Below are positions 1 through 64,000 of a stretch of DNA of 64,000 bases, piece by piece. The notes beneath the pieces are model-generated. The model ran no database searches, had not been told where the DNA came from, and worked only from the letters and a program-made list of their open reading frames with translations. A program made the translations under genes and the position numbers. The stretch's first letter is position 1. Every line of letters starts with the position of its first letter. Location: IMG/VR virus record IMGVR_UViG_3300006143_000275; one strand, given 5' to 3'. The stretch comes from a virus. Its lineage: Duplodnaviria > Heunggongvirae > Uroviricota > Caudoviricetes.

Positions 1-198
1 GGTATGCGATTGACCCATGGAAATCGTATCCACAGGATATTCACAGCCAACGACCATCCCGCTCTCTTTTACCTTTTCGACATCAAACTTACTGCCATTG
101 TCAGGCCATACGAGTTTTGCTGTGACCATTCTTTCACCACCTTCAACATAGGCGCGCAATACAAAAGGGCGGGCTTACGCCCGCCCCGTTGCGCTGGA

Positions 199-1794
199 TC
201 AACTTTCGATTGTCTTGAAGAAGATATCGGTTCTGCGGTTCTGCTCTGCATCGGGACCATGCGGGTCAGCGACCATGTTGGAGTTACCATTGCCGACTAC
301 AATGATGCGATTAGCATCAATTCCGTTGGCAACAAGATAATTCTTCACGGTCTTTGCACGTTCCTCAGAGAGCTTAATGCCGCCCTCTGTGTTGTTCACA
401 GAGTTGATATTGCCTTCAATCTGAATAATCGTCCCATCCAAGGTGTTTGCGATCTCAACGAATTCATGGAGAATGGAATCAGTCTCCGCCGTATCCAGGA
501 ACTTTGCGGTATCGGCAACGAAGTTGACCGTTGCGCTCTTGGAGAGCAATGCGGCTGTCTCCTTTGCAATATCACGCTGCTCCTGAGTAATCTCAGAAAC
601 AACCTTGGTGGTAGTCTGCGTATAGTGGTCAGACAGAGCCTTTACATAGCTCATATCAAACAAAGTCGCGCCGAGGTTGCGATCCACACTTTCGCCAATA
701 CTCTCCCAGATGTCGCACATATCCGAATAAATCACGGGGCAATCATTCTCCAGAGAAGCAATGTTATCTGCGTATCCCATCATACCGGCATCGCCACACT
801 GGGAGAGAATATCCTCGTCAGAAGCGTCCGCAAACATGGGCATAACGCTGCGGATATAGTCAAATTCTGTGGTATACATGGTATCCGCCGCTTGGAAGAT
901 ACCATCTGCGAACTTGGAAACGACGTCAGGATGCGCTTCAGCGAAATCGCTTCTAAACACAATGCCATCCATAATCAGCTTGTTGGAGGAGGCTGTGGAG
1001 AACAGGATATGAGAATTGGTGCTGTCCGCCGCGTTTGACAGGAACGGCTGCCAGGTCGCGGCCACATCCAGCTTGCCTGCAAAGAACGCCTGACCGGTGG
1101 CCTCGGCATCGTCCATCAGAATCATATTCTTGATGATCTCCTGCTTTGTGGTGTCAGGCAGATCGGACTTATTGACAAACCACACAACCAGTGTCTGCGC
1201 CTCGCTGAACTTCGGTACGCCAACCTTAGCGTTGGCCAGATCCTCAATGGAGTTAATACCATTCAGAGCAATGATGCCATCACCGCCATCTGAATAGTTG
1301 GTGAAAACTGGCATCACAACATCCAGACCAGCCTCCTTGAACTTGCCGGACAGGAATGCGACACGATTTATAGTATAGCCGGCGGCATTCAGGTCGCCCT
1401 TGATCAGCGCGTTGCTGGAAGAATCAGCGTCATTGATGATGTTGATGTTGACCTTAATACCCAGATTGTCAAAAATTGAACCTGACTTTGTTGTCAAGCC
1501 GCCGTTAGCGTCAATAATCGGCTTCCAACCAATCCACTCGTCCAAGGAGAGGTTGATTGTCGCGTCGCCGGTGCCCGTATGTACTGGCGTTGTTTGATTG
1601 GGAGCAGTGGAAACGCCAGGCGTCTGCGTTGTGCTCGGCTTCGGCGTGTTGGTGTTGTCTGACTGTGACGTGCCGAACAATCCGGGGTCGCGCTCAGAGA
1701 GGTATTGATACCCGAAGAACCCGGCCGTCCCAAGGATGGCAACGATCAGGACGAAGATAACAACACGCCCAGCTTTTGTCAGTCTCAATTTCAT
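199..1794 (-). CDS. ABC transporter substrate-binding protein (NMT1/SsuA-like) with N-terminal TM anchor, Ser/Thr-rich linker and C-terminal OmpA-like domain
   Basis: 531-aa ORF; N-terminal hydrophobic helix; NMT1-like periplasmic binding core; C-terminal NYLVANGIDANRIIVVGNGNS...RRTDIFF resembles the OmpA C-terminal fold. Confidence 0.55.
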   Translation of the reverse strand: MKLRLTKAGRVVIFVLIVAILGTAGFFGYQYLSERDPGLFGTSQSDNTNTPKPSTTQTPGVSTAPNQTTPVHTGTGDATINLSLDEWIGWKPIIDANGGLTTKSGSIFDNLGIKVNINIINDADSSSNALIKGDLNAAGYTINRVAFLSGKFKEAGLDVVMPVFTNYSDGGDGIIALNGINSIEDLANAKVGVPKFSEAQTLVVWFVNKSDLPDTTKQEIIKNMILMDDAEATGQAFFAGKLDVAATWQPFLSNAADSTNSHILFSTASSNKLIMDGIVFRSDFAEAHPDVVSKFADGIFQAADTMYTTEFDYIRSVMPMFADASDEDILSQCGDAGMMGYADNIASLENDCPVIYSDMCDIWESIGESVDRNLGATLFDMSYVKALSDHYTQTTTKVVSEITQEQRDIAKETAALLSKSATVNFVADTAKFLDTAETDSILHEFVEIANTLDGTIIQIEGNINSVNNTEGGIKLSEERAKTVKNYLVANGIDANRIIVVGNGNSNMVADPHGPDAEQNRRTDIFFKTIES

Positions 1795-1797
1795 CGT

Positions 1798-2541
1798 TTA
1801 CTTTCCTCCATATTTCTTTTTGAGAGATTCGAGATACTCGTCTCCGCGCATCTGCGCGGCCTTCTGCTCAGCGCGGGCAATCTTGGTGGAAGCGCGGTTC
1901 TCATGGACAATTCGCGCACCATCAACCTCCTTCTGGAGATCCCTCGACTTGTCCATCACAGCGTCAAGCATTCTGGACGTTGCGGTGTCCTTGCGGAGTT
2001 CGTCCAAGTCGCCAAGGAGATCCTTAAGCTGGCCGTTCATCTGGAGCTTTGCAACCGTCTCCTTCTTGACCCGCTTCAGATCTGTGAGCTTCTTCCCACA
2101 CGCAGCGTAGATTTGCCGTGCGTCTGCAACCATAGGTTTCAGCTTCTCTGCGCACTCCTTCTTCCGCTCGATCTCCGAAAGGATTTCGCTCCTTCGAGCG
2201 GAATAGACCTCCGCATCACTGTACTGCCCGCTTTTTACCAGACGCTCGCAGTTTGCCTCCACATCTCGCAGCTCCTTTGTGAGCCTTGCAATCGAATCCT
2301 CTGTACTTTTCAGCTCGCCAGACAGCTTATTGAATGTGGAAGCGGCTTTGTTGTAGTTGTTCTGGGCTTCTTGAATGGCCTGATTGAACACAGCTTCGGC
2401 GCCCTCCGGCGTCTTTGCCGCGTCCTCGACAAACACGTTCAGGAACCCGCCCACCAGAACCTTGATTTTCTTGCGAAACTCAGGGAAGATGAGCAAGGCC
2501 AGAAGAATAATCCCGAGAACAATGCCTAAGATCAGCTTCAT
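1798..2541 (-). CDS. PspA/IM30-like coiled-coil membrane-associated protein
   Basis: 247 aa; N-terminal TM helix followed by a long heptad-rich coiled coil resembling PspA. Confidence 0.4.
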   Translation of the reverse strand: MKLILGIVLGIILLALLIFPEFRKKIKVLVGGFLNVFVEDAAKTPEGAEAVFNQAIQEAQNNYNKAASTFNKLSGELKSTEDSIARLTKELRDVEANCERLVKSGQYSDAEVYSARRSEILSEIERKKECAEKLKPMVADARQIYAACGKKLTDLKRVKKETVAKLQMNGQLKDLLGDLDELRKDTATSRMLDAVMDKSRDLQKEVDGARIVHENRASTKIARAEQKAAQMRGDEYLESLKKKYGGK

Positions 2542-3080
2542 TTGGTTTCCTCCATTCCATTACAAAATTCCACCAGACCGTCAATGACGCTGATCTCGTC
2601 AGAAACGGACTGTTTGGTGGCGTTGATAATTTCCTCGGCCTCCCTGATCTTAATATTCGCGGCCTCAATCGCCTGCTTGAGAGACTCGATGTCCGCATTG
2701 GCCTCGGAGATTTCGGCGTTGCGCTCGCCGACGATTTTGTCACGCGCCGCAGTCAGGGTCTCAATACGCTTTGCGGCGTCGTCCAAAAGATCCTGAACGG
2801 ACTTTCCAGACACCTGGAGAATGCCAGACACAGTTGCCTGCTTCTTGGCGGTCGTCATTTCAGACGGCAGCGTGGCAATGAGCGCCTGGACAGTGAAGAT
2901 AGAGTTGCTCTTATCGCTCAGATCGTTCTGGGCATAAATGTCGCTTACCACGCTCTCTGGAGAACTCACCTCCGCGTCAACATCCGGCAGGTCGCTATCG
3001 ACATTGACAGGCGCTTGATATGTGCTGTCCAGCACCGGAGCTTCGCGCTCAACAAGCCCAATTTTTTCAAATAAATTCAT
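2538..3080 (-). CDS. hypothetical coiled-coil protein
   Basis: 180-aa ORF in operon with the ABC transporter genes; overlapping stops/starts. Confidence 0.35.
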   Translation of the reverse strand: MNLFEKIGLVEREAPVLDSTYQAPVNVDSDLPDVDAEVSSPESVVSDIYAQNDLSDKSNSIFTVQALIATLPSEMTTAKKQATVSGILQVSGKSVQDLLDDAAKRIETLTAARDKIVGERNAEISEANADIESLKQAIEAANIKIREAEEIINATKQSVSDEISVIDGLVEFCNGMEETK

Positions 3081-3733
3081 GTTTCTCCTCCAAGTTTTAT
3101 AATTTTGTCACACATTTTTCGCGCTTCGTCCTCGCTGTGCGTAACCATCACGACGGTGCTGTTTGTTTCCTGATGAATGTCCATAATCAAACGCTGCATC
3201 TTCGCTCTGGTCGCATCATCCAGCGCGGACAGTGGCTCGTCCATAAGCAGATACCGAGGCCGGACAAACAGAACCCTTGCTAACGAAAGGCGCTGCTGCA
3301 TTCCACCGGACAGTTCTGTTGGATACCAATCCATATACTCGCTGAGTCCAACCTGCTCCAAGATTGCCTCTGCAACCGGCTTTAGCTCTTTTCTTTTTCG
3401 CCTCTGCCGTACTGCTATCAGAACATTGTCGATACATGTCAGCCAGTTGAAATTTGTATACCGCTGGTGCATCATATAGATGCCTTTGTCATCGTCAAAT
3501 TGAACGGAACCAGAAAGTGGCTTTATCATTTTGGACACTGTTTTCAGAAGTGTACTTTTGCCGCAACCAGACTTGCCAAGAATACCGTACACGAGGCCAT
3601 CCTCAAACGTCATGCTGATTGGCTCCATTAGAGGCTTTTGATAGCCGATTACCAAATCATTCAAGATTATCATCCAAGTACCTCCATCTGAACACGCGGT
3701 GGATAACCTTGTTCCCGATTTTGTCAAACACAT
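3077..3733 (-). CDS. ABC transporter ATP-binding protein (NitT/TauT-like)
   Basis: Walker A GILGKSGCGKST, ABC signature LSGGMQQRLSLAR, Walker B LLMDEP. Confidence 0.8.
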   Translation of the reverse strand: MCLTKSGTRLSTACSDGGTWMIILNDLVIGYQKPLMEPISMTFEDGLVYGILGKSGCGKSTLLKTVSKMIKPLSGSVQFDDDKGIYMMHQRYTNFNWLTCIDNVLIAVRQRRKRKELKPVAEAILEQVGLSEYMDWYPTELSGGMQQRLSLARVLFVRPRYLLMDEPLSALDDATRAKMQRLIMDIHQETNSTVVMVTHSEDEARKMCDKIIKLGGET

Positions 3734-4400
3734 AGCTGAACAGTACGATCACAATGATTGCAGCAAACACGATTGTCGTTTTACCTCTTGCGGCTCCTAC
3801 ATTTATAATGAATCCAAGACCTCTCTTGGCGTTTGTCGCTTCAACCACAGCAACGTACGTCCATCCGATTCCATACATCATCAGGAAGGAACTCATAATA
3901 GATGGGAGTGCGGCTGGCAGGAGAATTTCCGTAATGATTTCATGCTGGCGCATTCCAATGGACTTCCCTGTATCAATCAAATCCTGTGGAACATCCTCCA
4001 AGCACATGACCGTAGACGGCAGGACATATACGAAGGTGGCCAAAAATAAAAACGAGACCTTCATTGTCTCGTCAATTCCGAACCACAAAATCAGCAGAGG
4101 AGAGAACGCGGTTACAGGTATGTACCGCATGGCAGACACCACTGGCGACACCATGTCTTTCAAGAACTTTACTGAGCAGATCAGCAAGGCGAGCGGAACC
4201 GCTGTTGCCATAGAAAGTAAAGATGCCGCTGTGATTCTGGTAAGAGAATACAGCAGGCCCGGAATGAGCTGCCCTGTTCCGTACAAACCAACCAGTGCTT
4301 TCCATACAGATAGCGGAGACGGAACAAAGAGTGGGATTGTTACCATTGATCCGATCTGCCATACTGCCAAAAGGAGAAGTAATCCGAGGACCTTTTTCAT
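3657..4400 (-). CDS. ABC transporter permease (SsuC/TauC-like)
   Basis: Multi-TM ORF; likely start at the internal MKKVLGLLLLLA (codon 19 of the listed ORF) to avoid overlap with the ATPase gene. Confidence 0.65.
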   Translation of the reverse strand: MKKVLGLLLLLAVWQIGSMVTIPLFVPSPLSVWKALVGLYGTGQLIPGLLYSLTRITAASLLSMATAVPLALLICSVKFLKDMVSPVVSAMRYIPVTAFSPLLILWFGIDETMKVSFLFLATFVYVLPSTVMCLEDVPQDLIDTGKSIGMRQHEIITEILLPAALPSIMSSFLMMYGIGWTYVAVVEATNAKRGLGFIINVGAARGKTTIVFAAIIVIVLFSYVFDKIGNKVIHRVFRWRYLDDNLE

Positions 4401-4407
4401 GATGCAC

Positions 4408-4989
4408 CTACTCGATCCAACACCATATGGTTTCATCATCAATCCGGATGCCATCCGGATTGTCTCGAATTATCTTCGCCAGCTTATCACATTTCCACAA
4501 GGGGTATGGCTCGGTAATATCAATCCCTACATCATCCATATAGGGAAGCTTCGCGGCATCCCCAGGCTCACGGTATTCTTCATATTCCTCATTACTCTCA
4601 ACCCACACGACATCGAAAAGGAACTTCTCTGTGCTGATATCGACAGTAACGCGGCCTTCCTCCCATCTTCGCGTATCCTCAATGCCTTCTGGAGTAACAG
4701 AGAGCAGTCCCTCGTTTCTATCAACTGCATCGCGGAACTTGATACCATCAAATTTGCCGCTTTTGTCCATACGGATTCTGCTCTTTTCCTCGTCATCGAC
4801 ACCAGCTCCAGTAGCCTGCAGGATTTCGACCGCAACGCGCAGAGGATTGATCTCAGTCCTGTTTTTATAGGCTTCGATGACATTCTCCAGTATTCCGAGC
4901 GAGGAGCTTGTGTAGGCAGACCAGTGATAGTATGCGTTGGCGAGCACTTCGCCGTCATAGCATACCTCAAAGTTCAACCGCTGACCCAT
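4408..4989 (-). CDS. hypothetical protein
   Basis: 193-aa ORF, acidic, no recognised motif. Confidence 0.35.
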   Translation of the reverse strand: MGQRLNFEVCYDGEVLANAYYHWSAYTSSSLGILENVIEAYKNRTEINPLRVAVEILQATGAGVDDEEKSRIRMDKSGKFDGIKFRDAVDRNEGLLSVTPEGIEDTRRWEEGRVTVDISTEKFLFDVVWVESNEEYEEYREPGDAAKLPYMDDVGIDITEPYPLWKCDKLAKIIRDNPDGIRIDDETIWCWIE

Positions 4990-5006
4990 ACTGTATCCCT
5001 CCCGTC

Positions 5007-5447
5007 TTATGTATATAGATGGTACTTTTTACTGATAGAGTGCGCTGTCTCATCTGGCAGAGGAGCAAACCAGATGCCGGTAAGAGTCGTCCCATCGTCT
5101 TCCTCTGGCGTCAGTTCTGTCAGACACTTATCATAAATCAGCCCGAACCCCACCCCTTCGACCAGACCAAGTTCCTCTGCAACGGTCTTCGCCTTCAACA
5201 GGTGACTTTTGTTTCTGGCCTCACAGATGGTCTTGACAAACGAGCCACAGACATAATCCTCAAAAATTTCCTTATCCACATGAACGGAGCAAGTAACAAA
5301 ATCCATTCCGTCATGTGTGATTTTTCGCCTGAGAAGATGCGTCCAATAGGCTTCAGCACAATGCGATACCTGTGCAGCCAGCTTGCCTGGAGACATGGCA
5401 AGGTCTTTTCGCATAATAAACAGACGTCTGTATCCCATTGGCTTCAC
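5007..5447 (-). CDS. peptidyl-tRNA hydrolase PTH2-like protein
   Basis: MRKDLAMSPGKLAAQVSHCA matches the PTH2 family GK(I/L)AAQxxHA motif; true start probably the internal Met near 5414. Confidence 0.5.
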   Translation of the reverse strand: MKPMGYRRLFIMRKDLAMSPGKLAAQVSHCAEAYWTHLLRRKITHDGMDFVTCSVHVDKEIFEDYVCGSFVKTICEARNKSHLLKAKTVAEELGLVEGVGFGLIYDKCLTELTPEEDDGTTLTGIWFAPLPDETAHSISKKYHLYT

Positions 5448-5951
5448 CTAATTTCTTGATTTCTTGGAACTATGGATTTCTGTGACCTTACCGTTTGCAT
5501 AGTAAATCCTTGCGTCCGGCGTTGTCCAACCGTACTCGTCAGCAAGAAATTGCGCATATTCCTCAATATCAGCAAAACAAATGCTGCCAGTGGCATATAC
5601 ACTACGGTAGAAAATCTTATTCTCAAGCGCTGGCGCGCTGACAACCTGGAACTTTCCATAACGTTTGTTCCATTCTGCAATAGCACTGTCGCGGTCTTCG
5701 CTGCTGGCGCTCACACTGTACCCATTTGTGGCGAATTCCAGAAGATTGATTTCATCCGCATACGGAGTCCAGCGATCTCCGCAGCACGGACAATCAATTC
5801 CATCCGTAACGCCGTTCCAGTAGCATCCAAGATCTTCTGCCTTGGCGATTGCCTCCTCCTCGCTGTTCGCTTCGATGAACAACCGATGACAGACATTATC
5901 GTCCACAATGAACGAACCACCAGAGTTGTTCTGATCAAATTCATAAAACAC
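5448..5951 (-). CDS. hypothetical protein with CxxC pair
   Basis: 167-aa ORF. Confidence 0.35.
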   Translation of the reverse strand: MFYEFDQNNSGGSFIVDDNVCHRLFIEANSEEEAIAKAEDLGCYWNGVTDGIDCPCCGDRWTPYADEINLLEFATNGYSVSASSEDRDSAIAEWNKRYGKFQVVSAPALENKIFYRSVYATGSICFADIEEYAQFLADEYGWTTPDARIYYANGKVTEIHSSKKSRN

Positions 5952-5962
5952 GATCTCACCTC

Positions 5963-6421
5963 TCAGTCATACCAGCACCGTACCCCATCATCACTGATAT
6001 CGAACTCATCAGCGAAACGGAACATCATAGCAAAGTCAATAATATCCTGCTGACTTGGCGCCGTTTTCTTCCCAACACCCTCAAAAGTAATTCTGAAATC
6101 GTTCCTGTCTGGGCCAATACAGTAACCGTGAACATACCATCCGTCTGTCTCCCGCTTGCGGAGAAACTCAATAATTTCTCCGGCAGTAGGGGAGTCATTC
6201 TGGGAGTCTCTCTTATCAATAACACCAACTTCCTCAAGCTGGTCGATTTGAGAAATCGTAAGTTCGTGGAAACGTCTCAGCCCGCCGCCATATTTCTCGG
6301 ATTTGTAGTCCTCACCAAAAACAATCTGGTCGCGCTGGTCGGCAAGGCTTAATCTGAAAATATCCAACATATGTATGACCTCCTTAATACCACTCCCAGT
6401 AGACAAGCGCAGAAGTCTCAC
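5963..6421 (-). CDS. hypothetical protein
   Basis: ORF in a co-directional gene string. Confidence 0.3.
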   Translation of the reverse strand: MRLLRLSTGSGIKEVIHMLDIFRLSLADQRDQIVFGEDYKSEKYGGGLRRFHELTISQIDQLEEVGVIDKRDSQNDSPTAGEIIEFLRKRETDGWYVHGYCIGPDRNDFRITFEGVGKKTAPSQQDIIDFAMMFRFADEFDISDDGVRCWYD

Positions 6422-6956
6422 TTGGCGCCTCTACAAGAATGTTGTCTTCCGGGAATTCCTTATTGAAAGCCGCAATCTGCTGTTCGTTCAGCACATAGTA
6501 ACCTGTATTCTCAACGGGTTCCGGGATGTTTTTGTGGAACCAGTCTTGAATGTCGTACGCCTTACGCCAGTAACATACCTCATCCCGGTCGCACACATAG
6601 CAGGTTTCCTCGCGGTCAATGGTGTATTTGCTCTCAATCAGCTCATCTGGGATGGTCACATGTTCGCTCGCGCCGTTTTTCTTTCCATAGATGCTTGTGG
6701 CGGAGGAACCGTTGCTGTCGCAACTCCAACCTCCGATATGAGCATCTTCCAGCCCGTAGTCCTCTCCGATCTTCTTCAAATCGTAGTAATGGTTGACAAC
6801 TCGGACTTCCACGCAGTACGGTGCAAGCTGCCGGTACATTGGAGACACGATGTCCTCACTGCTAAGTACAATGCCATCAAGCTCATCTCTGTCATACACT
6901 TTCCCTTTGTCGATAGCCGGTTTTTGGATACGAAACACATTCATATCAAGTCCCAC
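6384..6956 (-). CDS. hypothetical protein
   Basis: 190-aa ORF. Confidence 0.3.
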   Translation of the reverse strand: MGLDMNVFRIQKPAIDKGKVYDRDELDGIVLSSEDIVSPMYRQLAPYCVEVRVVNHYYDLKKIGEDYGLEDAHIGGWSCDSNGSSATSIYGKKNGASEHVTIPDELIESKYTIDREETCYVCDRDEVCYWRKAYDIQDWFHKNIPEPVENTGYYVLNEQQIAAFNKEFPEDNILVEAPSETSALVYWEWY

Positions 6957-7521
6957 GATGATTCCTCCCTTTCGTATTTGTGCGAAAAAAATACCCGAAC
7001 CGCCATGGATTTGGTAGTCCGGGTGCTGTTTCTTATGTTCGGCTGTCTTGTTCAGAGTCAGGGTTTCCTAATTCATTTCAACCAATTTCTTTGCTCATAC
7101 GAGTAAAATTATCTGAAGAGGACGGGTACATCCTCATTATAGAATTGCGTTTTCAAGACGCAGCAATCAAAGATTTTAATTAGAACGGCGTATATGGAGG
7201 CGTGTATCGTGCTCCGCAATGTTCGAGTTGGTGAGTTTTCGAGTAGATGCTTAGAACGCCGTAACGATTTGCGTCAAAAAAAGTACGATGAACAGGTAAC
7301 GCCTACTTTCTTGATATGGATTATCAGTCCACATTTATATATTTCAAGTCCAGACCATTACCTTAAAATGGCGGAATCTTCCTGTTTTTGAAAGATTTCA
7401 TTTGAGTTCTATGGCGCACTCAATTCGCCCCGCAGCACTACACTTCGTCTGTGGCTGAAGCGGTTGAAATTTCATATTCCACTCTGACCCTGAACGAGAC
7501 AGCCGAATGGCTGTCTCATGT

Positions 7522-8160
7522 TTACTCCGCAGGGTGGGCTGCTTCGATAAACTGTGCTACGATATCCTCGAAGGAGTCGTTGACACTGTATTCGGGATCG
7601 TATTCGACAACCAGTTCCACCATCAGCTTGTCGATACTGGTGGAAACCTCGTCAGACTTTGCAACCATGGCACGGCTCGCGTCTCTGACCTTGTTCCGGT
7701 CAAAGTCGATGGTCGTAACCTGCTTGACATCGTAGTTGTACGGGACCTGATTGCCCTCGCCGTTGAACTTGTAGGCGGTTCCACGGATAACGCTCTCGGA
7801 GGGACGCGCCTTGCTCATGTCGGCAAGGACTCCAGCCACCTTTTGGCGAGTTCGATTATTGGCCAGTTCCGCGTCAATGTCGATATCGCTGGTACGCTTT
7901 GCTGCGCTGATGGCGGCCGTGAGCTTCTCCTTCTCCTTCATCAGATGCTCAAGGAAACTCACCAGTTGATTGTTGGTACAGTCGAACGGACGATCAACGA
8001 CCACCTCGACCGTCTCGTCCTCCGCCTCGTGATTTGCCTTCTTACGCAGATGCACCTGCGTCGTCTTTGTGATGTAGTTGCGGTTGCCCAGATACATTGT
8101 GGTGCGGTCAACCATCCGGCTCAGAAAATTCTGATACCGAAAAGCTTCTTTCAGATACAT
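7522..8160 (-). CDS. hypothetical protein
   Basis: 212-aa ORF. Confidence 0.3.
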   Translation of the reverse strand: MYLKEAFRYQNFLSRMVDRTTMYLGNRNYITKTTQVHLRKKANHEAEDETVEVVVDRPFDCTNNQLVSFLEHLMKEKEKLTAAISAAKRTSDIDIDAELANNRTRQKVAGVLADMSKARPSESVIRGTAYKFNGEGNQVPYNYDVKQVTTIDFDRNKVRDASRAMVAKSDEVSTSIDKLMVELVVEYDPEYSVNDSFEDIVAQFIEAAHPAE

Positions 8161-8164
8161 CCTT

Positions 8165-8485
8165 TTATTCCTCCTCTGTTGTTGGCTGATATAGACCCAT
8201 GCGGATCTCGCTCAACTTGTAATATTCAACCAGCCCGTTGTAGGACTGCACCCCGATTTCATCCGGGTCGGCAACGGTTTGGAAACCTACTAGGAAATCG
8301 CCGTTACCCAGAGGGACGCACTCAATAACGAAGCCATAGTTTGCGCTTGAATCCTCGAACATACTCTCATCCATGAAAGCCTGCTGCTGTTCATATGGCG
8401 TATACACCTTCCGGTACACCCAGAATCGAAAGATGTCGTTCTGGTGAGATCGAAAGAAATCAGATACGGACTGAAATTCAACCAT
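8165..8485 (-). CDS. hypothetical protein
   Basis: 106-aa ORF. Confidence 0.3.
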   Translation of the reverse strand: MVEFQSVSDFFRSHQNDIFRFWVYRKVYTPYEQQQAFMDESMFEDSSANYGFVIECVPLGNGDFLVGFQTVADPDEIGVQSYNGLVEYYKLSEIRMGLYQPTTEEE

Positions 8486-8927
8486 CCTGCTCTATCCTCC
8501 AATCTTTGTACGGTTCCACGCAACGCCGCAGCTCTTCCTCTATGACCATCTGATGAAACCGCATCCATAAAGGCTCGTCGATATTCTTGTCTCCGTAACC
8601 ACCTCTATACTTTTGGTCGGTTATATCCTGGTCAAGCACGTAAAGCGTTTTCTTGGTCACATGTGGAAGGAAGGGAATGATGAAGTCGATCACAACACCA
8701 GGCATGTATGTCTGGCGGCCGATGGCATACCGAACAGCGCAGTTGAGAATGCAGCCAAAGTTATCATTGTCTGCCCTAATATGCGGAACCATTGGTTTCT
8801 TTGGTGTACTCACAGCTTTATCCCCGTCTGCTTTGGTTTTCGTGCGGCGAGTGCTTTCTGCACACGCTTCTCGCGTACTTCTGGGTTCCAACCGCACTTG
8901 TAGCAGGGTCGAAACTCCCCGGAGCAC
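8478..8927 (-). CDS. hypothetical protein
   Basis: 149-aa ORF, probable internal start. Confidence 0.3.
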   Translation of the reverse strand: MLRGVSTLLQVRLEPRSTREACAESTRRTKTKADGDKAVSTPKKPMVPHIRADNDNFGCILNCAVRYAIGRQTYMPGVVIDFIIPFLPHVTKKTLYVLDQDITDQKYRGGYGDKNIDEPLWMRFHQMVIEEELRRCVEPYKDWRIEQDG

Positions 8928-8964
8928 TCAATCATCTTGTTATGTACGCAGTTATTTGATTCCT

Positions 8965-9294
8965 TCATTCATCTACCTCCTCAAACAAGATACAATCCCG
9001 GACAATTCTGCGTTCCCAACTGAGGTCATCAAATGTTGGCCATCTTTTCCAATCGTACTGATCCGTACAGTCGCCGGTTATGTCATAGATATGGCCATCA
9101 ATCCGGCATCCGAAATGGTTGACAGGAGCATCATAGACGATTGCTACATTAGCATCCCACTCATACTGCTTGAAACGTTCGTATAAAATCTTGGCGAACC
9201 AATAGCACGCTCCGCAAGTGAAGATTTTGATGACCTCCTGATACTTCCCGTCGTTGGTAAAGCGAGAAATAAAAGACAAGACCTTTTGTTCCAT
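8965..9294 (-). CDS. hypothetical protein
   Basis: 109-aa ORF. Confidence 0.3.
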   Translation of the reverse strand: MEQKVLSFISRFTNDGKYQEVIKIFTCGACYWFAKILYERFKQYEWDANVAIVYDAPVNHFGCRIDGHIYDITGDCTDQYDWKRWPTFDDLSWERRIVRDCILFEEVDE

Positions 9295-9776
9295 CAGAAG
9301 TGATAGTCAACAACGCCGCCCAAATAGTACGTCCCCAGCGGCTCTACCGTGCGCATCCACTGCTGCATTGTATACAGTTCATCTTCATTCCACACATAAA
9401 AGCCGAATTGATCACTGTACGATTTTTTCAGGTCGTACATAGCCGAGTCAAGGCCGCAACAGACGGTTGATTTTGCAACAAATTGATTGAAGTCAATTTT
9501 TGACAGAGCATCGACCGCCTTCTTAAACTTCTCAAAATATTCGTCAAAGTAGTCGCCAATATCAATTTTGAATGTGAGCGTATCGCCGTCTCTGGTACAC
9601 ACCCGGCCGAAACTCGTACTCATCAACCATTCAAGTTCTTCATTGCGGTTCTCGTCGCTAACATCGGAAACATAATCAGCGATGGAACCAGTGAACCACT
9701 CTGGAATAGAATCTGCGCAGATGCGGTCTTCTACATCGACTGGCAAGCTCTCAATTTGAAAAATTCTGCTGTGCAT
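9294..9776 (-). CDS. hypothetical protein
   Basis: 160-aa ORF. Confidence 0.3.
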   Translation of the reverse strand: MHSRIFQIESLPVDVEDRICADSIPEWFTGSIADYVSDVSDENRNEELEWLMSTSFGRVCTRDGDTLTFKIDIGDYFDEYFEKFKKAVDALSKIDFNQFVAKSTVCCGLDSAMYDLKKSYSDQFGFYVWNEDELYTMQQWMRTVEPLGTYYLGGVVDYHF

Positions 9777-9780
9777 CGTA

Positions 9781-10701
9781 TCACCCTTGTTTCTTCAGAT
9801 ATTGGAACATTTCTGTAATATCGTTTGTAATATCGTGCCGGATGGAGCAACAGGAATTCTTTGCGAATTTCCCCTCGACAGCGTCGATATACATGGAGGC
9901 GGACGTGAACTCTCCATCCATACCGTCGTCCCCCATGTAGAATTCCTTCCACTGATCCTCCGACATCAGCCGCCTTACATCGAGCTGGCGAATAGCAAGA
10001 TTGTCAAAGCTGACTGCTTTGAAGAAGCCATGTTTCACAGCGTCACCCAATGCGTTATAGAGTGCAACCTTTTTAGCCGCGATGTCTTCGCCGTGCCGCT
10101 CCAAGTTGTCCTCGCCGCGCCGGAAATCTTTATACCCGAGAATCAGAATCTTCAGGTTGTGACCAGCCAGCGACCTGAACCCCTTCATCGAAATCATACC
10201 GTTGATGATGTGAATGACAGCATTGGGGTAATACTTAACCATCTCAATAAAGCTGTCTGTGTCTTCCGTCCAGTCCAGATAGGAGATACCAAGCCCATAA
10301 ATTAACCCATGCTCCGTCAGGTATCGGAGCATGGGAAGATTTTTCATGAAATGCGTTTTGTTAACCGTGATATTGGGAATCAGCTTCCGCTCTTTGAGTT
10401 GCTGTAGAAATGGAATCAAATCTGGATGGGCGAGCGGATTGCCGCCGCCAATAGCAAGCTCAGTATAGGGGCGGATAGAATCCAAGAATGGCAGATGCAG
10501 GATGTCTCCATGTCTGCCATCCGGTCTTGAGTCCTCGTGACACATAGCGCATCCCATATCACACTGGTTTGTGATCTTGATGTCAAACGACTCTGGGAAC
10601 TCAGGCTCAAAGAAATCCAGGTCGTTTTCACGAACCTTCGTTCCGTCGCTATAGATTCTCACACGGTAATTCCCGTTGGTGTACTCGCCTAAAATACTCA
10701 C
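9781..10701 (-). CDS. radical SAM protein, function unknown
   Basis: CxxxCxxC cluster (ITNQCDMGCAMC) followed by a Gly-rich SAM-binding segment (LAIGGGNPL); about 300 aa. Confidence 0.6.
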   Translation of the reverse strand: MSILGEYTNGNYRVRIYSDGTKVRENDLDFFEPEFPESFDIKITNQCDMGCAMCHEDSRPDGRHGDILHLPFLDSIRPYTELAIGGGNPLAHPDLIPFLQQLKERKLIPNITVNKTHFMKNLPMLRYLTEHGLIYGLGISYLDWTEDTDSFIEMVKYYPNAVIHIINGMISMKGFRSLAGHNLKILILGYKDFRRGEDNLERHGEDIAAKKVALYNALGDAVKHGFFKAVSFDNLAIRQLDVRRLMSEDQWKEFYMGDDGMDGEFTSASMYIDAVEGKFAKNSCCSIRHDITNDITEMFQYLKKQG

Positions 10702-10719
10702 GAAGGTTCCTCCCTTATC

Positions 10720-11049
10720 TTATCCGTCTCTCCCGTACTCACCAAACGCGACCATCTTGTCTCCACTCGGCGTAGTGAAGTAGTGGGAGTATGATTCCAT
10801 AGAACCCCAGTCACTGTAACCCAAGTGTCGATGATCCTGATATCGGTATTCCTCAGATTCGAGGAGCAGCTTTGAATACGGAACGAGTTTGCCATCGAAG
10901 CAGTCATACATCAGTTCATCCTGCTTGAATTTCTCGTATTCTTCCTGCGTGCAGATAACGATGCTATGCGTGGAGCTGCTGTTTGTTTCAAACACTCCAC
11001 ATCTTACTTGTCTCATACGCTCTCCTTTTTGATTGCGATTAAAACTCAC
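10720..11049 (-). CDS. FETNSSSTH-motif protein (paralog of 15550-16068)
   Basis: N-terminus MRQVRCGVFETNSSSTHS is nearly identical to the N-terminus of the ORF at 15550-16068. Confidence 0.4.
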   Translation of the reverse strand: MSFNRNQKGERMRQVRCGVFETNSSSTHSIVICTQEEYEKFKQDELMYDCFDGKLVPYSKLLLESEEYRYQDHRHLGYSDWGSMESYSHYFTTPSGDKMVAFGEYGRDG

Positions 11050-11803
11050 ATTTTATAGGCCGCGATGTCACATTCTGAAAGAATGGCATCGGCAGGAGCT
11101 TGTGCAGGTTACGCTCGTTCATGGTCTTGATTTTACTGTCAAGCGAAGGATCTCCTGTTGTACCGACCATGATGTACTTGTCGAGCTGCGCATAGGTAAA
11201 ACCGAGATTGTCCTCGTCACTTTTGCCACACAGGCCGTCAGACGGCGTTTTGTCCACCAGTTCACGCGGAATGGGCAATTCGTACCCGATTTGCAGGACT
11301 TCACTCACCAGGAGACTGGCAAGAGGACTGAAATCTCCCGCACTGTCCCCAAACTTTGTGGAATATCCCACATAATCCTCTGAGCCATTACATGTGTTGG
11401 CTACCCGTCCGCCGTTCGGAAGCGACTGCGCAACCGCATACAGTGTTGCCATGCGGATGCGAGCTGGCAGATTTACCTTCGACTGCTCCGTTACAGGCAT
11501 ATAACCGCGAATTTCCAAAGTCAGACGCTCAATCGCTCCTCCGATATTGATAGTGCAGTGCTCAATGCCAAGCGTCTCCACTACCTTTCGGCTGTCCTTG
11601 ATGTCGTGCTGGACACCATTTGGCATCAAAACACCAAATACGCGGTCTTTGCCGAGCGCCTCAACGCACAGGGCGGCGACAATCGAGCTGTCTTTCCCGC
11701 CAGAAATTCCGACAACCGCACTGCACTCCGGGCCGTTTTCCTGAAAATAATCACGAATCCACTGAACGATTGCGTCTTTTGTGTGTTTTGGGTTTGGAAG
11801 CAT
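11039..11803 (-). CDS. nadE: NH3-dependent NAD+ synthetase
   Basis: PP-loop SGGKDSS; C-terminal PSDGL...DE..LG..Y..LD.Y pattern typical of NadE. Confidence 0.75.
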   Translation of the reverse strand: MLPNPKHTKDAIVQWIRDYFQENGPECSAVVGISGGKDSSIVAALCVEALGKDRVFGVLMPNGVQHDIKDSRKVVETLGIEHCTINIGGAIERLTLEIRGYMPVTEQSKVNLPARIRMATLYAVAQSLPNGGRVANTCNGSEDYVGYSTKFGDSAGDFSPLASLLVSEVLQIGYELPIPRELVDKTPSDGLCGKSDEDNLGFTYAQLDKYIMVGTTGDPSLDSKIKTMNERNLHKLLPMPFFQNVTSRPIKCEF

Positions 11804-11806
11804 AAA

Positions 11807-12249
11807 TTACCCCTCTTTTCTCCATAGTTCTACCGTGTATTGCTGGCCAAGAATCTTCTCAATGATTCCGAACACAACACCCCAGTTGCCTCCACCAAGA
11901 CCACATCCAATCTTGTATGGCATTGCAATCGTCTCGCCAGCAGGAACGATCTGTTTTAATTGGAGTAGACACTTTTCAAAAGCTGCATAGTCTGTGTACT
12001 GCCTTCCGTTATAACCGTACTGGTCTTGAGAAAACAGATTGCAAACAACCTGGGGATCAATATTCTTGCCATCAACAGGTGTGCGCCCTCATCGCACCTG
12101 ACCTTATACCATTTGTAAACTGTGGGGAATTTTGTCCTTATCTGCTTTGCGACGCCGCTTCCCATTTTCCCTTGGCAGTTCACTTGGTGGCAAATATAAT
12201 TTGATTTTGTAGAGAACAGGTCTCCATCAATTATTTTGATAGACATCAA
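11807..12249 (-). pseudogene. macro-domain (ADP-ribose binding/processing) gene split by a frameshift
   Basis: Frame A (11956-12249) gives the macro N-terminus IIDGDLFSTKSNYICHQVNCQGKMGSGVAKQI; frame +2 (11807-12088) gives NIDPQVVCNLF...IAMPYKIGCGLGGGNWGVVFGIIEKIL and ends 4 nt before the nadE start. Confidence 0.5.
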
Positions 12250-13772
12250 AATTCCCCTCCATGGAGATTCTGCCGAACCTCATCCAAGGTATAAATTTTG
12301 ATGAACTCCCCATTCTTGAAGACCACCCGTAATTCATTGTTCTCTTGAGCCTCAGCCCAAGTTAGGCCATCCTTATAGATGTAGTTATCACCGTTTTTGA
12401 TCACACGGCAGCAACCCCGCTGAGACTTCTTGAAGTGACCAGTGTCGGTCTTGGGATTCTTGAAAATCATGATGGGCTTGCCGTCTGCATCCTCGGCATA
12501 GGTGGCCTTAACGGCGATACCAAAGGTGTCACGGGTGTATGGTGCGTATGTCTTATTGACAACAGAGATACCGGAAACGGGATTGGGTTCACTTCGTTCC
12601 AAAGTCTCCAAGCACTGCATGGAGAAGGAACCGACGCCAAGGGAGACATTGTTAATGGCAAACCCGTTGGATTCCAGAATCTGATAGATTTGCTTGCATC
12701 GCTGGGGAGTAATGCTGTCACCATACAACGCCTTGACGTGCGGATTCAGCACTTTGAACCCCTTGCTGTTCACGGTGCCTCCAAAAATGTCCCACAGCTT
12801 GAACGCAGTCTTGGTCACGACCTCGACGGGGTCTCCACTGTCTCCACGGATAAGCAGACATCCATCGTGTGCCAGAATCTCGTCTTTGAGCTGCGGCAGG
12901 ATGTTGTCTACCAGATTCCAGTAATCGTAGCTGTCACTGACCATGGAGAAGTTCTGGTGAGGGTAAATCTCGGTCAGCAGACGGCGGATATGGGTGACCT
13001 CGTCACCGTCCATAGCGAAGTTGGAACACATCACGCTGTGTTCGGTGGACAAAGCGCCATAGGCTACCGGCTCCTTAGCACAGTCGCAGTGATAGTTGTC
13101 CTCCAGCCACAGGATTGCGGGAACAGTGGCGGTGTTCAGGAAGCTGAGACAGAAAGCGGCAGAACTTTTGGTGGCGCTCTCCACGCTCTCTTGACCACGC
13201 ATGGAAAAATCGCCAAGGAGTCTGGCGCGGACCACGCTGTCATCACAGGTGCGATCTGTAAACTCGTTGACGATTTGGCGGTAGCGATAGCCGACCTCGG
13301 CGGAAACTTGGGTGTGCCACATGGTGCAGGACAGCATGGTCTCAATGGAGTTCACCAGCCACACAAAGTTCGGATGGGTGTTGGAAATCTCAATTTGCGG
13401 CACCTTGATATTGGTACGCACACCCTCCGGCACGGCCCGAATCTCTAGGGGAAGATAGCCCAAGTCATGAAGAGCTTTCAGGCGCTTTTCTCCAACACCA
13501 TCGGTGTTGATGGTGGCGTTGAGAACCCGCTTATACTCGCTGAGGACATCCTCCCAGTCCTCTTGGAAGAAAAAGTGGTTGAAGGCATCAACGAGGTACT
13601 CCTTGATGAACGCCTGGAGGCCAAACATCGTGACCTTATCTGTGTCTCCCAGCCGGGTCATGCGGGGAGTGTAGTAGGAGACCATCTTGGTCAGGGTCTG
13701 CGGATACTGCTCTGCGTGGGCCGTCTTGTAAAAGTCCAGGCAAAGCAGTGGATTGTAGCAACAACCACTCAT
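12246..13772 (-). CDS. nadV: nicotinamide phosphoribosyltransferase (NAMPT/NadV)
   Basis: 508 aa; N-terminal LDFYKTAHAEQYPQ matches the NAMPT DSYK(V)THyKQYP signature; length typical. Confidence 0.8.
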   Translation of the reverse strand: MSGCCYNPLLCLDFYKTAHAEQYPQTLTKMVSYYTPRMTRLGDTDKVTMFGLQAFIKEYLVDAFNHFFFQEDWEDVLSEYKRVLNATINTDGVGEKRLKALHDLGYLPLEIRAVPEGVRTNIKVPQIEISNTHPNFVWLVNSIETMLSCTMWHTQVSAEVGYRYRQIVNEFTDRTCDDSVVRARLLGDFSMRGQESVESATKSSAAFCLSFLNTATVPAILWLEDNYHCDCAKEPVAYGALSTEHSVMCSNFAMDGDEVTHIRRLLTEIYPHQNFSMVSDSYDYWNLVDNILPQLKDEILAHDGCLLIRGDSGDPVEVVTKTAFKLWDIFGGTVNSKGFKVLNPHVKALYGDSITPQRCKQIYQILESNGFAINNVSLGVGSFSMQCLETLERSEPNPVSGISVVNKTYAPYTRDTFGIAVKATYAEDADGKPIMIFKNPKTDTGHFKKSQRGCCRVIKNGDNYIYKDGLTWAEAQENNELRVVFKNGEFIKIYTLDEVRQNLHGGEF

Positions 13773-13993
13773 TTCTCATCATCCTCACTTTCAACTTTCT
13801 TTCCCGCATAGTAGATTGCAAATGCAAGAGGAGCCACGATAAACCACAAAGCCATGATCCATATTGGTAGATAGTGCATATCTTCCAGGTCGCTATAGCT
13901 GTTCTTTTTATACATCAGGTAGTAGTAAAAACCGCCAAGAGAAGAACCAATCAGAATGTAAGTGATAACAATTAAAACGATTAGAAACAGCAT
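13769..13993 (-). CDS. small membrane protein
   Basis: 74 aa with two hydrophobic helices. Confidence 0.3.
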   Translation of the reverse strand: MLFLIVLIVITYILIGSSLGGFYYYLMYKKNSYSDLEDMHYLPIWIMALWFIVAPLAFAIYYAGKKVESEDDEK

Positions 13994-13995
13994 AT

Positions 13996-14163
13996 TGTCA
14001 CCTCAATAGTGAATTTTCTGGACATAACCACACTTTTTGCAACGGTATATTTCTGTGTATCCAATAGGCATATCCTGTGGAGCCCACTCAGAATAGTTGG
14101 TTACTCTCGTGATATGTTCCCACTCATGTTTGCAAAACAGCGAGCGGATATAGTTGATAAGCC
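13996..14163 (-). CDS. small Zn-ribbon protein (55 aa, not in the ORF track)
   Basis: ATG preceded by AGGAGGTG; MRWLINYIRSLFCKHEWEH...CKKCGYVQKIHY. Confidence 0.25.
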
Positions 14164-14186
14164 ATCTCATCGCGCACCTCCTATGA

Positions 14187-14987
14187 CTACTCTAATACAG
14201 CCACTTTCTCATGTTCACCACGATAGATGCTGTTTGTTGTAAATACTCGTGAAATCTGGCCATCTGTCAACACGGAGCCCTTGAAGATGGTGCTCTCACA
14301 ATGGGACACATACAGAAAAATTTCCTTTGCACCAGCTTCTTTCAGGGCAGCAGCAGTATGGGTAAACGTACCGCCACGGGAGCAAATGTCGTCCACAATA
14401 AGAACATTTCGACCGGCGACCTTCTCACTGTTGGCGAGTTCAAGCCCTTCAATTTTGCCAGTGCGCCAGTCACGGTGCTTGATACCGAACACATACTCCC
14501 GGCCCATCAGGTCGGAGTACCGCTTGGCAGCGCCCTCGTCCGGGTAGCACATCAGAACATCAGTATCGCCTGTATCAGCCATGACACGCTCAATAGCCAG
14601 ACGGATATTGTCCGCAGGCTCCTTCACGCAGATGCGGTCGATAAGCGCTGCCGCCACATTGGAATGTGGATCAAGCACTTCAACCTTACGAAAGTTGAGA
14701 GTGTTAATGAACTCGGCGAACCATTTCAGGGTGAACACCTCGTCGCCGCTCTTGACCCTGTCCATACGAGCATTGGGAATGTACGGCAAAACGAGCTCAA
14801 TATCCACACCCATCCGATTGTTCGCCCGAATGTGATGCACCAAATGCCACAGGAGCATACACTCGTGGTCGCCATCATACCGCCACTCAATACGGAACCA
14901 GACAGCGTCTTTGGTATCAAGGCGGAAGGATGTGGTCCCGTCTGGGAACTGCGTAAAGTTAACAGGGGTTCTGTTCACCAGAATCAT
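14187..14987 (-). CDS. prs: ribose-phosphate pyrophosphokinase (PRPP synthetase)
   Basis: PRPP-binding loop VLIVDDICSRGGTFTHTAAALKEAGA; about 266 aa. Confidence 0.75.
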   Translation of the reverse strand: MILVNRTPVNFTQFPDGTTSFRLDTKDAVWFRIEWRYDGDHECMLLWHLVHHIRANNRMGVDIELVLPYIPNARMDRVKSGDEVFTLKWFAEFINTLNFRKVEVLDPHSNVAAALIDRICVKEPADNIRLAIERVMADTGDTDVLMCYPDEGAAKRYSDLMGREYVFGIKHRDWRTGKIEGLELANSEKVAGRNVLIVDDICSRGGTFTHTAAALKEAGAKEIFLYVSHCESTIFKGSVLTDGQISRVFTTNSIYRGEHEKVAVLE

Positions 14988-14990
14988 GTC

Positions 14991-15539
14991 TTACTCCTCC
15001 CAGTTCTCAATGTTGATTTGACACATCTTCATGGCCTTGAGGGCATTTTCGTGGCTCTCTGGTGTCACGCCAGCGCAGCAAGCGGCATCCACCGTAATTT
15101 TGACTTCCGGCAAAAACGCTTTAAGCAGCAGCGCGTTGGAAATGACACAGATATCGGTGCAGAGGCCGACCAGGACAATCTCGTCAATATGGCTCGACAC
15201 GCTGTTTTTAATGCGCAGGTACTCGCCAAGTTCAATAGAGCCAAACGTTTTCTTTCTGAAAGTAGAAGTCCACTCCTCCTTGTCTACGATTGCATTGAAA
15301 AGCACATCAGGGGCGCACCAGCCCTCGGTCTTATCAATGCAGTGCTCAACGGGGAGCATCTTCCCTTCCTGCGTCTCCAGATAGTCCTTATCGTGGGTAT
15401 CAAAGGTTGCAAGGATCTCGCCGTCAAACTCTTCGGCTTTCGCAACAACCTTCGGCAGAATCGCCTGCGCCTCTTTGGTGCCAAGAGACCCATCAATGAA
15501 ATCGTTTTGCATATCAACAATGACCAATACCTTACTCAT
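14991..15539 (-). CDS. pncA: nicotinamidase / isochorismatase-family hydrolase
   Basis: VLVIVDMQNDF signature; start taken at the internal MSKVLVIV. Confidence 0.7.
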   Translation of the reverse strand: MSKVLVIVDMQNDFIDGSLGTKEAQAILPKVVAKAEEFDGEILATFDTHDKDYLETQEGKMLPVEHCIDKTEGWCAPDVLFNAIVDKEEWTSTFRKKTFGSIELGEYLRIKNSVSSHIDEIVLVGLCTDICVISNALLLKAFLPEVKITVDAACCAGVTPESHENALKAMKMCQINIENWEE

Positions 15540-15549
15540 ATGTACCTCC

Positions 15550-16068
15550 TTAGTTCCCCTTGTAGTAAAATTCGTGCCGGTAATCGACATGGAAATTTTC
15601 CACGCGATCATCGTCAATTTCATCACTTGTTGTTAAAACAACGCTTTTATCGGAGAATAAATAACGGAGCAGCCGCCCGCTGCTCCGAAGTATTCCGTCC
15701 ACGAACCTCAGATGATCGTCCTCACCAGCATGATCGACAAAAGCATTAACGCAATAAACGCCGCTTCCATATCTGTGATAGGTGGCCTTTTCAAACTCAC
15801 ATTGAACACCAACTTTCATCAGTTCTTCCATAATCCATGTCTTTGCGTTCTCTGCCTTTTTCATTTCATAAAGCGACAGGATACTGGAGTATAAATACGC
15901 AGCCTTATCCTCGACTGACCGCAGTTCAGCAGGCTCTCGGCCAAAATCGTCACATCGAAAATACACCTTTTCTGGATATTCTAGTTCAGCCTTCCTGTCC
16001 GTCACAATACAAATACAGTGGGTGCTGCTGGAATTGGTCTCAAACACCGAATTTCGTACTTGCCGCAT
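15550..16068 (-). CDS. FETNSSSTH-motif protein (paralog of 10720-11049)
   Basis: MRQVRNSVFETNSSSTH N-terminus; the listed ORF is over-extended upstream, start taken at M63. Confidence 0.4.
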   Translation of the reverse strand: MRQVRNSVFETNSSSTHCICIVTDRKAELEYPEKVYFRCDDFGREPAELRSVEDKAAYLYSSILSLYEMKKAENAKTWIMEELMKVGVQCEFEKATYHRYGSGVYCVNAFVDHAGEDDHLRFVDGILRSSGRLLRYLFSDKSVVLTTSDEIDDDRVENFHVDYRHEFYYKGN

Positions 16069-16241
16069 TGGTTTTCTCCTTAAACTGATATGTTGTTCGT
16101 TCTGTAATCCGTCATTACAGATGTCCAGGTGAGATGTGACTGGACATCTGAATGATGCCAAAGGACTCGCGAGCGGCGCGACTTCGTCGGCGTCAGCCGA
16201 CCTCGTCGCGCTCGCGCAGCGAGGAAACAAACAAATCCATA

Positions 16242-16266
16242 CTCCGATTAACAATACGGAGTGCCC
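16242..16266. repeat. conserved hairpin motif copy E (CTCCG-ATTAACAATA-CGGAG-TGCCC)
   Basis: Stem changed by compensatory substitutions relative to copies A-D. Confidence 0.5.
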
Positions 16267-16355
16267 GCTTTATGTATTGATTGGTTATAACAGGCGATAT
16301 ACATTACAGAACTGTCGGAATTTTCTTTTTGCAGCCTTGAAGAAGTGACGCCGAT

Positions 16356-16403
16356 GATCCAAGATCCGGGAGGATCGCCCGCGATCCGTACGGATCTTTG
16401 ATC
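16356..16403. promoter_or_regulatory. cluster of six GATC sites with 10-bp periodicity inside nested palindromes
   Basis: TGATCCAAGATCCGGGAGGATCGCCCGCGATCCGTACGGATCTTTGATCA. Confidence 0.4.
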
Positions 16404-16438
16404 ATTCGGAGGAACTTCTTTGAGCGTGTGAACGGTTA

Positions 16439-16474
16439 CCCTTGCGTTTCTCTGATTCACAATACAGAGTGCCC
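16439..16474. repeat. conserved hairpin motif copy D
   Basis: CCTTGCGTTTCTCTGATTCACAATACAGAGTGCCC. Confidence 0.5.
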
Positions 16475-16515
16475 TATGTACGCAGACTGTGGGCTAATAC
16501 GCTGCAAAATGATTA

Positions 16516-17130
16516 TTACTCCTGGAACCTGTAGTCAACTCTCTCCCAGTTCCCAGGTCTTAGATATGTGATATAGATTTTGTCAAACGCCCAAGAACCG
16601 ACATCTCCCATGCCAGCCTCTCCGCGATAATCTCCGCCTCCCATGCCATTCCCGATGCAAGTGAGAAGCGGAAGCGGGTTGATACACCACACGCCAGACA
16701 TCCCGTATCTGTCGCGGACGGAGTTCCGCCTTATGTATTCCTCTATGTCGATGTAGCACTTTTTCGTTGCATTCACCAGATAGCACCCGGCGCTGTCGAG
16801 ATCGAGCTTATATTGTGGCGTTTCCGGTGAGATATCCTGAACGCTTCTGTATTCACCCCACACGCCGTTATACTTTTCAAGGAAGGCTTCAACACTTGTG
16901 ATATATCCATCACCAAAGTTGCATCCATCCTCCACTGCATCGGTGGCATAGTCTCCCATCCATGCGATACGGGCCGGTCTGTCCTCGATTTCATGCAGCA
17001 CCGCGTTAACAAAGTTATTGCCGATCCATGAGTGCTCCATCAGCTTGAGCCCATTGTCAAATGCGTGAGAATACGCAGACCGTTCCTCTCCGTCTTCAAA
17101 AATCATCAGCGGTCTATAATACTGTCCCAT
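16516..17130 (-). CDS. hypothetical protein
   Basis: 204-aa ORF. Confidence 0.3.
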   Translation of the reverse strand: MGQYYRPLMIFEDGEERSAYSHAFDNGLKLMEHSWIGNNFVNAVLHEIEDRPARIAWMGDYATDAVEDGCNFGDGYITSVEAFLEKYNGVWGEYRSVQDISPETPQYKLDLDSAGCYLVNATKKCYIDIEEYIRRNSVRDRYGMSGVWCINPLPLLTCIGNGMGGGDYRGEAGMGDVGSWAFDKIYITYLRPGNWERVDYRFQE

Positions 17131-17570
17131 CAGCTCGCCCTCCCAAGCACAGCTATAAAGCTGTCCGTTTCAATATCCTCCTCGATGTCAGCAGGCGCAA
17201 ACCAGTCGTCGGCATCTTCATCGGTGTCTTCTTCAATATCGTCTTCGACATTTTCTTCTTCTTCATCCCACGCTTCGTTTTCGTCCATATGCCGGAGGAC
17301 TTCGTTCTTGTAGTCGTCAAATGAATAATCTGCGTCCTCATATCCGCCATATCCATCCTCGCGGTAGTAATCGCAACGAGTCGGAATGTTCGCCAGAAGG
17401 CCACGGATTTCTTCCCAGTCACGCATATTGCCGATTGTTTCCAGCAGGATTTCATTGAGGTATTCTGCATCATAAACATCGTTGCAGAGATCATCAATTC
17501 CCTCATCAACACAGAAACTGATTAGGTCGCCGAATGAGTTTACACCTTCGATAAATTCCTGACGTGTCAT
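17130..17570 (-). CDS. highly acidic small protein with a conserved C-terminal tail (DSFIAVLGRAS)
   Basis: 146 aa, D/E-rich; C-terminus matches the tail shared by six other small ORFs. Confidence 0.4.
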   Translation of the reverse strand: MTRQEFIEGVNSFGDLISFCVDEGIDDLCNDVYDAEYLNEILLETIGNMRDWEEIRGLLANIPTRCDYYREDGYGGYEDADYSFDDYKNEVLRHMDENEAWDEEEENVEDDIEEDTDEDADDWFAPADIEEDIETDSFIAVLGRAS

Positions 17571-17594
17571 GAAGAAGACCCCTTTCTGTTGAAT

Positions 17595-17669
17595 TGGTGA
17601 CCCGGACGGGAGTCGAACCCGCGTTACCAGAGTGAAGGTCTGGTGTCTTAACCGCTTGACTACCGGGCC
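17595..17669 (-). tRNA. tRNA-Glu (anticodon TTC)
   Basis: Cloverleaf read by eye; T-loop GGTTCGACTCC; encoded CCA. Confidence 0.6.
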
Positions 17670-17672
17670 GTA

Positions 17673-17748
17673 TGGTCTGAGTGGGGAGGATCGAACTCCC
17701 GGCCTCGTGATCCCAAATCACGCGCTCTGCCAACTGAGCTACACCCAG
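17673..17748 (-). tRNA. tRNA-Pro (anticodon TGG)
   Basis: Anticodon loop TTTGGGA; T-arm GGGAGTTCGATCCTCCC; CCA. Confidence 0.6.
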
Positions 17749-17752
17749 ATAT

Positions 17753-17919
17753 TGTGCGGGCGGGGATTTTCACCCCGCATAGGTAAGATTATGTACCTGC
17801 TACCGAGCTTGTCGCCCATCGGCTACTTCACCGAACCCAAACAGGAGGACAACGATGGACTCGAACCATTGTCTTACCCTACCTCTCGTTATAGCGTCTA
17901 CCTATTCCGCCACCGCACA
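17753..17919 (-). ncRNA. atypical tRNA-like element, about 167 nt, with a tRNA-Leu-type D-arm and a large internal insertion
   Basis: 5' TGTGCGG pairs perfectly with 3' CCGCACA; D-arm GTGGCGGAATAGGTAGACGC matches tRNA-Leu; internal T-arm-like GGACAACGATGGACTCGAACCATTGTC; no clean anticodon arm. Confidence 0.3.
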
Positions 17920-17935
17920 TTTTGTATTGTGTAGC

Positions 17936-17970
17936 TCTAAAAACAGGACTCCCGCAGGCGAGCGTCCCTG
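17936..17970 (-). terminator. rho-independent terminator (minus strand)
   Basis: Hairpin CAGGGACGCTCGCCTGCGGGAGTCCTG followed by TTTTT on the minus strand. Confidence 0.45.
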
Positions 17971-18039
17971 TAAACCTGCTACACTCGGTTTTGAGCGTGC
18001 CCATCCCGCAGGGCGGCGGGGTGCTCCGTGTACTTTGGA

Positions 18040-18073
18040 GCAAAGAAAAAGATCGTGCCGAGAACTACGGCAC
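18040..18073 (-). terminator. rho-independent terminator after tRNA-Gly (minus strand)
   Basis: Hairpin GTGCCGTAGTTCTCGGCAC then TCTTTTTCTTTG on the minus strand. Confidence 0.5.
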
Positions 18074-18075
18074 GC

Positions 18076-18151
18076 TGGAGTGAGAGACGGGACTTGAACC
18101 CGCAGCTTCCGACTTGGAAGGACGGCACTCTGCCAGTTGAGTTACTCCCAC
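18076..18151 (-). tRNA. tRNA-Gly (anticodon TCC)
   Basis: Anticodon loop CTTCCAA; T-arm GCGGGTTCAAGTCCCGT; CCA. Confidence 0.55.
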
Positions 18152-18154
18152 AGA

Positions 18155-18574
18155 TGGTGGAGCCGGCGGGAATCGAACCCGCGTCCGAAATTCCTACATG
18201 AGCAAGACCTTTTTACGCAATAGGTTTCCTTTTAGGTGGATGCCTTATGGCGGGGCACCAAGATGGAATCCAAATCTACCCCAGGGCGTACCAGTTAAGT
18301 ACACCTCCACCACCTTGTCTTTTTGAACAGATTACAAGGAAAACTGTTTTTCTGGCGTATCCTCGACCGCAGGTACTTACCCAGCCAGAGGTGTACCGTT
18401 TTGGAATCCTGCCGACAGTTAAGCGGCGACCCTCTCTGCCATGAAGGCGGCGAAAGCGGGATGGATCATAACAACACTCATATCATTGTCATTTCATTTT
18501 TTGTTTAGCCTTAAGGCGGTCTCTACCTGCGAATCTTACTCTCTCAGAACCCCGTCGAAACCTTTACGGCCCCG
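18155..18574 (-). ncRNA. ssrA: tmRNA (ssrA)
   Basis: 5' end GGGGCCGTAAAGGTTTCGACGGGG matches the tmRNA 5' consensus GGGGCUGAUUCUGGAUUCGACGGG; 3' end GGACGCGGGTTCGATTCCCGCCGGCTCCACCA matches the tmRNA tRNA-like 3' end; the termini pair as an acceptor stem; about 420 nt; internal short ORF ending VAA-TAA. Confidence 0.6.
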
Positions 18575-18677
18575 TAAAAGAGGCCCGGCGTATAGCCGGG
18601 CCGTTCCCCACATTGTTATAGACCGCATGGGTGCGCTGTCTTATTAAATACCATGTTTGCACGTTCCCCTTTCGGGG

Positions 18678-18753
18678 TGGAGCTGGTAACAGGAGTCGAA
18701 CCCGCGACACTCGGAGTACAAAACCGATGCTCTACCAACTGAGCTATACCAGC
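18678..18753 (-). tRNA. tRNA-Thr (anticodon TGT)
   Basis: D-arm GCTCAGTTGGTAGAGC; anticodon loop TTTGTAC; CCA. Confidence 0.55.
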
Positions 18754-18756
18754 AAA

Positions 18757-18832
18757 TGGAGCTGATGCACGGACTCGAACCGCGAACCTAAGCTTTACGA
18801 AAGCCTCGCTCTGCCATTAGAGCTACATCAGC
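18757..18832 (-). tRNA. tRNA-Thr (anticodon CGT)
   Basis: Anticodon stem AGGCT/AGCTT with loop TTCGTAA; T-arm CGCGGTTCGAGTCCGTG; CCA. Confidence 0.55.
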
Positions 18833-18836
18833 ATGT

Positions 18837-18911
18837 TGGCTGGGGTGACTGGATTCGAACCAGCGAATGAGGGAGTCAAAGTCCCTTGCCTTGCCGCTTG
18901 GCGACACCCCA
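18837..18911 (-). tRNA. tRNA-Gln (anticodon TTG)
   Basis: 5' U, 3-bp D-stem, anticodon loop CTTTGAC; CCA. Confidence 0.55.
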
Positions 18912-18916
18912 ATATT

Positions 18917-18942
18917 GGGAGCGGTCGAATTGACCGCTCCGT
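18917..18942 (-). terminator. perfect 9-bp hairpin between the metallophosphatase gene and the tRNA cluster (terminator or processing site)
   Basis: GGAGCGGTC-GAATT-GACCGCTCC. Confidence 0.35.
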
Positions 18943-18946
18943 AGGA

Positions 18947-19621
18947 CTATACAAGCATTACCTTATTGTATAAGGCAATGAATTGATCATTCATAATTTT
19001 GTCGATATGGTAGTGTCCAAAATACCAACGTTTGAACTGAAGGTCAACCATAATACGCTCCAGATAGCTTACGAGCGGATCATTTTCATACCAATCTGCA
19101 ATCATGGTCTGAATGCTTCTTGGCGCACAGTGCGTTAACACATAATCAACAGACCATCCGTTGTTATCAAGCGCGTTGATCCCCCGTTCCATCTCTTCCA
19201 TAGATGGCATTTCGTCTTTCCACCAAGAAATATGTTCTGTACGATATTCTTTGTCATGAGATCTTGCACCGCCCATCACAAAGAACCTTTGCCCGTCGAT
19301 GGTCAGAACTTGTCCTCTCTCCAGATGGTAAATATTTGGCGCTATTTCTCGGACTTTACCACCGAACTTATCTTGAAGCGAAAATTTGCGGAGGATATCA
19401 AAATTCTCATGGTTCCCATCGATCCAGAGCGTGGTGAAGTTTTTACCCGCGAGCCATTTTTTCCACCATATCTCTCGTGTAGAACCGTCCCATATGAGCC
19501 CAAAATCCCCACAGACAATTAAATAATCCTTCTTAGTGAGCGATTTTTGCATCGGGAAGTTCTTGACAGACAACTTTTTTATGTCAATGTCCGCATGAGT
19601 ATCCCCTGTCACATAGATCAT
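18947..19621 (-). CDS. calcineurin-like metallophosphoesterase (phage Ser/Thr phosphatase-like)
   Basis: GDTHAD, GDFG, GNHEN motifs. Confidence 0.6.
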   Translation of the reverse strand: MIYVTGDTHADIDIKKLSVKNFPMQKSLTKKDYLIVCGDFGLIWDGSTREIWWKKWLAGKNFTTLWIDGNHENFDILRKFSLQDKFGGKVREIAPNIYHLERGQVLTIDGQRFFVMGGARSHDKEYRTEHISWWKDEMPSMEEMERGINALDNNGWSVDYVLTHCAPRSIQTMIADWYENDPLVSYLERIMVDLQFKRWYFGHYHIDKIMNDQFIALYNKVMLV

Positions 19622-19899
19622 TTTGAACCTCCAAGCATACGCATAAAGCTGTCTTCCTCAATGTCGATGGTTCCTTCTGGTTCATACAGCCTGATCTCAT
19701 TGCGTCCAACATACCATCCAAGTCCATGCTTGCAAGTATGTCCGCAGTCGTGTCCTCTTTGGATGGGCTTACCCCAATTAACACCAATATTATCTGATAC
19801 CCTGCATACTGTGCCAAGGTCGCCTATCTTGATATCAGGATTGCCGTCTGGATGATTACGAATAGCTTCGACACAATCTCCTACTTGAAATTCCATCAC
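19618..19899 (-). CDS. small Cys/His-rich protein (HDCGHTCKHGLGWYV) with a ubiquitin-like C-terminal tail ...SFMRMLGGSK
   Basis: 93 aa; paralog of 19856-20190. Confidence 0.4.
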   Translation of the reverse strand: MMEFQVGDCVEAIRNHPDGNPDIKIGDLGTVCRVSDNIGVNWGKPIQRGHDCGHTCKHGLGWYVGRNEIRLYEPEGTIDIEEDSFMRMLGGSK

Positions 19900-20190
19900 G
19901 CTTTGTCACCCCCCCCGCACGGAGAGCGACACCAAGGAAGGAGTTCTCGTCGATATCTTCAACATCATCTTCGTACGGCCTGATATATCTCGTATGGACA
20001 TACCACCCGTGGCCGTACTCACAATTTCCGGAGCAATCATGTCCTTCACCTAATTCATTATCCCAATCGACACCAACATGATCTCCGTCAATATCGCACA
20101 CCGTTCCAGTATCGCCAACCATGATATAGTCACTCTCATCTGGGTTGTTGACGATAGCTTCTACTCGATCTCCAATTTGATACCTTGCCA
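19856..20190 (-). CDS. small Cys/His-rich protein (HDCSGNCEYGHGWYV); C-terminus ...SFLGVALRAGG reads through a G8 tract
   Basis: Start at MARYQIGDRVEA with an AAAGGGTGG ribosome-binding site; the G8 tract (plus-strand C-run 19909-19916) sits on the GG codons; one G fewer gives ...LRAGG-stop. Confidence 0.4.
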
Positions 20191-20636
20191 TGGATACCAC
20201 CCTTTCGTGAAAGTCTGGCGCAATACTTAAAACCTGTGTTTTATCCCATACATAATAGCCATACTGCATGGGATGGCAAAAGGACGCTGAACTCGGGATT
20301 TTCCACTACCTCTTATTTCAAATAAATACTCGGATCAGCGTCCTAAAGTCCTTGAAATACGCACTTTGTTGTTTGTGATCTGCATTATATCTCGGCAGGC
20401 TACGAGGAGGGCTCCCTGCATCCGGATACAGCTCCCGGTTACTGCTGTCATCTGGTTTGGAATGATGTCGTGTGTCTGTGGGTTCCTGACATCGGGTGCC
20501 GAACTCCTTGAGTCTCAGTGTGTTGGCGGGTTTGGTGACCTTTGTCCTGATGGCCCCTGTGCGGGTCGGCGCCTGAGCAGGTGGTCGTCGGCTGCCGCGG
20601 GATCTCTGATCGCACGCACTGCGGCCGCCAAGCCGT

Positions 20637-20683
20637 CATCCTCCACCCAACCATTCGTTACTCTGATTTACAATACAGAGTTT
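20637..20683. repeat. conserved hairpin motif copy A
   Basis: CATCCTCCACCCAACCATTCGTTACTCTGATTTACAATACAGAGTTT. Confidence 0.55.
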
Positions 20684-20719
20684 AAGTCTTTCGACTTAAA
20701 ATACATCGCAACAACAAAG

Positions 20720-21298
20720 TTATTTTATATGCACAATATATCGCCCGCCGGTCGGCGGCTCTTGCTCAACGACCCGAAAACCAACAGAAGAATACTGATC
20801 CCAAACCTGTCCCCAGTTGATATAGTCGGTCAGCACGTCTTTACTGAGGGTGTCAAGCATCTCGTCTGTAACACCGTGGTCAAACGGCACTTTGAGTTCA
20901 GTCGCCAGATAACAAGCTGCGGTCTCCTTTGCGTTCATCGCCCAATGAAGATCAGATATGTCCTCGAACATAAAATCGTTTTCTTTCAGCTTACGCACAA
21001 ATTCCGGATCGAACAGGTCACCAGAAGACGAAGCTTCCATCAGAACCTTCAAATAATCTTCCGTCATCCCAGGATTTTCGCTGTTGATATCATCCAGTAT
21101 ATCGTTCAATCCACTGATATCGTCGTTTCGGCTGATTGGAATGTTGGGCGTGGTGGACAGAATAATGTAATCATAATGATTCTCTAATTCTGCCCGCAGA
21201 TTACATGGCAGTACAATGACTTTGGATTCGCCGCAATCCAAATCACTGACTTCGACTGCCAGTTGAATCATATCAACCACCTCTTTCATGCTTTGCAT
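20720..21298 (-). CDS. acidic hypothetical protein
   Basis: 192 aa, D/E-rich; sits between two copies of the conserved intergenic motif, immediately downstream (minus sense) of the RT gene. Confidence 0.35.
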   Translation of the reverse strand: MQSMKEVVDMIQLAVEVSDLDCGESKVIVLPCNLRAELENHYDYIILSTTPNIPISRNDDISGLNDILDDINSENPGMTEDYLKVLMEASSSGDLFDPEFVRKLKENDFMFEDISDLHWAMNAKETAACYLATELKVPFDHGVTDEMLDTLSKDVLTDYINWGQVWDQYSSVGFRVVEQEPPTGGRYIVHIK

Positions 21299-21552
21299 AA
21301 ACTTTGTAATCTACCATAAGGGATAGGAAGCTGGCCATGGTTTCCTCCAGAGAGGTGAGTCTGGGAATGTCATCTCGTGTGTTCCCGGCTGTCCGAACTG
21401 GTGTCAGGTTTCAGGAATTTTTGTGACGGAGTTCCTGCTGATTTCCTGGCGAAATGTGCAGTTCGGTAATAGTTCCGTTCTTCGTGATGTTGGTAAGGGT
21501 GTTTAGCATCTCCTGCTGCCGTCGCGGCCGGCAGCACTGCGCAGCCTGGCAG

Positions 21553-21601
21553 GCTCCCTTCTCCCAGCCATTCGTTACTCTGATTTACAATACAGAGTGC
21601 C
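21553..21601. repeat. conserved hairpin motif copy B
   Basis: CTCCCTTCTCCCAGCCATTCGTTACTCTGATTTACAATACAGAGTGCC. Confidence 0.55.
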
Positions 21602-21643
21602 TTTTGAGGAACAAAAGGCTATACATTACAAAATTTTGCTTAT

Positions 21644-22783
21644 TTATGCGGCCAAATCCTCATGGATGGTACGCATTACGTCCGTTTGATATTTTTCGTT
21701 GTTGTACTTGATGACCTCGTCAACATACTTTTCTTCAACCATCCGGTAGTAGTTGATAAGGCCGCGCAAAACCTGAACATCGTGCAGTTCCCAGACAATT
21801 CCGTTCTTACGGTCGAGGATGTAGTTGCTGATCATTGCACGAAAACGCTGCTTGTTCTTGTGACCGATGGTGATCTCATTGTCCTTATTGAGCATGAGCC
21901 CGAGGTTCCAATTACTGCCGGCTCTGGAACCATACCTCGTCTTCTCATCCTTGATCTTGAACGGCGCATGGAAATCATCCAGCGTCTGATTGATGAAGTC
22001 GATGACCTTATTGTAGTCAAACTCTCTCCGGCTTGAAATTAGAGAGTCGTCTGCGTATCTGGTGTAAACGAACGACTGCCCGTTAAAATCACGCAGGGTA
22101 TTGTATACCTTGTGATCAAGGGGGATCATCATCAGATTTGTGAGCATCGGAGAAATCGGCGTGCCCTGCGGCAATCCGCCATGAAGAAAACAGAGGTTGA
22201 GTGCCTTGTCCAGTGCTGCTCTGCCCCGTTCTGACTTGACAATCTCGCTGAACGGGAAAATCAAAGAGAGCGAATACCGAAGGAATACCAGCGTTGTGTC
22301 CCCAAAAAAGTTCGAGAAATCCGTCTTTAAGAACCAATGACTGTCATTCCTCTGGTGACGTTTGATGGCGTCAATGGTGGAACGATTCTTAACATAGGCA
22401 AAGGCGGAGGTGTGGTACAGCGCAAACATCTTGGTCTCAAACAAAGTCTTCAGATTCCGAAGCGCCGTCATCAGTTCTGGCACAGGGGCATTGATCTCAC
22501 GCAGGCCGCCGGACTTCTTCGGAATATGGAATGTGGTATAGAGGGCTTCTCTCGGAACGGCATACAGCTCGGCATTTTGTTCGCAAAAACTCTCCAGAGC
22601 GGAGACCATACCGGCGAAATCGAACCGATCCAGAAACTGTGGCTTGAGTCGCTGTGCGAAATGCGTTCTGGTATTGGTGCTGTTTGAAGTTATCATAGAC
22701 TGCATGTTGACCTCACCAGATATGATTTCCTCAAATGATATCTGATGGTATGCAGGCGATTGCATGACGGTTATGTATGGCAT
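21644..22783 (-). CDS. reverse transcriptase (retron / group II-like RT domain, standalone)
   Basis: RT motifs YTTFHIPKKSGGLREINAP, GLPQGTPISPMLTNLMM and YTRYADDSLIS (YxDD box); 379 aa; no maturase/endonuclease or RNase H extension. Confidence 0.8.
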   Translation of the reverse strand: MPYITVMQSPAYHQISFEEIISGEVNMQSMITSNSTNTRTHFAQRLKPQFLDRFDFAGMVSALESFCEQNAELYAVPREALYTTFHIPKKSGGLREINAPVPELMTALRNLKTLFETKMFALYHTSAFAYVKNRSTIDAIKRHQRNDSHWFLKTDFSNFFGDTTLVFLRYSLSLIFPFSEIVKSERGRAALDKALNLCFLHGGLPQGTPISPMLTNLMMIPLDHKVYNTLRDFNGQSFVYTRYADDSLISSRREFDYNKVIDFINQTLDDFHAPFKIKDEKTRYGSRAGSNWNLGLMLNKDNEITIGHKNKQRFRAMISNYILDRKNGIVWELHDVQVLRGLINYYRMVEEKYVDEVIKYNNEKYQTDVMRTIHEDLAA

Positions 22784-23082
22784 ATTTTTAATACCTCCTG
22801 ATGTCTGTATTCTGGTATACAGTAGGTTGAGGAATTCAGGATGCGATGGGTACTTGAGAGCTGGGACTGAGTGCGGGCTCGGTGGGTAATCTGGTGAGTG
22901 ATTTGCGGCGGTCCGATGGTTCTTGGGGTCGCCATCTGTCTTCCTGTTTGCTGTCCGTCACCTTTCTGGTCGAGATGTCAAGAGTTCTTTGCGTATTTGG
23001 AGCAGTAGAAAACAGTTTATTTATTACCTCTTGACCTCGGTGGCGGGCAGGCGCCTTCAGATTCCGCCTCCGGGCGGGGTGT

Positions 23083-23128
23083 CCCTTCTCCCAGCCATGC
23101 GCAACTCTGATTTACAATACAGAGCACC
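23083..23128. repeat. conserved hairpin motif copy C (start of the RT leader)
   Basis: TCCCTTCTCCCAGCCATGCGCAACTCTGATTTACAATACAGAGCACC. Confidence 0.55.
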
Positions 23129-23227
23129 CTCAGAATAACTCTGAAAGTAATGCAATACAGACTATATGGAAGGGGCAGCGGCAACCAAAGCCACTGCCCC
23201 TATAGAACTATCGTAAAACGTGATGCC

Positions 23228-23899
23228 TTACACGGCGATCACGTCGAATTCAAAAGCATCCACAAGAATCATCTTGCGGAGTTTCTCGCCCTTCACGAAG
23301 TTGATGAAGTTGGCTACGCCGTAGGCAACGATCGTTCGCACCGTCGGAACAACCGACAGTGTGATATTGCAGGCAGAAACGGGCGTCGCCTCTTTTGCCT
23401 CATCATGAGAGAACGCCATGCTGTCGATAAAGTTCTCCACCATCTTCTTGTCGCTCCAGTCAGCGGCATAGTGCTGGGCGTCCGTCAGCCGCATCCGGAA
23501 GTCGAACATCCCCTTGACGAACGTGTTCTCCTTACAGGAGGTGGCGATCTCCCGGCGGAGGTCAATGTTGTCCACCGCCAGGAACACATAACCGGAGAGA
23601 CGCTGGCCTGTCCAGCCCTCTTTGACCAGCTTCAGATCGGGGGCGCAGTCCGGATTGATCTCGGTGAGATACTCAGCCAAAGCATCAACCTTGGCCTTGC
23701 CGATATCCGTATTCCGGAACATCTGGTTGGCAATGTTGTGGGCTTCTACGGTATCGAAGTCATACAGCGTGATTTTCGTAATGCCGAACCGCACCAGATT
23801 CTCAGCGACCGTGGAACCAATCGCTCCACAGCCGATGATATGAATCCGCGATTCGAGCATATCCGGCTTGAAGAATTCGTAGGACTTCGCCAAATCCAT
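23228..23899 (-). CDS. ThiF/MoeB-family E1-like adenylyltransferase
   Basis: Rossmann IHIIGCGAIGSTVAENLVRFGITKITLYDFDTVE; 223 aa. Confidence 0.7.
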   Translation of the reverse strand: MDLAKSYEFFKPDMLESRIHIIGCGAIGSTVAENLVRFGITKITLYDFDTVEAHNIANQMFRNTDIGKAKVDALAEYLTEINPDCAPDLKLVKEGWTGQRLSGYVFLAVDNIDLRREIATSCKENTFVKGMFDFRMRLTDAQHYAADWSDKKMVENFIDSMAFSHDEAKEATPVSACNITLSVVPTVRTIVAYGVANFINFVKGEKLRKMILVDAFEFDVIAV

Positions 23900-23916
23900 T
23901 GTTTGTCTCTCCTTTC

Positions 23917-24789
23917 TTACTGTCCGAGGTATAGGCGGTCATAGGGATCGTCTTCGTCGAATTGGTAGTCGGAAAAGGACCGGCCAATGCCGGTATCACC
24001 TCCGTTTACCTTCGGTTTTGTTTTGACTCCGACGACGCTCGCACCGGCCGTCGCCGCCGGCGTTGTTGTCTGACTGATGGGTGTGACGACCCGCGTCTGC
24101 GTCTGCTGATAGGTTCCCTGAAAACCGGTGACAGGCTTATAGGTTCTGTTGGTGACGATCTCCTTGGCGCTGCTGATGAAAGCCTGAAGATCCACGCCGA
24201 CATCTCCAATATACACATCAACATCTGCCGTGTCGTACAGGGTGTTGTTCTTCAGATCGAAGATGCGGACAAAGTGCTCGTACCGCTTGTTCCAGATCAT
24301 GAAGATGTAGTAGTCGTCATCGGAGATTTGCTCCAGAATCTTCTCCTGGTGAGTTGTGTCCACACCAGAGGGAGACACGCCCATATTGACGTGGCTGTGT
24401 CCTTGCATCCGGATGTTATTGAACACATCATCATCAAAGGAGTAAAGCCACGTCTGGTACGCCTCTTGATCGGTGTTGACCGTTGCGCCGGTAACAACCT
24501 GCGGGTATACCAAAATGTCGGTGATGTGGAAGATGGACGGATCCTGCTCATCACGGTGAACCACGCCGTGCCACGCGACCTCGTCGTTGAACTGCTGAAT
24601 GAGCGAGTTCATCTTGGCGAAGGCAATCGAGGACAGGTAGACAGTTGCCCGGTCGTCATCGCCCTCCCACTTGAACGTCCGGCTGTATTCCAGCTTTCCG
24701 TCAAACATCTTGGTGGACTTCACCTTTGCGATGAACTCCTCCTGAATTTTTTGCAGCAGCTCGTCCGTGAGCTTAATGGGCTTACTCAT
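23917..24789 (-). CDS. JAB/MPN (JAMM) metalloprotease-domain protein
   Basis: JAMM motif GHSHVNMGVSPSGVD (HxHx7Sx2D) with an upstream Glu; start taken at MSKPIKLTDELL. Confidence 0.65.
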   Translation of the reverse strand: MSKPIKLTDELLQKIQEEFIAKVKSTKMFDGKLEYSRTFKWEGDDDRATVYLSSIAFAKMNSLIQQFNDEVAWHGVVHRDEQDPSIFHITDILVYPQVVTGATVNTDQEAYQTWLYSFDDDVFNNIRMQGHSHVNMGVSPSGVDTTHQEKILEQISDDDYYIFMIWNKRYEHFVRIFDLKNNTLYDTADVDVYIGDVGVDLQAFISSAKEIVTNRTYKPVTGFQGTYQQTQTRVVTPISQTTTPAATAGASVVGVKTKPKVNGGDTGIGRSFSDYQFDEDDPYDRLYLGQ

Positions 24790-26275
24790 GGCTCTCCTCC
24801 TGTTCTTTTTCTTTCTTCGCCTTGACATCTTGTTCCTCCAACCACAATACGGCCTCAAACGGCGTCTTGGTCGTACCGTCGGGCATTTCGATTACCTTAC
24901 CGATCCTGTTCGAGAACAGCAACTGCGTCATCTTGCCGGTTGTTGCGCTCTCCTGAACATTGACGCTCTTTGCCGACTGAACACAAGCAGCTACCGCGCC
25001 GACATAATCCCGGTTACGCATAGATTGGCGAATTGTCGCCTCATTTCCACCAAGGCAGTGAAACGCCTGGATGTGCTGGTTCGGCGTGTGATCCATGATG
25101 ATATCCGACGGGAAATCGTATCCGCTAATCCCGGCGTACCTGCCGTTATCGAAGTTCAGCGAATATGCGGCGCAAATGCGAATCTTCATCGTCTCTTTGA
25201 CGAAAATCTCCGTCATCAGACGCTTAATGCGCTCTACCGTCATATTTTCGTTGTCACGATATTCATAGATGTAGCTACGGTTATTCTGAATGACGGACTC
25301 CGCTGCGTCAGGATCGAAGTTTGCAACCGTGGTGGTTACAATGAACTTGATTTCGCCATTGTATACGCTGACCAGATGCAGCGAATTGTTGCATAGGAAG
25401 TAGTCCAAAAGCTCGCTGCTCTCCGCGCCGCCTCCGTGTGTGATTTTATCGACCAGACCGCACTCCTGCGTTCTCAGGTCGTCCATCTGCTGGTAGTAAT
25501 TGGAGAAAGTGCTCTCCAAATCACGCATCCTGCGATCCATATCGTTGATCTGGCTGCGGACGGACTCCAGCTTCCGGCGGTCAAAGTGTGTTTCAAAGCC
25601 GGTCAACTGATTGCGGATAACCTGTGACCGGAAGTCAAACCGCTTGGCGAACTCCTGAATCTTCGTTTCATAGCTGGGGGCGTAACGCTTTGTGAGCGTC
25701 TTGACGATCTCAATCTCCTCGTCAGTCATCGGATTGGACTCGAAGTACCACGGGAAGTAGCGGGAAATCAGAGACTCCAGCATGTGCCACCGCTTCATGT
25801 TCATCTTTTCCGTGAAGATGATGGTGTTGCGGTACTCCTCGTTCACATAGACCTTGGCGCGGAACTTTGCGTCGCTCTCAATCCATGCGGACAGATCCGC
25901 CAGGAGCTTGTATCCAGAGACTGTCTTTGGAACACCTTCAACGAGTTTCTCGAAGCAGGTTGTGTTGCTCTCGTCGCTCCCCTCAAATGAATGGATGAGC
26001 AAAATGCCGGTTGAACCATCCATAATCGGAGTTCGGTTAAAGAAAGCCCTGACGCAGTCTCTCGGAGACGAGCCAGATAACTGCCCGGAACTGTAGTCTG
26101 TGCTTTTATATCGCAGTGTGATTGACTCCTCTTTCGGAACCCTGCTATACAGCAAAGCTCTCAAGGTCGCAACGAACGACTCGTCATTGCGGAACTTATC
26201 TCCGCCGATATTCGGGAATACGGTCGATGCGATCTCATTGGTGAGAGTCAGACCAGTGATTTCTTTTGAGAACAT
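24782..26275 (-). CDS. large hypothetical protein (497 aa) in the E1/JAB operon; possible E2-like region
   Basis: C-terminal DHTPNQHIQAFHC loosely resembles the UBC HPN...C catalytic motif (weak). Confidence 0.35.
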   Translation of the reverse strand: MFSKEITGLTLTNEIASTVFPNIGGDKFRNDESFVATLRALLYSRVPKEESITLRYKSTDYSSGQLSGSSPRDCVRAFFNRTPIMDGSTGILLIHSFEGSDESNTTCFEKLVEGVPKTVSGYKLLADLSAWIESDAKFRAKVYVNEEYRNTIIFTEKMNMKRWHMLESLISRYFPWYFESNPMTDEEIEIVKTLTKRYAPSYETKIQEFAKRFDFRSQVIRNQLTGFETHFDRRKLESVRSQINDMDRRMRDLESTFSNYYQQMDDLRTQECGLVDKITHGGGAESSELLDYFLCNNSLHLVSVYNGEIKFIVTTTVANFDPDAAESVIQNNRSYIYEYRDNENMTVERIKRLMTEIFVKETMKIRICAAYSLNFDNGRYAGISGYDFPSDIIMDHTPNQHIQAFHCLGGNEATIRQSMRNRDYVGAVAACVQSAKSVNVQESATTGKMTQLLFSNRIGKVIEMPDGTTKTPFEAVLWLEEQDVKAKKEKEQEESHE

Positions 26276-26364
26276 AGCCTGCTCCTTTTCTGAAAGATTT
26301 AAGGGCTCCCACCGCTCAGATGGGAGCCCTCGGCCCTATGTATAGGGGACTGCGGTGGGTCTGA

Positions 26365-26619
26365 TCAGGCGTTGTCAGCCTTGACGACGGAGATCAGGAA
26401 GCACTTGTCGTGGCCGGGCTCGCCGGTGTAGCCCATCTCGGCGAAGGTCTGATCCAGCTTGGCACCGGTGACGGTCTCGCCGTCCAGGGACAGCATACCC
26501 ACGGAGTAGTCGATGCCGGTCTCGCCCTGGGTGCTCTCCAGAGCCTGGCGGATGGTGGTGTTGGGGTTCAGGTTGAAACGGGCGCGCTTCAGGTTGTTAC
26601 CGATAGTGACGTTAATCAT
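26365..26619 (-). CDS. small protein (84 aa), possible beta-grasp/Ubl-like
   Basis: Alternating strand/helix pattern MINVTIGNN...MLSLDGETVTGAKL reminiscent of ThiS/MoaD; C-terminus is not GG. Confidence 0.3.
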   Translation of the reverse strand: MINVTIGNNLKRARFNLNPNTTIRQALESTQGETGIDYSVGMLSLDGETVTGAKLDQTFAEMGYTGEPGHDKCFLISVVKADNA

Positions 26620-26706
26620 GATTCATTCTCCTTCTTATTCAAAAAATTTTGGGTTGACAGGTTTGTGTTGCCGGGCGGGGATTCCCCCGCCCGGACTTAG
26701 CCATCC

Positions 26707-27108
26707 TTAGATGACGGTGATGTTAGCCATGACCTCGGCGTTCTCAGCCTCGACCTCGGCCAGGGCATCGTCGATGCCGGCCTCCACCTTGTTCAGGCGA
26801 ACCACGGCCTTGCCGACCAGCTTGGCAGCATAGTCGATCACGTTCTCAGTCCCAGCGGGGACGGGAATCGTGATGGTGGCCAGCTTCGCCTCGTCGTGGG
26901 TCTCGGAGGCGAAAGTCGCGCCGTTCTGGTTGATGCTGCCGGCAGCAGCGGCGGTCTCCACGCGGAAGATTTCCTCCTTCTTACCGTTCTCATCGGTCTC
27001 GATGAGACGAAGAGCCTTCGGGCGGTACTCCTCCAGCGTCTTCAGAGCCTTGAGGCTCTTGCCGCTGGTGACGATGATCGCGTCACCAGCAATGGTGATC
27101 TTTGCCAT
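26707..27108 (-). CDS. hypothetical protein (start at MAKITIAGD)
   Basis: Ribosome-binding site AAAGGATG upstream; the listed ORF extends through a structured leader. Confidence 0.35.
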   Translation of the reverse strand: MAKITIAGDAIIVTSGKSLKALKTLEEYRPKALRLIETDENGKKEEIFRVETAAAAGSINQNGATFASETHDEAKLATITIPVPAGTENVIDYAAKLVGKAVVRLNKVEAGIDDALAEVEAENAEVMANITVI

Positions 27109-27219
27109 ACTGATACATCCTTTCTGTTCGGGCTTTGCCCTTAATATGTACCCCGTTTGCTCACCCCCCCCCATCGGGGGCTCCCCAGCCTGAACCACGA
27201 GGAGGTGGGGCCGATCAGG

Positions 27220-27253
27220 CCGCAAAGAACCCCGTAACTTTTCAGCTACGGGG
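27220..27253 (-). terminator. rho-independent terminator (minus strand)
   Basis: CCCCGTAGCTGAAAAGTTACGGGG followed by TTCTTTG. Confidence 0.5.
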
Positions 27254-27259
27254 CTCTTG

Positions 27260-27703
27260 TCAACTTCTGATGATTCGATTGAATGCGTCTTCTGATATTT
27301 CCGGGTTATTGCAGGCCATCCCCTCTGGATGGTATTCAAAGTGGCAGTATGGATACCAGTCGTTATAGTCTCCGGTTCCAACCTCCAAAATGATCTCGTC
27401 AGTTACCTCGTCTTGCATCACCAGGATGTCATTATCGTATCCGCCATCTTCTTCGTTCTTCATGTAACATTTCATGGCCTGCGGCGGAAACGAATATCTC
27501 GGCGGATCATCGGACACAACAAGCTCCCTGCATCTGCTTCTATATCCATCTTCCGGGTCTTCGACAGCCATGTAGTGAACACCGTCAAGCGTAAACTTTA
27601 CGAAGTTGCAATCCTGTGATTCACCCCAACTATCATCCACACATATACGTCCGGTTTCGACACCTGACAGTTTGTGTGTTCCTACCAAATCGGAAAGTTC
27701 CAC
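27260..27703 (-). CDS. small protein with conserved C-terminal tail ...EDAFNRIIRS
   Basis: 147 aa; GTG start after GGGAGGTG. Confidence 0.4.
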   Translation of the reverse strand: MELSDLVGTHKLSGVETGRICVDDSWGESQDCNFVKFTLDGVHYMAVEDPEDGYRSRCRELVVSDDPPRYSFPPQAMKCYMKNEEDGGYDNDILVMQDEVTDEIILEVGTGDYNDWYPYCHFEYHPEGMACNNPEISEDAFNRIIRS

Positions 27704-27707
27704 TTAA

Positions 27708-28022
27708 TCACCTCCCGATGATAGCCGCAAAACTTTCGTCGGAGATGTCCTCTTGCTCTTCCCCATAGAAAGTGCATTTCATGTAGTCGTCCGCATCGTT
27801 CTTTGACCCATATCTCACAGTATCGCCTCTGATATAGTAGCAGAAATTACCACGGTGTTTCTCCCAGTAATTTTTCTTCAGAGGACTCTCGCCGGTCGGG
27901 TATTTGATGCCAAACGCGACTAATATTGCGGCAAATTCACGCTCCAAATCTGCTTCTGGGCAATTTACAGCAACATAGCTGTTTTCTCCCAGCATTGATG
28001 TATCAAATGGCCTGTCCCACAT
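27708..28022 (-). CDS. small protein (paralog of 28028-28384), tail ...DESFAAIIGR
   Basis: Shared CPxxDL...KCTFYG core with the next ORF. Confidence 0.4.
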   Translation of the reverse strand: MWDRPFDTSMLGENSYVAVNCPEADLEREFAAILVAFGIKYPTGESPLKKNYWEKHRGNFCYYIRGDTVRYGSKNDADDYMKCTFYGEEQEDISDESFAAIIGR

Positions 28023-28027
28023 TTGTC

Positions 28028-28384
28028 TTACCTCCCTTGATTACCCCCCCCCGCAGAGATAATTGCTTCAAATCCGGCATCGGAGATTTCAAAGTCGGGC
28101 TCCACGCCGTAAAATGTGCATTTGATATAATTTCTGTATGCGCTGTCTGAGTAACATGTTCTGCTCCCATATTTCATTGTTCCTCGCGGTTCAATGCGAT
28201 AACAGGTTTCTTCTCTGTTCTCATGCCAATGAGTTTCTCCAACTGGCTCATCACCATACCATTTTATATCGTTTTCTTCTAAAAACGAAAACAGTTCATC
28301 TACCAAGTCTTTGTCAGGACAATGGATGATGACACCGTTGAATAGCATTGAAATCTCAAGCGGAGTGTCTGGCCAATCTACCAT
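28028..28384 (-). CDS. small protein, tail ...DAGFEAIISAGGGNQGR through a G9 tract
   Basis: G9 (plus-strand C-run 28044-28052) encodes GGG; two fewer G give ...ISAGG-stop. Confidence 0.4.
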   Translation of the reverse strand: MVDWPDTPLEISMLFNGVIIHCPDKDLVDELFSFLEENDIKWYGDEPVGETHWHENREETCYRIEPRGTMKYGSRTCYSDSAYRNYIKCTFYGVEPDFEISDAGFEAIISAGGGNQGR

Positions 28385-28390
28385 TGAGAC

Positions 28391-28636
28391 TCACCCCCCC
28401 CGAGTTAGAATATTGAGCAGAGACTCGAAGTCGGTGTAATCGTAAGGATTGATGGGATGACCATTATACATAGCAAAGAGCACTTTTGCATCGTTGGCTG
28501 GAACAAAATTGCATTCACCATTCCAATCGTCAACGACGCCCTGAAGGTACTTAGCCTGAATCAAGTACGGATCGCCATCTGCGTTTTCAGTGACGACAAC
28601 CGTATCGCTACCAAGCATAACAGTTTTCAGATCCAC
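28391..28636 (-). CDS. ubiquitin-sized protein (81 aa) ending ...LNILTRGG
   Basis: The C-terminal RGG is encoded inside a G8 tract (C-run 28394-28401) and followed directly by a stop; GTG start. Confidence 0.4.
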   Translation of the reverse strand: MDLKTVMLGSDTVVVTENADGDPYLIQAKYLQGVVDDWNGECNFVPANDAKVLFAMYNGHPINPYDYTDFESLLNILTRGG

Positions 28637-28641
28637 TCATT

Positions 28642-28815
28642 TCACCTCCGTTTTCGTTCTGCCCAATCGTTATTCCATCCACGATGCCGGGTGTTGTACG
28701 ATTGGTGTATGATGACGGATTCAAGCCACCATAACTTATCTCCGATAATGGTAGGCAGAATCATAAATCGGGTCACAATTCTCGTTTCTCCAGCAATCGG
28801 AAAACTCCAAACCAT
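28642..28815 (-). CDS. small hypothetical protein (57 aa)
   Basis: AGGAGGTG ribosome-binding site and ATG; the longer listed ORF runs through two tRNA genes. Confidence 0.25.
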   Translation of the reverse strand: MVWSFPIAGETRIVTRFMILPTIIGDKLWWLESVIIHQSYNTRHRGWNNDWAERKRR

Positions 28816-28836
28816 GGTTTGCACCTCCTGATATAA

Positions 28837-28922
28837 TGGTGTCGATGATGGGATTTGAACCCATACGGCGTTAGAGCCAACAGGGTTTGAGCCTGTCATG
28901 TCTACTATTCCATCACATCGAC
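28837..28922 (-). tRNA. tRNA-Leu (anticodon CAA), type II
   Basis: Anticodon loop CTCAAAC; long variable arm; T-arm ATGGGTTCAAATCCCAT; CCA. Confidence 0.5.
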
Positions 28923-28925
28923 ATA

Positions 28926-29012
28926 TGGTGTGGGCGGCGGGAATTGAACCCGCACATCGAACCCGATATAGAGGCTTAAACTCCATGTGTCTTCCAATTC
29001 CACCACGCCCAC
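28926..29012 (-). tRNA. tRNA-Leu (anticodon TAA), type II
   Basis: Anticodon loop TTTAAGC; variable arm with ATCG/CGAT stem; T-arm GCGGGTTCAATTCCCGC; CCA. Confidence 0.5.
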
Positions 29013-29024
29013 AGAAGAGTAATT

Positions 29025-29276
29025 TTATGTTATTCCGTGAGATTGCTCAAACGAAACAAGTTTCTCAATCGCGTCGTCATATGCAGCTCGCGTCTTCTCG
29101 TTATTGGTTCTTGATACAATGCTTCCAAAATACTTTGCAGCAGATTTCAACGCGTCCAAAGTGCGTTTCTCCGCCATGGTTAATCCCATGTGGGCAGCCT
29201 CACATTCCTCAATCGCATCATGGCTCAGAGACTCTTTGCCGCAATGTTCACAGACATACATTTGATACATCCTCAC
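29025..29276 (-). CDS. small CxxC zinc-ribbon protein
   Basis: 83 aa, CEHCGK...C..AH. Confidence 0.3.
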   Translation of the reverse strand: MRMYQMYVCEHCGKESLSHDAIEECEAAHMGLTMAEKRTLDALKSAAKYFGSIVSRTNNEKTRAAYDDAIEKLVSFEQSHGIT

Positions 29277-29289
29277 GATGTCCCCTCCA

Positions 29290-29496
29290 TTACCATGGCC
29301 AGTTCATGATGGAATAAAACGTTGCACCACCCAGAAAGAACCAATCTAACAAATCCAAAAGCCTCTTGTATGTTAAATAGTAACTTTCTTTCGACAGAAA
29401 TTGAAGCGCCAAACGCAGCAACGAAAGGATGATAATTGCAGAACAATAAATGAGGAACAATATGCTTTCTTCCATCTTTGGCCGCCTCCTAATCAA
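29290..29496 (-). CDS. small membrane protein
   Basis: 68 aa, hydrophobic. Confidence 0.25.
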   Translation of the reverse strand: MIRRRPKMEESILFLIYCSAIIILSLLRLALQFLSKESYYLTYKRLLDLLDWFFLGGATFYSIMNWPW

Positions 29497-29590
29497 AGGA
29501 CTGTTTTATTCATCGTACTCGATATCCGTGGTTACAGCCCAAACCAAGCCTGTCAGGCCAACCAGGAAATAAATGTTTTCTTACTCATTT

Positions 29591-30391
29591 TTATCTCCAG
29601 TTCGTACCAATCCGACCGTCTGGGTGGATTATGATATTGGAGTATCCGGCTCCATAGTCATTCTGGCGTTGCTGCCACATATCTCCAAGTGTTACGCGGG
29701 CGTGCTTTCCATCGTAGTCAAAGGTCGCATAGACAAAGAAGTCACCGATTCTGAATGTATGTATATCAATTTCTTCGTCCTCTTGCAGAGCATTCCAGAT
29801 ATCTACCGGGTAATCCTTCTTCTCAAGCCTGCTAAGAAACCGGAACGAAAAGCTGTCGGCATCTATCTTCATGTAATCTTTGATTGATGAGAGAGACGGA
29901 CTTTCCATCACTGTTTGGACTGTGCAACCAGGAAACCGGGCCGGATTTGCATGGACGAACTCATTGTGGGACAGGTTGATATGAGCCAACCCACTCAGGT
30001 CTGCGTTGAAACCAGCAGTATTGATAGAGCAAAAAACATTGTTGCTATTACACCTGTATGTCTCAGCGATATTCGCAATCTGCTCTGGATAAAGTCCTGG
30101 TTCTCCACCTGTTATGGTAAGTCTGGCATCTGGATGCTCGCCAAGTACCATTTTCAGAGCCTCGATTTGGGCAGGGAAATTATTGTCGCCCGTCATGGGG
30201 TTTTGCCGCTCCAAACAGAACGGGCAGTTAAAGGGGCACTCTTCCGTTGTAATCAACTGGACATTGATACGGTAGTACAGAGGTCGGCCAAGGGACGTTT
30301 CCGCCTTCCTGCTCTGTAATCTATACCTCAGGTCATCCCGCATCTCAGTCCTTATGTCTTCGTAGGAACCAATAAATGGAATTCTGTTCAT
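29591..30391 (-). CDS. radical SAM protein (paralog class of 9781-10701)
   Basis: CPFNCPFC cluster and TITGGEPGL SAM-binding motif; start taken at the internal MNRIPFIG. Confidence 0.55.
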   Translation of the reverse strand: MNRIPFIGSYEDIRTEMRDDLRYRLQSRKAETSLGRPLYYRINVQLITTEECPFNCPFCLERQNPMTGDNNFPAQIEALKMVLGEHPDARLTITGGEPGLYPEQIANIAETYRCNSNNVFCSINTAGFNADLSGLAHINLSHNEFVHANPARFPGCTVQTVMESPSLSSIKDYMKIDADSFSFRFLSRLEKKDYPVDIWNALQEDEEIDIHTFRIGDFFVYATFDYDGKHARVTLGDMWQQRQNDYGAGYSNIIIHPDGRIGTNWR

Positions 30392-30593
30392 TTTGCTACT
30401 CACTCGCGCCAACCTCCTTCGCATCAAAGAACTATTTGATTGCTGTAACGATAATGAAAAGTATGACTATCGCCAAACACCAGAAGCCTTGTTTTTGGTA
30501 GAGTTTGCGGCAACAAGAACGTTCCTCGACATACCGTTCCCATGCCAAATCAGATACGAAATCTTCTCGTTTCATTCAAGACGCTCCTCTCTC

Positions 30594-31037
30594 TTACCAT
30601 GGAGCGCTTTCCGAAAGCCCAAGGATACAGTATCCATCGGCCAACCCATATTCTTTTGCGTCTTTAAGGATGTACTGAATCATACGGATGGAATACTCTC
30701 CGGTGTATCCGTTGTCAGAGCTCCATTCTCGAAGCACCACAATATCGCCAACCACAAAGTCCCTATCGTTCCTCCGAAGTTCGAAGTTTTTCTCAAAGGA
30801 AAAATATTTCGGAAGAATTTTGAGTTCATGGACTTTTATCGTTTCACCCACAAATCTTGGATTTTCATCATATTTAATTGCGTGACGATCAAAGAACCTT
30901 CCGCTTTCCAGTCCTGGTATACAATCTTTGCATGGGGCTTCCGCTACCGAACAAGAAAAGTGCTTGCAGGAATGGCAAGTACACCGCCTGCCATTGTGGT
31001 AAAAGCTCAGATAATCCATCATATTGCCTCCATTCAA
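30594..31037 (-). CDS. ASCH/DUF3850-like protein with N-terminal Cys cluster
   Basis: HELKILPKYF...FELRRNDRDFVVGDIVVLREW resembles DUF3850 (ASCH-like). Confidence 0.45.
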   Translation of the reverse strand: MNGGNMMDYLSFYHNGRRCTCHSCKHFSCSVAEAPCKDCIPGLESGRFFDRHAIKYDENPRFVGETIKVHELKILPKYFSFEKNFELRRNDRDFVVGDIVVLREWSSDNGYTGEYSIRMIQYILKDAKEYGLADGYCILGLSESAPW

Positions 31038-31040
31038 AAC

Positions 31041-31238
31041 CTATCGGATTGCCCGTTCATATGACTCTTTATCCAGGAATCTGTCATTATGCCATCCGCG
31101 AATTGTTATGTCTGGCCTCCATTCCTGACGGAGATAAACTGTCTCAAGCCACACAATTTCATGATCGACTTTGACAGGGAAAATTGCAAAACGCTTAATG
31201 AATCGTTCTTCTCCCCAATATGGCATATGGATTCTCAC
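31041..31238 (-). CDS. small hypothetical protein
   Basis: 65 aa, GTG start. Confidence 0.25.
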   Translation of the reverse strand: MRIHMPYWGEERFIKRFAIFPVKVDHEIVWLETVYLRQEWRPDITIRGWHNDRFLDKESYERAIR

Positions 31239-31267
31239 GTCATCACCCGTCCTAACTAAATTTCATA

Positions 31268-31343
31268 TGGTGGAGATAGTCGGGATCGAACCGGCGACCT
31301 CCTGCTTGCAAGGCAGGCGCTCTCCCATCTGAGCTATATCCCC
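31268..31343 (-). tRNA. tRNA-Ala (anticodon TGC)
   Basis: GGGGATATAGCTCAGATGGGAGAGCGCCTGCCTTGCAAGCAGGAGGTCGCCGGTTCGATCCCGACTATCTCCACCA. Confidence 0.6.
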
Positions 31344-31348
31344 ATATT

Positions 31349-31434
31349 AGAGAGTGGTGGGAATCGAACCCACGCAGCGCATATCCGGTTGACAGGCATG
31401 TATCTGCCCCGCTCTGCCACTGAGCTACACTCTC
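31349..31434 (-). tRNA. tRNA of uncertain identity (about 86 nt) with an apparently 8-nt anticodon loop and a long variable region
   Basis: Canonical acceptor, D-arm (GCTCAGTGGCAGAGC) and T-arm (GTGGGTTCGATTCCCAC); best anticodon stem GGCAG/CTGTC encloses ATACATGC; no encoded CCA. Confidence 0.35.
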
Positions 31435-31493
31435 ATAGAACCGGCTTTCACGGTGCGTCTATATTGACGCGCTTGAATTTCACACTCACGATG

Positions 31494-32423
31494 TTAGTCG
31501 ATCCCGTCAACACCGACAATAGTGCCGCCAGACGAATTAACCTTGGGGAGAACACCGTTCCACTGCTCATACTTGATCTTTTCAATCAGCTCGGGCGTGA
31601 GAGACTGTGCAATCTGCTGGTTAGCCGCCGCCTCTGCTTCTGCGGCGATCCGAACCACCTCTGCAGCTGCATTGGCCTCAATGATTTCCGTCTCTGCCTG
31701 AATTTCGGCAGCCTCTTTTTCCTTCTGAGCCTGAATCAGAGCAACCTCGCGCTCTTTCTCCGCCTGTACCTTGGCTGTCTGAGCCTCGATATTGGCCAGC
31801 TCCAGCTCCTGCTGGGCGGTAACCTTTTTCTGAATGGCCGCAGCAGTTTCAGCATCAACAGAAATATCGGTGAAGTTCACGGTGTCAATGATGATGCCGT
31901 ACACATCAAATTTCTGTCGCAGGTAGGTATCCAACTCCGCATTGATAGCAGTACGCTTATCACCGAAGATGTCGGTAACGGGATAATTAGCGGAAACCTC
32001 CTGCGTCCAGGCGATGACCTTGGGCTTGATGAATGTGTCCTTGATAGTCTCGCCGGACTTGCCCTTGAATGTGACGAACGTCTGCGCCACACGTGCCTCG
32101 TCAAACCGGTAGGAGAACTCAAGGTTCACACGTACGGTCTTTCCATCGGACGTTGGGATACTGAAACTCTCGTCGTCCTTGGAGTCACCCTTGTCCTCAG
32201 CGGTCAGATAGGACTGCTCAATGCCGATGGAGTATGTAGTGACCTTCTTTGTGGGAGAGACCAGATGCCAGCCCTGGGTCAGAATCTCTCCGTCAACGCC
32301 GCCGTTCATGTTGTAAACCACCCCAACATAGCCGGCAGGCACACGCTCCAGACAGATAACGGCACCAATCAGGCCAAGGATCAGGGCAAGTGCCAGAAGC
32401 AGCGCACCAATTTTACCTTTCAT
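31494..32423 (-). CDS. SPFH/band-7 (stomatin/prohibitin-like) membrane protein
   Basis: N-terminal TM, SPFH core, Ala/Glu-rich coiled-coil tail; start at MKGKIGALLL. Confidence 0.65.
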   Translation of the reverse strand: MKGKIGALLLALALILGLIGAVICLERVPAGYVGVVYNMNGGVDGEILTQGWHLVSPTKKVTTYSIGIEQSYLTAEDKGDSKDDESFSIPTSDGKTVRVNLEFSYRFDEARVAQTFVTFKGKSGETIKDTFIKPKVIAWTQEVSANYPVTDIFGDKRTAINAELDTYLRQKFDVYGIIIDTVNFTDISVDAETAAAIQKKVTAQQELELANIEAQTAKVQAEKEREVALIQAQKEKEAAEIQAETEIIEANAAAEVVRIAAEAEAAANQQIAQSLTPELIEKIKYEQWNGVLPKVNSSGGTIVGVDGID

Positions 32424-32601
32424 TCGATGAATCGTCCTCCCATTCTTCAAAGTATTCCTCGGACTCGTCGTCCTCGATTTCTCTTTTTGCATCGTTGAAT
32501 AGGTCTAAAAACCACCCGCCAATGTCTTTGAAGGCAAAGCTCAGGCAGAACCAGACCAGAACCAACACGATAATGACGAGAAGCCAGAAAACAATGTTCA
32601 T
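32413..32601 (-). CDS. small membrane protein upstream of the SPFH gene
   Basis: 62 aa, one TM then acidic tail. Confidence 0.35.
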   Translation of the reverse strand: MNIVFWLLVIIVLVLVWFCLSFAFKDIGGWFLDLFNDAKREIEDDESEEYFEEWEDDSSNER

Positions 32602-32666
32602 ACAGACTCCTCCTTGAATTTCGGATGGGCGGCTTTTAAGAGGAGCCGCCAGAACCTCGCTGGGGA

Positions 32667-33983
32667 TTACTCCGCGTCAGCAACCTCGTCAGCCTCAGTC
32701 TGCTGGACAACCGGAGCCGGAGCAGGAACAGCCGCAGGAGCCTGAAACAGGCCGCCGCCCATCATCTGGCTCAGCATCAGCATCTTCATCATACCGCCGG
32801 ACTCGCCATCGTCATCGCCGCCGGACAGAGCCATCAGCATCAGGGGGTTGATCCCACCGAACAGGCCACCGGTGGGAGCCGCAGCAGCGTTGCCGCCCAT
32901 CATGGTCATCATGGCAACAGTGGTGAACAGATCGTCCTCGCTGTCGGCGTCGCCCATCAGCATCAGGAACATGGGGTTGATGCCCTCAGCACCCTTGCCG
33001 TTCATCATGGTGAACAGAGAAGTGACCTTGGCGTAGGGGCAGTAGCCCATCACGGTGTTGATCTCCTTCACCAGAGTGGCGGTACGGCCACTGTCCAGAG
33101 ACACACCCTTGATGGCACCCGAGTGGGTGATGTTGGTGATGTAGATATACTTTCCGCCGTTGAGAACCACGTCGCCGACGCTGACGTCCTTCACGGGCAT
33201 GACGAAGACCATCTTGTCCAGCGCCTCGGAACCCAGCACCAGATCCATGCAGTTGTTGATGGACTTGCTCTCGGGATCGTAGAAGACATAGTCGCCGTTC
33301 TTGCGCTGGTAGGCGATGTCGCCGGAGATGCTCAGAGCGACGGAGCCGTCATCGATGGCGTGGGGCATGTACTGCTTCAGCATTTTCTTGAAATCAAACT
33401 TCATTTTGGACTTCTTCCTTTCATTCTTTGTTGTAGTGTTGGTCTGGGTGCCGCAGGTGATTCCGCCAGTCACAGTAGGCTGAACAGGAACGCCGGGGAT
33501 GCAGGGAACTGTGGATCTGCAGGCGGGCGCCGTCGTGCGGGTGAACCGCTGGATAGCAGGACCGGCAAAGTCGTTAGCGTGCCAGACCCACATTCCATCG
33601 TCTTCAGCGATGGAGTAACCGGGTTCGCTCCCGAACACGTCCACCACATCCTCCCCAGTGATCGTAACTTCGCGGCCAGCCAGTTCCCGCATCGCAGGGG
33701 CATGAAGGTCGTCGAGGTCAGACCTCACCATAACCTTATCGCCGACATGGTATTTGACAGCAAAACCTGCGAACATTTCGTCGGTCCACCCCCATCCACC
33801 GCAGTCCTCTCGGATATGGTAGCCGTAACAGTCAACTTCTTCGATGGTCACAACTTGACCGCGGAGATGCGTCATTTCGGGCACAACACTATTGTGATGA
33901 CTACCATCATCCATGTAGTACCCGCTGCGCACTTCGAGATCGTCCAACACCTTGACCTTATCCCCCTCTTTGTATTTGGGCAT
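32667..33983 (-). CDS. hypothetical protein with Met/Gly-rich low-complexity C-terminus
   Basis: 438 aa; C-terminal MMTMMGGNAAAAPTGGLFGGINPLMLMALSGGDDDGESGGMMKMLMLSQMMGGG. Confidence 0.35.
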   Translation of the reverse strand: MPKYKEGDKVKVLDDLEVRSGYYMDDGSHHNSVVPEMTHLRGQVVTIEEVDCYGYHIREDCGGWGWTDEMFAGFAVKYHVGDKVMVRSDLDDLHAPAMRELAGREVTITGEDVVDVFGSEPGYSIAEDDGMWVWHANDFAGPAIQRFTRTTAPACRSTVPCIPGVPVQPTVTGGITCGTQTNTTTKNERKKSKMKFDFKKMLKQYMPHAIDDGSVALSISGDIAYQRKNGDYVFYDPESKSINNCMDLVLGSEALDKMVFVMPVKDVSVGDVVLNGGKYIYITNITHSGAIKGVSLDSGRTATLVKEINTVMGYCPYAKVTSLFTMMNGKGAEGINPMFLMLMGDADSEDDLFTTVAMMTMMGGNAAAAPTGGLFGGINPLMLMALSGGDDDGESGGMMKMLMLSQMMGGGLFQAPAAVPAPAPVVQQTEADEVADAE

Positions 33984-34246
33984 TGACTAAACTCCTTTCC
34001 TTTATGTACTTAGATCAAACGCTCGGGGAGAGCGCTAATCCCAATGGGATTGGCATCGTCAATCGACACCATCAAGTTCGTCCAACGCTTCTTTCATGGT
34101 ATCCGCGCTGAACTGAAAGACACCATCGAGGAAGACCTCAATGTGTCCTCTGACCCATTTGAACTGATACATGAGGCACCTCACTTTCTTCCTCTGGCGA
34201 GTAAAAAAGACACTAACTGTCTCCAGCCAGTGTCTGTCGTTTCCCT

Positions 34247-34346
34247 ATCTACAATAGTACAGAGATTCTCTTTAAGGGTAACACCCCTCAAACCATTGCA
34301 AATCAAGGACTTTTTGAGCGTTTTGCCACCTCGATGGTGGCAAGCG
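34247..34346. repeat. 100-bp direct repeat copy 1 (TACAGAGATTCTCTTTAAGGGT...TTTTGCCACC-N4-TGGTGGCAA)
   Basis: About 80% identical to 42081-42196; ends in an 8-9-bp inverted repeat. Confidence 0.5.
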
Positions 34347-34371
34347 ATTGCCCACTCTGCGTTTCTGAACC

Positions 34372-34401
34372 GGGCTTGTGACCGGCTATGGCCGCATTAG
34401 G
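34372..34401. repeat. 30-bp repeat R1 (GGGCTTGTGACCGGCTATGGCCGCATTAGG) followed by an 8-bp-stem hairpin
   Basis: A second copy at 35764-35793 is followed by a different hairpin. Confidence 0.4.
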
Positions 34402-34487
34402 CAGGCGGCCCGCTACTTTGCAGGCCGCCTATCGGAAAGGAAAGAACCGCTGGATGTAACCTACGGCATTGGGAAGCGCCTATGGCG

Positions 34488-34553
34488 CTGGCATCGGGAG
34501 TGGGATTTGAACCCACGGACGGTTTCCCGCCTCCAGTCGCTCGGCCACCCCGA
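34488..34553 (-). ncRNA. tRNA-Ser-derived tRNA-like element lacking an anticodon arm (about 66 nt)
   Basis: Acceptor GTCGGGG/TCCCGAT, D-arm GCCGAGCGACTGGAGGC (matches tRNA-Ser GGCCGAGCGGTTGAAGGC), T-arm GTGGGTTCAAATCCCAC, CCA; only 11 nt (GGAAACCGTCC) where the anticodon and variable arms should be. Confidence 0.4.
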
Positions 34554-34575
34554 CTTAGGGTGGTGGTTTTTGTTC
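34545..34575 (+). terminator. rho-independent terminator (plus strand)
   Basis: CCACCCCGACTTAGGGTGG followed by TGGTTTTTGTTC. Confidence 0.4.
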
Positions 34576-34950
34576 AGGCAGAACCACCAAACTGCTGATA
34601 GGCCGGCATTCAACGGGGAGCACATATGACTCCCCAGGTTGATGTCAAGGTTCGGCAAACCTCCTTTACTCATCGGTAAAGCATGGACTTCACGCCGTCT
34701 GGCAAATCTGCCGGCGGCGCCGTAAAATCTTTCAATTTAATCTTCGATAATCAATCTATTATGAAGATTTGGGCTGGTCGCGTGCTCGATGCAAAACCTT
34801 CCCTCCTTTTCGAGGTTCCGTCCCCGGCGCAATGGGCCCGGTCTACCGCCGGGCGCGGCGGGCATAAATTCTCGGATACCTCCATGAAGATAATATTCAA
34901 ACACTCCTAGGCGTCTTCAGAGTGCAGAATAACGAAATAAAACTACCGTT

Positions 34951-35496
34951 TTAGGTTTCCTGGTCGATGCTATCAGGATCAGGAATGTCTTCCGAACCCT
35001 CATCGGGATCTCCAAACGGGTACTGAACCATCACGCCGTCAACATTGGTTGGGTGTCGGATAGAGAACCCAAAGTTCTCGAACAGGTATTCCTCGACGAT
35101 TGAGGCGATTTCATCAATTTCCTGTGGAGAAATTCCCGCCTTTGCGGGGTCTTCGTCAAGCATGACGGTAAGCATGTCCTCGACGGAACCGATGATTTCA
35201 TTGACCCGTTCTTCATCGCCCGACACATAATCTTCCTCATCATCGTCGGGATAGATATATGTGGAAAGCAAGTTATCATAGGTCTTCTCTGCGTCGAGGT
35301 ACGAATAGGTCTTGACGTTGTGAACCTCCTCGCCGTCAACCTCAACAGAGAAACAGGGGAAACCTCCATCTTCGGCGACATAGATTTCAACGCCTTGATC
35401 TTCATCGCTGGCAATTACCTGATACTCATTTGCCAACGCTTTCCTGTGCTCTGAGAAATATTCCCAAAGCTCATCCACGGTGATGTTTTCTTTCAT
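34951..35496 (-). CDS. acidic hypothetical protein
   Basis: 181 aa, D/E-rich. Confidence 0.35.
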   Translation of the reverse strand: MKENITVDELWEYFSEHRKALANEYQVIASDEDQGVEIYVAEDGGFPCFSVEVDGEEVHNVKTYSYLDAEKTYDNLLSTYIYPDDDEEDYVSGDEERVNEIIGSVEDMLTVMLDEDPAKAGISPQEIDEIASIVEEYLFENFGFSIRHPTNVDGVMVQYPFGDPDEGSEDIPDPDSIDQET

Positions 35497-35508
35497 GACC
35501 TCACCTCT

Positions 35509-35715
35509 TTATACAATCACGATTTTGCGGCTGAACAGAAACCACAGACCGAGTGGGAGCGTGATGAAGATTGCGGTACAGTCCTGGTCTTCAGGTGTTA
35601 CGCCGGTTGAAGCGAGCCAGAAGATGAGACCTGTGATAAGGAGCATAATCAAACCCATGACCCTTTGCTGTGCCATTAGCTTCTGGCGGCGCTGATTTCT
35701 TGTATAAGCTGCCAT
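35509..35715 (-). CDS. small membrane protein
   Basis: 68 aa with TM helices; GGGAGG ribosome-binding site. Confidence 0.3.
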   Translation of the reverse strand: MAAYTRNQRRQKLMAQQRVMGLIMLLITGLIFWLASTGVTPEDQDCTAIFITLPLGLWFLFSRKIVIV

Positions 35716-35763
35716 CTAAAACCTCCCTCTCGTTGCGGGTTTCTCACTCTGCATTTCTCATGC

Positions 35764-35793
35764 GGGCTTGTGACCGCCAATGGCTGCATTAAG
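35764..35793. repeat. 30-bp repeat R2
   Basis: GGGCTTGTGACCGCCAATGGCTGCATTAAG followed by GCCGTCCGGAAATTCTGGACGGC. Confidence 0.4.
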
Positions 35794-36042
35794 AAGCCGT
35801 CCGGAAATTCTGGACGGCGACCCACGCTACTGAGGTTTCTTATTTCGTAAGTGTGCGTGTAGCTTAGTCCGTATCAATTCATAAACTAAACTATCGGATT
35901 TTCCCGACTTTCTACCCACTGCTGGGTCATCCCCTCAGACCAAGGAATGGGGACGCCTCCCAATCCCTTCCGTATCTCGGTACTCTTTTCACGATACGGT
36001 ATGCCGCGTAAAGCCCGTCGCGGTCAGCTTTGCCATGTGGTT

Positions 36043-36115
36043 TAGCGTGGACCGGGCTTGAACCGGCGACACACGGATTATCAATCCGCAGCTCTACCTA
36101 CTGAGCTACCACGCC
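36043..36115 (-). tRNA. tRNA-Ile (anticodon GAT)
   Basis: GGCGTGGTAGCTCAGTAGGTAGAGCTGCGGATTGATAATCCGTGTGTCGCCGGTTCAAGCCCGGTCCACGCT; no encoded CCA. Confidence 0.5.
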
Positions 36116-36170
36116 ATATGCAAACCGAACCTCAAAATCGGTATGAGGATCGGTTTACTAACTGAAATCA

Positions 36171-36326
36171 TGCCGGCTGTTCTTCCACCACATCAGAGAT
36201 GAAAACCCGTCCGCCGACAAGTTCTTTTGCCTGTTCCCATGCTTCTTCGATTTTCAGCGCGAAGACATAACAGACCGGAATATTGGGGTTATACCCATAA
36301 CCGAAAACTGCAAAGCGTTTCATATC
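36171..36326 (-). CDS. small hypothetical protein (51 aa, not in the ORF track)
   Basis: ATG after GGGGGA; MKRFAVFGYGYNPNIPVCYVFALKIEEAWEQAKELVGGRVFISDVVEEQPA. Confidence 0.2.
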
Positions 36327-37171
36327 TAATCCCCCTATGCAAATGAACCGCTATGATTTTTACCACGAGGCCAGCCTCCACCTCGTTCAACGCCGCCAAC
36401 CTCCGAACACGGCGCACTGGCCAGATGTTACCTTAAAACCCTTCTGGGCATGGATACAGAAGCACCCTCGAATGTGGCGACAACGAGAGAGTGAGTAGCT
36501 GCGATAGCACACCTATCGCAATCCAGATGCAAACCCCTATTGCAGCACACATCGCAGGAGTAAGAGAAATTCTTTCTTGCGTGGCCGATGGATACAGCTT
36601 CATGCTGGAGCTCAACGCCGCGCTGCTCAAACTTGGTCATCGTATCACCCTCTCATATTCGATTTTGGTTTGAAACCTGATGGCGGAACAGCATACAGTT
36701 CCATTACCCTCAGCTCAACAGTTCACTTGAAGCAAATCGAGGGAGTTTAGCCTGTGAACCCGGCAACATGGGTGACTCGAACGCGGCCCCTATATGCCTG
36801 TTCCGCCGACCGCCCTATTGGGCGGTTTCGTCGCAATTTTCAGCGACTCGTCAGGGCGGCTATATGCCGACTACTTACTGCCGGAAACCTTCTTGCCCTT
36901 CTTCTTGGGAGCGGGCGGGACATACTTCGGATTAGCGGAGCAATATCTGTTTCCGCAGGGCTTCTCCTGCCCGCATGTCTCCTTACAAGAATAATTCGCC
37001 ATAGATTTCCTCCGTTCATTTTTTGATTTGTGAACCTCAGCAGACAGTATTCCATCCGCGGACGGGCAAAAGCCCGTTTCGCCGTCATTACGGCTCATCA
37101 GCGCGGCTATCAAATGGGCATAAAAAAGACCCTCTGGGTCGAAACCTCAGAGAGTCCTTTTATACGCCTGT

Positions 37172-37510
37172 TCAGTTGTCGTCGAAAACGCCTTTCACCG
37201 TCATCGAAGCCCTTAGACCGCCATTGTTCAATGGAACCAGCTCGAAGGTATTGCACTTGCTCAAAGCGTCTCTCAGCATAGAAACCTTTTCTCCTTCCAA
37301 GTGGATGTCAGGAATCTCAATCGAAACGCTCCCAGAAGTGAACGTCGGGTATAGCTTCAAGGTCGCCGCCGCTCCAATGATGTCGGAAACCTCATTGTAA
37401 ACGGATTTCAAAACCTCATACTGACCATCGTTCACAGTGCATTTGTCCGAAGGGCCGTCCCTTACGGCAGCCACAAGCAGAGCCTCGAAGATGTGCTCAA
37501 ACTGGTACAA
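37172..37510 (-). CDS. hypothetical protein
   Basis: 112-aa ORF. Confidence 0.3.
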   Translation of the reverse strand: MYQFEHIFEALLVAAVRDGPSDKCTVNDGQYEVLKSVYNEVSDIIGAAATLKLYPTFTSGSVSIEIPDIHLEGEKVSMLRDALSKCNTFELVPLNNGGLRASMTVKGVFDDN

Positions 37511-37602
37511 TCCATCACGCTCCTTGCCTAAAGTTTAAGCCAATTATACCATCAGCAGAATTGATTTGCAATCAGAAACCTCACCAGAGCAGAGCCAAAA
37601 AC

Positions 37603-37989
37603 CTAACCCTGGCTTACAACATACGGCGGATGACTCAGCTCAAGGATCACATAGCCGGAGTATTCTGTTTTCAAAATCACATCATCCAGGATGGTGTCGG
37701 GCGTCCCGTTACAATCCCACAAGAGAATCTCGGCAATATCGCCGGTACACCAATCCTCACAGCCAGCGAATTGCCAACGAAAACCTACAGCGTCCACGAG
37801 ATAAACCGTATCCGCTTCATAATCCAAGGACACCACCTCAGCAGTCCTCAGATGGTAGGCCGAAACGTCAGGCGTTTCGATTGACAGACCTCCCAGAATG
37901 GGACCGATAGCAAACGCGGTGGAACCTATCGCCATCAGGGATACGGCCATCACGACCGCAGAGATGAGAACCGTCAAACGTTTTCTCAT
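37603..37989 (-). CDS. secreted / lipoprotein-like hypothetical protein
   Basis: Start at MRKRLTVLISAVVMAVSLMAIGSTAFA (signal peptide). Confidence 0.35.
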   Translation of the reverse strand: MRKRLTVLISAVVMAVSLMAIGSTAFAIGPILGGLSIETPDVSAYHLRTAEVVSLDYEADTVYLVDAVGFRWQFAGCEDWCTGDIAEILLWDCNGTPDTILDDVILKTEYSGYVILELSHPPYVVSQG

Positions 37990-38126
37990 ACAAAACCTCC
38001 TCCTGGCCTTCAGGCCGTAAGTCAAAACCTTTTGCCCTCTCTGCGTTTACACGGACTTGAGACCGTTAGCGGACAACGTCCGCCAGTCGCATTAGGCGCG
38101 GAGGTAAAACCTCCGCTGTGCCGCAA

Positions 38127-38990
38127 TCAGGCGGCGGCAGGAGCCTTCTCGGCGGTCATCGGCTCAGGAGTGGAAACCTCAGCCGCCTTGGACTTCTTGG
38201 CGCGGGTCTTGGAACCCGTTTTGGCCTTGGGCGCAGAACCCTTCTCATCCTTGGGCTCGGTGGCGGCGGCACCGTTGCGCTTGTAATCCACGCCGTAGAC
38301 ACCCTTGGTAACGATGCGGTAGAAAACGTCGCCCATCAAGGACATCAGGATGGTGTGCTTGGAACACTGAACCCGCAGGGCGGCGCGGTTGTTGCGCTTG
38401 GTGTAACAGGACATCACATAGCCCAGGTCGTGGCCGTTGACCTTGCCCTCACCGGGGGAAAGCATGTCCAAAACCCGTTGCATATGCTTGACGACCTGGG
38501 TGTCGCTGGTGGGTGTCTTGCCCAACTGGATTTCAGACGCCAACTTGTCCATGTTGTAGGAGTCATCAATCCGCTTCATCTCAGCGGCGGTAACTCCGAT
38601 GGTCTCGGCGACGCGGAGCGTCAGCCGCTTGTTGAGAGCCTGAAGCTCATAGAACCAGCCCAGGTCGAACCCCTTGACCTCGCAGAACTTCTTAAGGTCG
38701 ATTTGAACGGTGCGCTCGGCCTTCTCAACGCCGGTCATGCGGCCCTCGTCGGTGGTCTTCTTGTGGCCGATGGTGGTGAAGTGGTGAAGCTCGATGGCCT
38801 GGTGGGTGTCCAGAAGCCCGGCGAACACCTCGGACTCGCGCAAGGAGCGATACTCCTTCTCGATGTTGACGAGCTCAGCCAGCTTGCCCTCAACGTCGGC
38901 GTTCGTTCCCTTGGCGCAAGCCTGGTTGACCTCGGCGATCTTCGCCTCGTAATCCTTCAGCAGCTCTGCCTTACGATTTTTCGTTGCCAT
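38127..38990 (-). CDS. hypothetical protein with Lys/Ala-rich basic C-terminal tail (possible DNA-binding)
   Basis: 287 aa; tail KDEKGSAPKAKTGSKTRAKKSKAAE. Confidence 0.35.
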   Translation of the reverse strand: MATKNRKAELLKDYEAKIAEVNQACAKGTNADVEGKLAELVNIEKEYRSLRESEVFAGLLDTHQAIELHHFTTIGHKKTTDEGRMTGVEKAERTVQIDLKKFCEVKGFDLGWFYELQALNKRLTLRVAETIGVTAAEMKRIDDSYNMDKLASEIQLGKTPTSDTQVVKHMQRVLDMLSPGEGKVNGHDLGYVMSCYTKRNNRAALRVQCSKHTILMSLMGDVFYRIVTKGVYGVDYKRNGAAATEPKDEKGSAPKAKTGSKTRAKKSKAAEVSTPEPMTAEKAPAAA

Positions 38991-39731
38991 AACGTAACCT
39001 CCTAATAAGATTTTCTATGGGCAAGCCCATAATGAAGCCCTGGAACGAAGCCGCTCCAGGGCTCGATATAGGTTTGCACTCCCTCTGGTGACTTCTGCTC
39101 TGCGCTCAAGTCCACGGGACGTAAAGACGCCCGCACCACTTGTCGCAGTATTCACCGAAGTGCGCGGCATTTCAACCGCTCACCATTGGGAGAGAAAAAT
39201 TCACGTTATCATGCTATCAAATCCACTCCGGCCAACTATTCCGCTCGCTGTACTAACTCCCTTAGAGCCTTCCGGCGGCGATGTGCCACGCAACGCGCAA
39301 CCCTCCTTGAGAACTGCGACGCCTTTTAAGCATAGTCACAAAGCTGCTTTATAGCTGAGCCATCCTGAACCGTCAAGCACTTATCCACCCACACGTTTCC
39401 ATCACGTTTGCAGTTGGAGCGGAACCAACTGATTGCCGAGAACTCAATACTGCCCGCGTTCAGTACCCGCGCACTGGGAGCCTAACTCTCCCAATTTTTG
39501 GCTGGCCTTCTCTTGGGACGGTTGGAGCCGTCACATGTTGCAAGAGTACACTTCTTCTGATGGCAGAAGTACCCCTTGAGCAAGCGTGGGATGCCCTCAA
39601 GGTGGCGCTGAGATACCCCTCTGCATTACAGGCTTGGGACTGACCGGCCAATACCCATAAGGGATTGACTGGGCTGCATTGGTATCTTGTTTTTTTTGGT
39701 GGGGCGGTGCTGTGCCGTTCGCCCTACATAT

Positions 39732-39752
39732 ACGCATGGGCTTGTATGTCAC
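39732..39752. repeat. 21-bp repeat ACGCATGGGCTTGTATGTCAC, copy 1, in the terminator loop downstream of the regulator gene
   Basis: Identical 21-mer at 40731-40751. Confidence 0.45.
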
Positions 39753-39764
39753 CAGAGGGCGAAC

Positions 39765-39806
39765 GAAAAAAAAAAAGAGGGGCGCGGCGTGTGCCGCTCC
39801 CCTCTT
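39765..39806 (-). terminator. rho-independent terminator downstream of the sigma-like regulator gene (minus strand)
   Basis: AAGAGGGGAGCGGCACACGCCGCGCCCCTCTT followed by T11 on the minus strand. Confidence 0.55.
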
Positions 39807-39822
39807 GCGTGGTGGCCTGGTA

Positions 39823-40605
39823 TCACTTTTTCTTGTCCCAACGTGCGCGGTGGCGTAAAATGTTCAACGTTTCGTCAATGTCGCTTGCCGTGTATCCAGC
39901 GGCGGTGAACGCTTGTAAATTGACGTCAATTTCAACGGCGCGGGAAAGTACCTTGTAATAAGCCCTGTAAAGCGTCTGGTAGACGGTGGCGCGTTTCGTG
40001 CCTGTTTCGTCTGCTATGTCTTGCACGCTTTTGCCCTGTTCATAGGACATCAAAAGCGCGTTCATTTGCCCATCTGTCATATCCGCGCTTTTGACGGCTT
40101 TTCTAATCAGTCTGTCAAGGGCCGGGCAAGTGGCGCGGGCCTCTCGCGGCGTAACGTTGCAAGCAATCCAGCCGGGCATATATTCCCGCTCACTATTCCT
40201 GTCCTTTTTGCCCTGTTCTGTGCGGATAGCAGAAAAGGCGGCGGTTTTCAGCGTGTGCATATCGGCGGCGGCGTTCTCCGCAAATATGGCGTTGATTGCT
40301 ACACATGCAATCATTACCATGTCTTCACGCTCCCATATGTTACGGCGTTGGGGGTTCAATACGGCGTTATTGTTGCGTCGCTCCCAATTTTCCACGCTTG
40401 CCAATGTGTGACGCGCAAGCTCCATTTGCGCCGCTCCATCGGTGGGAGTACAGAAGGGATAAACGCGAATATCCGCCAATTTATACCCTTGTGCCGTGGC
40501 CTGTTCGGTGGCCTGTGCGATTGTGTCCGCTTCCACTTGTGCGGTGGCTGTGACTGTGCGCCCCTGTTCGGTGGCTGCTCCCAATGTGCAAATTTGGTAT
40601 TTCAT
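39823..40605 (-). CDS. transcription regulator with C-terminal sigma-70 region-4-like HTH
   Basis: MNALLMSYEQGKSVQDIADETGTKRATVYQTLYRAYYKV resembles sigma/ECF region 4; start at MKYQICTLG. Confidence 0.5.
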   Translation of the reverse strand: MKYQICTLGAATEQGRTVTATAQVEADTIAQATEQATAQGYKLADIRVYPFCTPTDGAAQMELARHTLASVENWERRNNNAVLNPQRRNIWEREDMVMIACVAINAIFAENAAADMHTLKTAAFSAIRTEQGKKDRNSEREYMPGWIACNVTPREARATCPALDRLIRKAVKSADMTDGQMNALLMSYEQGKSVQDIADETGTKRATVYQTLYRAYYKVLSRAVEIDVNLQAFTAAGYTASDIDETLNILRHRARWDKKK

Positions 40606-40730
40606 GGTGTATTCCTTTCTATTCACCAATGGTATCGGGTGGCACGTTTGCGGCGTGTCTGCCCTGGTGATATAGCTACTATACACCACCGAACGCCACT
40701 TGTCAACACTTTTCTTTATGGCGCATAGTA

Positions 40731-40751
40731 ACGCATGGGCTTGTATGTCAC
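40731..40751. repeat. 21-bp repeat copy 2, in the divergent control region; carries a TATGTCAC half-site
   Basis: Identical to 39732-39752. Confidence 0.45.
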
Positions 40752-41088
40752 TATGTGGAGTGTGGGCCGCTTTTCTCCCTGTTCCCTATGTCACAAAATG
40801 ACACTATGTCCCATAGGGGCGTAATTTCCATATTTTGAGACGGCAACGCCGCGCCCCAGCCCATTAGTTGCCCCATCTCCCACACCCAATTTTTCCTCAC
40901 TTCGGCACCGATTTCTCGCCCATCAATCCGTTGTGTTTCAAGCCCTTTTATTATCGGGGATGGTGCCTTGAACAAGCCAATTTCTATATAGGATCATCAC
41001 AGATAATAAAAGGGTGCCTTCCAAAGTGCCTTGATTTGTGACTTTGATCCACGGCTCCAAAATCAACAATTTTTTATGAAGAAAACGC

Positions 41089-41124
41089 TTGACATCTTGG
41101 CCAGATGTGGTATAATGGTATCGT
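41089..41124 (+). promoter_or_regulatory. sigma70-type promoter for the integrase gene
   Basis: TTGACA, 17-bp spacer, TATAAT (cTTGACAtcttggccagatgtggTATAATgg). Confidence 0.6.
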
Positions 41125-41181
41125 AGTCAACAGGCATTTATGAGGCGGTTTCGCCAGATACATAGGAGGTCACCAAATACG

Positions 41182-42003
41182 ATGAACAAGGTAATTACCG
41201 TAGATTTCAGAGCGAGGAGTGAGGACTCCATCATTGATGTTAAGGCGGTTGCCCGGTCTGCCAGGGCTCTCCGAGATGGCCTGATCGCACCGGCCACAGA
41301 GGATACGAGCTACGAGATCGCCAACGAACACACCAGCGAGCCAATCAAGAGTGTGGACGACATATACGCCGTCTCTGAGTGGTTTATCTCCAATGGCCGG
41401 TACAGAGACAACATGCTCTTCATTGTTGGCATCAACTTTGGCCTGCGAGTGAGCGATCTGCTGACGCTGCGGTTCTCCCACATCATCGACGAGCAGTTCA
41501 GGTTCAAGACTACATTTCCCATTCTGGAGAAGAAGACGAAGAACACCAGAAATGTAAAGAAGAACAGATACATCACCATCAACGATGCCGTTGTGGATGC
41601 TGTCACCCTCTATCTGGAGAACACGCCCAACGTCAGGCTTAGCGACTTCATGTTCAAGGGCGTGAGCAACAGGTGCGGTAAAGACAACAACAAGTCTCTC
41701 TCCAGGAAGTCAGCAGATCGTGTGCTGAAGGAGGTCGGAGAGGCATTAGGTCTCGACATCCACATTGCAACACATACACTCCGCAAGACATTCGCCTATC
41801 ATCAGATGGTCATGAGCAACAACGATCCGCGCAAGCTCCTGCTCCTGCAGAAGATGTTCGGACATAGCACCTCCGCCCAGACACTGGACTATATCGGCAT
41901 TACTGGTGAGGAGATCGAGGATGCGTACCTGAAACTCAATCTGGGTGGACGTCGCGAGCTGCATCTGGTGGACAGCACCATCATCGAACAGACTGCCGGC
42001 TGA
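41182..42003 (+). CDS. int: tyrosine recombinase / phage integrase
   Basis: C-terminal HTLRKTFAYHQM...LLQKMFGHSTSAQTLDYIGI (R, HxxR and catalytic Y boxes); ATG after AGGAGG. Confidence 0.8.
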   Translation: MNKVITVDFRARSEDSIIDVKAVARSARALRDGLIAPATEDTSYEIANEHTSEPIKSVDDIYAVSEWFISNGRYRDNMLFIVGINFGLRVSDLLTLRFSHIIDEQFRFKTTFPILEKKTKNTRNVKKNRYITINDAVVDAVTLYLENTPNVRLSDFMFKGVSNRCGKDNNKSLSRKSADRVLKEVGEALGLDIHIATHTLRKTFAYHQMVMSNNDPRKLLLLQKMFGHSTSAQTLDYIGITGEEIEDAYLKLNLGGRRELHLVDSTIIEQTAG

Positions 42004-42080
42004 CCCGACGTCTCTGGCACCATTGCACCTTGACAATTTCATAGAGTACCATAGCCCTCTGCTACGTTGTTTTAAGGCTC

Positions 42081-42196
42081 TATAGCTACAAGTGTTCCTA
42101 CAGAGATTCTCTTTAAGGGTCACCCCCTGAAAAGCCCCATTTCAAGGGACCAAATTTTCGTTTTGCCACCTTGGTGGTGGCAAACGGTGGCAAGGA
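42081..42196. repeat. 100-bp direct repeat copy 2, immediately upstream of the ORF at 42200
   Basis: TACAGAGATTCTCTTTAAGGGTCACCCCCT...TTTTGCCACCTTGGTGGTGGCAAACGGTGGCAAGGAGG. Confidence 0.5.
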
Positions 42197-42199
42197 GGT

Positions 42200-42583
42200 T
42201 TGCTTATGAAAAATAATTGGTTACAGTTCTATAGGATTTGCAGCGCCGTACCGGTGGAGGAGGACTTCGACGACTACGGCTCTGGCGAGGATCACCGCAT
42301 ATCTATCGGTGATGAGCTGGAGGCATCAGATAAGAGCGGTGTTGTCCACGCCGGGGTGGTAGTCGGAATCATCCGCGACATCAATGGGTGTCCAGTATGT
42401 TATAAGGTGTGGGATGAGGAGCACGATGACTTTGATTACATCCAAGCATCAGACAGTATCGTGTGCGAACCGTGCGGATCGTCGCAGTGGGCGTTAGAGC
42501 GTATTGGATACAAGAAGAAGTACGAGGCCGGCGAGCATGGCTTTTACTTTAATGACCGGATAAAGGACGTGATCTTTTGGTAA
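42200..42583 (+). CDS. hypothetical protein with Cys cluster
   Basis: 127 aa; preceded by a GGAGG ribosome-binding site and the 100-bp repeat copy 2. Confidence 0.35.
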   Translation: MLMKNNWLQFYRICSAVPVEEDFDDYGSGEDHRISIGDELEASDKSGVVHAGVVVGIIRDINGCPVCYKVWDEEHDDFDYIQASDSIVCEPCGSSQWALERIGYKKKYEAGEHGFYFNDRIKDVIFW

Positions 42584-43803
42584 AAGTATGCGACGCCATT
42601 ATGGGCACGGGGAAAAGTTCCGCTGCTATTACATACATGAACGAGCACCCTGAAAAAAGATTCGTCTATATCACACCGTATCTGGAGGAGGCGACGCGGA
42701 TCGTAACGTCATGCCCACGTCTCCAATTCTTCGAGCCCAAAAAGAAAACAGAGTTTAACGGTTCCAAAACGCTCCATACACTTGATCTGGTGAAACGCGG
42801 GGAAAACATCGCCACCACACACCAGGCGTTCAGATTCTATCCACAGGAGCTGCTGGACATGGTTAGGGATCGTGGATACACGCTTATCATCGACGAGAAC
42901 GTTGACGTGTTGGAGACGCTGGAGGAAGACCCGGCGGACATTCAAATGGCGATAGATGCCGGGTATATCGAAGAAGTCCGGCAGGACGTATATCATCTCG
43001 CCAGAGACGTATACAACGGGAAGACTCACCGCGAGTTGTTCCGCATCCTGCGGACGCGAGATCTGATCCGTATGACTGGTGAGAAAAAGGAATCTTTCTT
43101 CTATTGGCAGTTGCCGCCAGAACTTATCACTTCATTCGACGAGGTGTTTATCCTGACATACCTGTTCGAGGGGCAGAGCCTTCACCACTTTCTGGAGATG
43201 TACGATATCCCGTATGAGTTCATCGGAGTGCAGCGAGACGAAAGTGTCGGGTTCAGATTCAGTGATTCATCGGGTTATGTCCCTGAGTACGTTGCAACGT
43301 TGAAGGATATGATTCATGTGGTGGATGATCCAAAGCTGAACAAGATTGGAGAGTCAGAGTTCTCTCTGTCCTTGAACTGGTTCAACAAAGAGGGGTCGGA
43401 CATCAATCAGTTGAAGAACAACCTATACAACTTTTTCCGTCATATCTGCGGTACAGATACTGCCGAGAAGATGTGGAGTACATATAAAGACGCTAAACAC
43501 AAGATACAGGGTAAAGGGTACACCAGAGGATTTATCCCATTCAATAAGAAAGCAACCAATGAGTATAGAGATCGCACTGCCGTGGCGTATTGCGTCAATC
43601 TTTACATGAACGTTGGACAAAAGATTTTCTATGAAAATAACGGTGTTGATGTAAACGAAGACGCTTATGCGCTGTCCATCATGGTACAGTGGATTTGGAG
43701 AAGTGCAATCAGGGATGGGAACGAGATTTGGCTGTATGTCCCAAGCAAGCGTATGCGCGATCTGCTCACCAACTGGATGGAGGAGGTGAGTGTACGTGGC
43801 TAA
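42577..43803 (+). CDS. P-loop NTPase, putative replication initiation/loader-type protein
   Basis: N-terminal Walker A IMGTGKSSAA; 408 aa. Confidence 0.45.
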   Translation: MVKVCDAIMGTGKSSAAITYMNEHPEKRFVYITPYLEEATRIVTSCPRLQFFEPKKKTEFNGSKTLHTLDLVKRGENIATTHQAFRFYPQELLDMVRDRGYTLIIDENVDVLETLEEDPADIQMAIDAGYIEEVRQDVYHLARDVYNGKTHRELFRILRTRDLIRMTGEKKESFFYWQLPPELITSFDEVFILTYLFEGQSLHHFLEMYDIPYEFIGVQRDESVGFRFSDSSGYVPEYVATLKDMIHVVDDPKLNKIGESEFSLSLNWFNKEGSDINQLKNNLYNFFRHICGTDTAEKMWSTYKDAKHKIQGKGYTRGFIPFNKKATNEYRDRTAVAYCVNLYMNVGQKIFYENNGVDVNEDAYALSIMVQWIWRSAIRDGNEIWLYVPSKRMRDLLTNWMEEVSVRG

Positions 43804-43972
43804 ATGCGATAAATGCTTGTGGGCAGACCAGTGCTATACAGCCAAGAATGAGTGCAGCGATTATACCCCCATGGACGAATACGATAACAAGGAAGATGTA
43901 ATTGAGGGCGGATTGTACGAATTTCGGAGACTTTGGACGGTTTATACCCGCAATAACGGAGACGAAGTTTAA
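43790..43972 (+). CDS. small CxxC protein
   Basis: 60 aa. Confidence 0.25.
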   Translation: MYVAKCDKCLWADQCYTAKNECSDYTPMDEYDNKEDVIEGGLYEFRRLWTVYTRNNGDEV

Positions 43973-44005
43973 TTTTTTAGCCATTCAACACTAAATTATG
44001 AGGCG

Positions 44006-46762
44006 GTGAGCAATATTTCCAAACAACAGTCTTGTCAAAAGTTTATCTATAAGATACATAGCGCACGCTTACGCAAGGCGAGATGGAATTTGACGCTCCC
44101 AATCTCCGAGGCACGGAGAAACGATGAGGTTATTTCCTTGAGCGACAGCCAGATGCTGCGCTTCATAGATAGGCTGAACGGTATCGAAAACGGGGACGAG
44201 GTTGCAAGAAATATCAAAAATGAGATAAAAATGCTCAGAAAACAGCCAAATTCCCTACAAAATCGCAAGAAAATCAAGAGATTATACGAAGAATTGGACG
44301 AAATTCAGTACAAGCCTGACTACATGTGCCTGATTATCGACAAGGAGAAGGACTACTGGAGAGCTTGCAAGGGCTTCAAAATCAACGGTGTTGCGTATGC
44401 CAGACTGCTTGGAACGAACGGCGGTATCAAGAACTCGACAATCGTATTTGTCAGTGAGCGGCTCGCCCCAGAGCTTCGGCGGCTGATTGATAACGGGCGT
44501 GATAAGAGCAAGGAGTTGGTGCCGGCCAAACTGGAAGCATATCAGGCTCTGGTGTGCAGTGGATCTATTCCGGTGTCTATACCGCATGGTATCGCTGTGG
44601 TGGATGACTGTGTAACGCACTTCAAATCCGATGTCGTCAACATCGAAGACGCGGACGGAGAGCCAAAGATGTGGTTCGAGGAGGGCGCAGACGTAGAACT
44701 CGACGAGTCCGACGGATATGGTATCATGCTCCCTTCTCTGGCGAGAAGGTGGTCTGAAGAATTAAAACTCGATTATATGGTGAGCGGGGTGAATACGCGG
44801 CTCTCTTTCGAGAAGGGCATGGTGTTTACCTTTGACTTCCTAGAGTTTGCAGATCAGGTAGCTGGAACGCGCATCATCAAAGATGCGTGGGGTAACGAGG
44901 TAGACCTTTCCAATGTGGAAATGGTGTTGACTACATCAATGGTTAAGCTATGGGACAGCTATGCGAGCTGCGACGACTACATAAGAAACTGTGTTGAGAA
45001 CGGATATACCTTCGGGATTACAAAATCGTGTCCAAGAGTGCTAGAGAATGAGAGAATGACCAACTACCAGTTCCTACAGGTATACGATTTGAACGACGAA
45101 CAGATCGAGGAGCTGATTCAGCCAACCATACAGGAGATTCACGACATCCTTGCACTTGATTGGAGGAAGGCTGTTCTATTCCTGAAGGGCACCGGTATCA
45201 CCGAGGACAACATAGACTTTGTTGACTCTGATTTTGCAAAGGCTATTATGATCGACCAGCGAATGATGGATGATCCATTTATCACCAAAAAGATATACGC
45301 GCTCATTAAGAAGCGTATTGTAGATGCAAAAATTGGTGTTATCAAGGCACGGGGGAATTACTCCATCATATCTGGAGACCCATACGCACTATGCCAAAAC
45401 ATGTTTGGGTTAGAGGTCACAGGTATTTTGCAAGCTGGAGAAATCTACAATCACTATTGGCTGGAGCACGGGGTCAACACAGTATCATGCTTCCGCGCTC
45501 CGATGACCTGCGCCAACAATGTTGTAAAGATGACTGTGAACGGCAGTGACGATGCGAGACACTGGTATCAGTACATGACTGCGTGTACGCTGCTGAACGC
45601 ATGGGACACGACGGCGGCAGCACTGAACGGCGCGGATAAGGACGGGGATCTGATCTTCACCACCGACAACCGTATTTTGGTGGAGTGTCACAATCAACTA
45701 CCGGCGCTCATATGCGCACAGAGGAAAGCAACGAAGTGTGTGCCGTCAGAGGAGGACATTATCCACTCTAATATCGCCAGCTTTGGTGATGATATCGGGA
45801 AGATCACTAATCATATTACATCTATGTTTGATATCATCGCTCAGTACGACAAGGACAGCCAGGAGTACGCGACGTTGGACTATCGTATCAAATGTGGGCA
45901 AAAATTCCAACAGGATTCTATCGACAAGGCGAAAGGCATCATCTCCAAGCCGATGCCGAAGGGCTGGTACGACCGTGTTGCCGCAAAGGGCGATGACGGC
46001 GATGACGAAGCTACAGTGCAGCTCAATTTGCGGGTGGTGGCCGACAAGAAGCCATACTTCATGCGGTACATCTATCCCTCGTTGATGCGCAAGTACAATA
46101 CATATATCTCCAACACGAACAAGAAAGCGCTCAGGGAATTCCGCATGACGATGGACGAGTTAATTGAGCGAGAGAACGCGGGCGAGAGTACAGAAGAGGA
46201 ACGGGAATTTCTCCACTACTACTGCGTCAAGATGCCAGTTGGTGTAAATAACTGCGTTATGAACAGGATTTGCCGCCGGTTTGAGGCGGAGTTCGATGGC
46301 TATATTGCAAGACATACTTCAGAAACTGAGTTCGATTACACAATCATGAAGAGTGGCACGGAGTATTCGCAGACGCAGTACAACACGATTCTAAGGCTAT
46401 ATGAAGCATATAACAGACGGATACAGGATTATATGCAGTATGCCAAGAAGGAGCGGCTGGACGAGGATGAGCACACCAATCTGCGGTTTGTGATGGTTCA
46501 GGATTTCCGCAGAGAGTGCCAGATCGCTTGTTCCAACAAAGATCAGTTGTGCGATATCCTTCTGGATATATGCTACCAGAAAGAAGGATCAAAACAGTTT
46601 GTATGGGATATGGCAGGTGAAGATATCATCGACGCTCTGCTCAGGAATAATGGCGGACGTATCTCGTTTCCTGTTCGTGCTGAGGATGGTGATATTACTT
46701 TCGGAGGAGATCAGTTCACATTCGTAACGAAACAGATTGGAGGGGGAAGACGATGGGGATAG
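44006..46762 (+). CDS. large replication/transcription-module protein; candidate YonO-like single-subunit RNA polymerase
   Basis: 918 aa; NGADKDGDLIF resembles the universal RNAP NADFDGD Mg-binding motif; no DNA polymerase or helicase motifs recognised. Confidence 0.35.
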   Translation: MSNISKQQSCQKFIYKIHSARLRKARWNLTLPISEARRNDEVISLSDSQMLRFIDRLNGIENGDEVARNIKNEIKMLRKQPNSLQNRKKIKRLYEELDEIQYKPDYMCLIIDKEKDYWRACKGFKINGVAYARLLGTNGGIKNSTIVFVSERLAPELRRLIDNGRDKSKELVPAKLEAYQALVCSGSIPVSIPHGIAVVDDCVTHFKSDVVNIEDADGEPKMWFEEGADVELDESDGYGIMLPSLARRWSEELKLDYMVSGVNTRLSFEKGMVFTFDFLEFADQVAGTRIIKDAWGNEVDLSNVEMVLTTSMVKLWDSYASCDDYIRNCVENGYTFGITKSCPRVLENERMTNYQFLQVYDLNDEQIEELIQPTIQEIHDILALDWRKAVLFLKGTGITEDNIDFVDSDFAKAIMIDQRMMDDPFITKKIYALIKKRIVDAKIGVIKARGNYSIISGDPYALCQNMFGLEVTGILQAGEIYNHYWLEHGVNTVSCFRAPMTCANNVVKMTVNGSDDARHWYQYMTACTLLNAWDTTAAALNGADKDGDLIFTTDNRILVECHNQLPALICAQRKATKCVPSEEDIIHSNIASFGDDIGKITNHITSMFDIIAQYDKDSQEYATLDYRIKCGQKFQQDSIDKAKGIISKPMPKGWYDRVAAKGDDGDDEATVQLNLRVVADKKPYFMRYIYPSLMRKYNTYISNTNKKALREFRMTMDELIERENAGESTEEEREFLHYYCVKMPVGVNNCVMNRICRRFEAEFDGYIARHTSETEFDYTIMKSGTEYSQTQYNTILRLYEAYNRRIQDYMQYAKKERLDEDEHTNLRFVMVQDFRRECQIACSNKDQLCDILLDICYQKEGSKQFVWDMAGEDIIDALLRNNGGRISFPVRAEDGDITFGGDQFTFVTKQIGGGRRWG

Positions 46763-47487
46763 TGTTGAATGAGCTTGACTATGTGAGAGATATCCTGGAC
46801 AGAGGCGAGCTTGGCTCGAAACCAACAGAAACACTATCGCGGGTAGCACGATACTATTCGTCTCTCAAGGGAGCCACCAAATCGAGCGTCAGCGCGAGTC
46901 TTGAGGACTTCATGCTCCGGTGTGATCCTACTATCAATCTGGTAAAGTGGCAGGACACCATTGACAGAATTGTTAGAGGTGCGAATAAGTTCCCGCTGAT
47001 TAACATAGAGAGCGTTCCCATTACAGAAGGTGAAATGAAAATCTGTGACTCTCTGGAGGGAGTTCAATGTCGCCGGCTGTTGTTTACGCTGATTTGTTTA
47101 GCAAAATACTCAGATCTTGTTAATGAGAAAAACGGCGGATGGGTGAACAAACAGGACAAAGAGATTTTCAAGTTGGCCAACGTGGTCACGTCTATCAAAA
47201 GACAGTCGCTCATGCTGAATGACTTTCGTTCTGCCGGACTGATCCGTTTTAGCCGGAAGGTGGATAACGTCAATATCAATGTGCAGTGTCTGGATACTGG
47301 TGGGAAGACTGTTTTGAAAATTCGAGATTTTCGCAATCTCGGATATCAATATATGCGTTTCCATGGAGACCCGTACATCGAATGCGAAGAGTGCGGACTT
47401 GTTATTAAGAAGCGCAGCAACGCTCAAAAATACTGCCATGACTGCGCGATTGATGTGAACAGGCAGCGTGCGCGTAATCGAATTTGA
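46753..47487 (+). CDS. hypothetical protein with C-terminal zinc-ribbon
   Basis: 244 aa; CEECG...CHDC. Confidence 0.35.
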   Translation: MGIVLNELDYVRDILDRGELGSKPTETLSRVARYYSSLKGATKSSVSASLEDFMLRCDPTINLVKWQDTIDRIVRGANKFPLINIESVPITEGEMKICDSLEGVQCRRLLFTLICLAKYSDLVNEKNGGWVNKQDKEIFKLANVVTSIKRQSLMLNDFRSAGLIRFSRKVDNVNINVQCLDTGGKTVLKIRDFRNLGYQYMRFHGDPYIECEECGLVIKKRSNAQKYCHDCAIDVNRQRARNRI

Positions 47488-47518
47488 TGTAAAATTTTCT
47501 GATTTAGTTTGAAATAGA

Positions 47519-47559
47519 AGTGGTCTGTAAGGACGCAGTTCACGCTTCTTACAGACCAC
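47519..47559. terminator. 12-bp perfect stem hairpin (terminator-like)
   Basis: GTGGTCTGTAAG...CTTACAGACCAC. Confidence 0.35.
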
Positions 47560-47822
47560 GATGCAATGTGCCTATTTATGTAAGGGAGAATAATGGCCGT
47601 GTTCTGCGTCTGTTCTCCTAAATATAAGGTTGAAAGGATGTTTGTTTGTGATTGCGATTAACGCAAAGGAAAAAGAAATTATTGCGGAACGTCTTCCGGA
47701 GACTCATATCCGAAGGACGGTAAAACAGAAGTCTAAGCGCCATCGGTACTACGCAGAAGAGAGCCGTGGCGTGATGCGTATCTTGAGGTCGCTTCGCAGG
47801 CCCGCATAAAGAGGAGGACTAC

Positions 47823-49016
47823 ATGGACAAGCTTTCGAAAAGGCCAAACGAAACAGATTTGGCGTATCACAAGCGTCTGATCTATGGGAAGTTGGTTGAC
47901 GGGACGCTTGCCGACGAGGACTACTCAGAACTGGCTCCATATGTCTATGGCAGAGAATACAGTACAGATGTTGCACGCAGGATGATGTACGGCAGTAAGC
48001 GGACGCTTGAAATTATGAGCGATAGCATTGAGCGGTCTATTACGTCGGATGACGTCTTGAGTGAACTGGATGAAAAGAAAATCGCTCTCCAAAAGGAGAA
48101 GCAGAAATTCTTTGATCAGAGATCCGCGCTTAGTAAGCTGATCCGAGAACGCGCCCGTCAGGAAGAACTGAATGAACTTCTGGTTGACGCAGTATCTAAC
48201 GGTAATCTCCCGCGCCTTGATTATTCGCCATCCGGTGTTGTTTCGTCAGACAATGATATTTTGGTGAGTCTGAACGATATCCATTATGGTGCGAATGTAG
48301 ATAATTACTGGAACAAGTACAATTCTGATATCTGCCGTGACATGATGCGCCGGTATCTGGATCGTATCATCGAAATCGGAGAATTACATAACAGTGAGAA
48401 TTGTATTGTATGGGAAAATGGCGACGCTATCTCTGGTAATATCCATCACTCCATCGCGGTCACAAACAAAGAGAATGTGATCGAGCAGGTGGTTGGTGTG
48501 TCTGAACTGATTGCCGAATTTCTGGCAGAACTGAGCAAGCACTTTACAACAGTGCAGTTCGTCAGCGCGTCAGGAAATCACTCGCGTATCGACATCAAGG
48601 ATCGGGCGCTGAAGGACGAAAGACTTGATGATCTTGTGGAATGGTATTTGTCTGCGCGATTACAGAATTTTGAAAATGTCATTATCGGCGCGGGGGACAA
48701 AGTTGACTCCACAATGTATTTGATTGATGTCCGTGGGAAGACATACTGTGGTATTCACGGAGATTACGATGGAAGTGCTGCGAAAGTGCAAGCACTTCAA
48801 ACAATGGCTCGCAGACCGCTCTATGCGGTCTTGTCGGGACATTTACACCACTGTCGAATGGATGAAGTCCAGGGAATCAAAACGGTTATGGCCGGCAGCT
48901 TCCTTGGAATGGATGATTTTTGTGTTAGTAAACGAATCTATGGGAGACCGGAGCAGATGATTTGTGTCTGTGACGGGTCTGGCATCAGGTGCTCGTACAA
49001 CATTGATCTTAGCTAA
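47823..49016 (+). CDS. metallophosphoesterase, SbcD/Mre11-like nuclease candidate
   Basis: DIHYG, GDAISG, GNHS, GHLHH phosphoesterase motifs. Confidence 0.5.
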   Translation: MDKLSKRPNETDLAYHKRLIYGKLVDGTLADEDYSELAPYVYGREYSTDVARRMMYGSKRTLEIMSDSIERSITSDDVLSELDEKKIALQKEKQKFFDQRSALSKLIRERARQEELNELLVDAVSNGNLPRLDYSPSGVVSSDNDILVSLNDIHYGANVDNYWNKYNSDICRDMMRRYLDRIIEIGELHNSENCIVWENGDAISGNIHHSIAVTNKENVIEQVVGVSELIAEFLAELSKHFTTVQFVSASGNHSRIDIKDRALKDERLDDLVEWYLSARLQNFENVIIGAGDKVDSTMYLIDVRGKTYCGIHGDYDGSAAKVQALQTMARRPLYAVLSGHLHHCRMDEVQGIKTVMAGSFLGMDDFCVSKRIYGRPEQMICVCDGSGIRCSYNIDLS

Positions 49017-49020
49017 AGCG

Positions 49021-49057
49021 ACCGGGAGGGGTGAACAACCCCTCCCTTTCTTTTTTA
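49021..49057 (+). terminator. rho-independent terminator
   Basis: GGGAGGGGTGAACAACCCCTCCC followed by TTTCTTTTTTAT. Confidence 0.65.
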
Positions 49058-49059
49058 TA

Positions 49060-49133
49060 TCGCGGAGTCGTCTAATGGTAGGACGCCTGGTTCATGCCCA
49101 GGAAATCAGAGTTCGAGTCTCTGCACCGCAACC
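49060..49133 (+). tRNA. tRNA-Met (anticodon CAT) with initiator-like C1-A72 mismatch
   Basis: 5' CGCGGAG / 3' CACCGCAACCA; anticodon loop TTCATGC; T-arm CAGAGTTCGAGTCTCTG. Confidence 0.5.
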
Positions 49134-49179
49134 AAGAATATTCTAACATTTATATAAGCAAAGACGAAAGGGTGAATTT

Positions 49180-49467
49180 ATGGTAACAAAGGACGAGTTC
49201 GTCGAACGTCTGTCAAAGAAGGGATACACAAAGCGGGATGCAGGCGTTGTAATGGACGACTTTATCAAAACATTGGAAGAGGCTCTTGTTAATGGAGAGT
49301 CTGTTATGTTCCATGGGTTCGGGACATTTGAGATTCGTGAGCGTGCTGAGCGCAAGGGTACGAATCCTCAAGGTGAGCCCATCGTGATTCCCTCTTATCA
49401 AACCGCGCACTTCACGCCTGGGAAAAAGCTGAAGCGTGAGATCAAAGAGGGATTTATCCGGGAGTGA
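49180..49467 (+). CDS. HU/IHF-family DNA-binding protein
   Basis: 95 aa with the HU signature GFGTFEIRERAERKGTNPQGEPIVIP. Confidence 0.8.
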   Translation: MVTKDEFVERLSKKGYTKRDAGVVMDDFIKTLEEALVNGESVMFHGFGTFEIRERAERKGTNPQGEPIVIPSYQTAHFTPGKKLKREIKEGFIRE

Positions 49468-49478
49468 GGTGACGCACG

Positions 49479-50555
49479 ATGCCAAAGCAGAGTAAGATTA
49501 CCAGTTCCAGGCCGAATGTAGCCGCTCCTGTCAAAGATAAGCCTGACAGATTTTATTGCACACGCTGTCCCAGGTCTTTTACCAAACAGAAATCGAATTT
49601 TCCTGCGGTGCAAAGTCCAATGTGGCGTGAGAATGGCGGTTATCTCCCTGTTTGCAGGCATTGCGTTGATGAACTGTACGATCACTACAAGGAACATTAT
49701 AGAGATGTGCTCGGAGATGAAAAGGCCGAGAGGGCTGCTCTCAGACGTATTTGTCTGAAGTTCGACATCTACTGGAGTGACGACATTTATAAGATGCTCA
49801 ACAAATCTTCTACAACGAACTCCAGGGTTTTAAGCTATATCAGTAAGTCGAATCTATATCAGTTTGTCGGAAAGACATTTGACGACACACTGGACGAGGA
49901 GGCAGCAGCGGAAGCTGATAAATCGGCGTGGATGCTGCGGCAGCACGACGGCAACGTTGAAGGTGAGGATCAGGAGCAAGACATACAGATTGACCAGGAT
50001 GTTATTGACTTCTGGGGACCTGGGCTTACTCCAACCATGTATATCGAACTTGAGCAGAGAAGGAATTATTGGATGAGCAACCTTCCTGAAGGCGTTGATC
50101 TCGGTATCGGTATCAAAGCTCTGATCCGGCAAATCTGCAACCTTGAGGTTGACATCAACCGCGACCGTGCTGCAGGAAAATCTGTGGACAAGGCAATCGG
50201 TACACTGAACACACTGCTTGGGAGCGCTATGCTGAAACCAAGTCAGAAAGCGGACAATGCAGATGGTTCTATGGAGAAGACGCCATTTGGAGTGTGGATC
50301 AAACGATGGGAAGATAAAAGGCCAATCCCGGAGCCAGATCCAGAGATGCAGGATGTTGACGGCATTGTCAGGTATATAGATATCTGGCTCAGAGGTCATC
50401 TATCAAAGATGCTCGGGAAAAAGAACGCCTATTCTGCGCTTTATGAAAAAGAAATCGCAAAACGGCGGCTGGAGCGACCGGAGTTTGACGACGAAGATGA
50501 TGAGACCTTCTTCTCCGATGTGTTTGGAGAGGAGGATCAGGATGACGAAAGTTGA
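49479..50555 (+). CDS. putative terminase small subunit
   Basis: Immediately upstream of and overlapping terL; N-terminal Zn-finger CTRCPRS...CRHC; acidic C-terminus. Confidence 0.4.
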   Translation: MPKQSKITSSRPNVAAPVKDKPDRFYCTRCPRSFTKQKSNFPAVQSPMWRENGGYLPVCRHCVDELYDHYKEHYRDVLGDEKAERAALRRICLKFDIYWSDDIYKMLNKSSTTNSRVLSYISKSNLYQFVGKTFDDTLDEEAAAEADKSAWMLRQHDGNVEGEDQEQDIQIDQDVIDFWGPGLTPTMYIELEQRRNYWMSNLPEGVDLGIGIKALIRQICNLEVDINRDRAAGKSVDKAIGTLNTLLGSAMLKPSQKADNADGSMEKTPFGVWIKRWEDKRPIPEPDPEMQDVDGIVRYIDIWLRGHLSKMLGKKNAYSALYEKEIAKRRLERPEFDDEDDETFFSDVFGEEDQDDES

Positions 50556-52272
50556 ACGGGTTATGGAAGGCGTAGCTCAATACTGCGCCTACTATCGAGC
50601 GAACCCACACAGGTTCGTCAAAGACTATTTACATATTGACCTGAGACTGTTCCAGAAGATCGTCATTATTATGATGATGCGAAGCACGAACAATGTGTTC
50701 ATTGGCTCGCGTGGTATTGGCAAAACTTATCTGAGTGCTATTTTTTGCTGCGTTAAGGCTATCTTGTGGCCTGGGTCGAAAATAGTCATTGCGTCTGGTA
50801 CGCGAGGTCAGTCTATCAATGTGCTTGAGAAAATCATGCTGGAACTGAAACCAAACTCACCAGAATTGGCCGCAGAAATTGAAGATGCGAAAATCAACGG
50901 AACGGATGCAAAGATCATATTCAAAAATGGCAGCTACATCAAGGTTGTCACTGCTGGTGACTCCGCGAGAGGTAATCGTGCCACCGTTCTGATTTTGGAT
51001 GAGTTCCGTCTGATCTCAAAAGATGTCATTGATACGATCCTCCGCAAATTTCTAACGCAGCGCCGTATGCCGAAGTATGAGGAATTGTCAAAGGCGGAGC
51101 GCAACATTGAGTACGACAAAGATAAGAATATGACGGCGTATCTCAGTTCCGCATATTATACGGATCATTGGAGCTATACGAAATGTGTGGACACCTTTGA
51201 AGAAATGCTCAATGACTCAAAGTCTCAATTTGTATGCAGCCTCCCTTATCAGCTTTCGATTGAAGAAGGGCTGCTGGACGCAAATACGGTTTTGGACGAA
51301 ATGTCTGAGACAGATTTTTCAGAAGTAAAATTCTCAATGGAGTATGAAGCATTGTTCTATGGCTCCAGCGAAGATGCGTTCTTTGATTTTGAGTCGCTGT
51401 CCAAGAATCGACGCATCAAGTATCCGATGTTGCCGGACAATATATCCGGTAAAATATCCTCTAATCAGAATATCCGCATTGTTCCAAAGAAGGTCGGAGA
51501 GAAAAGAATTCTCTCCGTTGATATCGCTCTTATGCGCAGTAAGAAACGAAAGAATGACGCAACGGCAATCTTTATCAATCAGATGCTACCAACAAAAGCT
51601 GGCCGGTATGTGAGTAATATCGTGTATGCGGACAGCAACGAGGGTATGCACACTGCAGACCAGGCTTTACTTATCCGCAAGATGTTTGATGATTACGATT
51701 GTGACTATCTTGTAATCGATGCCAACGGTGTGGGCGCGGGCGTTGCGGATCTGATTATGCGAGACATTCCAGACCCCGTTACTGGTGATATTTATCCAGC
51801 CATATCGTGTTGCAATGATCCAGAGATGGCGGCGCGGTGTACGGTTCCTGACGCCAGAAAAGTGATCTGGTCAATCAAAGCATCCAAGAAGTTCAACTCC
51901 GATATTGCGTATCTTCTGCGCGAAGGATTCAGAAGCGGACGTATTCGCCTTTTGGAGACCGAGGTTGGCGGAGAAACCAGTATGAGCGAATTGCGCGGAT
52001 ATTCATCCCTTAATCCGGTAGAGCGCACGCAGTTATCTCTTCCATATGTCCACACGACGCTACTGATTGATGAATTAACGAAACTGCAGCACGAGGAAAA
52101 GGATGGGTATGTGCGGATATTTGAGCGTTCTGGCAAACGGAAGGACAGATATTCCAGCTTAGCCTATAATTATTGGGTCGCCTGCCAAGTTGAAAACAAG
52201 ATGCGCAAAAGGAGCGCATCTCTGCCTTCAACAGGGCAGACGTTTTTGTTTAGGGCACCAAAAATCAAGTAA
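50542..52272 (+). CDS. terL: terminase large subunit
   Basis: Walker A FIGSRGIGKTYL; Walker B VLILDEF; C-terminal nuclease-like region; start at MTKVERV after GGAGGA. Confidence 0.8.
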   Translation: MTKVERVMEGVAQYCAYYRANPHRFVKDYLHIDLRLFQKIVIIMMMRSTNNVFIGSRGIGKTYLSAIFCCVKAILWPGSKIVIASGTRGQSINVLEKIMLELKPNSPELAAEIEDAKINGTDAKIIFKNGSYIKVVTAGDSARGNRATVLILDEFRLISKDVIDTILRKFLTQRRMPKYEELSKAERNIEYDKDKNMTAYLSSAYYTDHWSYTKCVDTFEEMLNDSKSQFVCSLPYQLSIEEGLLDANTVLDEMSETDFSEVKFSMEYEALFYGSSEDAFFDFESLSKNRRIKYPMLPDNISGKISSNQNIRIVPKKVGEKRILSVDIALMRSKKRKNDATAIFINQMLPTKAGRYVSNIVYADSNEGMHTADQALLIRKMFDDYDCDYLVIDANGVGAGVADLIMRDIPDPVTGDIYPAISCCNDPEMAARCTVPDARKVIWSIKASKKFNSDIAYLLREGFRSGRIRLLETEVGGETSMSELRGYSSLNPVERTQLSLPYVHTTLLIDELTKLQHEEKDGYVRIFERSGKRKDRYSSLAYNYWVACQVENKMRKRSASLPSTGQTFLFRAPKIK

Positions 52273-52286
52273 GGAGGTGAGTAAGT

Positions 52287-53843
52287 TTGGCAAGGAAAAT
52301 TGTAGATGCACAGGAGAGTGTTGATAATCCGCATAAAGAACCACTGACATTTGATGCGAACGGGCTGATTAGAATTCCGCAGAGATTTGCGGCACTTAAT
52401 CGTGTGATTATGCGCGATCTGAACGGCAGCGGAAGAAGCCCTACATTCTATAAGTATACGAAAGATCAGATTGCGACTTATCTGACAAATCCGTATTCTT
52501 ACCAGAAGAATTTGCGTAATGCGGCAATCTATATGTATGCAGCAAGTTCGCATTTCAGACGGTTGATACAGTATTTTGTAGCTTTGTCCGATTTGTCTTA
52601 TATCGTATCTCCGTACAGGATCGACACAAGTACCGCCAAGGCGGCCACGATAGGGAAGCAGTACAGGCGTACGCTCAATATGCTTTCCGCTATGGATATC
52701 AAGAATCAGTTTCCTAAGATATTGACTGTCTGCCTGCGCGAGGATACCTTCTTTGGGACTATGTGGGTCACCAATGACAATGTAACCATTCAGCAACTCC
52801 CGTCTGATTACTGTGAGATTGCAGTAATTGAGGGTAACGTGTTGAACGTGTCATTCGATTTCTCGTATTTTGATTCAAATAGCGAGTTCCTTGAACTGTA
52901 TCCTCCTGAGTTCAATAAAAAGTACAATCTGTACCAAGACGACAGAACTGGGATGAAATGGCAGGAACTTGACTCACCCACTTCGTTTGCCGTGAAGTGC
53001 AACAACGATATTTTGAATTATTCCGTTCCTCCGTTCGCCGGTATTTTCAGAGATATTTACGACCTGGAAGATTACAGGAATTTGAAGATGACAAAAACGG
53101 AACTGGAGAATTACGCCTTACTGGTCATGCGTCTTGGCATCAATAAGGATGGCGAGTGGGAGATGGACTTTGACAAGGCGAGGGAGTTTTACTCTAACCT
53201 CGACGGTGTATTGCCGGAGGAAGTCGGAGCCGTATTGTCCCCAATGGACATCAACAAAATAAGTTTTGAAAAGTCCAATACCGGTGACACAGACACGATT
53301 GCAGATGCGGAACAAAATCTGTTTACCTCTGCTGGCGTATCGACCCTGCTCTTTAACAACGATAAAGCGTCGAGCAATGCGCTTTTGCTGTCTATCAAGG
53401 CAGACCAAGCTCTGACATATGGAATCGTGAAGAGCATCGAGTGTGTGGTCAACCGTTTTATCCAGAGTTACTCCTACGGAAAGAATTTCAAGGTTACATT
53501 CCTCGATGTGAGCCCATACAACCGGCGCGAGATCGGAGAACAATATTTGAAGGGAGCGCAGTATGGGCTCCCCATGCTGTCACATTATTGTGTTTCGCAA
53601 GGACTTTCACAGGCCGACATGGATTGCATGGACTTTTTGGAAAATGACGTGCTTGACCTTAAGAGCCGGTTTAAGCCGCTGCAGAGTTCTTCGACTATCA
53701 GTAGTGGACAATCTGAGAATTCTGGCAGCGGTTCTGACGGAACTGGCGACGCTGGGAGGCCAAAGAAGGAAATTGGTGACCTGACGGATTCCGGAGAGTC
53801 GTCACAAGAGCATGATGATGGCGACGACAGCATGAATGGGTAA
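52287..53843 (+). CDS. portal protein (candidate)
   Basis: 518 aa directly downstream of terL; acidic C-terminus. Confidence 0.5.
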   Translation: MARKIVDAQESVDNPHKEPLTFDANGLIRIPQRFAALNRVIMRDLNGSGRSPTFYKYTKDQIATYLTNPYSYQKNLRNAAIYMYAASSHFRRLIQYFVALSDLSYIVSPYRIDTSTAKAATIGKQYRRTLNMLSAMDIKNQFPKILTVCLREDTFFGTMWVTNDNVTIQQLPSDYCEIAVIEGNVLNVSFDFSYFDSNSEFLELYPPEFNKKYNLYQDDRTGMKWQELDSPTSFAVKCNNDILNYSVPPFAGIFRDIYDLEDYRNLKMTKTELENYALLVMRLGINKDGEWEMDFDKAREFYSNLDGVLPEEVGAVLSPMDINKISFEKSNTGDTDTIADAEQNLFTSAGVSTLLFNNDKASSNALLLSIKADQALTYGIVKSIECVVNRFIQSYSYGKNFKVTFLDVSPYNRREIGEQYLKGAQYGLPMLSHYCVSQGLSQADMDCMDFLENDVLDLKSRFKPLQSSSTISSGQSENSGSGSDGTGDAGRPKKEIGDLTDSGESSQEHDDGDDSMNG

Positions 53844-53855
53844 GGGGGTTCTGGT

Positions 53856-54047
53856 ATGCGCTTTGTCTATGTGAAGAGCGAGCAGGATAGAGACCTGATG
53901 CTTGCGCTTGGATATGCCCTGATGAAGGAAGACAAACGGAACCATATATGGATATTTCAAAACAAAAACGACATTGCATTTGACAGTGATGGAAAGCTGG
54001 ATAATGTCGGTGTGAAATTTGTTTTGTCCAATACGCTTACATTTTAA
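53856..54047 (+). CDS. small hypothetical protein
   Basis: 63 aa. Confidence 0.2.
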   Translation: MRFVYVKSEQDRDLMLALGYALMKEDKRNHIWIFQNKNDIAFDSDGKLDNVGVKFVLSNTLTF

Positions 54048-54085
54048 GCGGATGTGATATGGGTGCGTTGGAGGTGACATTGTAA

Positions 54086-55651
54086 ATGGATAACCAAATC
54101 CGTCTGCAGTTCACTTCCTCTATCGAAGATATTTGCGATATTAACGAGTCGTTTGCCTCTGCCCGTCTGAAGGCATTTTATCTTGGCGGGAATCGGAATG
54201 GCTCATTTATCAACAAGTCAAGTACAGAAGATGCAATTCCATCAATGTTCAACTGTCCAATCGTATGTAATTACGATGTAGAGTCCGATACGATTGGCGG
54301 CCATGACATAGATATTGTGGCCACCGATTCTGGCGATGTTAAGCTGATCAATTTGACATCGGCTGTCGGCGTTATTCCGATGGGGGCAAAATACAGTTTT
54401 GAAAAGATCGAGGAAGAAGACGGGTCTGTTCATGAGTATTTTATTGTGGACGCGATCCTATGGAAACGCTCTCCCGCTTATGACAAGATTAAGCGAGATG
54501 GAATCGTATCTCAGTCGATGGAGATTACAGTTACCGAAGGACACATGCAGGGAGACCTGTATGTGATCGAGAAGTTTATCTTCACAGCGTTCTGCCTGCT
54601 CGGTGAGGGCGTAGAGCCCTGTTTTGAATCTGCATCACTGCAGTTATTTGATAGAGGAAACTGTAGGCAACAATTTGCTCTGATGATGAAAGAGTTGAAA
54701 CAAAACATCAAATCGGTCAATCCATCTATTCAGGATGACAATAATACACAAAATTTCGCAACGGAAGGAGGAGAAAAGGAGTTGGACGAGAAAAAGAAGC
54801 TGGCCGCTGAATATGGACTCGATATTGAGAGTCTGGGCTTTTCCGTGGACGATATGTCTCTCGATGAACTGCGGACAAAGTTTGAGGAAATGAAAGCCGC
54901 CAGCAATGACAACAACGGCGAAAACGGCACACAGGACTTCTCTCTGGAAGGCACATTCCGTGATGAACTCCTCAATGCGCTTTACGAGGAGAAGGTTGGG
55001 ACTTCGTGGGGTATGGACTCCCATTATTGGTTCTGGGATTACGACAGGGATTTGTCTGAGGTGTATGCGACAGATACATGCGACTGGAATCTGTATGGGT
55101 TTGGATTTTCCATGGACGGCGACCGCGTCGTGATCGATTTTGCCAGCAAGAAGCGCATGAAGCTCGCTGTTGAGCCCTTTAACGAGGGGAGCGCGGATTC
55201 TCCATATCGAGAGATGTTCAATGCGGTCCTTGAAAAATCGGTTGCCGCAAAAACAAGTGAACTCCAATCAAAGTTTGATACAGAGAAGGCTGAGTTGGAG
55301 GGAAAGTACCAAGCTGCGTTCGGGACAATCGAACAAATGAATACGGAACTTAACGAACTGCGCCAGTATAAGCAGCAGAAGCTCAGTGATGAGCGTGATG
55401 CCGCTGAGGGTGCAGTTTTTGCTATGTTCCCAGATCTGAATGGTATCGAGGCGTTTGAGAAGCTGCGCGAAAATTGCGCAGAGATGTCAATCGAAGATAT
55501 CGAGGACAAGTGCTTCGCTATTCGTGGACGGAATGCTTCAAACCAGACATTCTCTGCACAGAAGCAGAAGACACCGCGTCTGCCCATCGAAAAAGGCGCG
55601 GCTGATGAACCATACGGCGGGCTTTTTGTTGAGTTCCCACCACAGCGATAA
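54086..55651 (+). CDS. head morphogenesis / scaffold-like protein
   Basis: 521 aa with coiled-coil segments between portal and capsid genes. Confidence 0.35.
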   Translation: MDNQIRLQFTSSIEDICDINESFASARLKAFYLGGNRNGSFINKSSTEDAIPSMFNCPIVCNYDVESDTIGGHDIDIVATDSGDVKLINLTSAVGVIPMGAKYSFEKIEEEDGSVHEYFIVDAILWKRSPAYDKIKRDGIVSQSMEITVTEGHMQGDLYVIEKFIFTAFCLLGEGVEPCFESASLQLFDRGNCRQQFALMMKELKQNIKSVNPSIQDDNNTQNFATEGGEKELDEKKKLAAEYGLDIESLGFSVDDMSLDELRTKFEEMKAASNDNNGENGTQDFSLEGTFRDELLNALYEEKVGTSWGMDSHYWFWDYDRDLSEVYATDTCDWNLYGFGFSMDGDRVVIDFASKKRMKLAVEPFNEGSADSPYREMFNAVLEKSVAAKTSELQSKFDTEKAELEGKYQAAFGTIEQMNTELNELRQYKQQKLSDERDAAEGAVFAMFPDLNGIEAFEKLRENCAEMSIEDIEDKCFAIRGRNASNQTFSAQKQKTPRLPIEKGAADEPYGGLFVEFPPQR

Positions 55652-55680
55652 CGCTGTAACACTATAAGGAGGAATATATC

Positions 55681-56178
55681 ATGGCTTATACAGTTTTTCG
55701 GTCTGACCTGATGCACGGAACGGATTCTGGCGTGGATCTGGTCTCTGTCCGTGTCTATGATGCAAGTGACGAACCTATTGCCGTGGAGAATGGCGCCATT
55801 GTCGAGCTGAAGGAGTATGAGGACGGCGAGCGTGAGGTATGGAAGGGTGTTCTTGCGACCGCTTCCAGCAAGCTGTCTGATTGCGTCGTTATTGGCTCTG
55901 AGGAAGTCTTCTACGATGAGCGAAAGAAGAACCTGGATGAGTTTATCAACGATGCTGGCTCCATCTGCCGTGGGTACATCCTGCGCAGCCGCAATATGTT
56001 CAGCGTCACAAAGGAAGGCTTTGTTGGCGGCACTGCTCCCGCCAAGGGCGACGCCGTTGGTATCGGCGCAGACGGTAAGATCAATGCTTCCGGTTCTGGT
56101 CTGGGAACTACGCAGGCCGTTGAAGCTGCCGGTCGCTACACCTACTATGTGATCCGTATTGGTAATACGGAAGCCTAA
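55681..56178 (+). CDS. hypothetical head protein
   Basis: 165 aa, upstream of the capsid gene. Confidence 0.3.
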   Translation: MAYTVFRSDLMHGTDSGVDLVSVRVYDASDEPIAVENGAIVELKEYEDGEREVWKGVLATASSKLSDCVVIGSEEVFYDERKKNLDEFINDAGSICRGYILRSRNMFSVTKEGFVGGTAPAKGDAVGIGADGKINASGSGLGTTQAVEAAGRYTYYVIRIGNTEA

Positions 56179-56187
56179 TGAAGGAGG

Positions 56188-57213
56188 GTGAAAAAGATGG
56201 CTGAAATGAATGAAATTGTTCGGCTTGCTGTTGACGCTTATCATGGCGTTACCACTGGCAAGTATTCCATGAACGAGTCCATGGACACGCTGCGTCAGGC
56301 GCTGGTTGCCGCCAACAACGGTTCCACGAAGATGGACTATAAGGCGATCCGCGACGGTAAGTGCGTTGGCCTGTTTACTCTGATCGAGGAAATCCTGTCC
56401 CGCACTGTCGTCGAGGGTTTCCAGGGCGACGAGTATTTCAACGCTCTGGTCGATTTCCGCAATGTCGCCCTGGGCGACAAGAACATTTTTGAGGTCGAGG
56501 ACAGCAACTTGTTTGTGGTTGCCGACGCCACTGAGGGAACTCAGGGCATCCGCCGGCAGCGCCTCGGCGGGGTCACGCAGACCTCTATCCCCACTCATCT
56601 CAAGGTCGTTAAGATTTATGAGGAAATGAACCGGGTGCTGTCTGGTCAGGTGGACTTCAACTACTTCATCAACAAGGTCGCCGAATCCTTCCGCCGGAAG
56701 CTGCTGGATGACATCTACGGACTGTGGAGCACCGCCACTTCCGCTGACTTCGGTGGCACGACTTATTTCCCTGCTGCTGGTACATATGACGAGGACGCTC
56801 TGCTCGACCTGATTAACCATGTCGAGGCCGCCGCGAATGGCCGCAACGCAACCATCATCGGCACCAAGAAGGCTGTCCGCAATCTGGCGCCAGCTATTGA
56901 GGGTACAGATTCCAAGAGCGACCTGTATAACATGGGCTACTATGGCAAGTTCTATGGAACAAGCGTCGTGGTGACTCCTCAGCGCCACAAGGTCGGTTCT
57001 ACTGACTTTATCTTCCCCGACAACACCCTGACCATCATTGCCGGAGACGACAAGCCAATCAAGTGCGTGTATGAGGGTCAGTCCACTGTCATCATGGGCG
57101 ACATGTTCAAGAATGCCGATATGACCCAGGACTACTACTATGCTGATCGTTACGGCATGGGTATCGTCCTGGCTGGCGGCAACGCTGGCATCGGCCGTTA
57201 CGAGATGGCGTAA
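56188..57213 (+). CDS. major capsid protein (candidate)
   Basis: 341 aa; position and size typical of HK97-fold major capsid protein. Confidence 0.5.
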   Translation: MKKMAEMNEIVRLAVDAYHGVTTGKYSMNESMDTLRQALVAANNGSTKMDYKAIRDGKCVGLFTLIEEILSRTVVEGFQGDEYFNALVDFRNVALGDKNIFEVEDSNLFVVADATEGTQGIRRQRLGGVTQTSIPTHLKVVKIYEEMNRVLSGQVDFNYFINKVAESFRRKLLDDIYGLWSTATSADFGGTTYFPAAGTYDEDALLDLINHVEAAANGRNATIIGTKKAVRNLAPAIEGTDSKSDLYNMGYYGKFYGTSVVVTPQRHKVGSTDFIFPDNTLTIIAGDDKPIKCVYEGQSTVIMGDMFKNADMTQDYYYADRYGMGIVLAGGNAGIGRYEMA

Positions 57214-57288
57214 CAAAGACAACACCAAGTGGCAGCTTCGTGTTTTGCGGGGCTGCCACTTATATGCTGAATGAAAGGAATGTGAATC

Positions 57289-57891
57289 ATGCCTAATACT
57301 ACCACTGGCAGCAAGGTTCGGAAGACAACTGCCACATCAAAAAGCTCTACTAAAGCTAAAAAGGCGGTGGAGACGGTGCCTGCGGCTGCAGAAGTGGCTG
57401 CTGAAACGGTCGCCGCACCCGCAGAGAAACCAGTCTATAAGGTCAAGAATGACCTCAACCCCAATATGGTCGTTACAGTTAAGAACGGTTTCAACGGCAC
57501 ATTGGTGTATAAGAGCAAAAGAACCGGCGAGGTATTTGTATGGGATGTTTTCGGAAGCGAGCAGGAGATGGAACTGCAGGATCTGAAAGCAGCCAGGAAT
57601 ACATACAAGGCGTTTTTCATCAATAACTGGTTCCTGTTTGATGACCCGGAGGTTATCGAGTGGCTTGGTATGACGCAGTATTACAAGCACGCCCTGAACA
57701 GCGAATCCTTCAACGATCTGTTCTCTGGAACACCAGATGAGATCAAGGAGACTGTCGCTAAACTGTCTGACGGACAGAAAAAGTCCGTTGCGTTCCGTGC
57801 AAAACAGCTTATTCAGGAGGGCGAGATCGATTCGATCAAAGTCATCAATGCGTTGGAGGAAAGCCTCTCTATCGATCTGATTGAGAGATAA
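57289..57891 (+). CDS. hypothetical structural protein
   Basis: 200 aa. Confidence 0.3.
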   Translation: MPNTTTGSKVRKTTATSKSSTKAKKAVETVPAAAEVAAETVAAPAEKPVYKVKNDLNPNMVVTVKNGFNGTLVYKSKRTGEVFVWDVFGSEQEMELQDLKAARNTYKAFFINNWFLFDDPEVIEWLGMTQYYKHALNSESFNDLFSGTPDEIKETVAKLSDGQKKSVAFRAKQLIQEGEIDSIKVINALEESLSIDLIER

Positions 57892-57903
57892 CGGAGGTGT
57901 CTT

Positions 57904-58401
57904 ATGAACGTACCATACGATGTATTCGCCGGCGCATTTCTCGGGAAAGTTACTGAGTATGATTTTCTGCGGCTTGACGATTATGACAGGAACAAGACCG
58001 TGGATGGATATATGAAACGTGCTATCGCTGCGTTCAAGCATGTCTGTAAATATGACCTTACAAATACTGCGGATGACAACGTGCGAGAGTTCATCATCAA
58101 GACAGACAGAGATGATCCAGACGGAGAGTTGCAGAAACGATTGGATAAGGAATTGGAAGAAGACCTGGACGAAATCGTTGATATTGTATCGGAGGGTATG
58201 CTGGTACAATGGATGAAGCCGTACTTTTTCCGGGCAGACAATCTTGAAAATGTATTGAATACTGCGGATTTTTCAGCATATTCCCCGGCTGAATTGCTGT
58301 ATCGAATCACCAGCGCCTATAACGAAGCAAAGAGGGACTTCAGGAATATGGTGAGGGAATACTCGTATAACCATGGAGACTTGAGTAATCTTGCGCTATG
58401 A
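57904..58401 (+). CDS. hypothetical head-tail connector region protein
   Basis: 165 aa. Confidence 0.3.
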   Translation: MNVPYDVFAGAFLGKVTEYDFLRLDDYDRNKTVDGYMKRAIAAFKHVCKYDLTNTADDNVREFIIKTDRDDPDGELQKRLDKELEEDLDEIVDIVSEGMLVQWMKPYFFRADNLENVLNTADFSAYSPAELLYRITSAYNEAKRDFRNMVREYSYNHGDLSNLAL

Positions 58402-58727
58402 GAACGACAAATGGTTATAACATCCCTACTGAAATGGTTGGGAACTATTTGGGCGGCCTTGTGAACCAGTTCTTCAAAATTCTCCCCATTAAAGAAAGCG
58501 GGGAGCCCTCTTTGAACGAGTTCATGCGGAGCCTACAAGTGGAGCTGCTTGGGCATAAGGGCTTGATGCGGTATCTCAAATATGACTCCATGTATATGGC
58601 GCTTCTGTCAATTCTCCAATATCTGATTGACAATGATTGTGATACGCCGGTGGTTAAACGCGAAGTATTCAAGGCAATTTCGATTTGCAAAAAGCTACGA
58701 GAAAAATATTGCGGTGGGGAGGGGTGA
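58398..58727 (+). CDS. hypothetical protein
   Basis: 109 aa. Confidence 0.3.
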   Translation: MRTTNGYNIPTEMVGNYLGGLVNQFFKILPIKESGEPSLNEFMRSLQVELLGHKGLMRYLKYDSMYMALLSILQYLIDNDCDTPVVKREVFKAISICKKLREKYCGGEG

Positions 58728-58732
58728 TCTGA

Positions 58733-59545
58733 ATGAGTGTATGGAGCACTTATGAGGCGCGGTTTGCGCAAGGGAATCAGGATATGGACCCACGCTGGAA
58801 CTCCGCCCAAGATCACATCCAAAGCAGAATGCGTCGAAAGCTTGTTTCTTCCCTTTCGTATAAGCGCGTAAAGTGCTCAGGCGCAGATATGCAAATGGCG
58901 ATTGTCGATGTCTCAAATGATTTTGGGACTAAGAAAATCTTCTCCATGCCTGGCGAGACACTTCCACATGGATCAGTTATTGAATGGGAAGACTCGTATT
59001 GGCTAATCACAGAACTGAATGCCCATAAGGAGCTATGCTCTGAGGGGAAGATGCGGCGCTGCAACTACTACCTCAAATGGATCAATGATAAAGGCAATGT
59101 AATTGGTCGCTGGTGTGTCGTTGAAGACGGAACTAAGTATCTGATTGGTGAACGCGAAGAAGATACTATGTCGATTGGTGATGCCAGAATGGCTGTTACT
59201 ATCGGCAAGGACACGGAGACAAGCCAAATCAGTCGTGGAAGGAGATTCCTGATTGACGATATAGACTCGAAAGATGTGCTTGCGTTCGAGGTAACAAAGC
59301 CCAATAAGATGTTCAATGTCTTCAATGGTAAAGGTGTATTTCGGTTTATCATGGGAGAGTCAAATCTGACAGACAATGATAATACTCAGTTGCGAATTGC
59401 AGATTATTATAGCTGGAAGCCACGGACTGACCGTATTACGCCAGACACCAAGATAGAGGCGACATTTGAAGAAATTGCGGCTGCGGCTGTCGAGAAGGAT
59501 AAGGCCACACAAGAAGAAATTGAGAGAAATGGGGTGTGGTTGTAA
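58733..59545 (+). CDS. hypothetical protein
   Basis: 270 aa. Confidence 0.3.
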   Translation: MSVWSTYEARFAQGNQDMDPRWNSAQDHIQSRMRRKLVSSLSYKRVKCSGADMQMAIVDVSNDFGTKKIFSMPGETLPHGSVIEWEDSYWLITELNAHKELCSEGKMRRCNYYLKWINDKGNVIGRWCVVEDGTKYLIGEREEDTMSIGDARMAVTIGKDTETSQISRGRRFLIDDIDSKDVLAFEVTKPNKMFNVFNGKGVFRFIMGESNLTDNDNTQLRIADYYSWKPRTDRITPDTKIEATFEEIAAAAVEKDKATQEEIERNGVWL

Positions 59546-60042
59546 TGCTTCTTAATGAATTTTTTGACTACAAGAACAAGCTGATGGAAACGTTGTGCAA
59601 GAACGAGAATATTGTCAGGTTAGTGACAGATAGCGAGAGCGCACCGGTTCCAAATTACAGCTTGGCATACACTCAACTATTTCCGTTTGAATACATCCCG
59701 GAGACTGTGGATGATGGCAGAATATTCATCTGCTTTGATGTGGATATCGCACAAGTATACGACAAGACATATTACGAGCCAGTGCTTTACTTATGGGTGT
59801 TCGCCCATAAAAGCAAAATGCGTTTGAGTCAAGGTGGCATTCGCACGGATCAACTGGCCGTTGAAATCAACAAGGAGCTAAACGGCAGCAGATATTTTGG
59901 GCTTGGCGAATTGGATCTGTATTCAGTGGGCAGGTTTTCCCCGATTTCAGATTACCAAGGCCGCGTTATGACATATGCGGCAAAGGACTTTAATCGTCTT
60001 GGCATATCCAAAAAGCCGCCGGCAAATCGTAAGAGGCCATGA
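59536..60042 (+). CDS. hypothetical protein
   Basis: 168 aa. Confidence 0.3.
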   Translation: MVVMLLNEFFDYKNKLMETLCKNENIVRLVTDSESAPVPNYSLAYTQLFPFEYIPETVDDGRIFICFDVDIAQVYDKTYYEPVLYLWVFAHKSKMRLSQGGIRTDQLAVEINKELNGSRYFGLGELDLYSVGRFSPISDYQGRVMTYAAKDFNRLGISKKPPANRKRP

Positions 60043-60752
60043 GTAGCGGGTATTTGTATGCGCGATCTTTCCCGGTCAATGATTACATCTCAATCACAAT
60101 ACCAACAGTTGGTCAGATATGGGATAACGAAGCCGAATATTATGGTCTTATTACATCCATCATCGCAACCCCGTCAGACTTCATGGTTCAGCTTGACGAT
60201 ATAGGAATCGACTTTTCCTCGATTTCATCGTTCGAGCTTTTTTTATTACTTTTTAACGGAATCAGGTCAACAGACACAAGCCTTGTTTTTGGGGACCTCG
60301 ATCTATCCGGATTCAAAACGGCAATCAACGAGAAGAACGGGAAAGTTGTCCTGGTGGATCAGGATAAAGATATTGTGATAGATCGGGCTATTCATGACCA
60401 GATTCGGAGAGTGATACGCAAGATCAACCACCTTGAAAAGAGCGACAAAAATCCCGGCAATGAAGAAGCCAAAAAATACATGATCGAACGTGCACGCATC
60501 AAGCAAAAGAGAGCGGCACGCAGACCGCATAAGTCGCAGTTGGAAGACCTGATTATTGCGATGGTCAACACCGAGCAATACAAGTACGGGTACGAGGAAA
60601 CAAGAGACTTAACGATTTACCAGTTTCACGCCAGTGTTTATCAAATTATCAGGAAGATCAATTACGACAACACAATGATCGGCTGCTATGCAGGGACGAT
60701 CAACGCAAAGGAATTGAGCCAGGATCGACTAAACTGGCTGACATCAAAATAG
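60039..60752 (+). CDS. hypothetical protein
   Basis: 237 aa. Confidence 0.3.
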   Translation: MSSGYLYARSFPVNDYISITIPTVGQIWDNEAEYYGLITSIIATPSDFMVQLDDIGIDFSSISSFELFLLLFNGIRSTDTSLVFGDLDLSGFKTAINEKNGKVVLVDQDKDIVIDRAIHDQIRRVIRKINHLEKSDKNPGNEEAKKYMIERARIKQKRAARRPHKSQLEDLIIAMVNTEQYKYGYEETRDLTIYQFHASVYQIIRKINYDNTMIGCYAGTINAKELSQDRLNWLTSK

Positions 60753-60756
60753 GAGG

Positions 60757-61614
60757 ATGATATCAATGGTTAATGTCAACGATATTACCGTGACCAGTAT
60801 CGAAACGATCACTGCGTTTGACATCAGTTCAGGTGCGTTCAAGTGGGTCCTGGACGAACTTCAGAACGCGACAATCGCAAACACGCAGGAAACGACCGAC
60901 ATCACCGGTAAGCAGGGACGGCTGCTGAACACGCTGAAGAAGAACAAGGCTGTGACTGTGAGCGGCAGCAACGGTCTGATCTCCGGCGGCCTGCTTGAGA
61001 CCCAGACCGGCAGCGCCTTTGAAAAGAAGATGACTTCCATCATGTACCCCGACTACCTGACTGTGGCTGGCAACAAGGCGACTACATCCTACAAGGCAGT
61101 CGGCACCGCCGGTAATGAGATTGAGACCATCTATATCCGCAATAACGATGGTACGCTTGGCACAGCGCTGACCCAGGATTCTGCCGTCGGCCCCGGCAAG
61201 TTCACCTACGACCCCGACACCCGCGAGATCGAGTTCTATCCTGGTGATTCGGCTGCTGATCCTGCTGTTCCGGCTGACGTTGCGGACGGCGAAGAGATCG
61301 CCGTGTACTACTTCCGCAAGATTCAGGCCAATGTGCTGGAGAACCTTTCTGACCACTATTCCGAGAAGGTGTCTCTGTACGTGGACGCTTTTGCCGAGGA
61401 CAAGTGCGCCAATGTGTTCCGTGTGCAGTTCTACATCCCGAAGGCCGACTTCAACGGCAACTTTGACCTGGAGTTCGGCGAGAACCAGAGCGCCCATGCG
61501 TTCGAGGCCCGTTCTCTTGCTGGCAGCGCTTGTAACGGTGCAGGCAATGGCAATTCCGGTGCTACCCTGTGGACTTATACCATTTTTGGCGAAGATACCC
61601 CTGACGCTGAGTAA
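60757..61614 (+). CDS. major tail (tube) protein candidate
   Basis: 285 aa; position after the head-tail joining genes. Confidence 0.4.
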   Translation: MISMVNVNDITVTSIETITAFDISSGAFKWVLDELQNATIANTQETTDITGKQGRLLNTLKKNKAVTVSGSNGLISGGLLETQTGSAFEKKMTSIMYPDYLTVAGNKATTSYKAVGTAGNEIETIYIRNNDGTLGTALTQDSAVGPGKFTYDPDTREIEFYPGDSAADPAVPADVADGEEIAVYYFRKIQANVLENLSDHYSEKVSLYVDAFAEDKCANVFRVQFYIPKADFNGNFDLEFGENQSAHAFEARSLAGSACNGAGNGNSGATLWTYTIFGEDTPDAE

Positions 61615-61622
61615 TTTGCGAG

Positions 61623-61934
61623 GTGGTAACTATGCCAAAACAGACGAAGGTATGTCGCGTTTGCGGTAAGACTTATGAGTCCTGCCGCAGTATCAAAAAC
61701 GGCAGCGGCGTCTTCAACTGGCGTGAGATGTGCTGTTCTCCTGAGTGCGGGCAGACTTACTTCCAGCGCGTGCAGGAGGCCCGTAATCCGGCTCCTAAGC
61801 CGAAGGACAGGAAAGTACATACCCGGCGCGAGGTGGCCATCAGACAGGCTCCTGTGGCCTCTGAGACGGCCTCTGCTGTCAAGCAGGACATTCAGCCCGC
61901 AGAGCCAGAAGTTGACGCGCCTGCAGAAAACTAA
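61623..61934 (+). CDS. small zinc-ribbon protein
   Basis: CRVCGK...CCSPECG. Confidence 0.3.
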   Translation: MVTMPKQTKVCRVCGKTYESCRSIKNGSGVFNWREMCCSPECGQTYFQRVQEARNPAPKPKDRKVHTRREVAIRQAPVASETASAVKQDIQPAEPEVDAPAEN

Positions 61935-61982
61935 ATTCTTTGGGGAGGAGGAGAAGAAAGATCTCCCCTCCCCTGTTTTTGT

Positions 61983-62552
61983 GTGGTGATATATTTGAAC
62001 ATCCTTGCAATCGACCAGGCGCGGAATGGGGCTTGGGCTGTCTTTGACTATGAGAAAGGCGAGCTGATTGGGTATGGCACGTTTGAGTTTTCTCTTGAGA
62101 AGTATACATACGCAAAAGCAATTATGCACATCAAAGAGCTGATTGCAGCGGTGTTGAAAACATACGACATTGACGCTGTGTTTATTGAGGACATACAGAT
62201 GCGCGTTTCAGTGTCTTCATTCAAGAAGCTGGCACAGCTTCAGGGCGTCCTCGTTAACCTTTTTGAGGAGAACGAATACTTGTATGGCTATATTGCGCCA
62301 TCGCAATGGCAGAATTTCTGTCGTGCGCGTGGGCGTAACACAAAAGAAAAAAGCGCCCGTGTGCTTGCTCTTGAAAGGTCAGGCGTGAAACAGTCAAAGA
62401 TCCTTTCCATACAGTTCATAAAAGACCAGTTTGGTATAGATACAGAGAACGATAACTTGGCAGACGCGATATGCCAAGGGTATTACATCGTAAATGCTGT
62501 TGAAATACTGAAAAAGGACAAGGTGCTCCGCAAACGCGGAGATAAGAAATAA
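61983..62552 (+). CDS. RuvC-like Holliday junction resolvase
   Basis: LAIDQARNGAWAV...FIEDIQM...DAICQGYY RuvC/YqgF-like catalytic acidic residues. Confidence 0.55.
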   Translation: MVIYLNILAIDQARNGAWAVFDYEKGELIGYGTFEFSLEKYTYAKAIMHIKELIAAVLKTYDIDAVFIEDIQMRVSVSSFKKLAQLQGVLVNLFEENEYLYGYIAPSQWQNFCRARGRNTKEKSARVLALERSGVKQSKILSIQFIKDQFGIDTENDNLADAICQGYYIVNAVEILKKDKVLRKRGDKK

Positions 62553-62564
62553 AGGAGAATCGCT

Positions 62565-63227
62565 ATGAGCAAGAAGTCGAATCGAATTTCTATCAATAAA
62601 CTTGAATCCATTGTGCAGAACAACACCGTTACGGTTCCTATGGATGGGAACCCTGATATTGAGATCATAATCCGTCGTATTCTTCCCCTGCAGGAAGTTC
62701 TCCAGTTTGTTGAGGACGTTGTGTCTTCCTGCATTGATGTGGAGACTGGACAGTACATCCCTGAAATCCAGGCATTCACAGTCAGAGCGTCTGTTTTGAC
62801 GCGATATGCGAATTTTACGCTTCCCAAAGATCCAGAAAAGCAATATGACCTGATCTACAATACGGACGCATTTCAGCAGGTAATGGGGCACATTGACCGG
62901 GTGCAGTACGACGAAATTCTGTACGCTATCAACGAGCGTATTCGTCATGGTGTCGCTATGGCAGAGAATGCACTTGCAGCCCAGATGGCAGAACTGACCG
63001 CAAAGTTGAATTCCTTTATCAACAACAGCGAAGAACTGTTTGGTTCTGTTAAGGGGGACGACATGGCTACGCTGGTGAAGAATCTTGCCAATGCCGGTAG
63101 CATTGATGAGAGCAAGCTGGTTGAGGCTGTGTTTGATGCGCAGAAGAAGACGAATGAGCATCCCAATGATAATGTCGTAGTGGCTTCTGACGGAGACGTT
63201 GTTACGCTTCGCAAGAGGAAGGTCTGA
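62565..63227 (+). CDS. hypothetical protein (tail assembly region)
   Basis: 220 aa. Confidence 0.3.
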   Translation: MSKKSNRISINKLESIVQNNTVTVPMDGNPDIEIIIRRILPLQEVLQFVEDVVSSCIDVETGQYIPEIQAFTVRASVLTRYANFTLPKDPEKQYDLIYNTDAFQQVMGHIDRVQYDEILYAINERIRHGVAMAENALAAQMAELTAKLNSFINNSEELFGSVKGDDMATLVKNLANAGSIDESKLVEAVFDAQKKTNEHPNDNVVVASDGDVVTLRKRKV

Positions 63228-63232
63228 TAGCA

Positions 63233-63688
63233 ATGCCTGATTATGGTAGCTGGGAAGAACTTTGTGATGCAGCGCAAAAGAAGTGCCATGATGTTTTGAA
63301 ACGAGATGTGGCACCTGTTGCAAAGGAAATTGTTAAAAAACATATCCAGAGTGACATTTATGATGTATACACTCCAACTCCACATGGGTGGGTTAACGGA
63401 ACGACATATCAACGCCGCCATGTACTTAACAGCTCTGTATATTGCGAGTTTGTGAATGATGATGAAATCATGGTGACAAGCAGGGCGACCGCGTCGAAGT
63501 CGGTTGTTCCTGGGTACAGCTTCCATAACAGGCGGCCTGGATCATTTCTGAAGTTATTAGAGACAGGAAGAATGGGAATCTGGAGGAATGGATTCCCAAG
63601 ACCTGCAATCGGTAATGCGCAAAAAGAAATAGATCATAGTTCGGCAATTCGGAATGCAATACAGTCCGGGCTGGACAGATATTTTTAA
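63233..63688 (+). CDS. hypothetical protein
   Basis: 151 aa. Confidence 0.3.
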   Translation: MPDYGSWEELCDAAQKKCHDVLKRDVAPVAKEIVKKHIQSDIYDVYTPTPHGWVNGTTYQRRHVLNSSVYCEFVNDDEIMVTSRATASKSVVPGYSFHNRRPGSFLKLLETGRMGIWRNGFPRPAIGNAQKEIDHSSAIRNAIQSGLDRYF

Positions 63689-63740
63689 TCATTGATGGGC
63701 GGGAGAAATCCTGCCCATTTTTCTAAGGACGGTGATAAAA

Positions 63741-64000
63741 ATGGCAGGTTTTGGCGCGAAGGTTAAACTTACTGTTGATCGGTCGAGTAAGGCTGAGTTC
63801 AACAAGCAAATCAACAGCATGGTCGGTCAGATCAAGATCAGCAATAAGTTCACGGTTCTGCAAAAGGACATGGACCGCGTGAGAAAAGAAGCGCAAGCCA
63901 TGCTGAACAGCAACCCAATGACCTTGAAGGTGAACAAGATTGACTGTTCTGCCGCCGTAACGAATGTAAAGAAGCAACTCCAGACAATGCTCAGCTCTCT
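63741..64000 (+). CDS. partial ORF at the window end (possible tape-measure N-terminus)
   Basis: ATG after GGTGATAAAAATGG; runs off the window. Confidence 0.2.
   Translation, partial: MAGFGAKVKLTVDRSSKAEFNKQINSMVGQIKISNKFTVLQKDMDRVRKEAQAMLNSNPMTLKVNKIDCSAAVTNVKKQLQTMLSS

Follow-up and report, generated by a model that had tools for sequence, protein, structure and literature searches.

The phage window and its genes

The window (the whole stretch of 64,000 nucleotides of DNA analysed here) comes from the gut and belongs to a phage, as it encodes a terminase, a portal protein, an exonuclease and NAMPT, together with 12 tRNAs and a tmRNA. A megablast search of positions 20000-26000 against deposited phages gave zero matches, and host assignment failed: hints from MAGs came from bins that were mostly Clostridia but taxonomically inconsistent. 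The protein-coding genes considered below, all of which are on the minus strand, are as follows.

23228..26619, minus strand: Ubl/E2-like/JAB/E1 operon, 5' of the reverse transcriptase (RT) gene
26365-26619, minus strand: Ubl-like protein, 84 aa
24782-26275, minus strand: E2-like protein, 497 aa, a weak assignment
23917-24858, minus strand: JAB/JAMM protein, 313 aa, with an HSHx7SxxD motif and weak RPN11 matches
23228-23899, minus strand: ThiF/E1 protein, ~223 aa
22798-22793, minus strand: Shine-Dalgarno sequence of the RT gene, the ATG of which is at 22783
21644..22783, minus strand: RT, 379 aa, retron-like, with YADD intact, from the ORF and profile and structure-sequence matches
20720..21271, minus strand: acidic protein, 183 aa from the ATG at 21271 (192 aa if the ORF is extended to 21298)

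A retron-like reverse transcriptase

The 379-aa RT named in a preliminary description of this DNA is present with its motifs (FHIPKKSGGLREINAP, GLPQGTPISPML and YTRYADD), and its motif 4 reads GLPQGTPISP, of the QGxPxSP type. Pfam finds RVT_1 alone (2.6e-17) and none of the maturase, endonuclease and RNase H domains that had been stated to be lacking. In PADLOC, the top match is RT_II-A (6e-47), and the best 25 of the 66 matching families are retron RT models. The top NCBIfam match is retron_St85_RT (2e-51), although its 175 bits are under the curated cut-off of 235; lesser matches are the group II RT/maturase (7e-23), Drt2 (5e-12) and Drt3a (2e-6). The top eight matches in a PDB sequence search are retron RTs (type I-A, Ec83, Ec78 and Ec67; best 1.6e-17), the alignments starting near residue 70 and reaching the C-terminus, so that an N-terminal extension of about 60-70 aa is absent from the aligned solved structures. 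Retron RTs have been defined by the motifs NAxxH in region X and VTG in region Y, of which H and G are the most conserved residues (Mestre et al. 2020, PMC7736814). At these places the phage RT has AIKRH and NLG, keeping the H and the G and not the other residues. Because the best matches are all to retrons, yet the score is under the cut-off, the RT is, as judged by these comparisons, retron-like but outside the curated retron families.

An RT of about 380 aa in a phage, beside a non-coding region, might also belong to a DGR or a degenerate group II intron, and the secondary match to the group II RT/maturase would suit the latter. However, no TR/VR-type imperfect repeat was found in the 64-kb window, where the repeats of the RT region are only the unit modules described below; motif 4 is not of the SQ type of DGRs, and substitutions between close relatives are not adenine-specific. 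As for group II introns, the TIGR04416 score is 81 bits, short of the cut-off at 300, and positions 20000-24500 have no Rfam intron match. On the repeat search, motif 4 and the profile scores, both readings were rejected as highly improbable, and the earlier description of the RT as retron-like, not of the DGR or group II type, is supported.

The RT family is large. There are 5532 word-indexed homologues, and 433 clusters (50% identity) match at E <= 1e-30 among 1.84 billion cluster representatives, with more than 150 near-full-length representatives at 37-56% identity. Every genomic context examined was a phage genome. A tblastn search found a single unannotated gut phage contig at 42% identity, the distant matches being retron-type RTs of Staphylococcus, Klebsiella, Pseudomonas and Vibrio phages (25-29%). 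Among relatives, no conservation was found at the RT C-termini.

Five copies of a non-coding unit

The 444 nt directly 5' of the RT gene (22784-23227) had been described as GC-rich and free of ORFs. They contain only ORFs of 71 aa or less on either strand, but the GC content is just moderately raised (0.52-0.55); the fold z-score is -2.4. Among 61 IMG/VR loci with RT homologues (45-85% identity), which form the comparison set, an ORF-free gap of 314-542 nt lies 5' of the RT in about 55 of 60, and only its first ~70 nt and last ~40 nt are conserved between phage subgroups. The hairpins named earlier exist, among them GGGGCAG...CTGCCCC at 23200-23172; because this one has no U-tract, it is not the canonical terminator that it had been taken for. 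Another, CTGTATTCTGGTATACAG, overlaps the proposed a2 of the first unit below. With a permissive threshold, Rfam gave only chance snoRNA-type matches in 20000-24500 (E > 5).

A conserved motif had been noted at the start of the leader. This 21-mer is real, with five matches in the window against 0 expected (23104, 21577, 20660, 16449 and 16241, minus strand), but rather than standing alone it forms the msr-like core of a longer unit. Three consecutive genes of the window each have a 330-450 nt ORF-free leader beginning with the motif. When the motif was considered as a sigma-70 promoter or terminator, nothing exceeded shuffles, and the apparent terminators were hairpin 1 of the units. Each unit consists of a segment a1, a G, two hairpins, a variable part of 150-250 nt, a second G and a segment a2 complementary to a1, and measures about 175-360 nt with a1 and a2 included (165-342 nt from G to a2). 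The five units are listed here with their E-values in a covariance model (CM) that was built from the units of other phages only, with no window sequences.

22803..23162, minus strand: U1, 5' of the RT (a1/a2 search and covariation; CM E = 8.2e-7)
23162-23154, minus strand: a1 of U1 (GUCUGUAUU), followed by the invariant G at 23153
23148-23126 (approximate), minus strand: hairpin 1 of U1
23124-23105, minus strand: hairpin 2 of U1, followed by a conserved tail to ~23088 and the variable middle
22811-22803, minus strand: a2 of U1 (AAUACAGAC), preceded by the invariant G at 22812
21303..21632, minus strand: U2, starting 12 nt past the RT stop (CM E = 8.8e-10)
21632-21625, minus strand: a1 of U2 (UUUGUAAU), with G at 21624; hairpin 2 at 21597-21578
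21310-21303, minus strand: a2 of U2 (AUUACAAA), with GGUAG just before
20363..20720, minus strand: U3, anchored manually (CM E = 7.1e-9)
20720-20705, minus strand: a1 of U3 (ACUUUGUUGUUGCGAU), with G at 20704; hairpin 2 at 20680-20661
20379-20363, minus strand: a2 of U3 (AUCACAAACAACAAAGU), pairing with one mismatch and one bulge, with AUGCAG just before
20344-20281, minus strand: hairpin 3' of U3, followed by a sigma-70-like site at 20279-20252
16327..16509, minus strand: U4, a short unit (span 165; CM partial match only, E = 0.82)
16509-16501, minus strand: a1 of U4 (UUUUGCAGC), with G at 16500; hairpin 2 at 16469-16450; a2 at 16335-16327 (GCUGCAAAA)
16099..16312, minus strand: U5, in tandem with U4 (CM E = 6.7e-4)
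16312-16303, minus strand: a1 of U5 (GUUCUGUAAU), with G at 16302; hairpin 2 at 16261-16242; a2 at 16108-16099 (AUUACAGAAC)

One unit is thus placed 5' of the RT and two 3' of it, the last pair following after about 5 kb; all five are on the minus strand, and the a2 of U1 ends 19 nt before the RT start codon. The model from other phages recovers U2, U3, U1 and U5 (E = 9e-10 to 7e-4) and a part of U4, on the minus strand in every case; a further weak match, at 16951-17021, falls within an ORF and was taken for a chance match. The suggestion that the leader holds a retron ncRNA gains from the ~360-nt unit of retron geometry found there: both the a1/a2 inverted repeats looked for and a G in the priming position are present, with a1 and a2 covarying across phages, the priming role itself being assigned by analogy. 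By contrast, the idea that the leader RNA is specific to the RT does not hold, as the unit occurs five times in the window.

Conservation and covariation of the units

The 5' block of a unit opens with a short box, followed by hairpin 1, which varies in sequence, by hairpin 2 (5 bp, a bulge, 3 bp and a triloop) and by the tail GUAACrAAUkG. In the window the inner 3 bp of hairpin 2 are AUU/AAU, as opposed to GCC/GGC in most relatives. The msr of a retron contains one to three hairpins, and the unit has two. Pairs of a1 and a2 of 8-16 bp were recognized at essentially every motif copy in all the phages examined, with the following junctions.

U1 of the window: a1 side GUCUGUAUU then G; a2 side G then AAUACAGAC
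U1 of L006: a1 side AACUGUAAC then G; a2 side G then GUUACAGUU
U1 of L007: a1 side AUGAAUUGUAAC then G; a2 side G then GUUACAAUUCAU
U1 of L044: a1 side GUUUCUGUAAU then G; a2 side G then AUUACAGAAAC
Downstream units, first type: a1 side UUUGCAAU then G; a2 side G then AUUGCAAA
Downstream units, second type: a1 side UGUACAAU then G; a2 side G then AUUGUACA

G stands right after a1 in 48 of 48 aligned units, the detector itself having required a G there, and right before a2 in 107 of 107 distinct units, where the consensus preceding a2 is AUGyAG. In an ungapped alignment of 48 distinct units (14 pairs, 500 shuffles), 164 cells of a1/a2 were changed on both sides, against 66 in shuffles, and 0 of the 500 shuffles equalled this number. 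The cells were paired in 79.5% of cases, compared with 32-39% when the partner was slid, and the nine pairs adjoining the G were paired in 92-100%. RNAalifold detected compensatory changes in six of the nine pairs of hairpin 2, whose G-U pairs fit the RT-sense strand only. The pairs at the base of hairpin 1 form in 73-86 of 99 units (43-71 in shuffles), which is above every shuffle. From these alignments, a1/a2 and hairpin 2 are seen to be maintained by compensatory changes.

The middle of the unit, 150-250 nt with about 30% A and 28% C, is weakly structured. No long msd-type stem-loop is shared, minimum free energy folds of 18 units giving multi-branched middles, and alifold on close relatives revealed no covariation there.

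These middles bear on the possibility that the RT copies the units by a non-retron mechanism, as in the class 2 DRT/UG systems, whether by template jumping, by rolling-circle synthesis (giving concatemeric cDNA or a de novo gene, DRT2/Neo-like) or by protein-primed synthesis. Such a mechanism would suit a long ncRNA beside the RT with closing 5'/3' complementarity and an A/C-rich, weakly structured template part, and at least one stop-free frame was found in the variable part of 46 of 125 units, against 29 of 125 when shuffled, although this excess is small and the sequences are redundant. However, the variable parts hold no conserved protein and are not alignable between phage subgroups. The RT scores 45.7 bits with Drt2 (NF041746, over residues 202-283 only) against a cut-off of 390, and 27.6 with Drt3a against 200, whereas retron RT models fill the first 25 places in PADLOC. 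The DRT2 reading was therefore rejected on profile scores, and a non-retron mechanism in general seems improbable.

Divergence of the unit middles

Some pairs of near-identical phages have a U1 middle that has diverged much further than the synonymous sites of the RT. Between L027 and L029, the RT four-fold sites are 99.3% identical and the unit ends 97.5-100%, whereas the U1 middle is only 78.6% identical, the substitutions being mostly transitions and not adenine-specific. Between the window and L146, the middles diverge about neutrally (RT four-fold sites 83.7%, U1 middle 81%, U2 middle 88%), and the identity jumps to 99.5-100% from U3 onward, which indicates recombination at a unit. Cassette swapping at the conserved ends, diversifying selection and hypermutation of the template region are each possible as the source of the diverged middles.

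Neighbouring genes

The acidic protein encoded 3' of the RT had been proposed, as a 192-aa protein, to be its effector or accessory partner. Gene callers give 183 aa on near-identical contigs, and the start at 21271 is more likely than that of the 192-aa form. The protein had no match in Pfam, PADLOC, PHROG, NCBIfam or PDB, it was found only in the window and its four closest relatives (L001-L004), and U2 sits between its gene and the RT. Its gene, placed between U2 and U3, is an accessory cassette gene, and the protein is not a conserved partner of the RT. Nor was any retron effector matched by PADLOC among the five neighbour proteins tested.

The situation 5' of the RT is different. The RT always lies 3' of the four-gene Ubl/E2-like/JAB/E1 cluster, with 0-2 small genes between, and this order holds in the IMG/VR loci and in contigs whose RTs are of only 37-40% identity. 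The earlier view of the RT as standalone is consequently doubtful, the RT being directly 3' of this operon even at 37% RT identity, and the operon may be linked to the RT in function. The Ubl family (about 80 aa) has a conserved C-terminus, K-x-D-N-A; one relative ends in DGG-RQ. CD-NTases are substrates of Cap2, and the RT was considered as a substrate of E1/E2 in the same manner; this found no support, as the RT C-termini are not conserved. No description of an RT linked to ThiF/JAB was found in the searchable literature.

Linkage of units and RT across phages

Related phages carry two to four units each, with two or three flanking the RT per locus, down to 37% RT identity and always on the RT strand, and each of these units has its own a1/a2. 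In the usual layout one unit is 5' of the RT, another is 25-40 nt past the RT stop, and there is usually a third in tandem; tandem units without a gene between them also occur (for example U2-U3 of L006). In distant relatives (37-47% RT identity; L137/L138, L050, L044, L144 and L062), units are present, sometimes 3' of the RT, and are down to 151 nt in length. When the exact hairpin-2 pattern was scanned over all IMG/VR (2.9 million viral contigs), there were 48 matches, of which 42 were in loci containing the RT; for five of the other six, the RT was in a different locus of the contig, and the last (L101) was at a locus edge. Because the RT and the unit stay together though their relative position changes, the comparison argues for a functional pair rather than chance synteny.

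Units are often found just 5' of Shine-Dalgarno sequences and at recombination breakpoints. They could thus act in cis, as RNA or DNA elements of an early-gene region that is hypervariable, and be near the RT only by location: RNase III-type processing or insulator structures closed by a long-range stem, translational switches for the next gene, or cassette-shuffling repeats like those of T4-type phages, in which PeSL repeats promote cassette shuffling. Agreeing with this, the units precede differing genes (the RT, the 183-aa gene and a metallophosphatase) with a2 a few nucleotides before the Shine-Dalgarno sequence, accessory genes are inserted between units, the breakpoint between the window and L146 is at a unit, and crossover at the unit ends could account for conserved ends around divergent middles. 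However, the confinement of the exact hairpin-2 pattern to RT-carrying contigs is not what mere location would give, and the units accompany the RT in distant phages despite a changed gene order and the move of a unit to the 3' side. Gene-free tandem units such as those of L006 are not leaders, and the arrangement of a1 followed by G and of G followed by a2, with two hairpins, is of the retron ncRNA type. The chief rival still standing is a purely cis-regulatory function or one in recombination, but with the RT linkage and the retron-type junction arguing against it, we regard it as unlikely.

A proposed template RNA array

Taken together, the RT matches, the structure of the units and the analogy with known retrons suggest that the locus is probably a retron-like element carried by a phage, with a single RT acting on an array of paralogous template RNAs. 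If it works as Ec86 and similar retrons do, the region would be transcribed and each unit would fold on its own a1/a2 stem, the RT recognising the hairpin module common to the units. The 2'-OH of the invariant G after a1 would then prime cDNA synthesis, which would start adjoining a2 and copy the variable A/C-rich middle, and the result would be several distinct branched RNA-DNA molecules, like msDNA. Because the RT and the units are fixed in a phage lineage with no known retron toxin, we suggest, speculatively, that the product serves the phage and does not act as a classical abortive-infection retron; it might, for instance, be a decoy against host defence or a regulator during infection.

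A more inclusive arrangement, which we put forward as quite unlikely, is that the RT, the template RNA array and the Ubl operon form one phage-encoded system. It would make a varied set of msDNA-like molecules, the fast-changing middles of which would be under arms-race selection, for instance as decoys or guides against host immunity, and the Ubl, E2, JAB and E1 proteins would act on the RT-msDNA complex or on its targets.

Comparison with known systems

The closest known systems are the St85/Ec86 retrons (type II-A; Retron-Eco1 and Retron-Sen2), which form the best-scoring family of the phage RT. The Ec86 ncRNA sequence (169 nt) matched at 100% in 48 E. coli genomes, beside annotated retron St85 family effector and RT genes. 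Its junctions, TGCGCACCCTTA then G at one end and CTGACG then TAAGGGTGCGCA at the other, are again a1 followed by G and G followed by a2. As in the phage, the ncRNA adjoins the RT gene on the RT strand, has terminal inverted repeats with a G 3' of a1 and a G 5' of a2, and has two hairpins after the first G. Unlike these retrons, however, the phage RT is about 60-70 aa longer at the N-terminus, is under the curated cut-off and has kept NAxxH and VTG only partly. The phage units are longer than the 169-nt Ec86 ncRNA and have no obvious long msd hairpin, there are several of them per RT, and the nucleoside deoxyribosyltransferase-like effector is lacking. The phage element is fixed in a phage lineage and does not sit in a defence hotspot of a bacterium or prophage.

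Stand-alone (msr-msd)-RT cassettes are known in retron clades 2 and 11 and resemble the phage element in having an RT and an ncRNA without a recognisable effector gene, although neither a phage setting nor more than one ncRNA unit is described for them (Mestre et al. 2020, PMC7736814). A structured template RNA directly 5' of a coding sequence is shared with the hybrid-RNA retrons of type VI (10.1101/2025.10.22.683967), and therefore, on the type VI analogy only, reverse transcription could control the translation of the following gene in the phage. This situation differs in that PADLOC ranks other retron types first for the phage RT, the genes after the phage units differ, some units have no following gene, and the HTH/small-toxin pair is absent. 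Bil/Bub-type operons consist of the same four parts (Ubl, E2, JAB and E1) as are found 5' of the RT, but here the operon is encoded by a phage, a minimal ThiF of 223 aa stands for the E1, the E2-like protein is only weakly assigned, and most of the Ubl members have the residues DNA, not GG, at their end.

The present view of retrons is that they are abortive-infection defences carried by bacteria or prophages, with one ncRNA, one RT and a toxin. No description of phage-encoded retron-like arrays was found in the searchable literature, and multiple units per RT are not described for any retron in the literature examined. That phages themselves make use of retron-like DNA synthesis is suggested by the recurrence of the RT with several units across a large phage family. 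Should the units prove to be reverse-transcribed, phages would be employing retron chemistry to their own ends, and the array would be a naturally multiplexed retron whose templates are long (150-250 nt) and replaceable, a point relevant to making ssDNA with retrons and to genome editing; its constant association with a phage Ubl operon would then become a functional link open to testing. If the RT, the array and the Ubl operon indeed act as one, they would be the first system of retron type to work on behalf of a virus, and the first to have a template set that is multiplexed and diversifying.

Divergence and pairing of the ncRNA units

In some near-identical phage pairs, the middles of the retron-shaped ncRNA units have diverged up to about 30–50 times as much as the adjoining reverse transcriptase (RT) gene, mostly by transitions, while the unit ends of the same pairs are identical. 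Fast-diverging middles of U1, the unit upstream of the RT gene, were found between the related phage loci L027 and L029 and in the L006 and L022 groups. In the window's own lineage (window vs the related contig L146), the rate in the unit middles is about neutral. Between these two, identity rises from about 0.93 over the RT and the acidic 183-aa protein gene to 0.995–1.0 from unit U3 (about 20720) onward, a jump that marks a recombination breakpoint at this unit.

In the window lineage, hairpin 2 of U1 (23124-23105) holds a copy of the unit's own a1 (UCUGUAUU followed by G), and a local hairpin, CUGUAU-ACCAG-AAUACAG (within 22825-22803), overlaps a2. The a2 of U1 thus has two alternative partners, which could constitute a conformational switch. 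A covariance model also gave a weak match at 16951-17021 (-) (E = 0.047), but this lies within a 204-aa ORF (16516-17130) and is probably a chance hit.

Other genes in the window

Other features of the window are as follows.

12246-13772 (-), nicotinamide phosphoribosyltransferase (NAMPT) gene (PHROG 448, 1e-156)
17595-18911, 28837-29012, 31268-31434, 36042-36116 and 49061-49134, tRNA/tmRNA stretches
19856-20269 and 19618-19899 (-), two small paralogues in tandem that share an SH3-like region
23228-26619 (-), four-part Ubl/E2/JAB/E1 operon, adjoining U1 and the RT gene on their upstream side

Twelve tRNA genes and one tmRNA (tag AVEDTPEKQFSL) are present, and ARAGORN assigned a four-base anticodon (acat) to one tRNA-like gene (31349-31434). 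The SH3-like pair, whose DNA repeat is about 61% identical, sits between U3 and a metallophosphatase gene (18947-19621). NAMPT is an NAD-salvage enzyme and could counter NAD-depleting host defences. Genome contigs of this phage family (L063-L088) are binned into MAGs that bear the names Bacteroides, Prevotella and Alistipes, those of many Clostridia, and even 'archaeon'; such bins do not serve to identify the host.

The 23228-26619 operon encodes Ubl-like (84 aa), E2-like (497 aa), JAB/JAMM (313 aa) and ThiF/E1 (223 aa) proteins, and it remains beside the RT gene even in phages whose RT identity is as low as 37%. An HTPNQH..C motif is invariant in the E2-like protein. This gene set is a complete ubiquitin-like conjugation operon.
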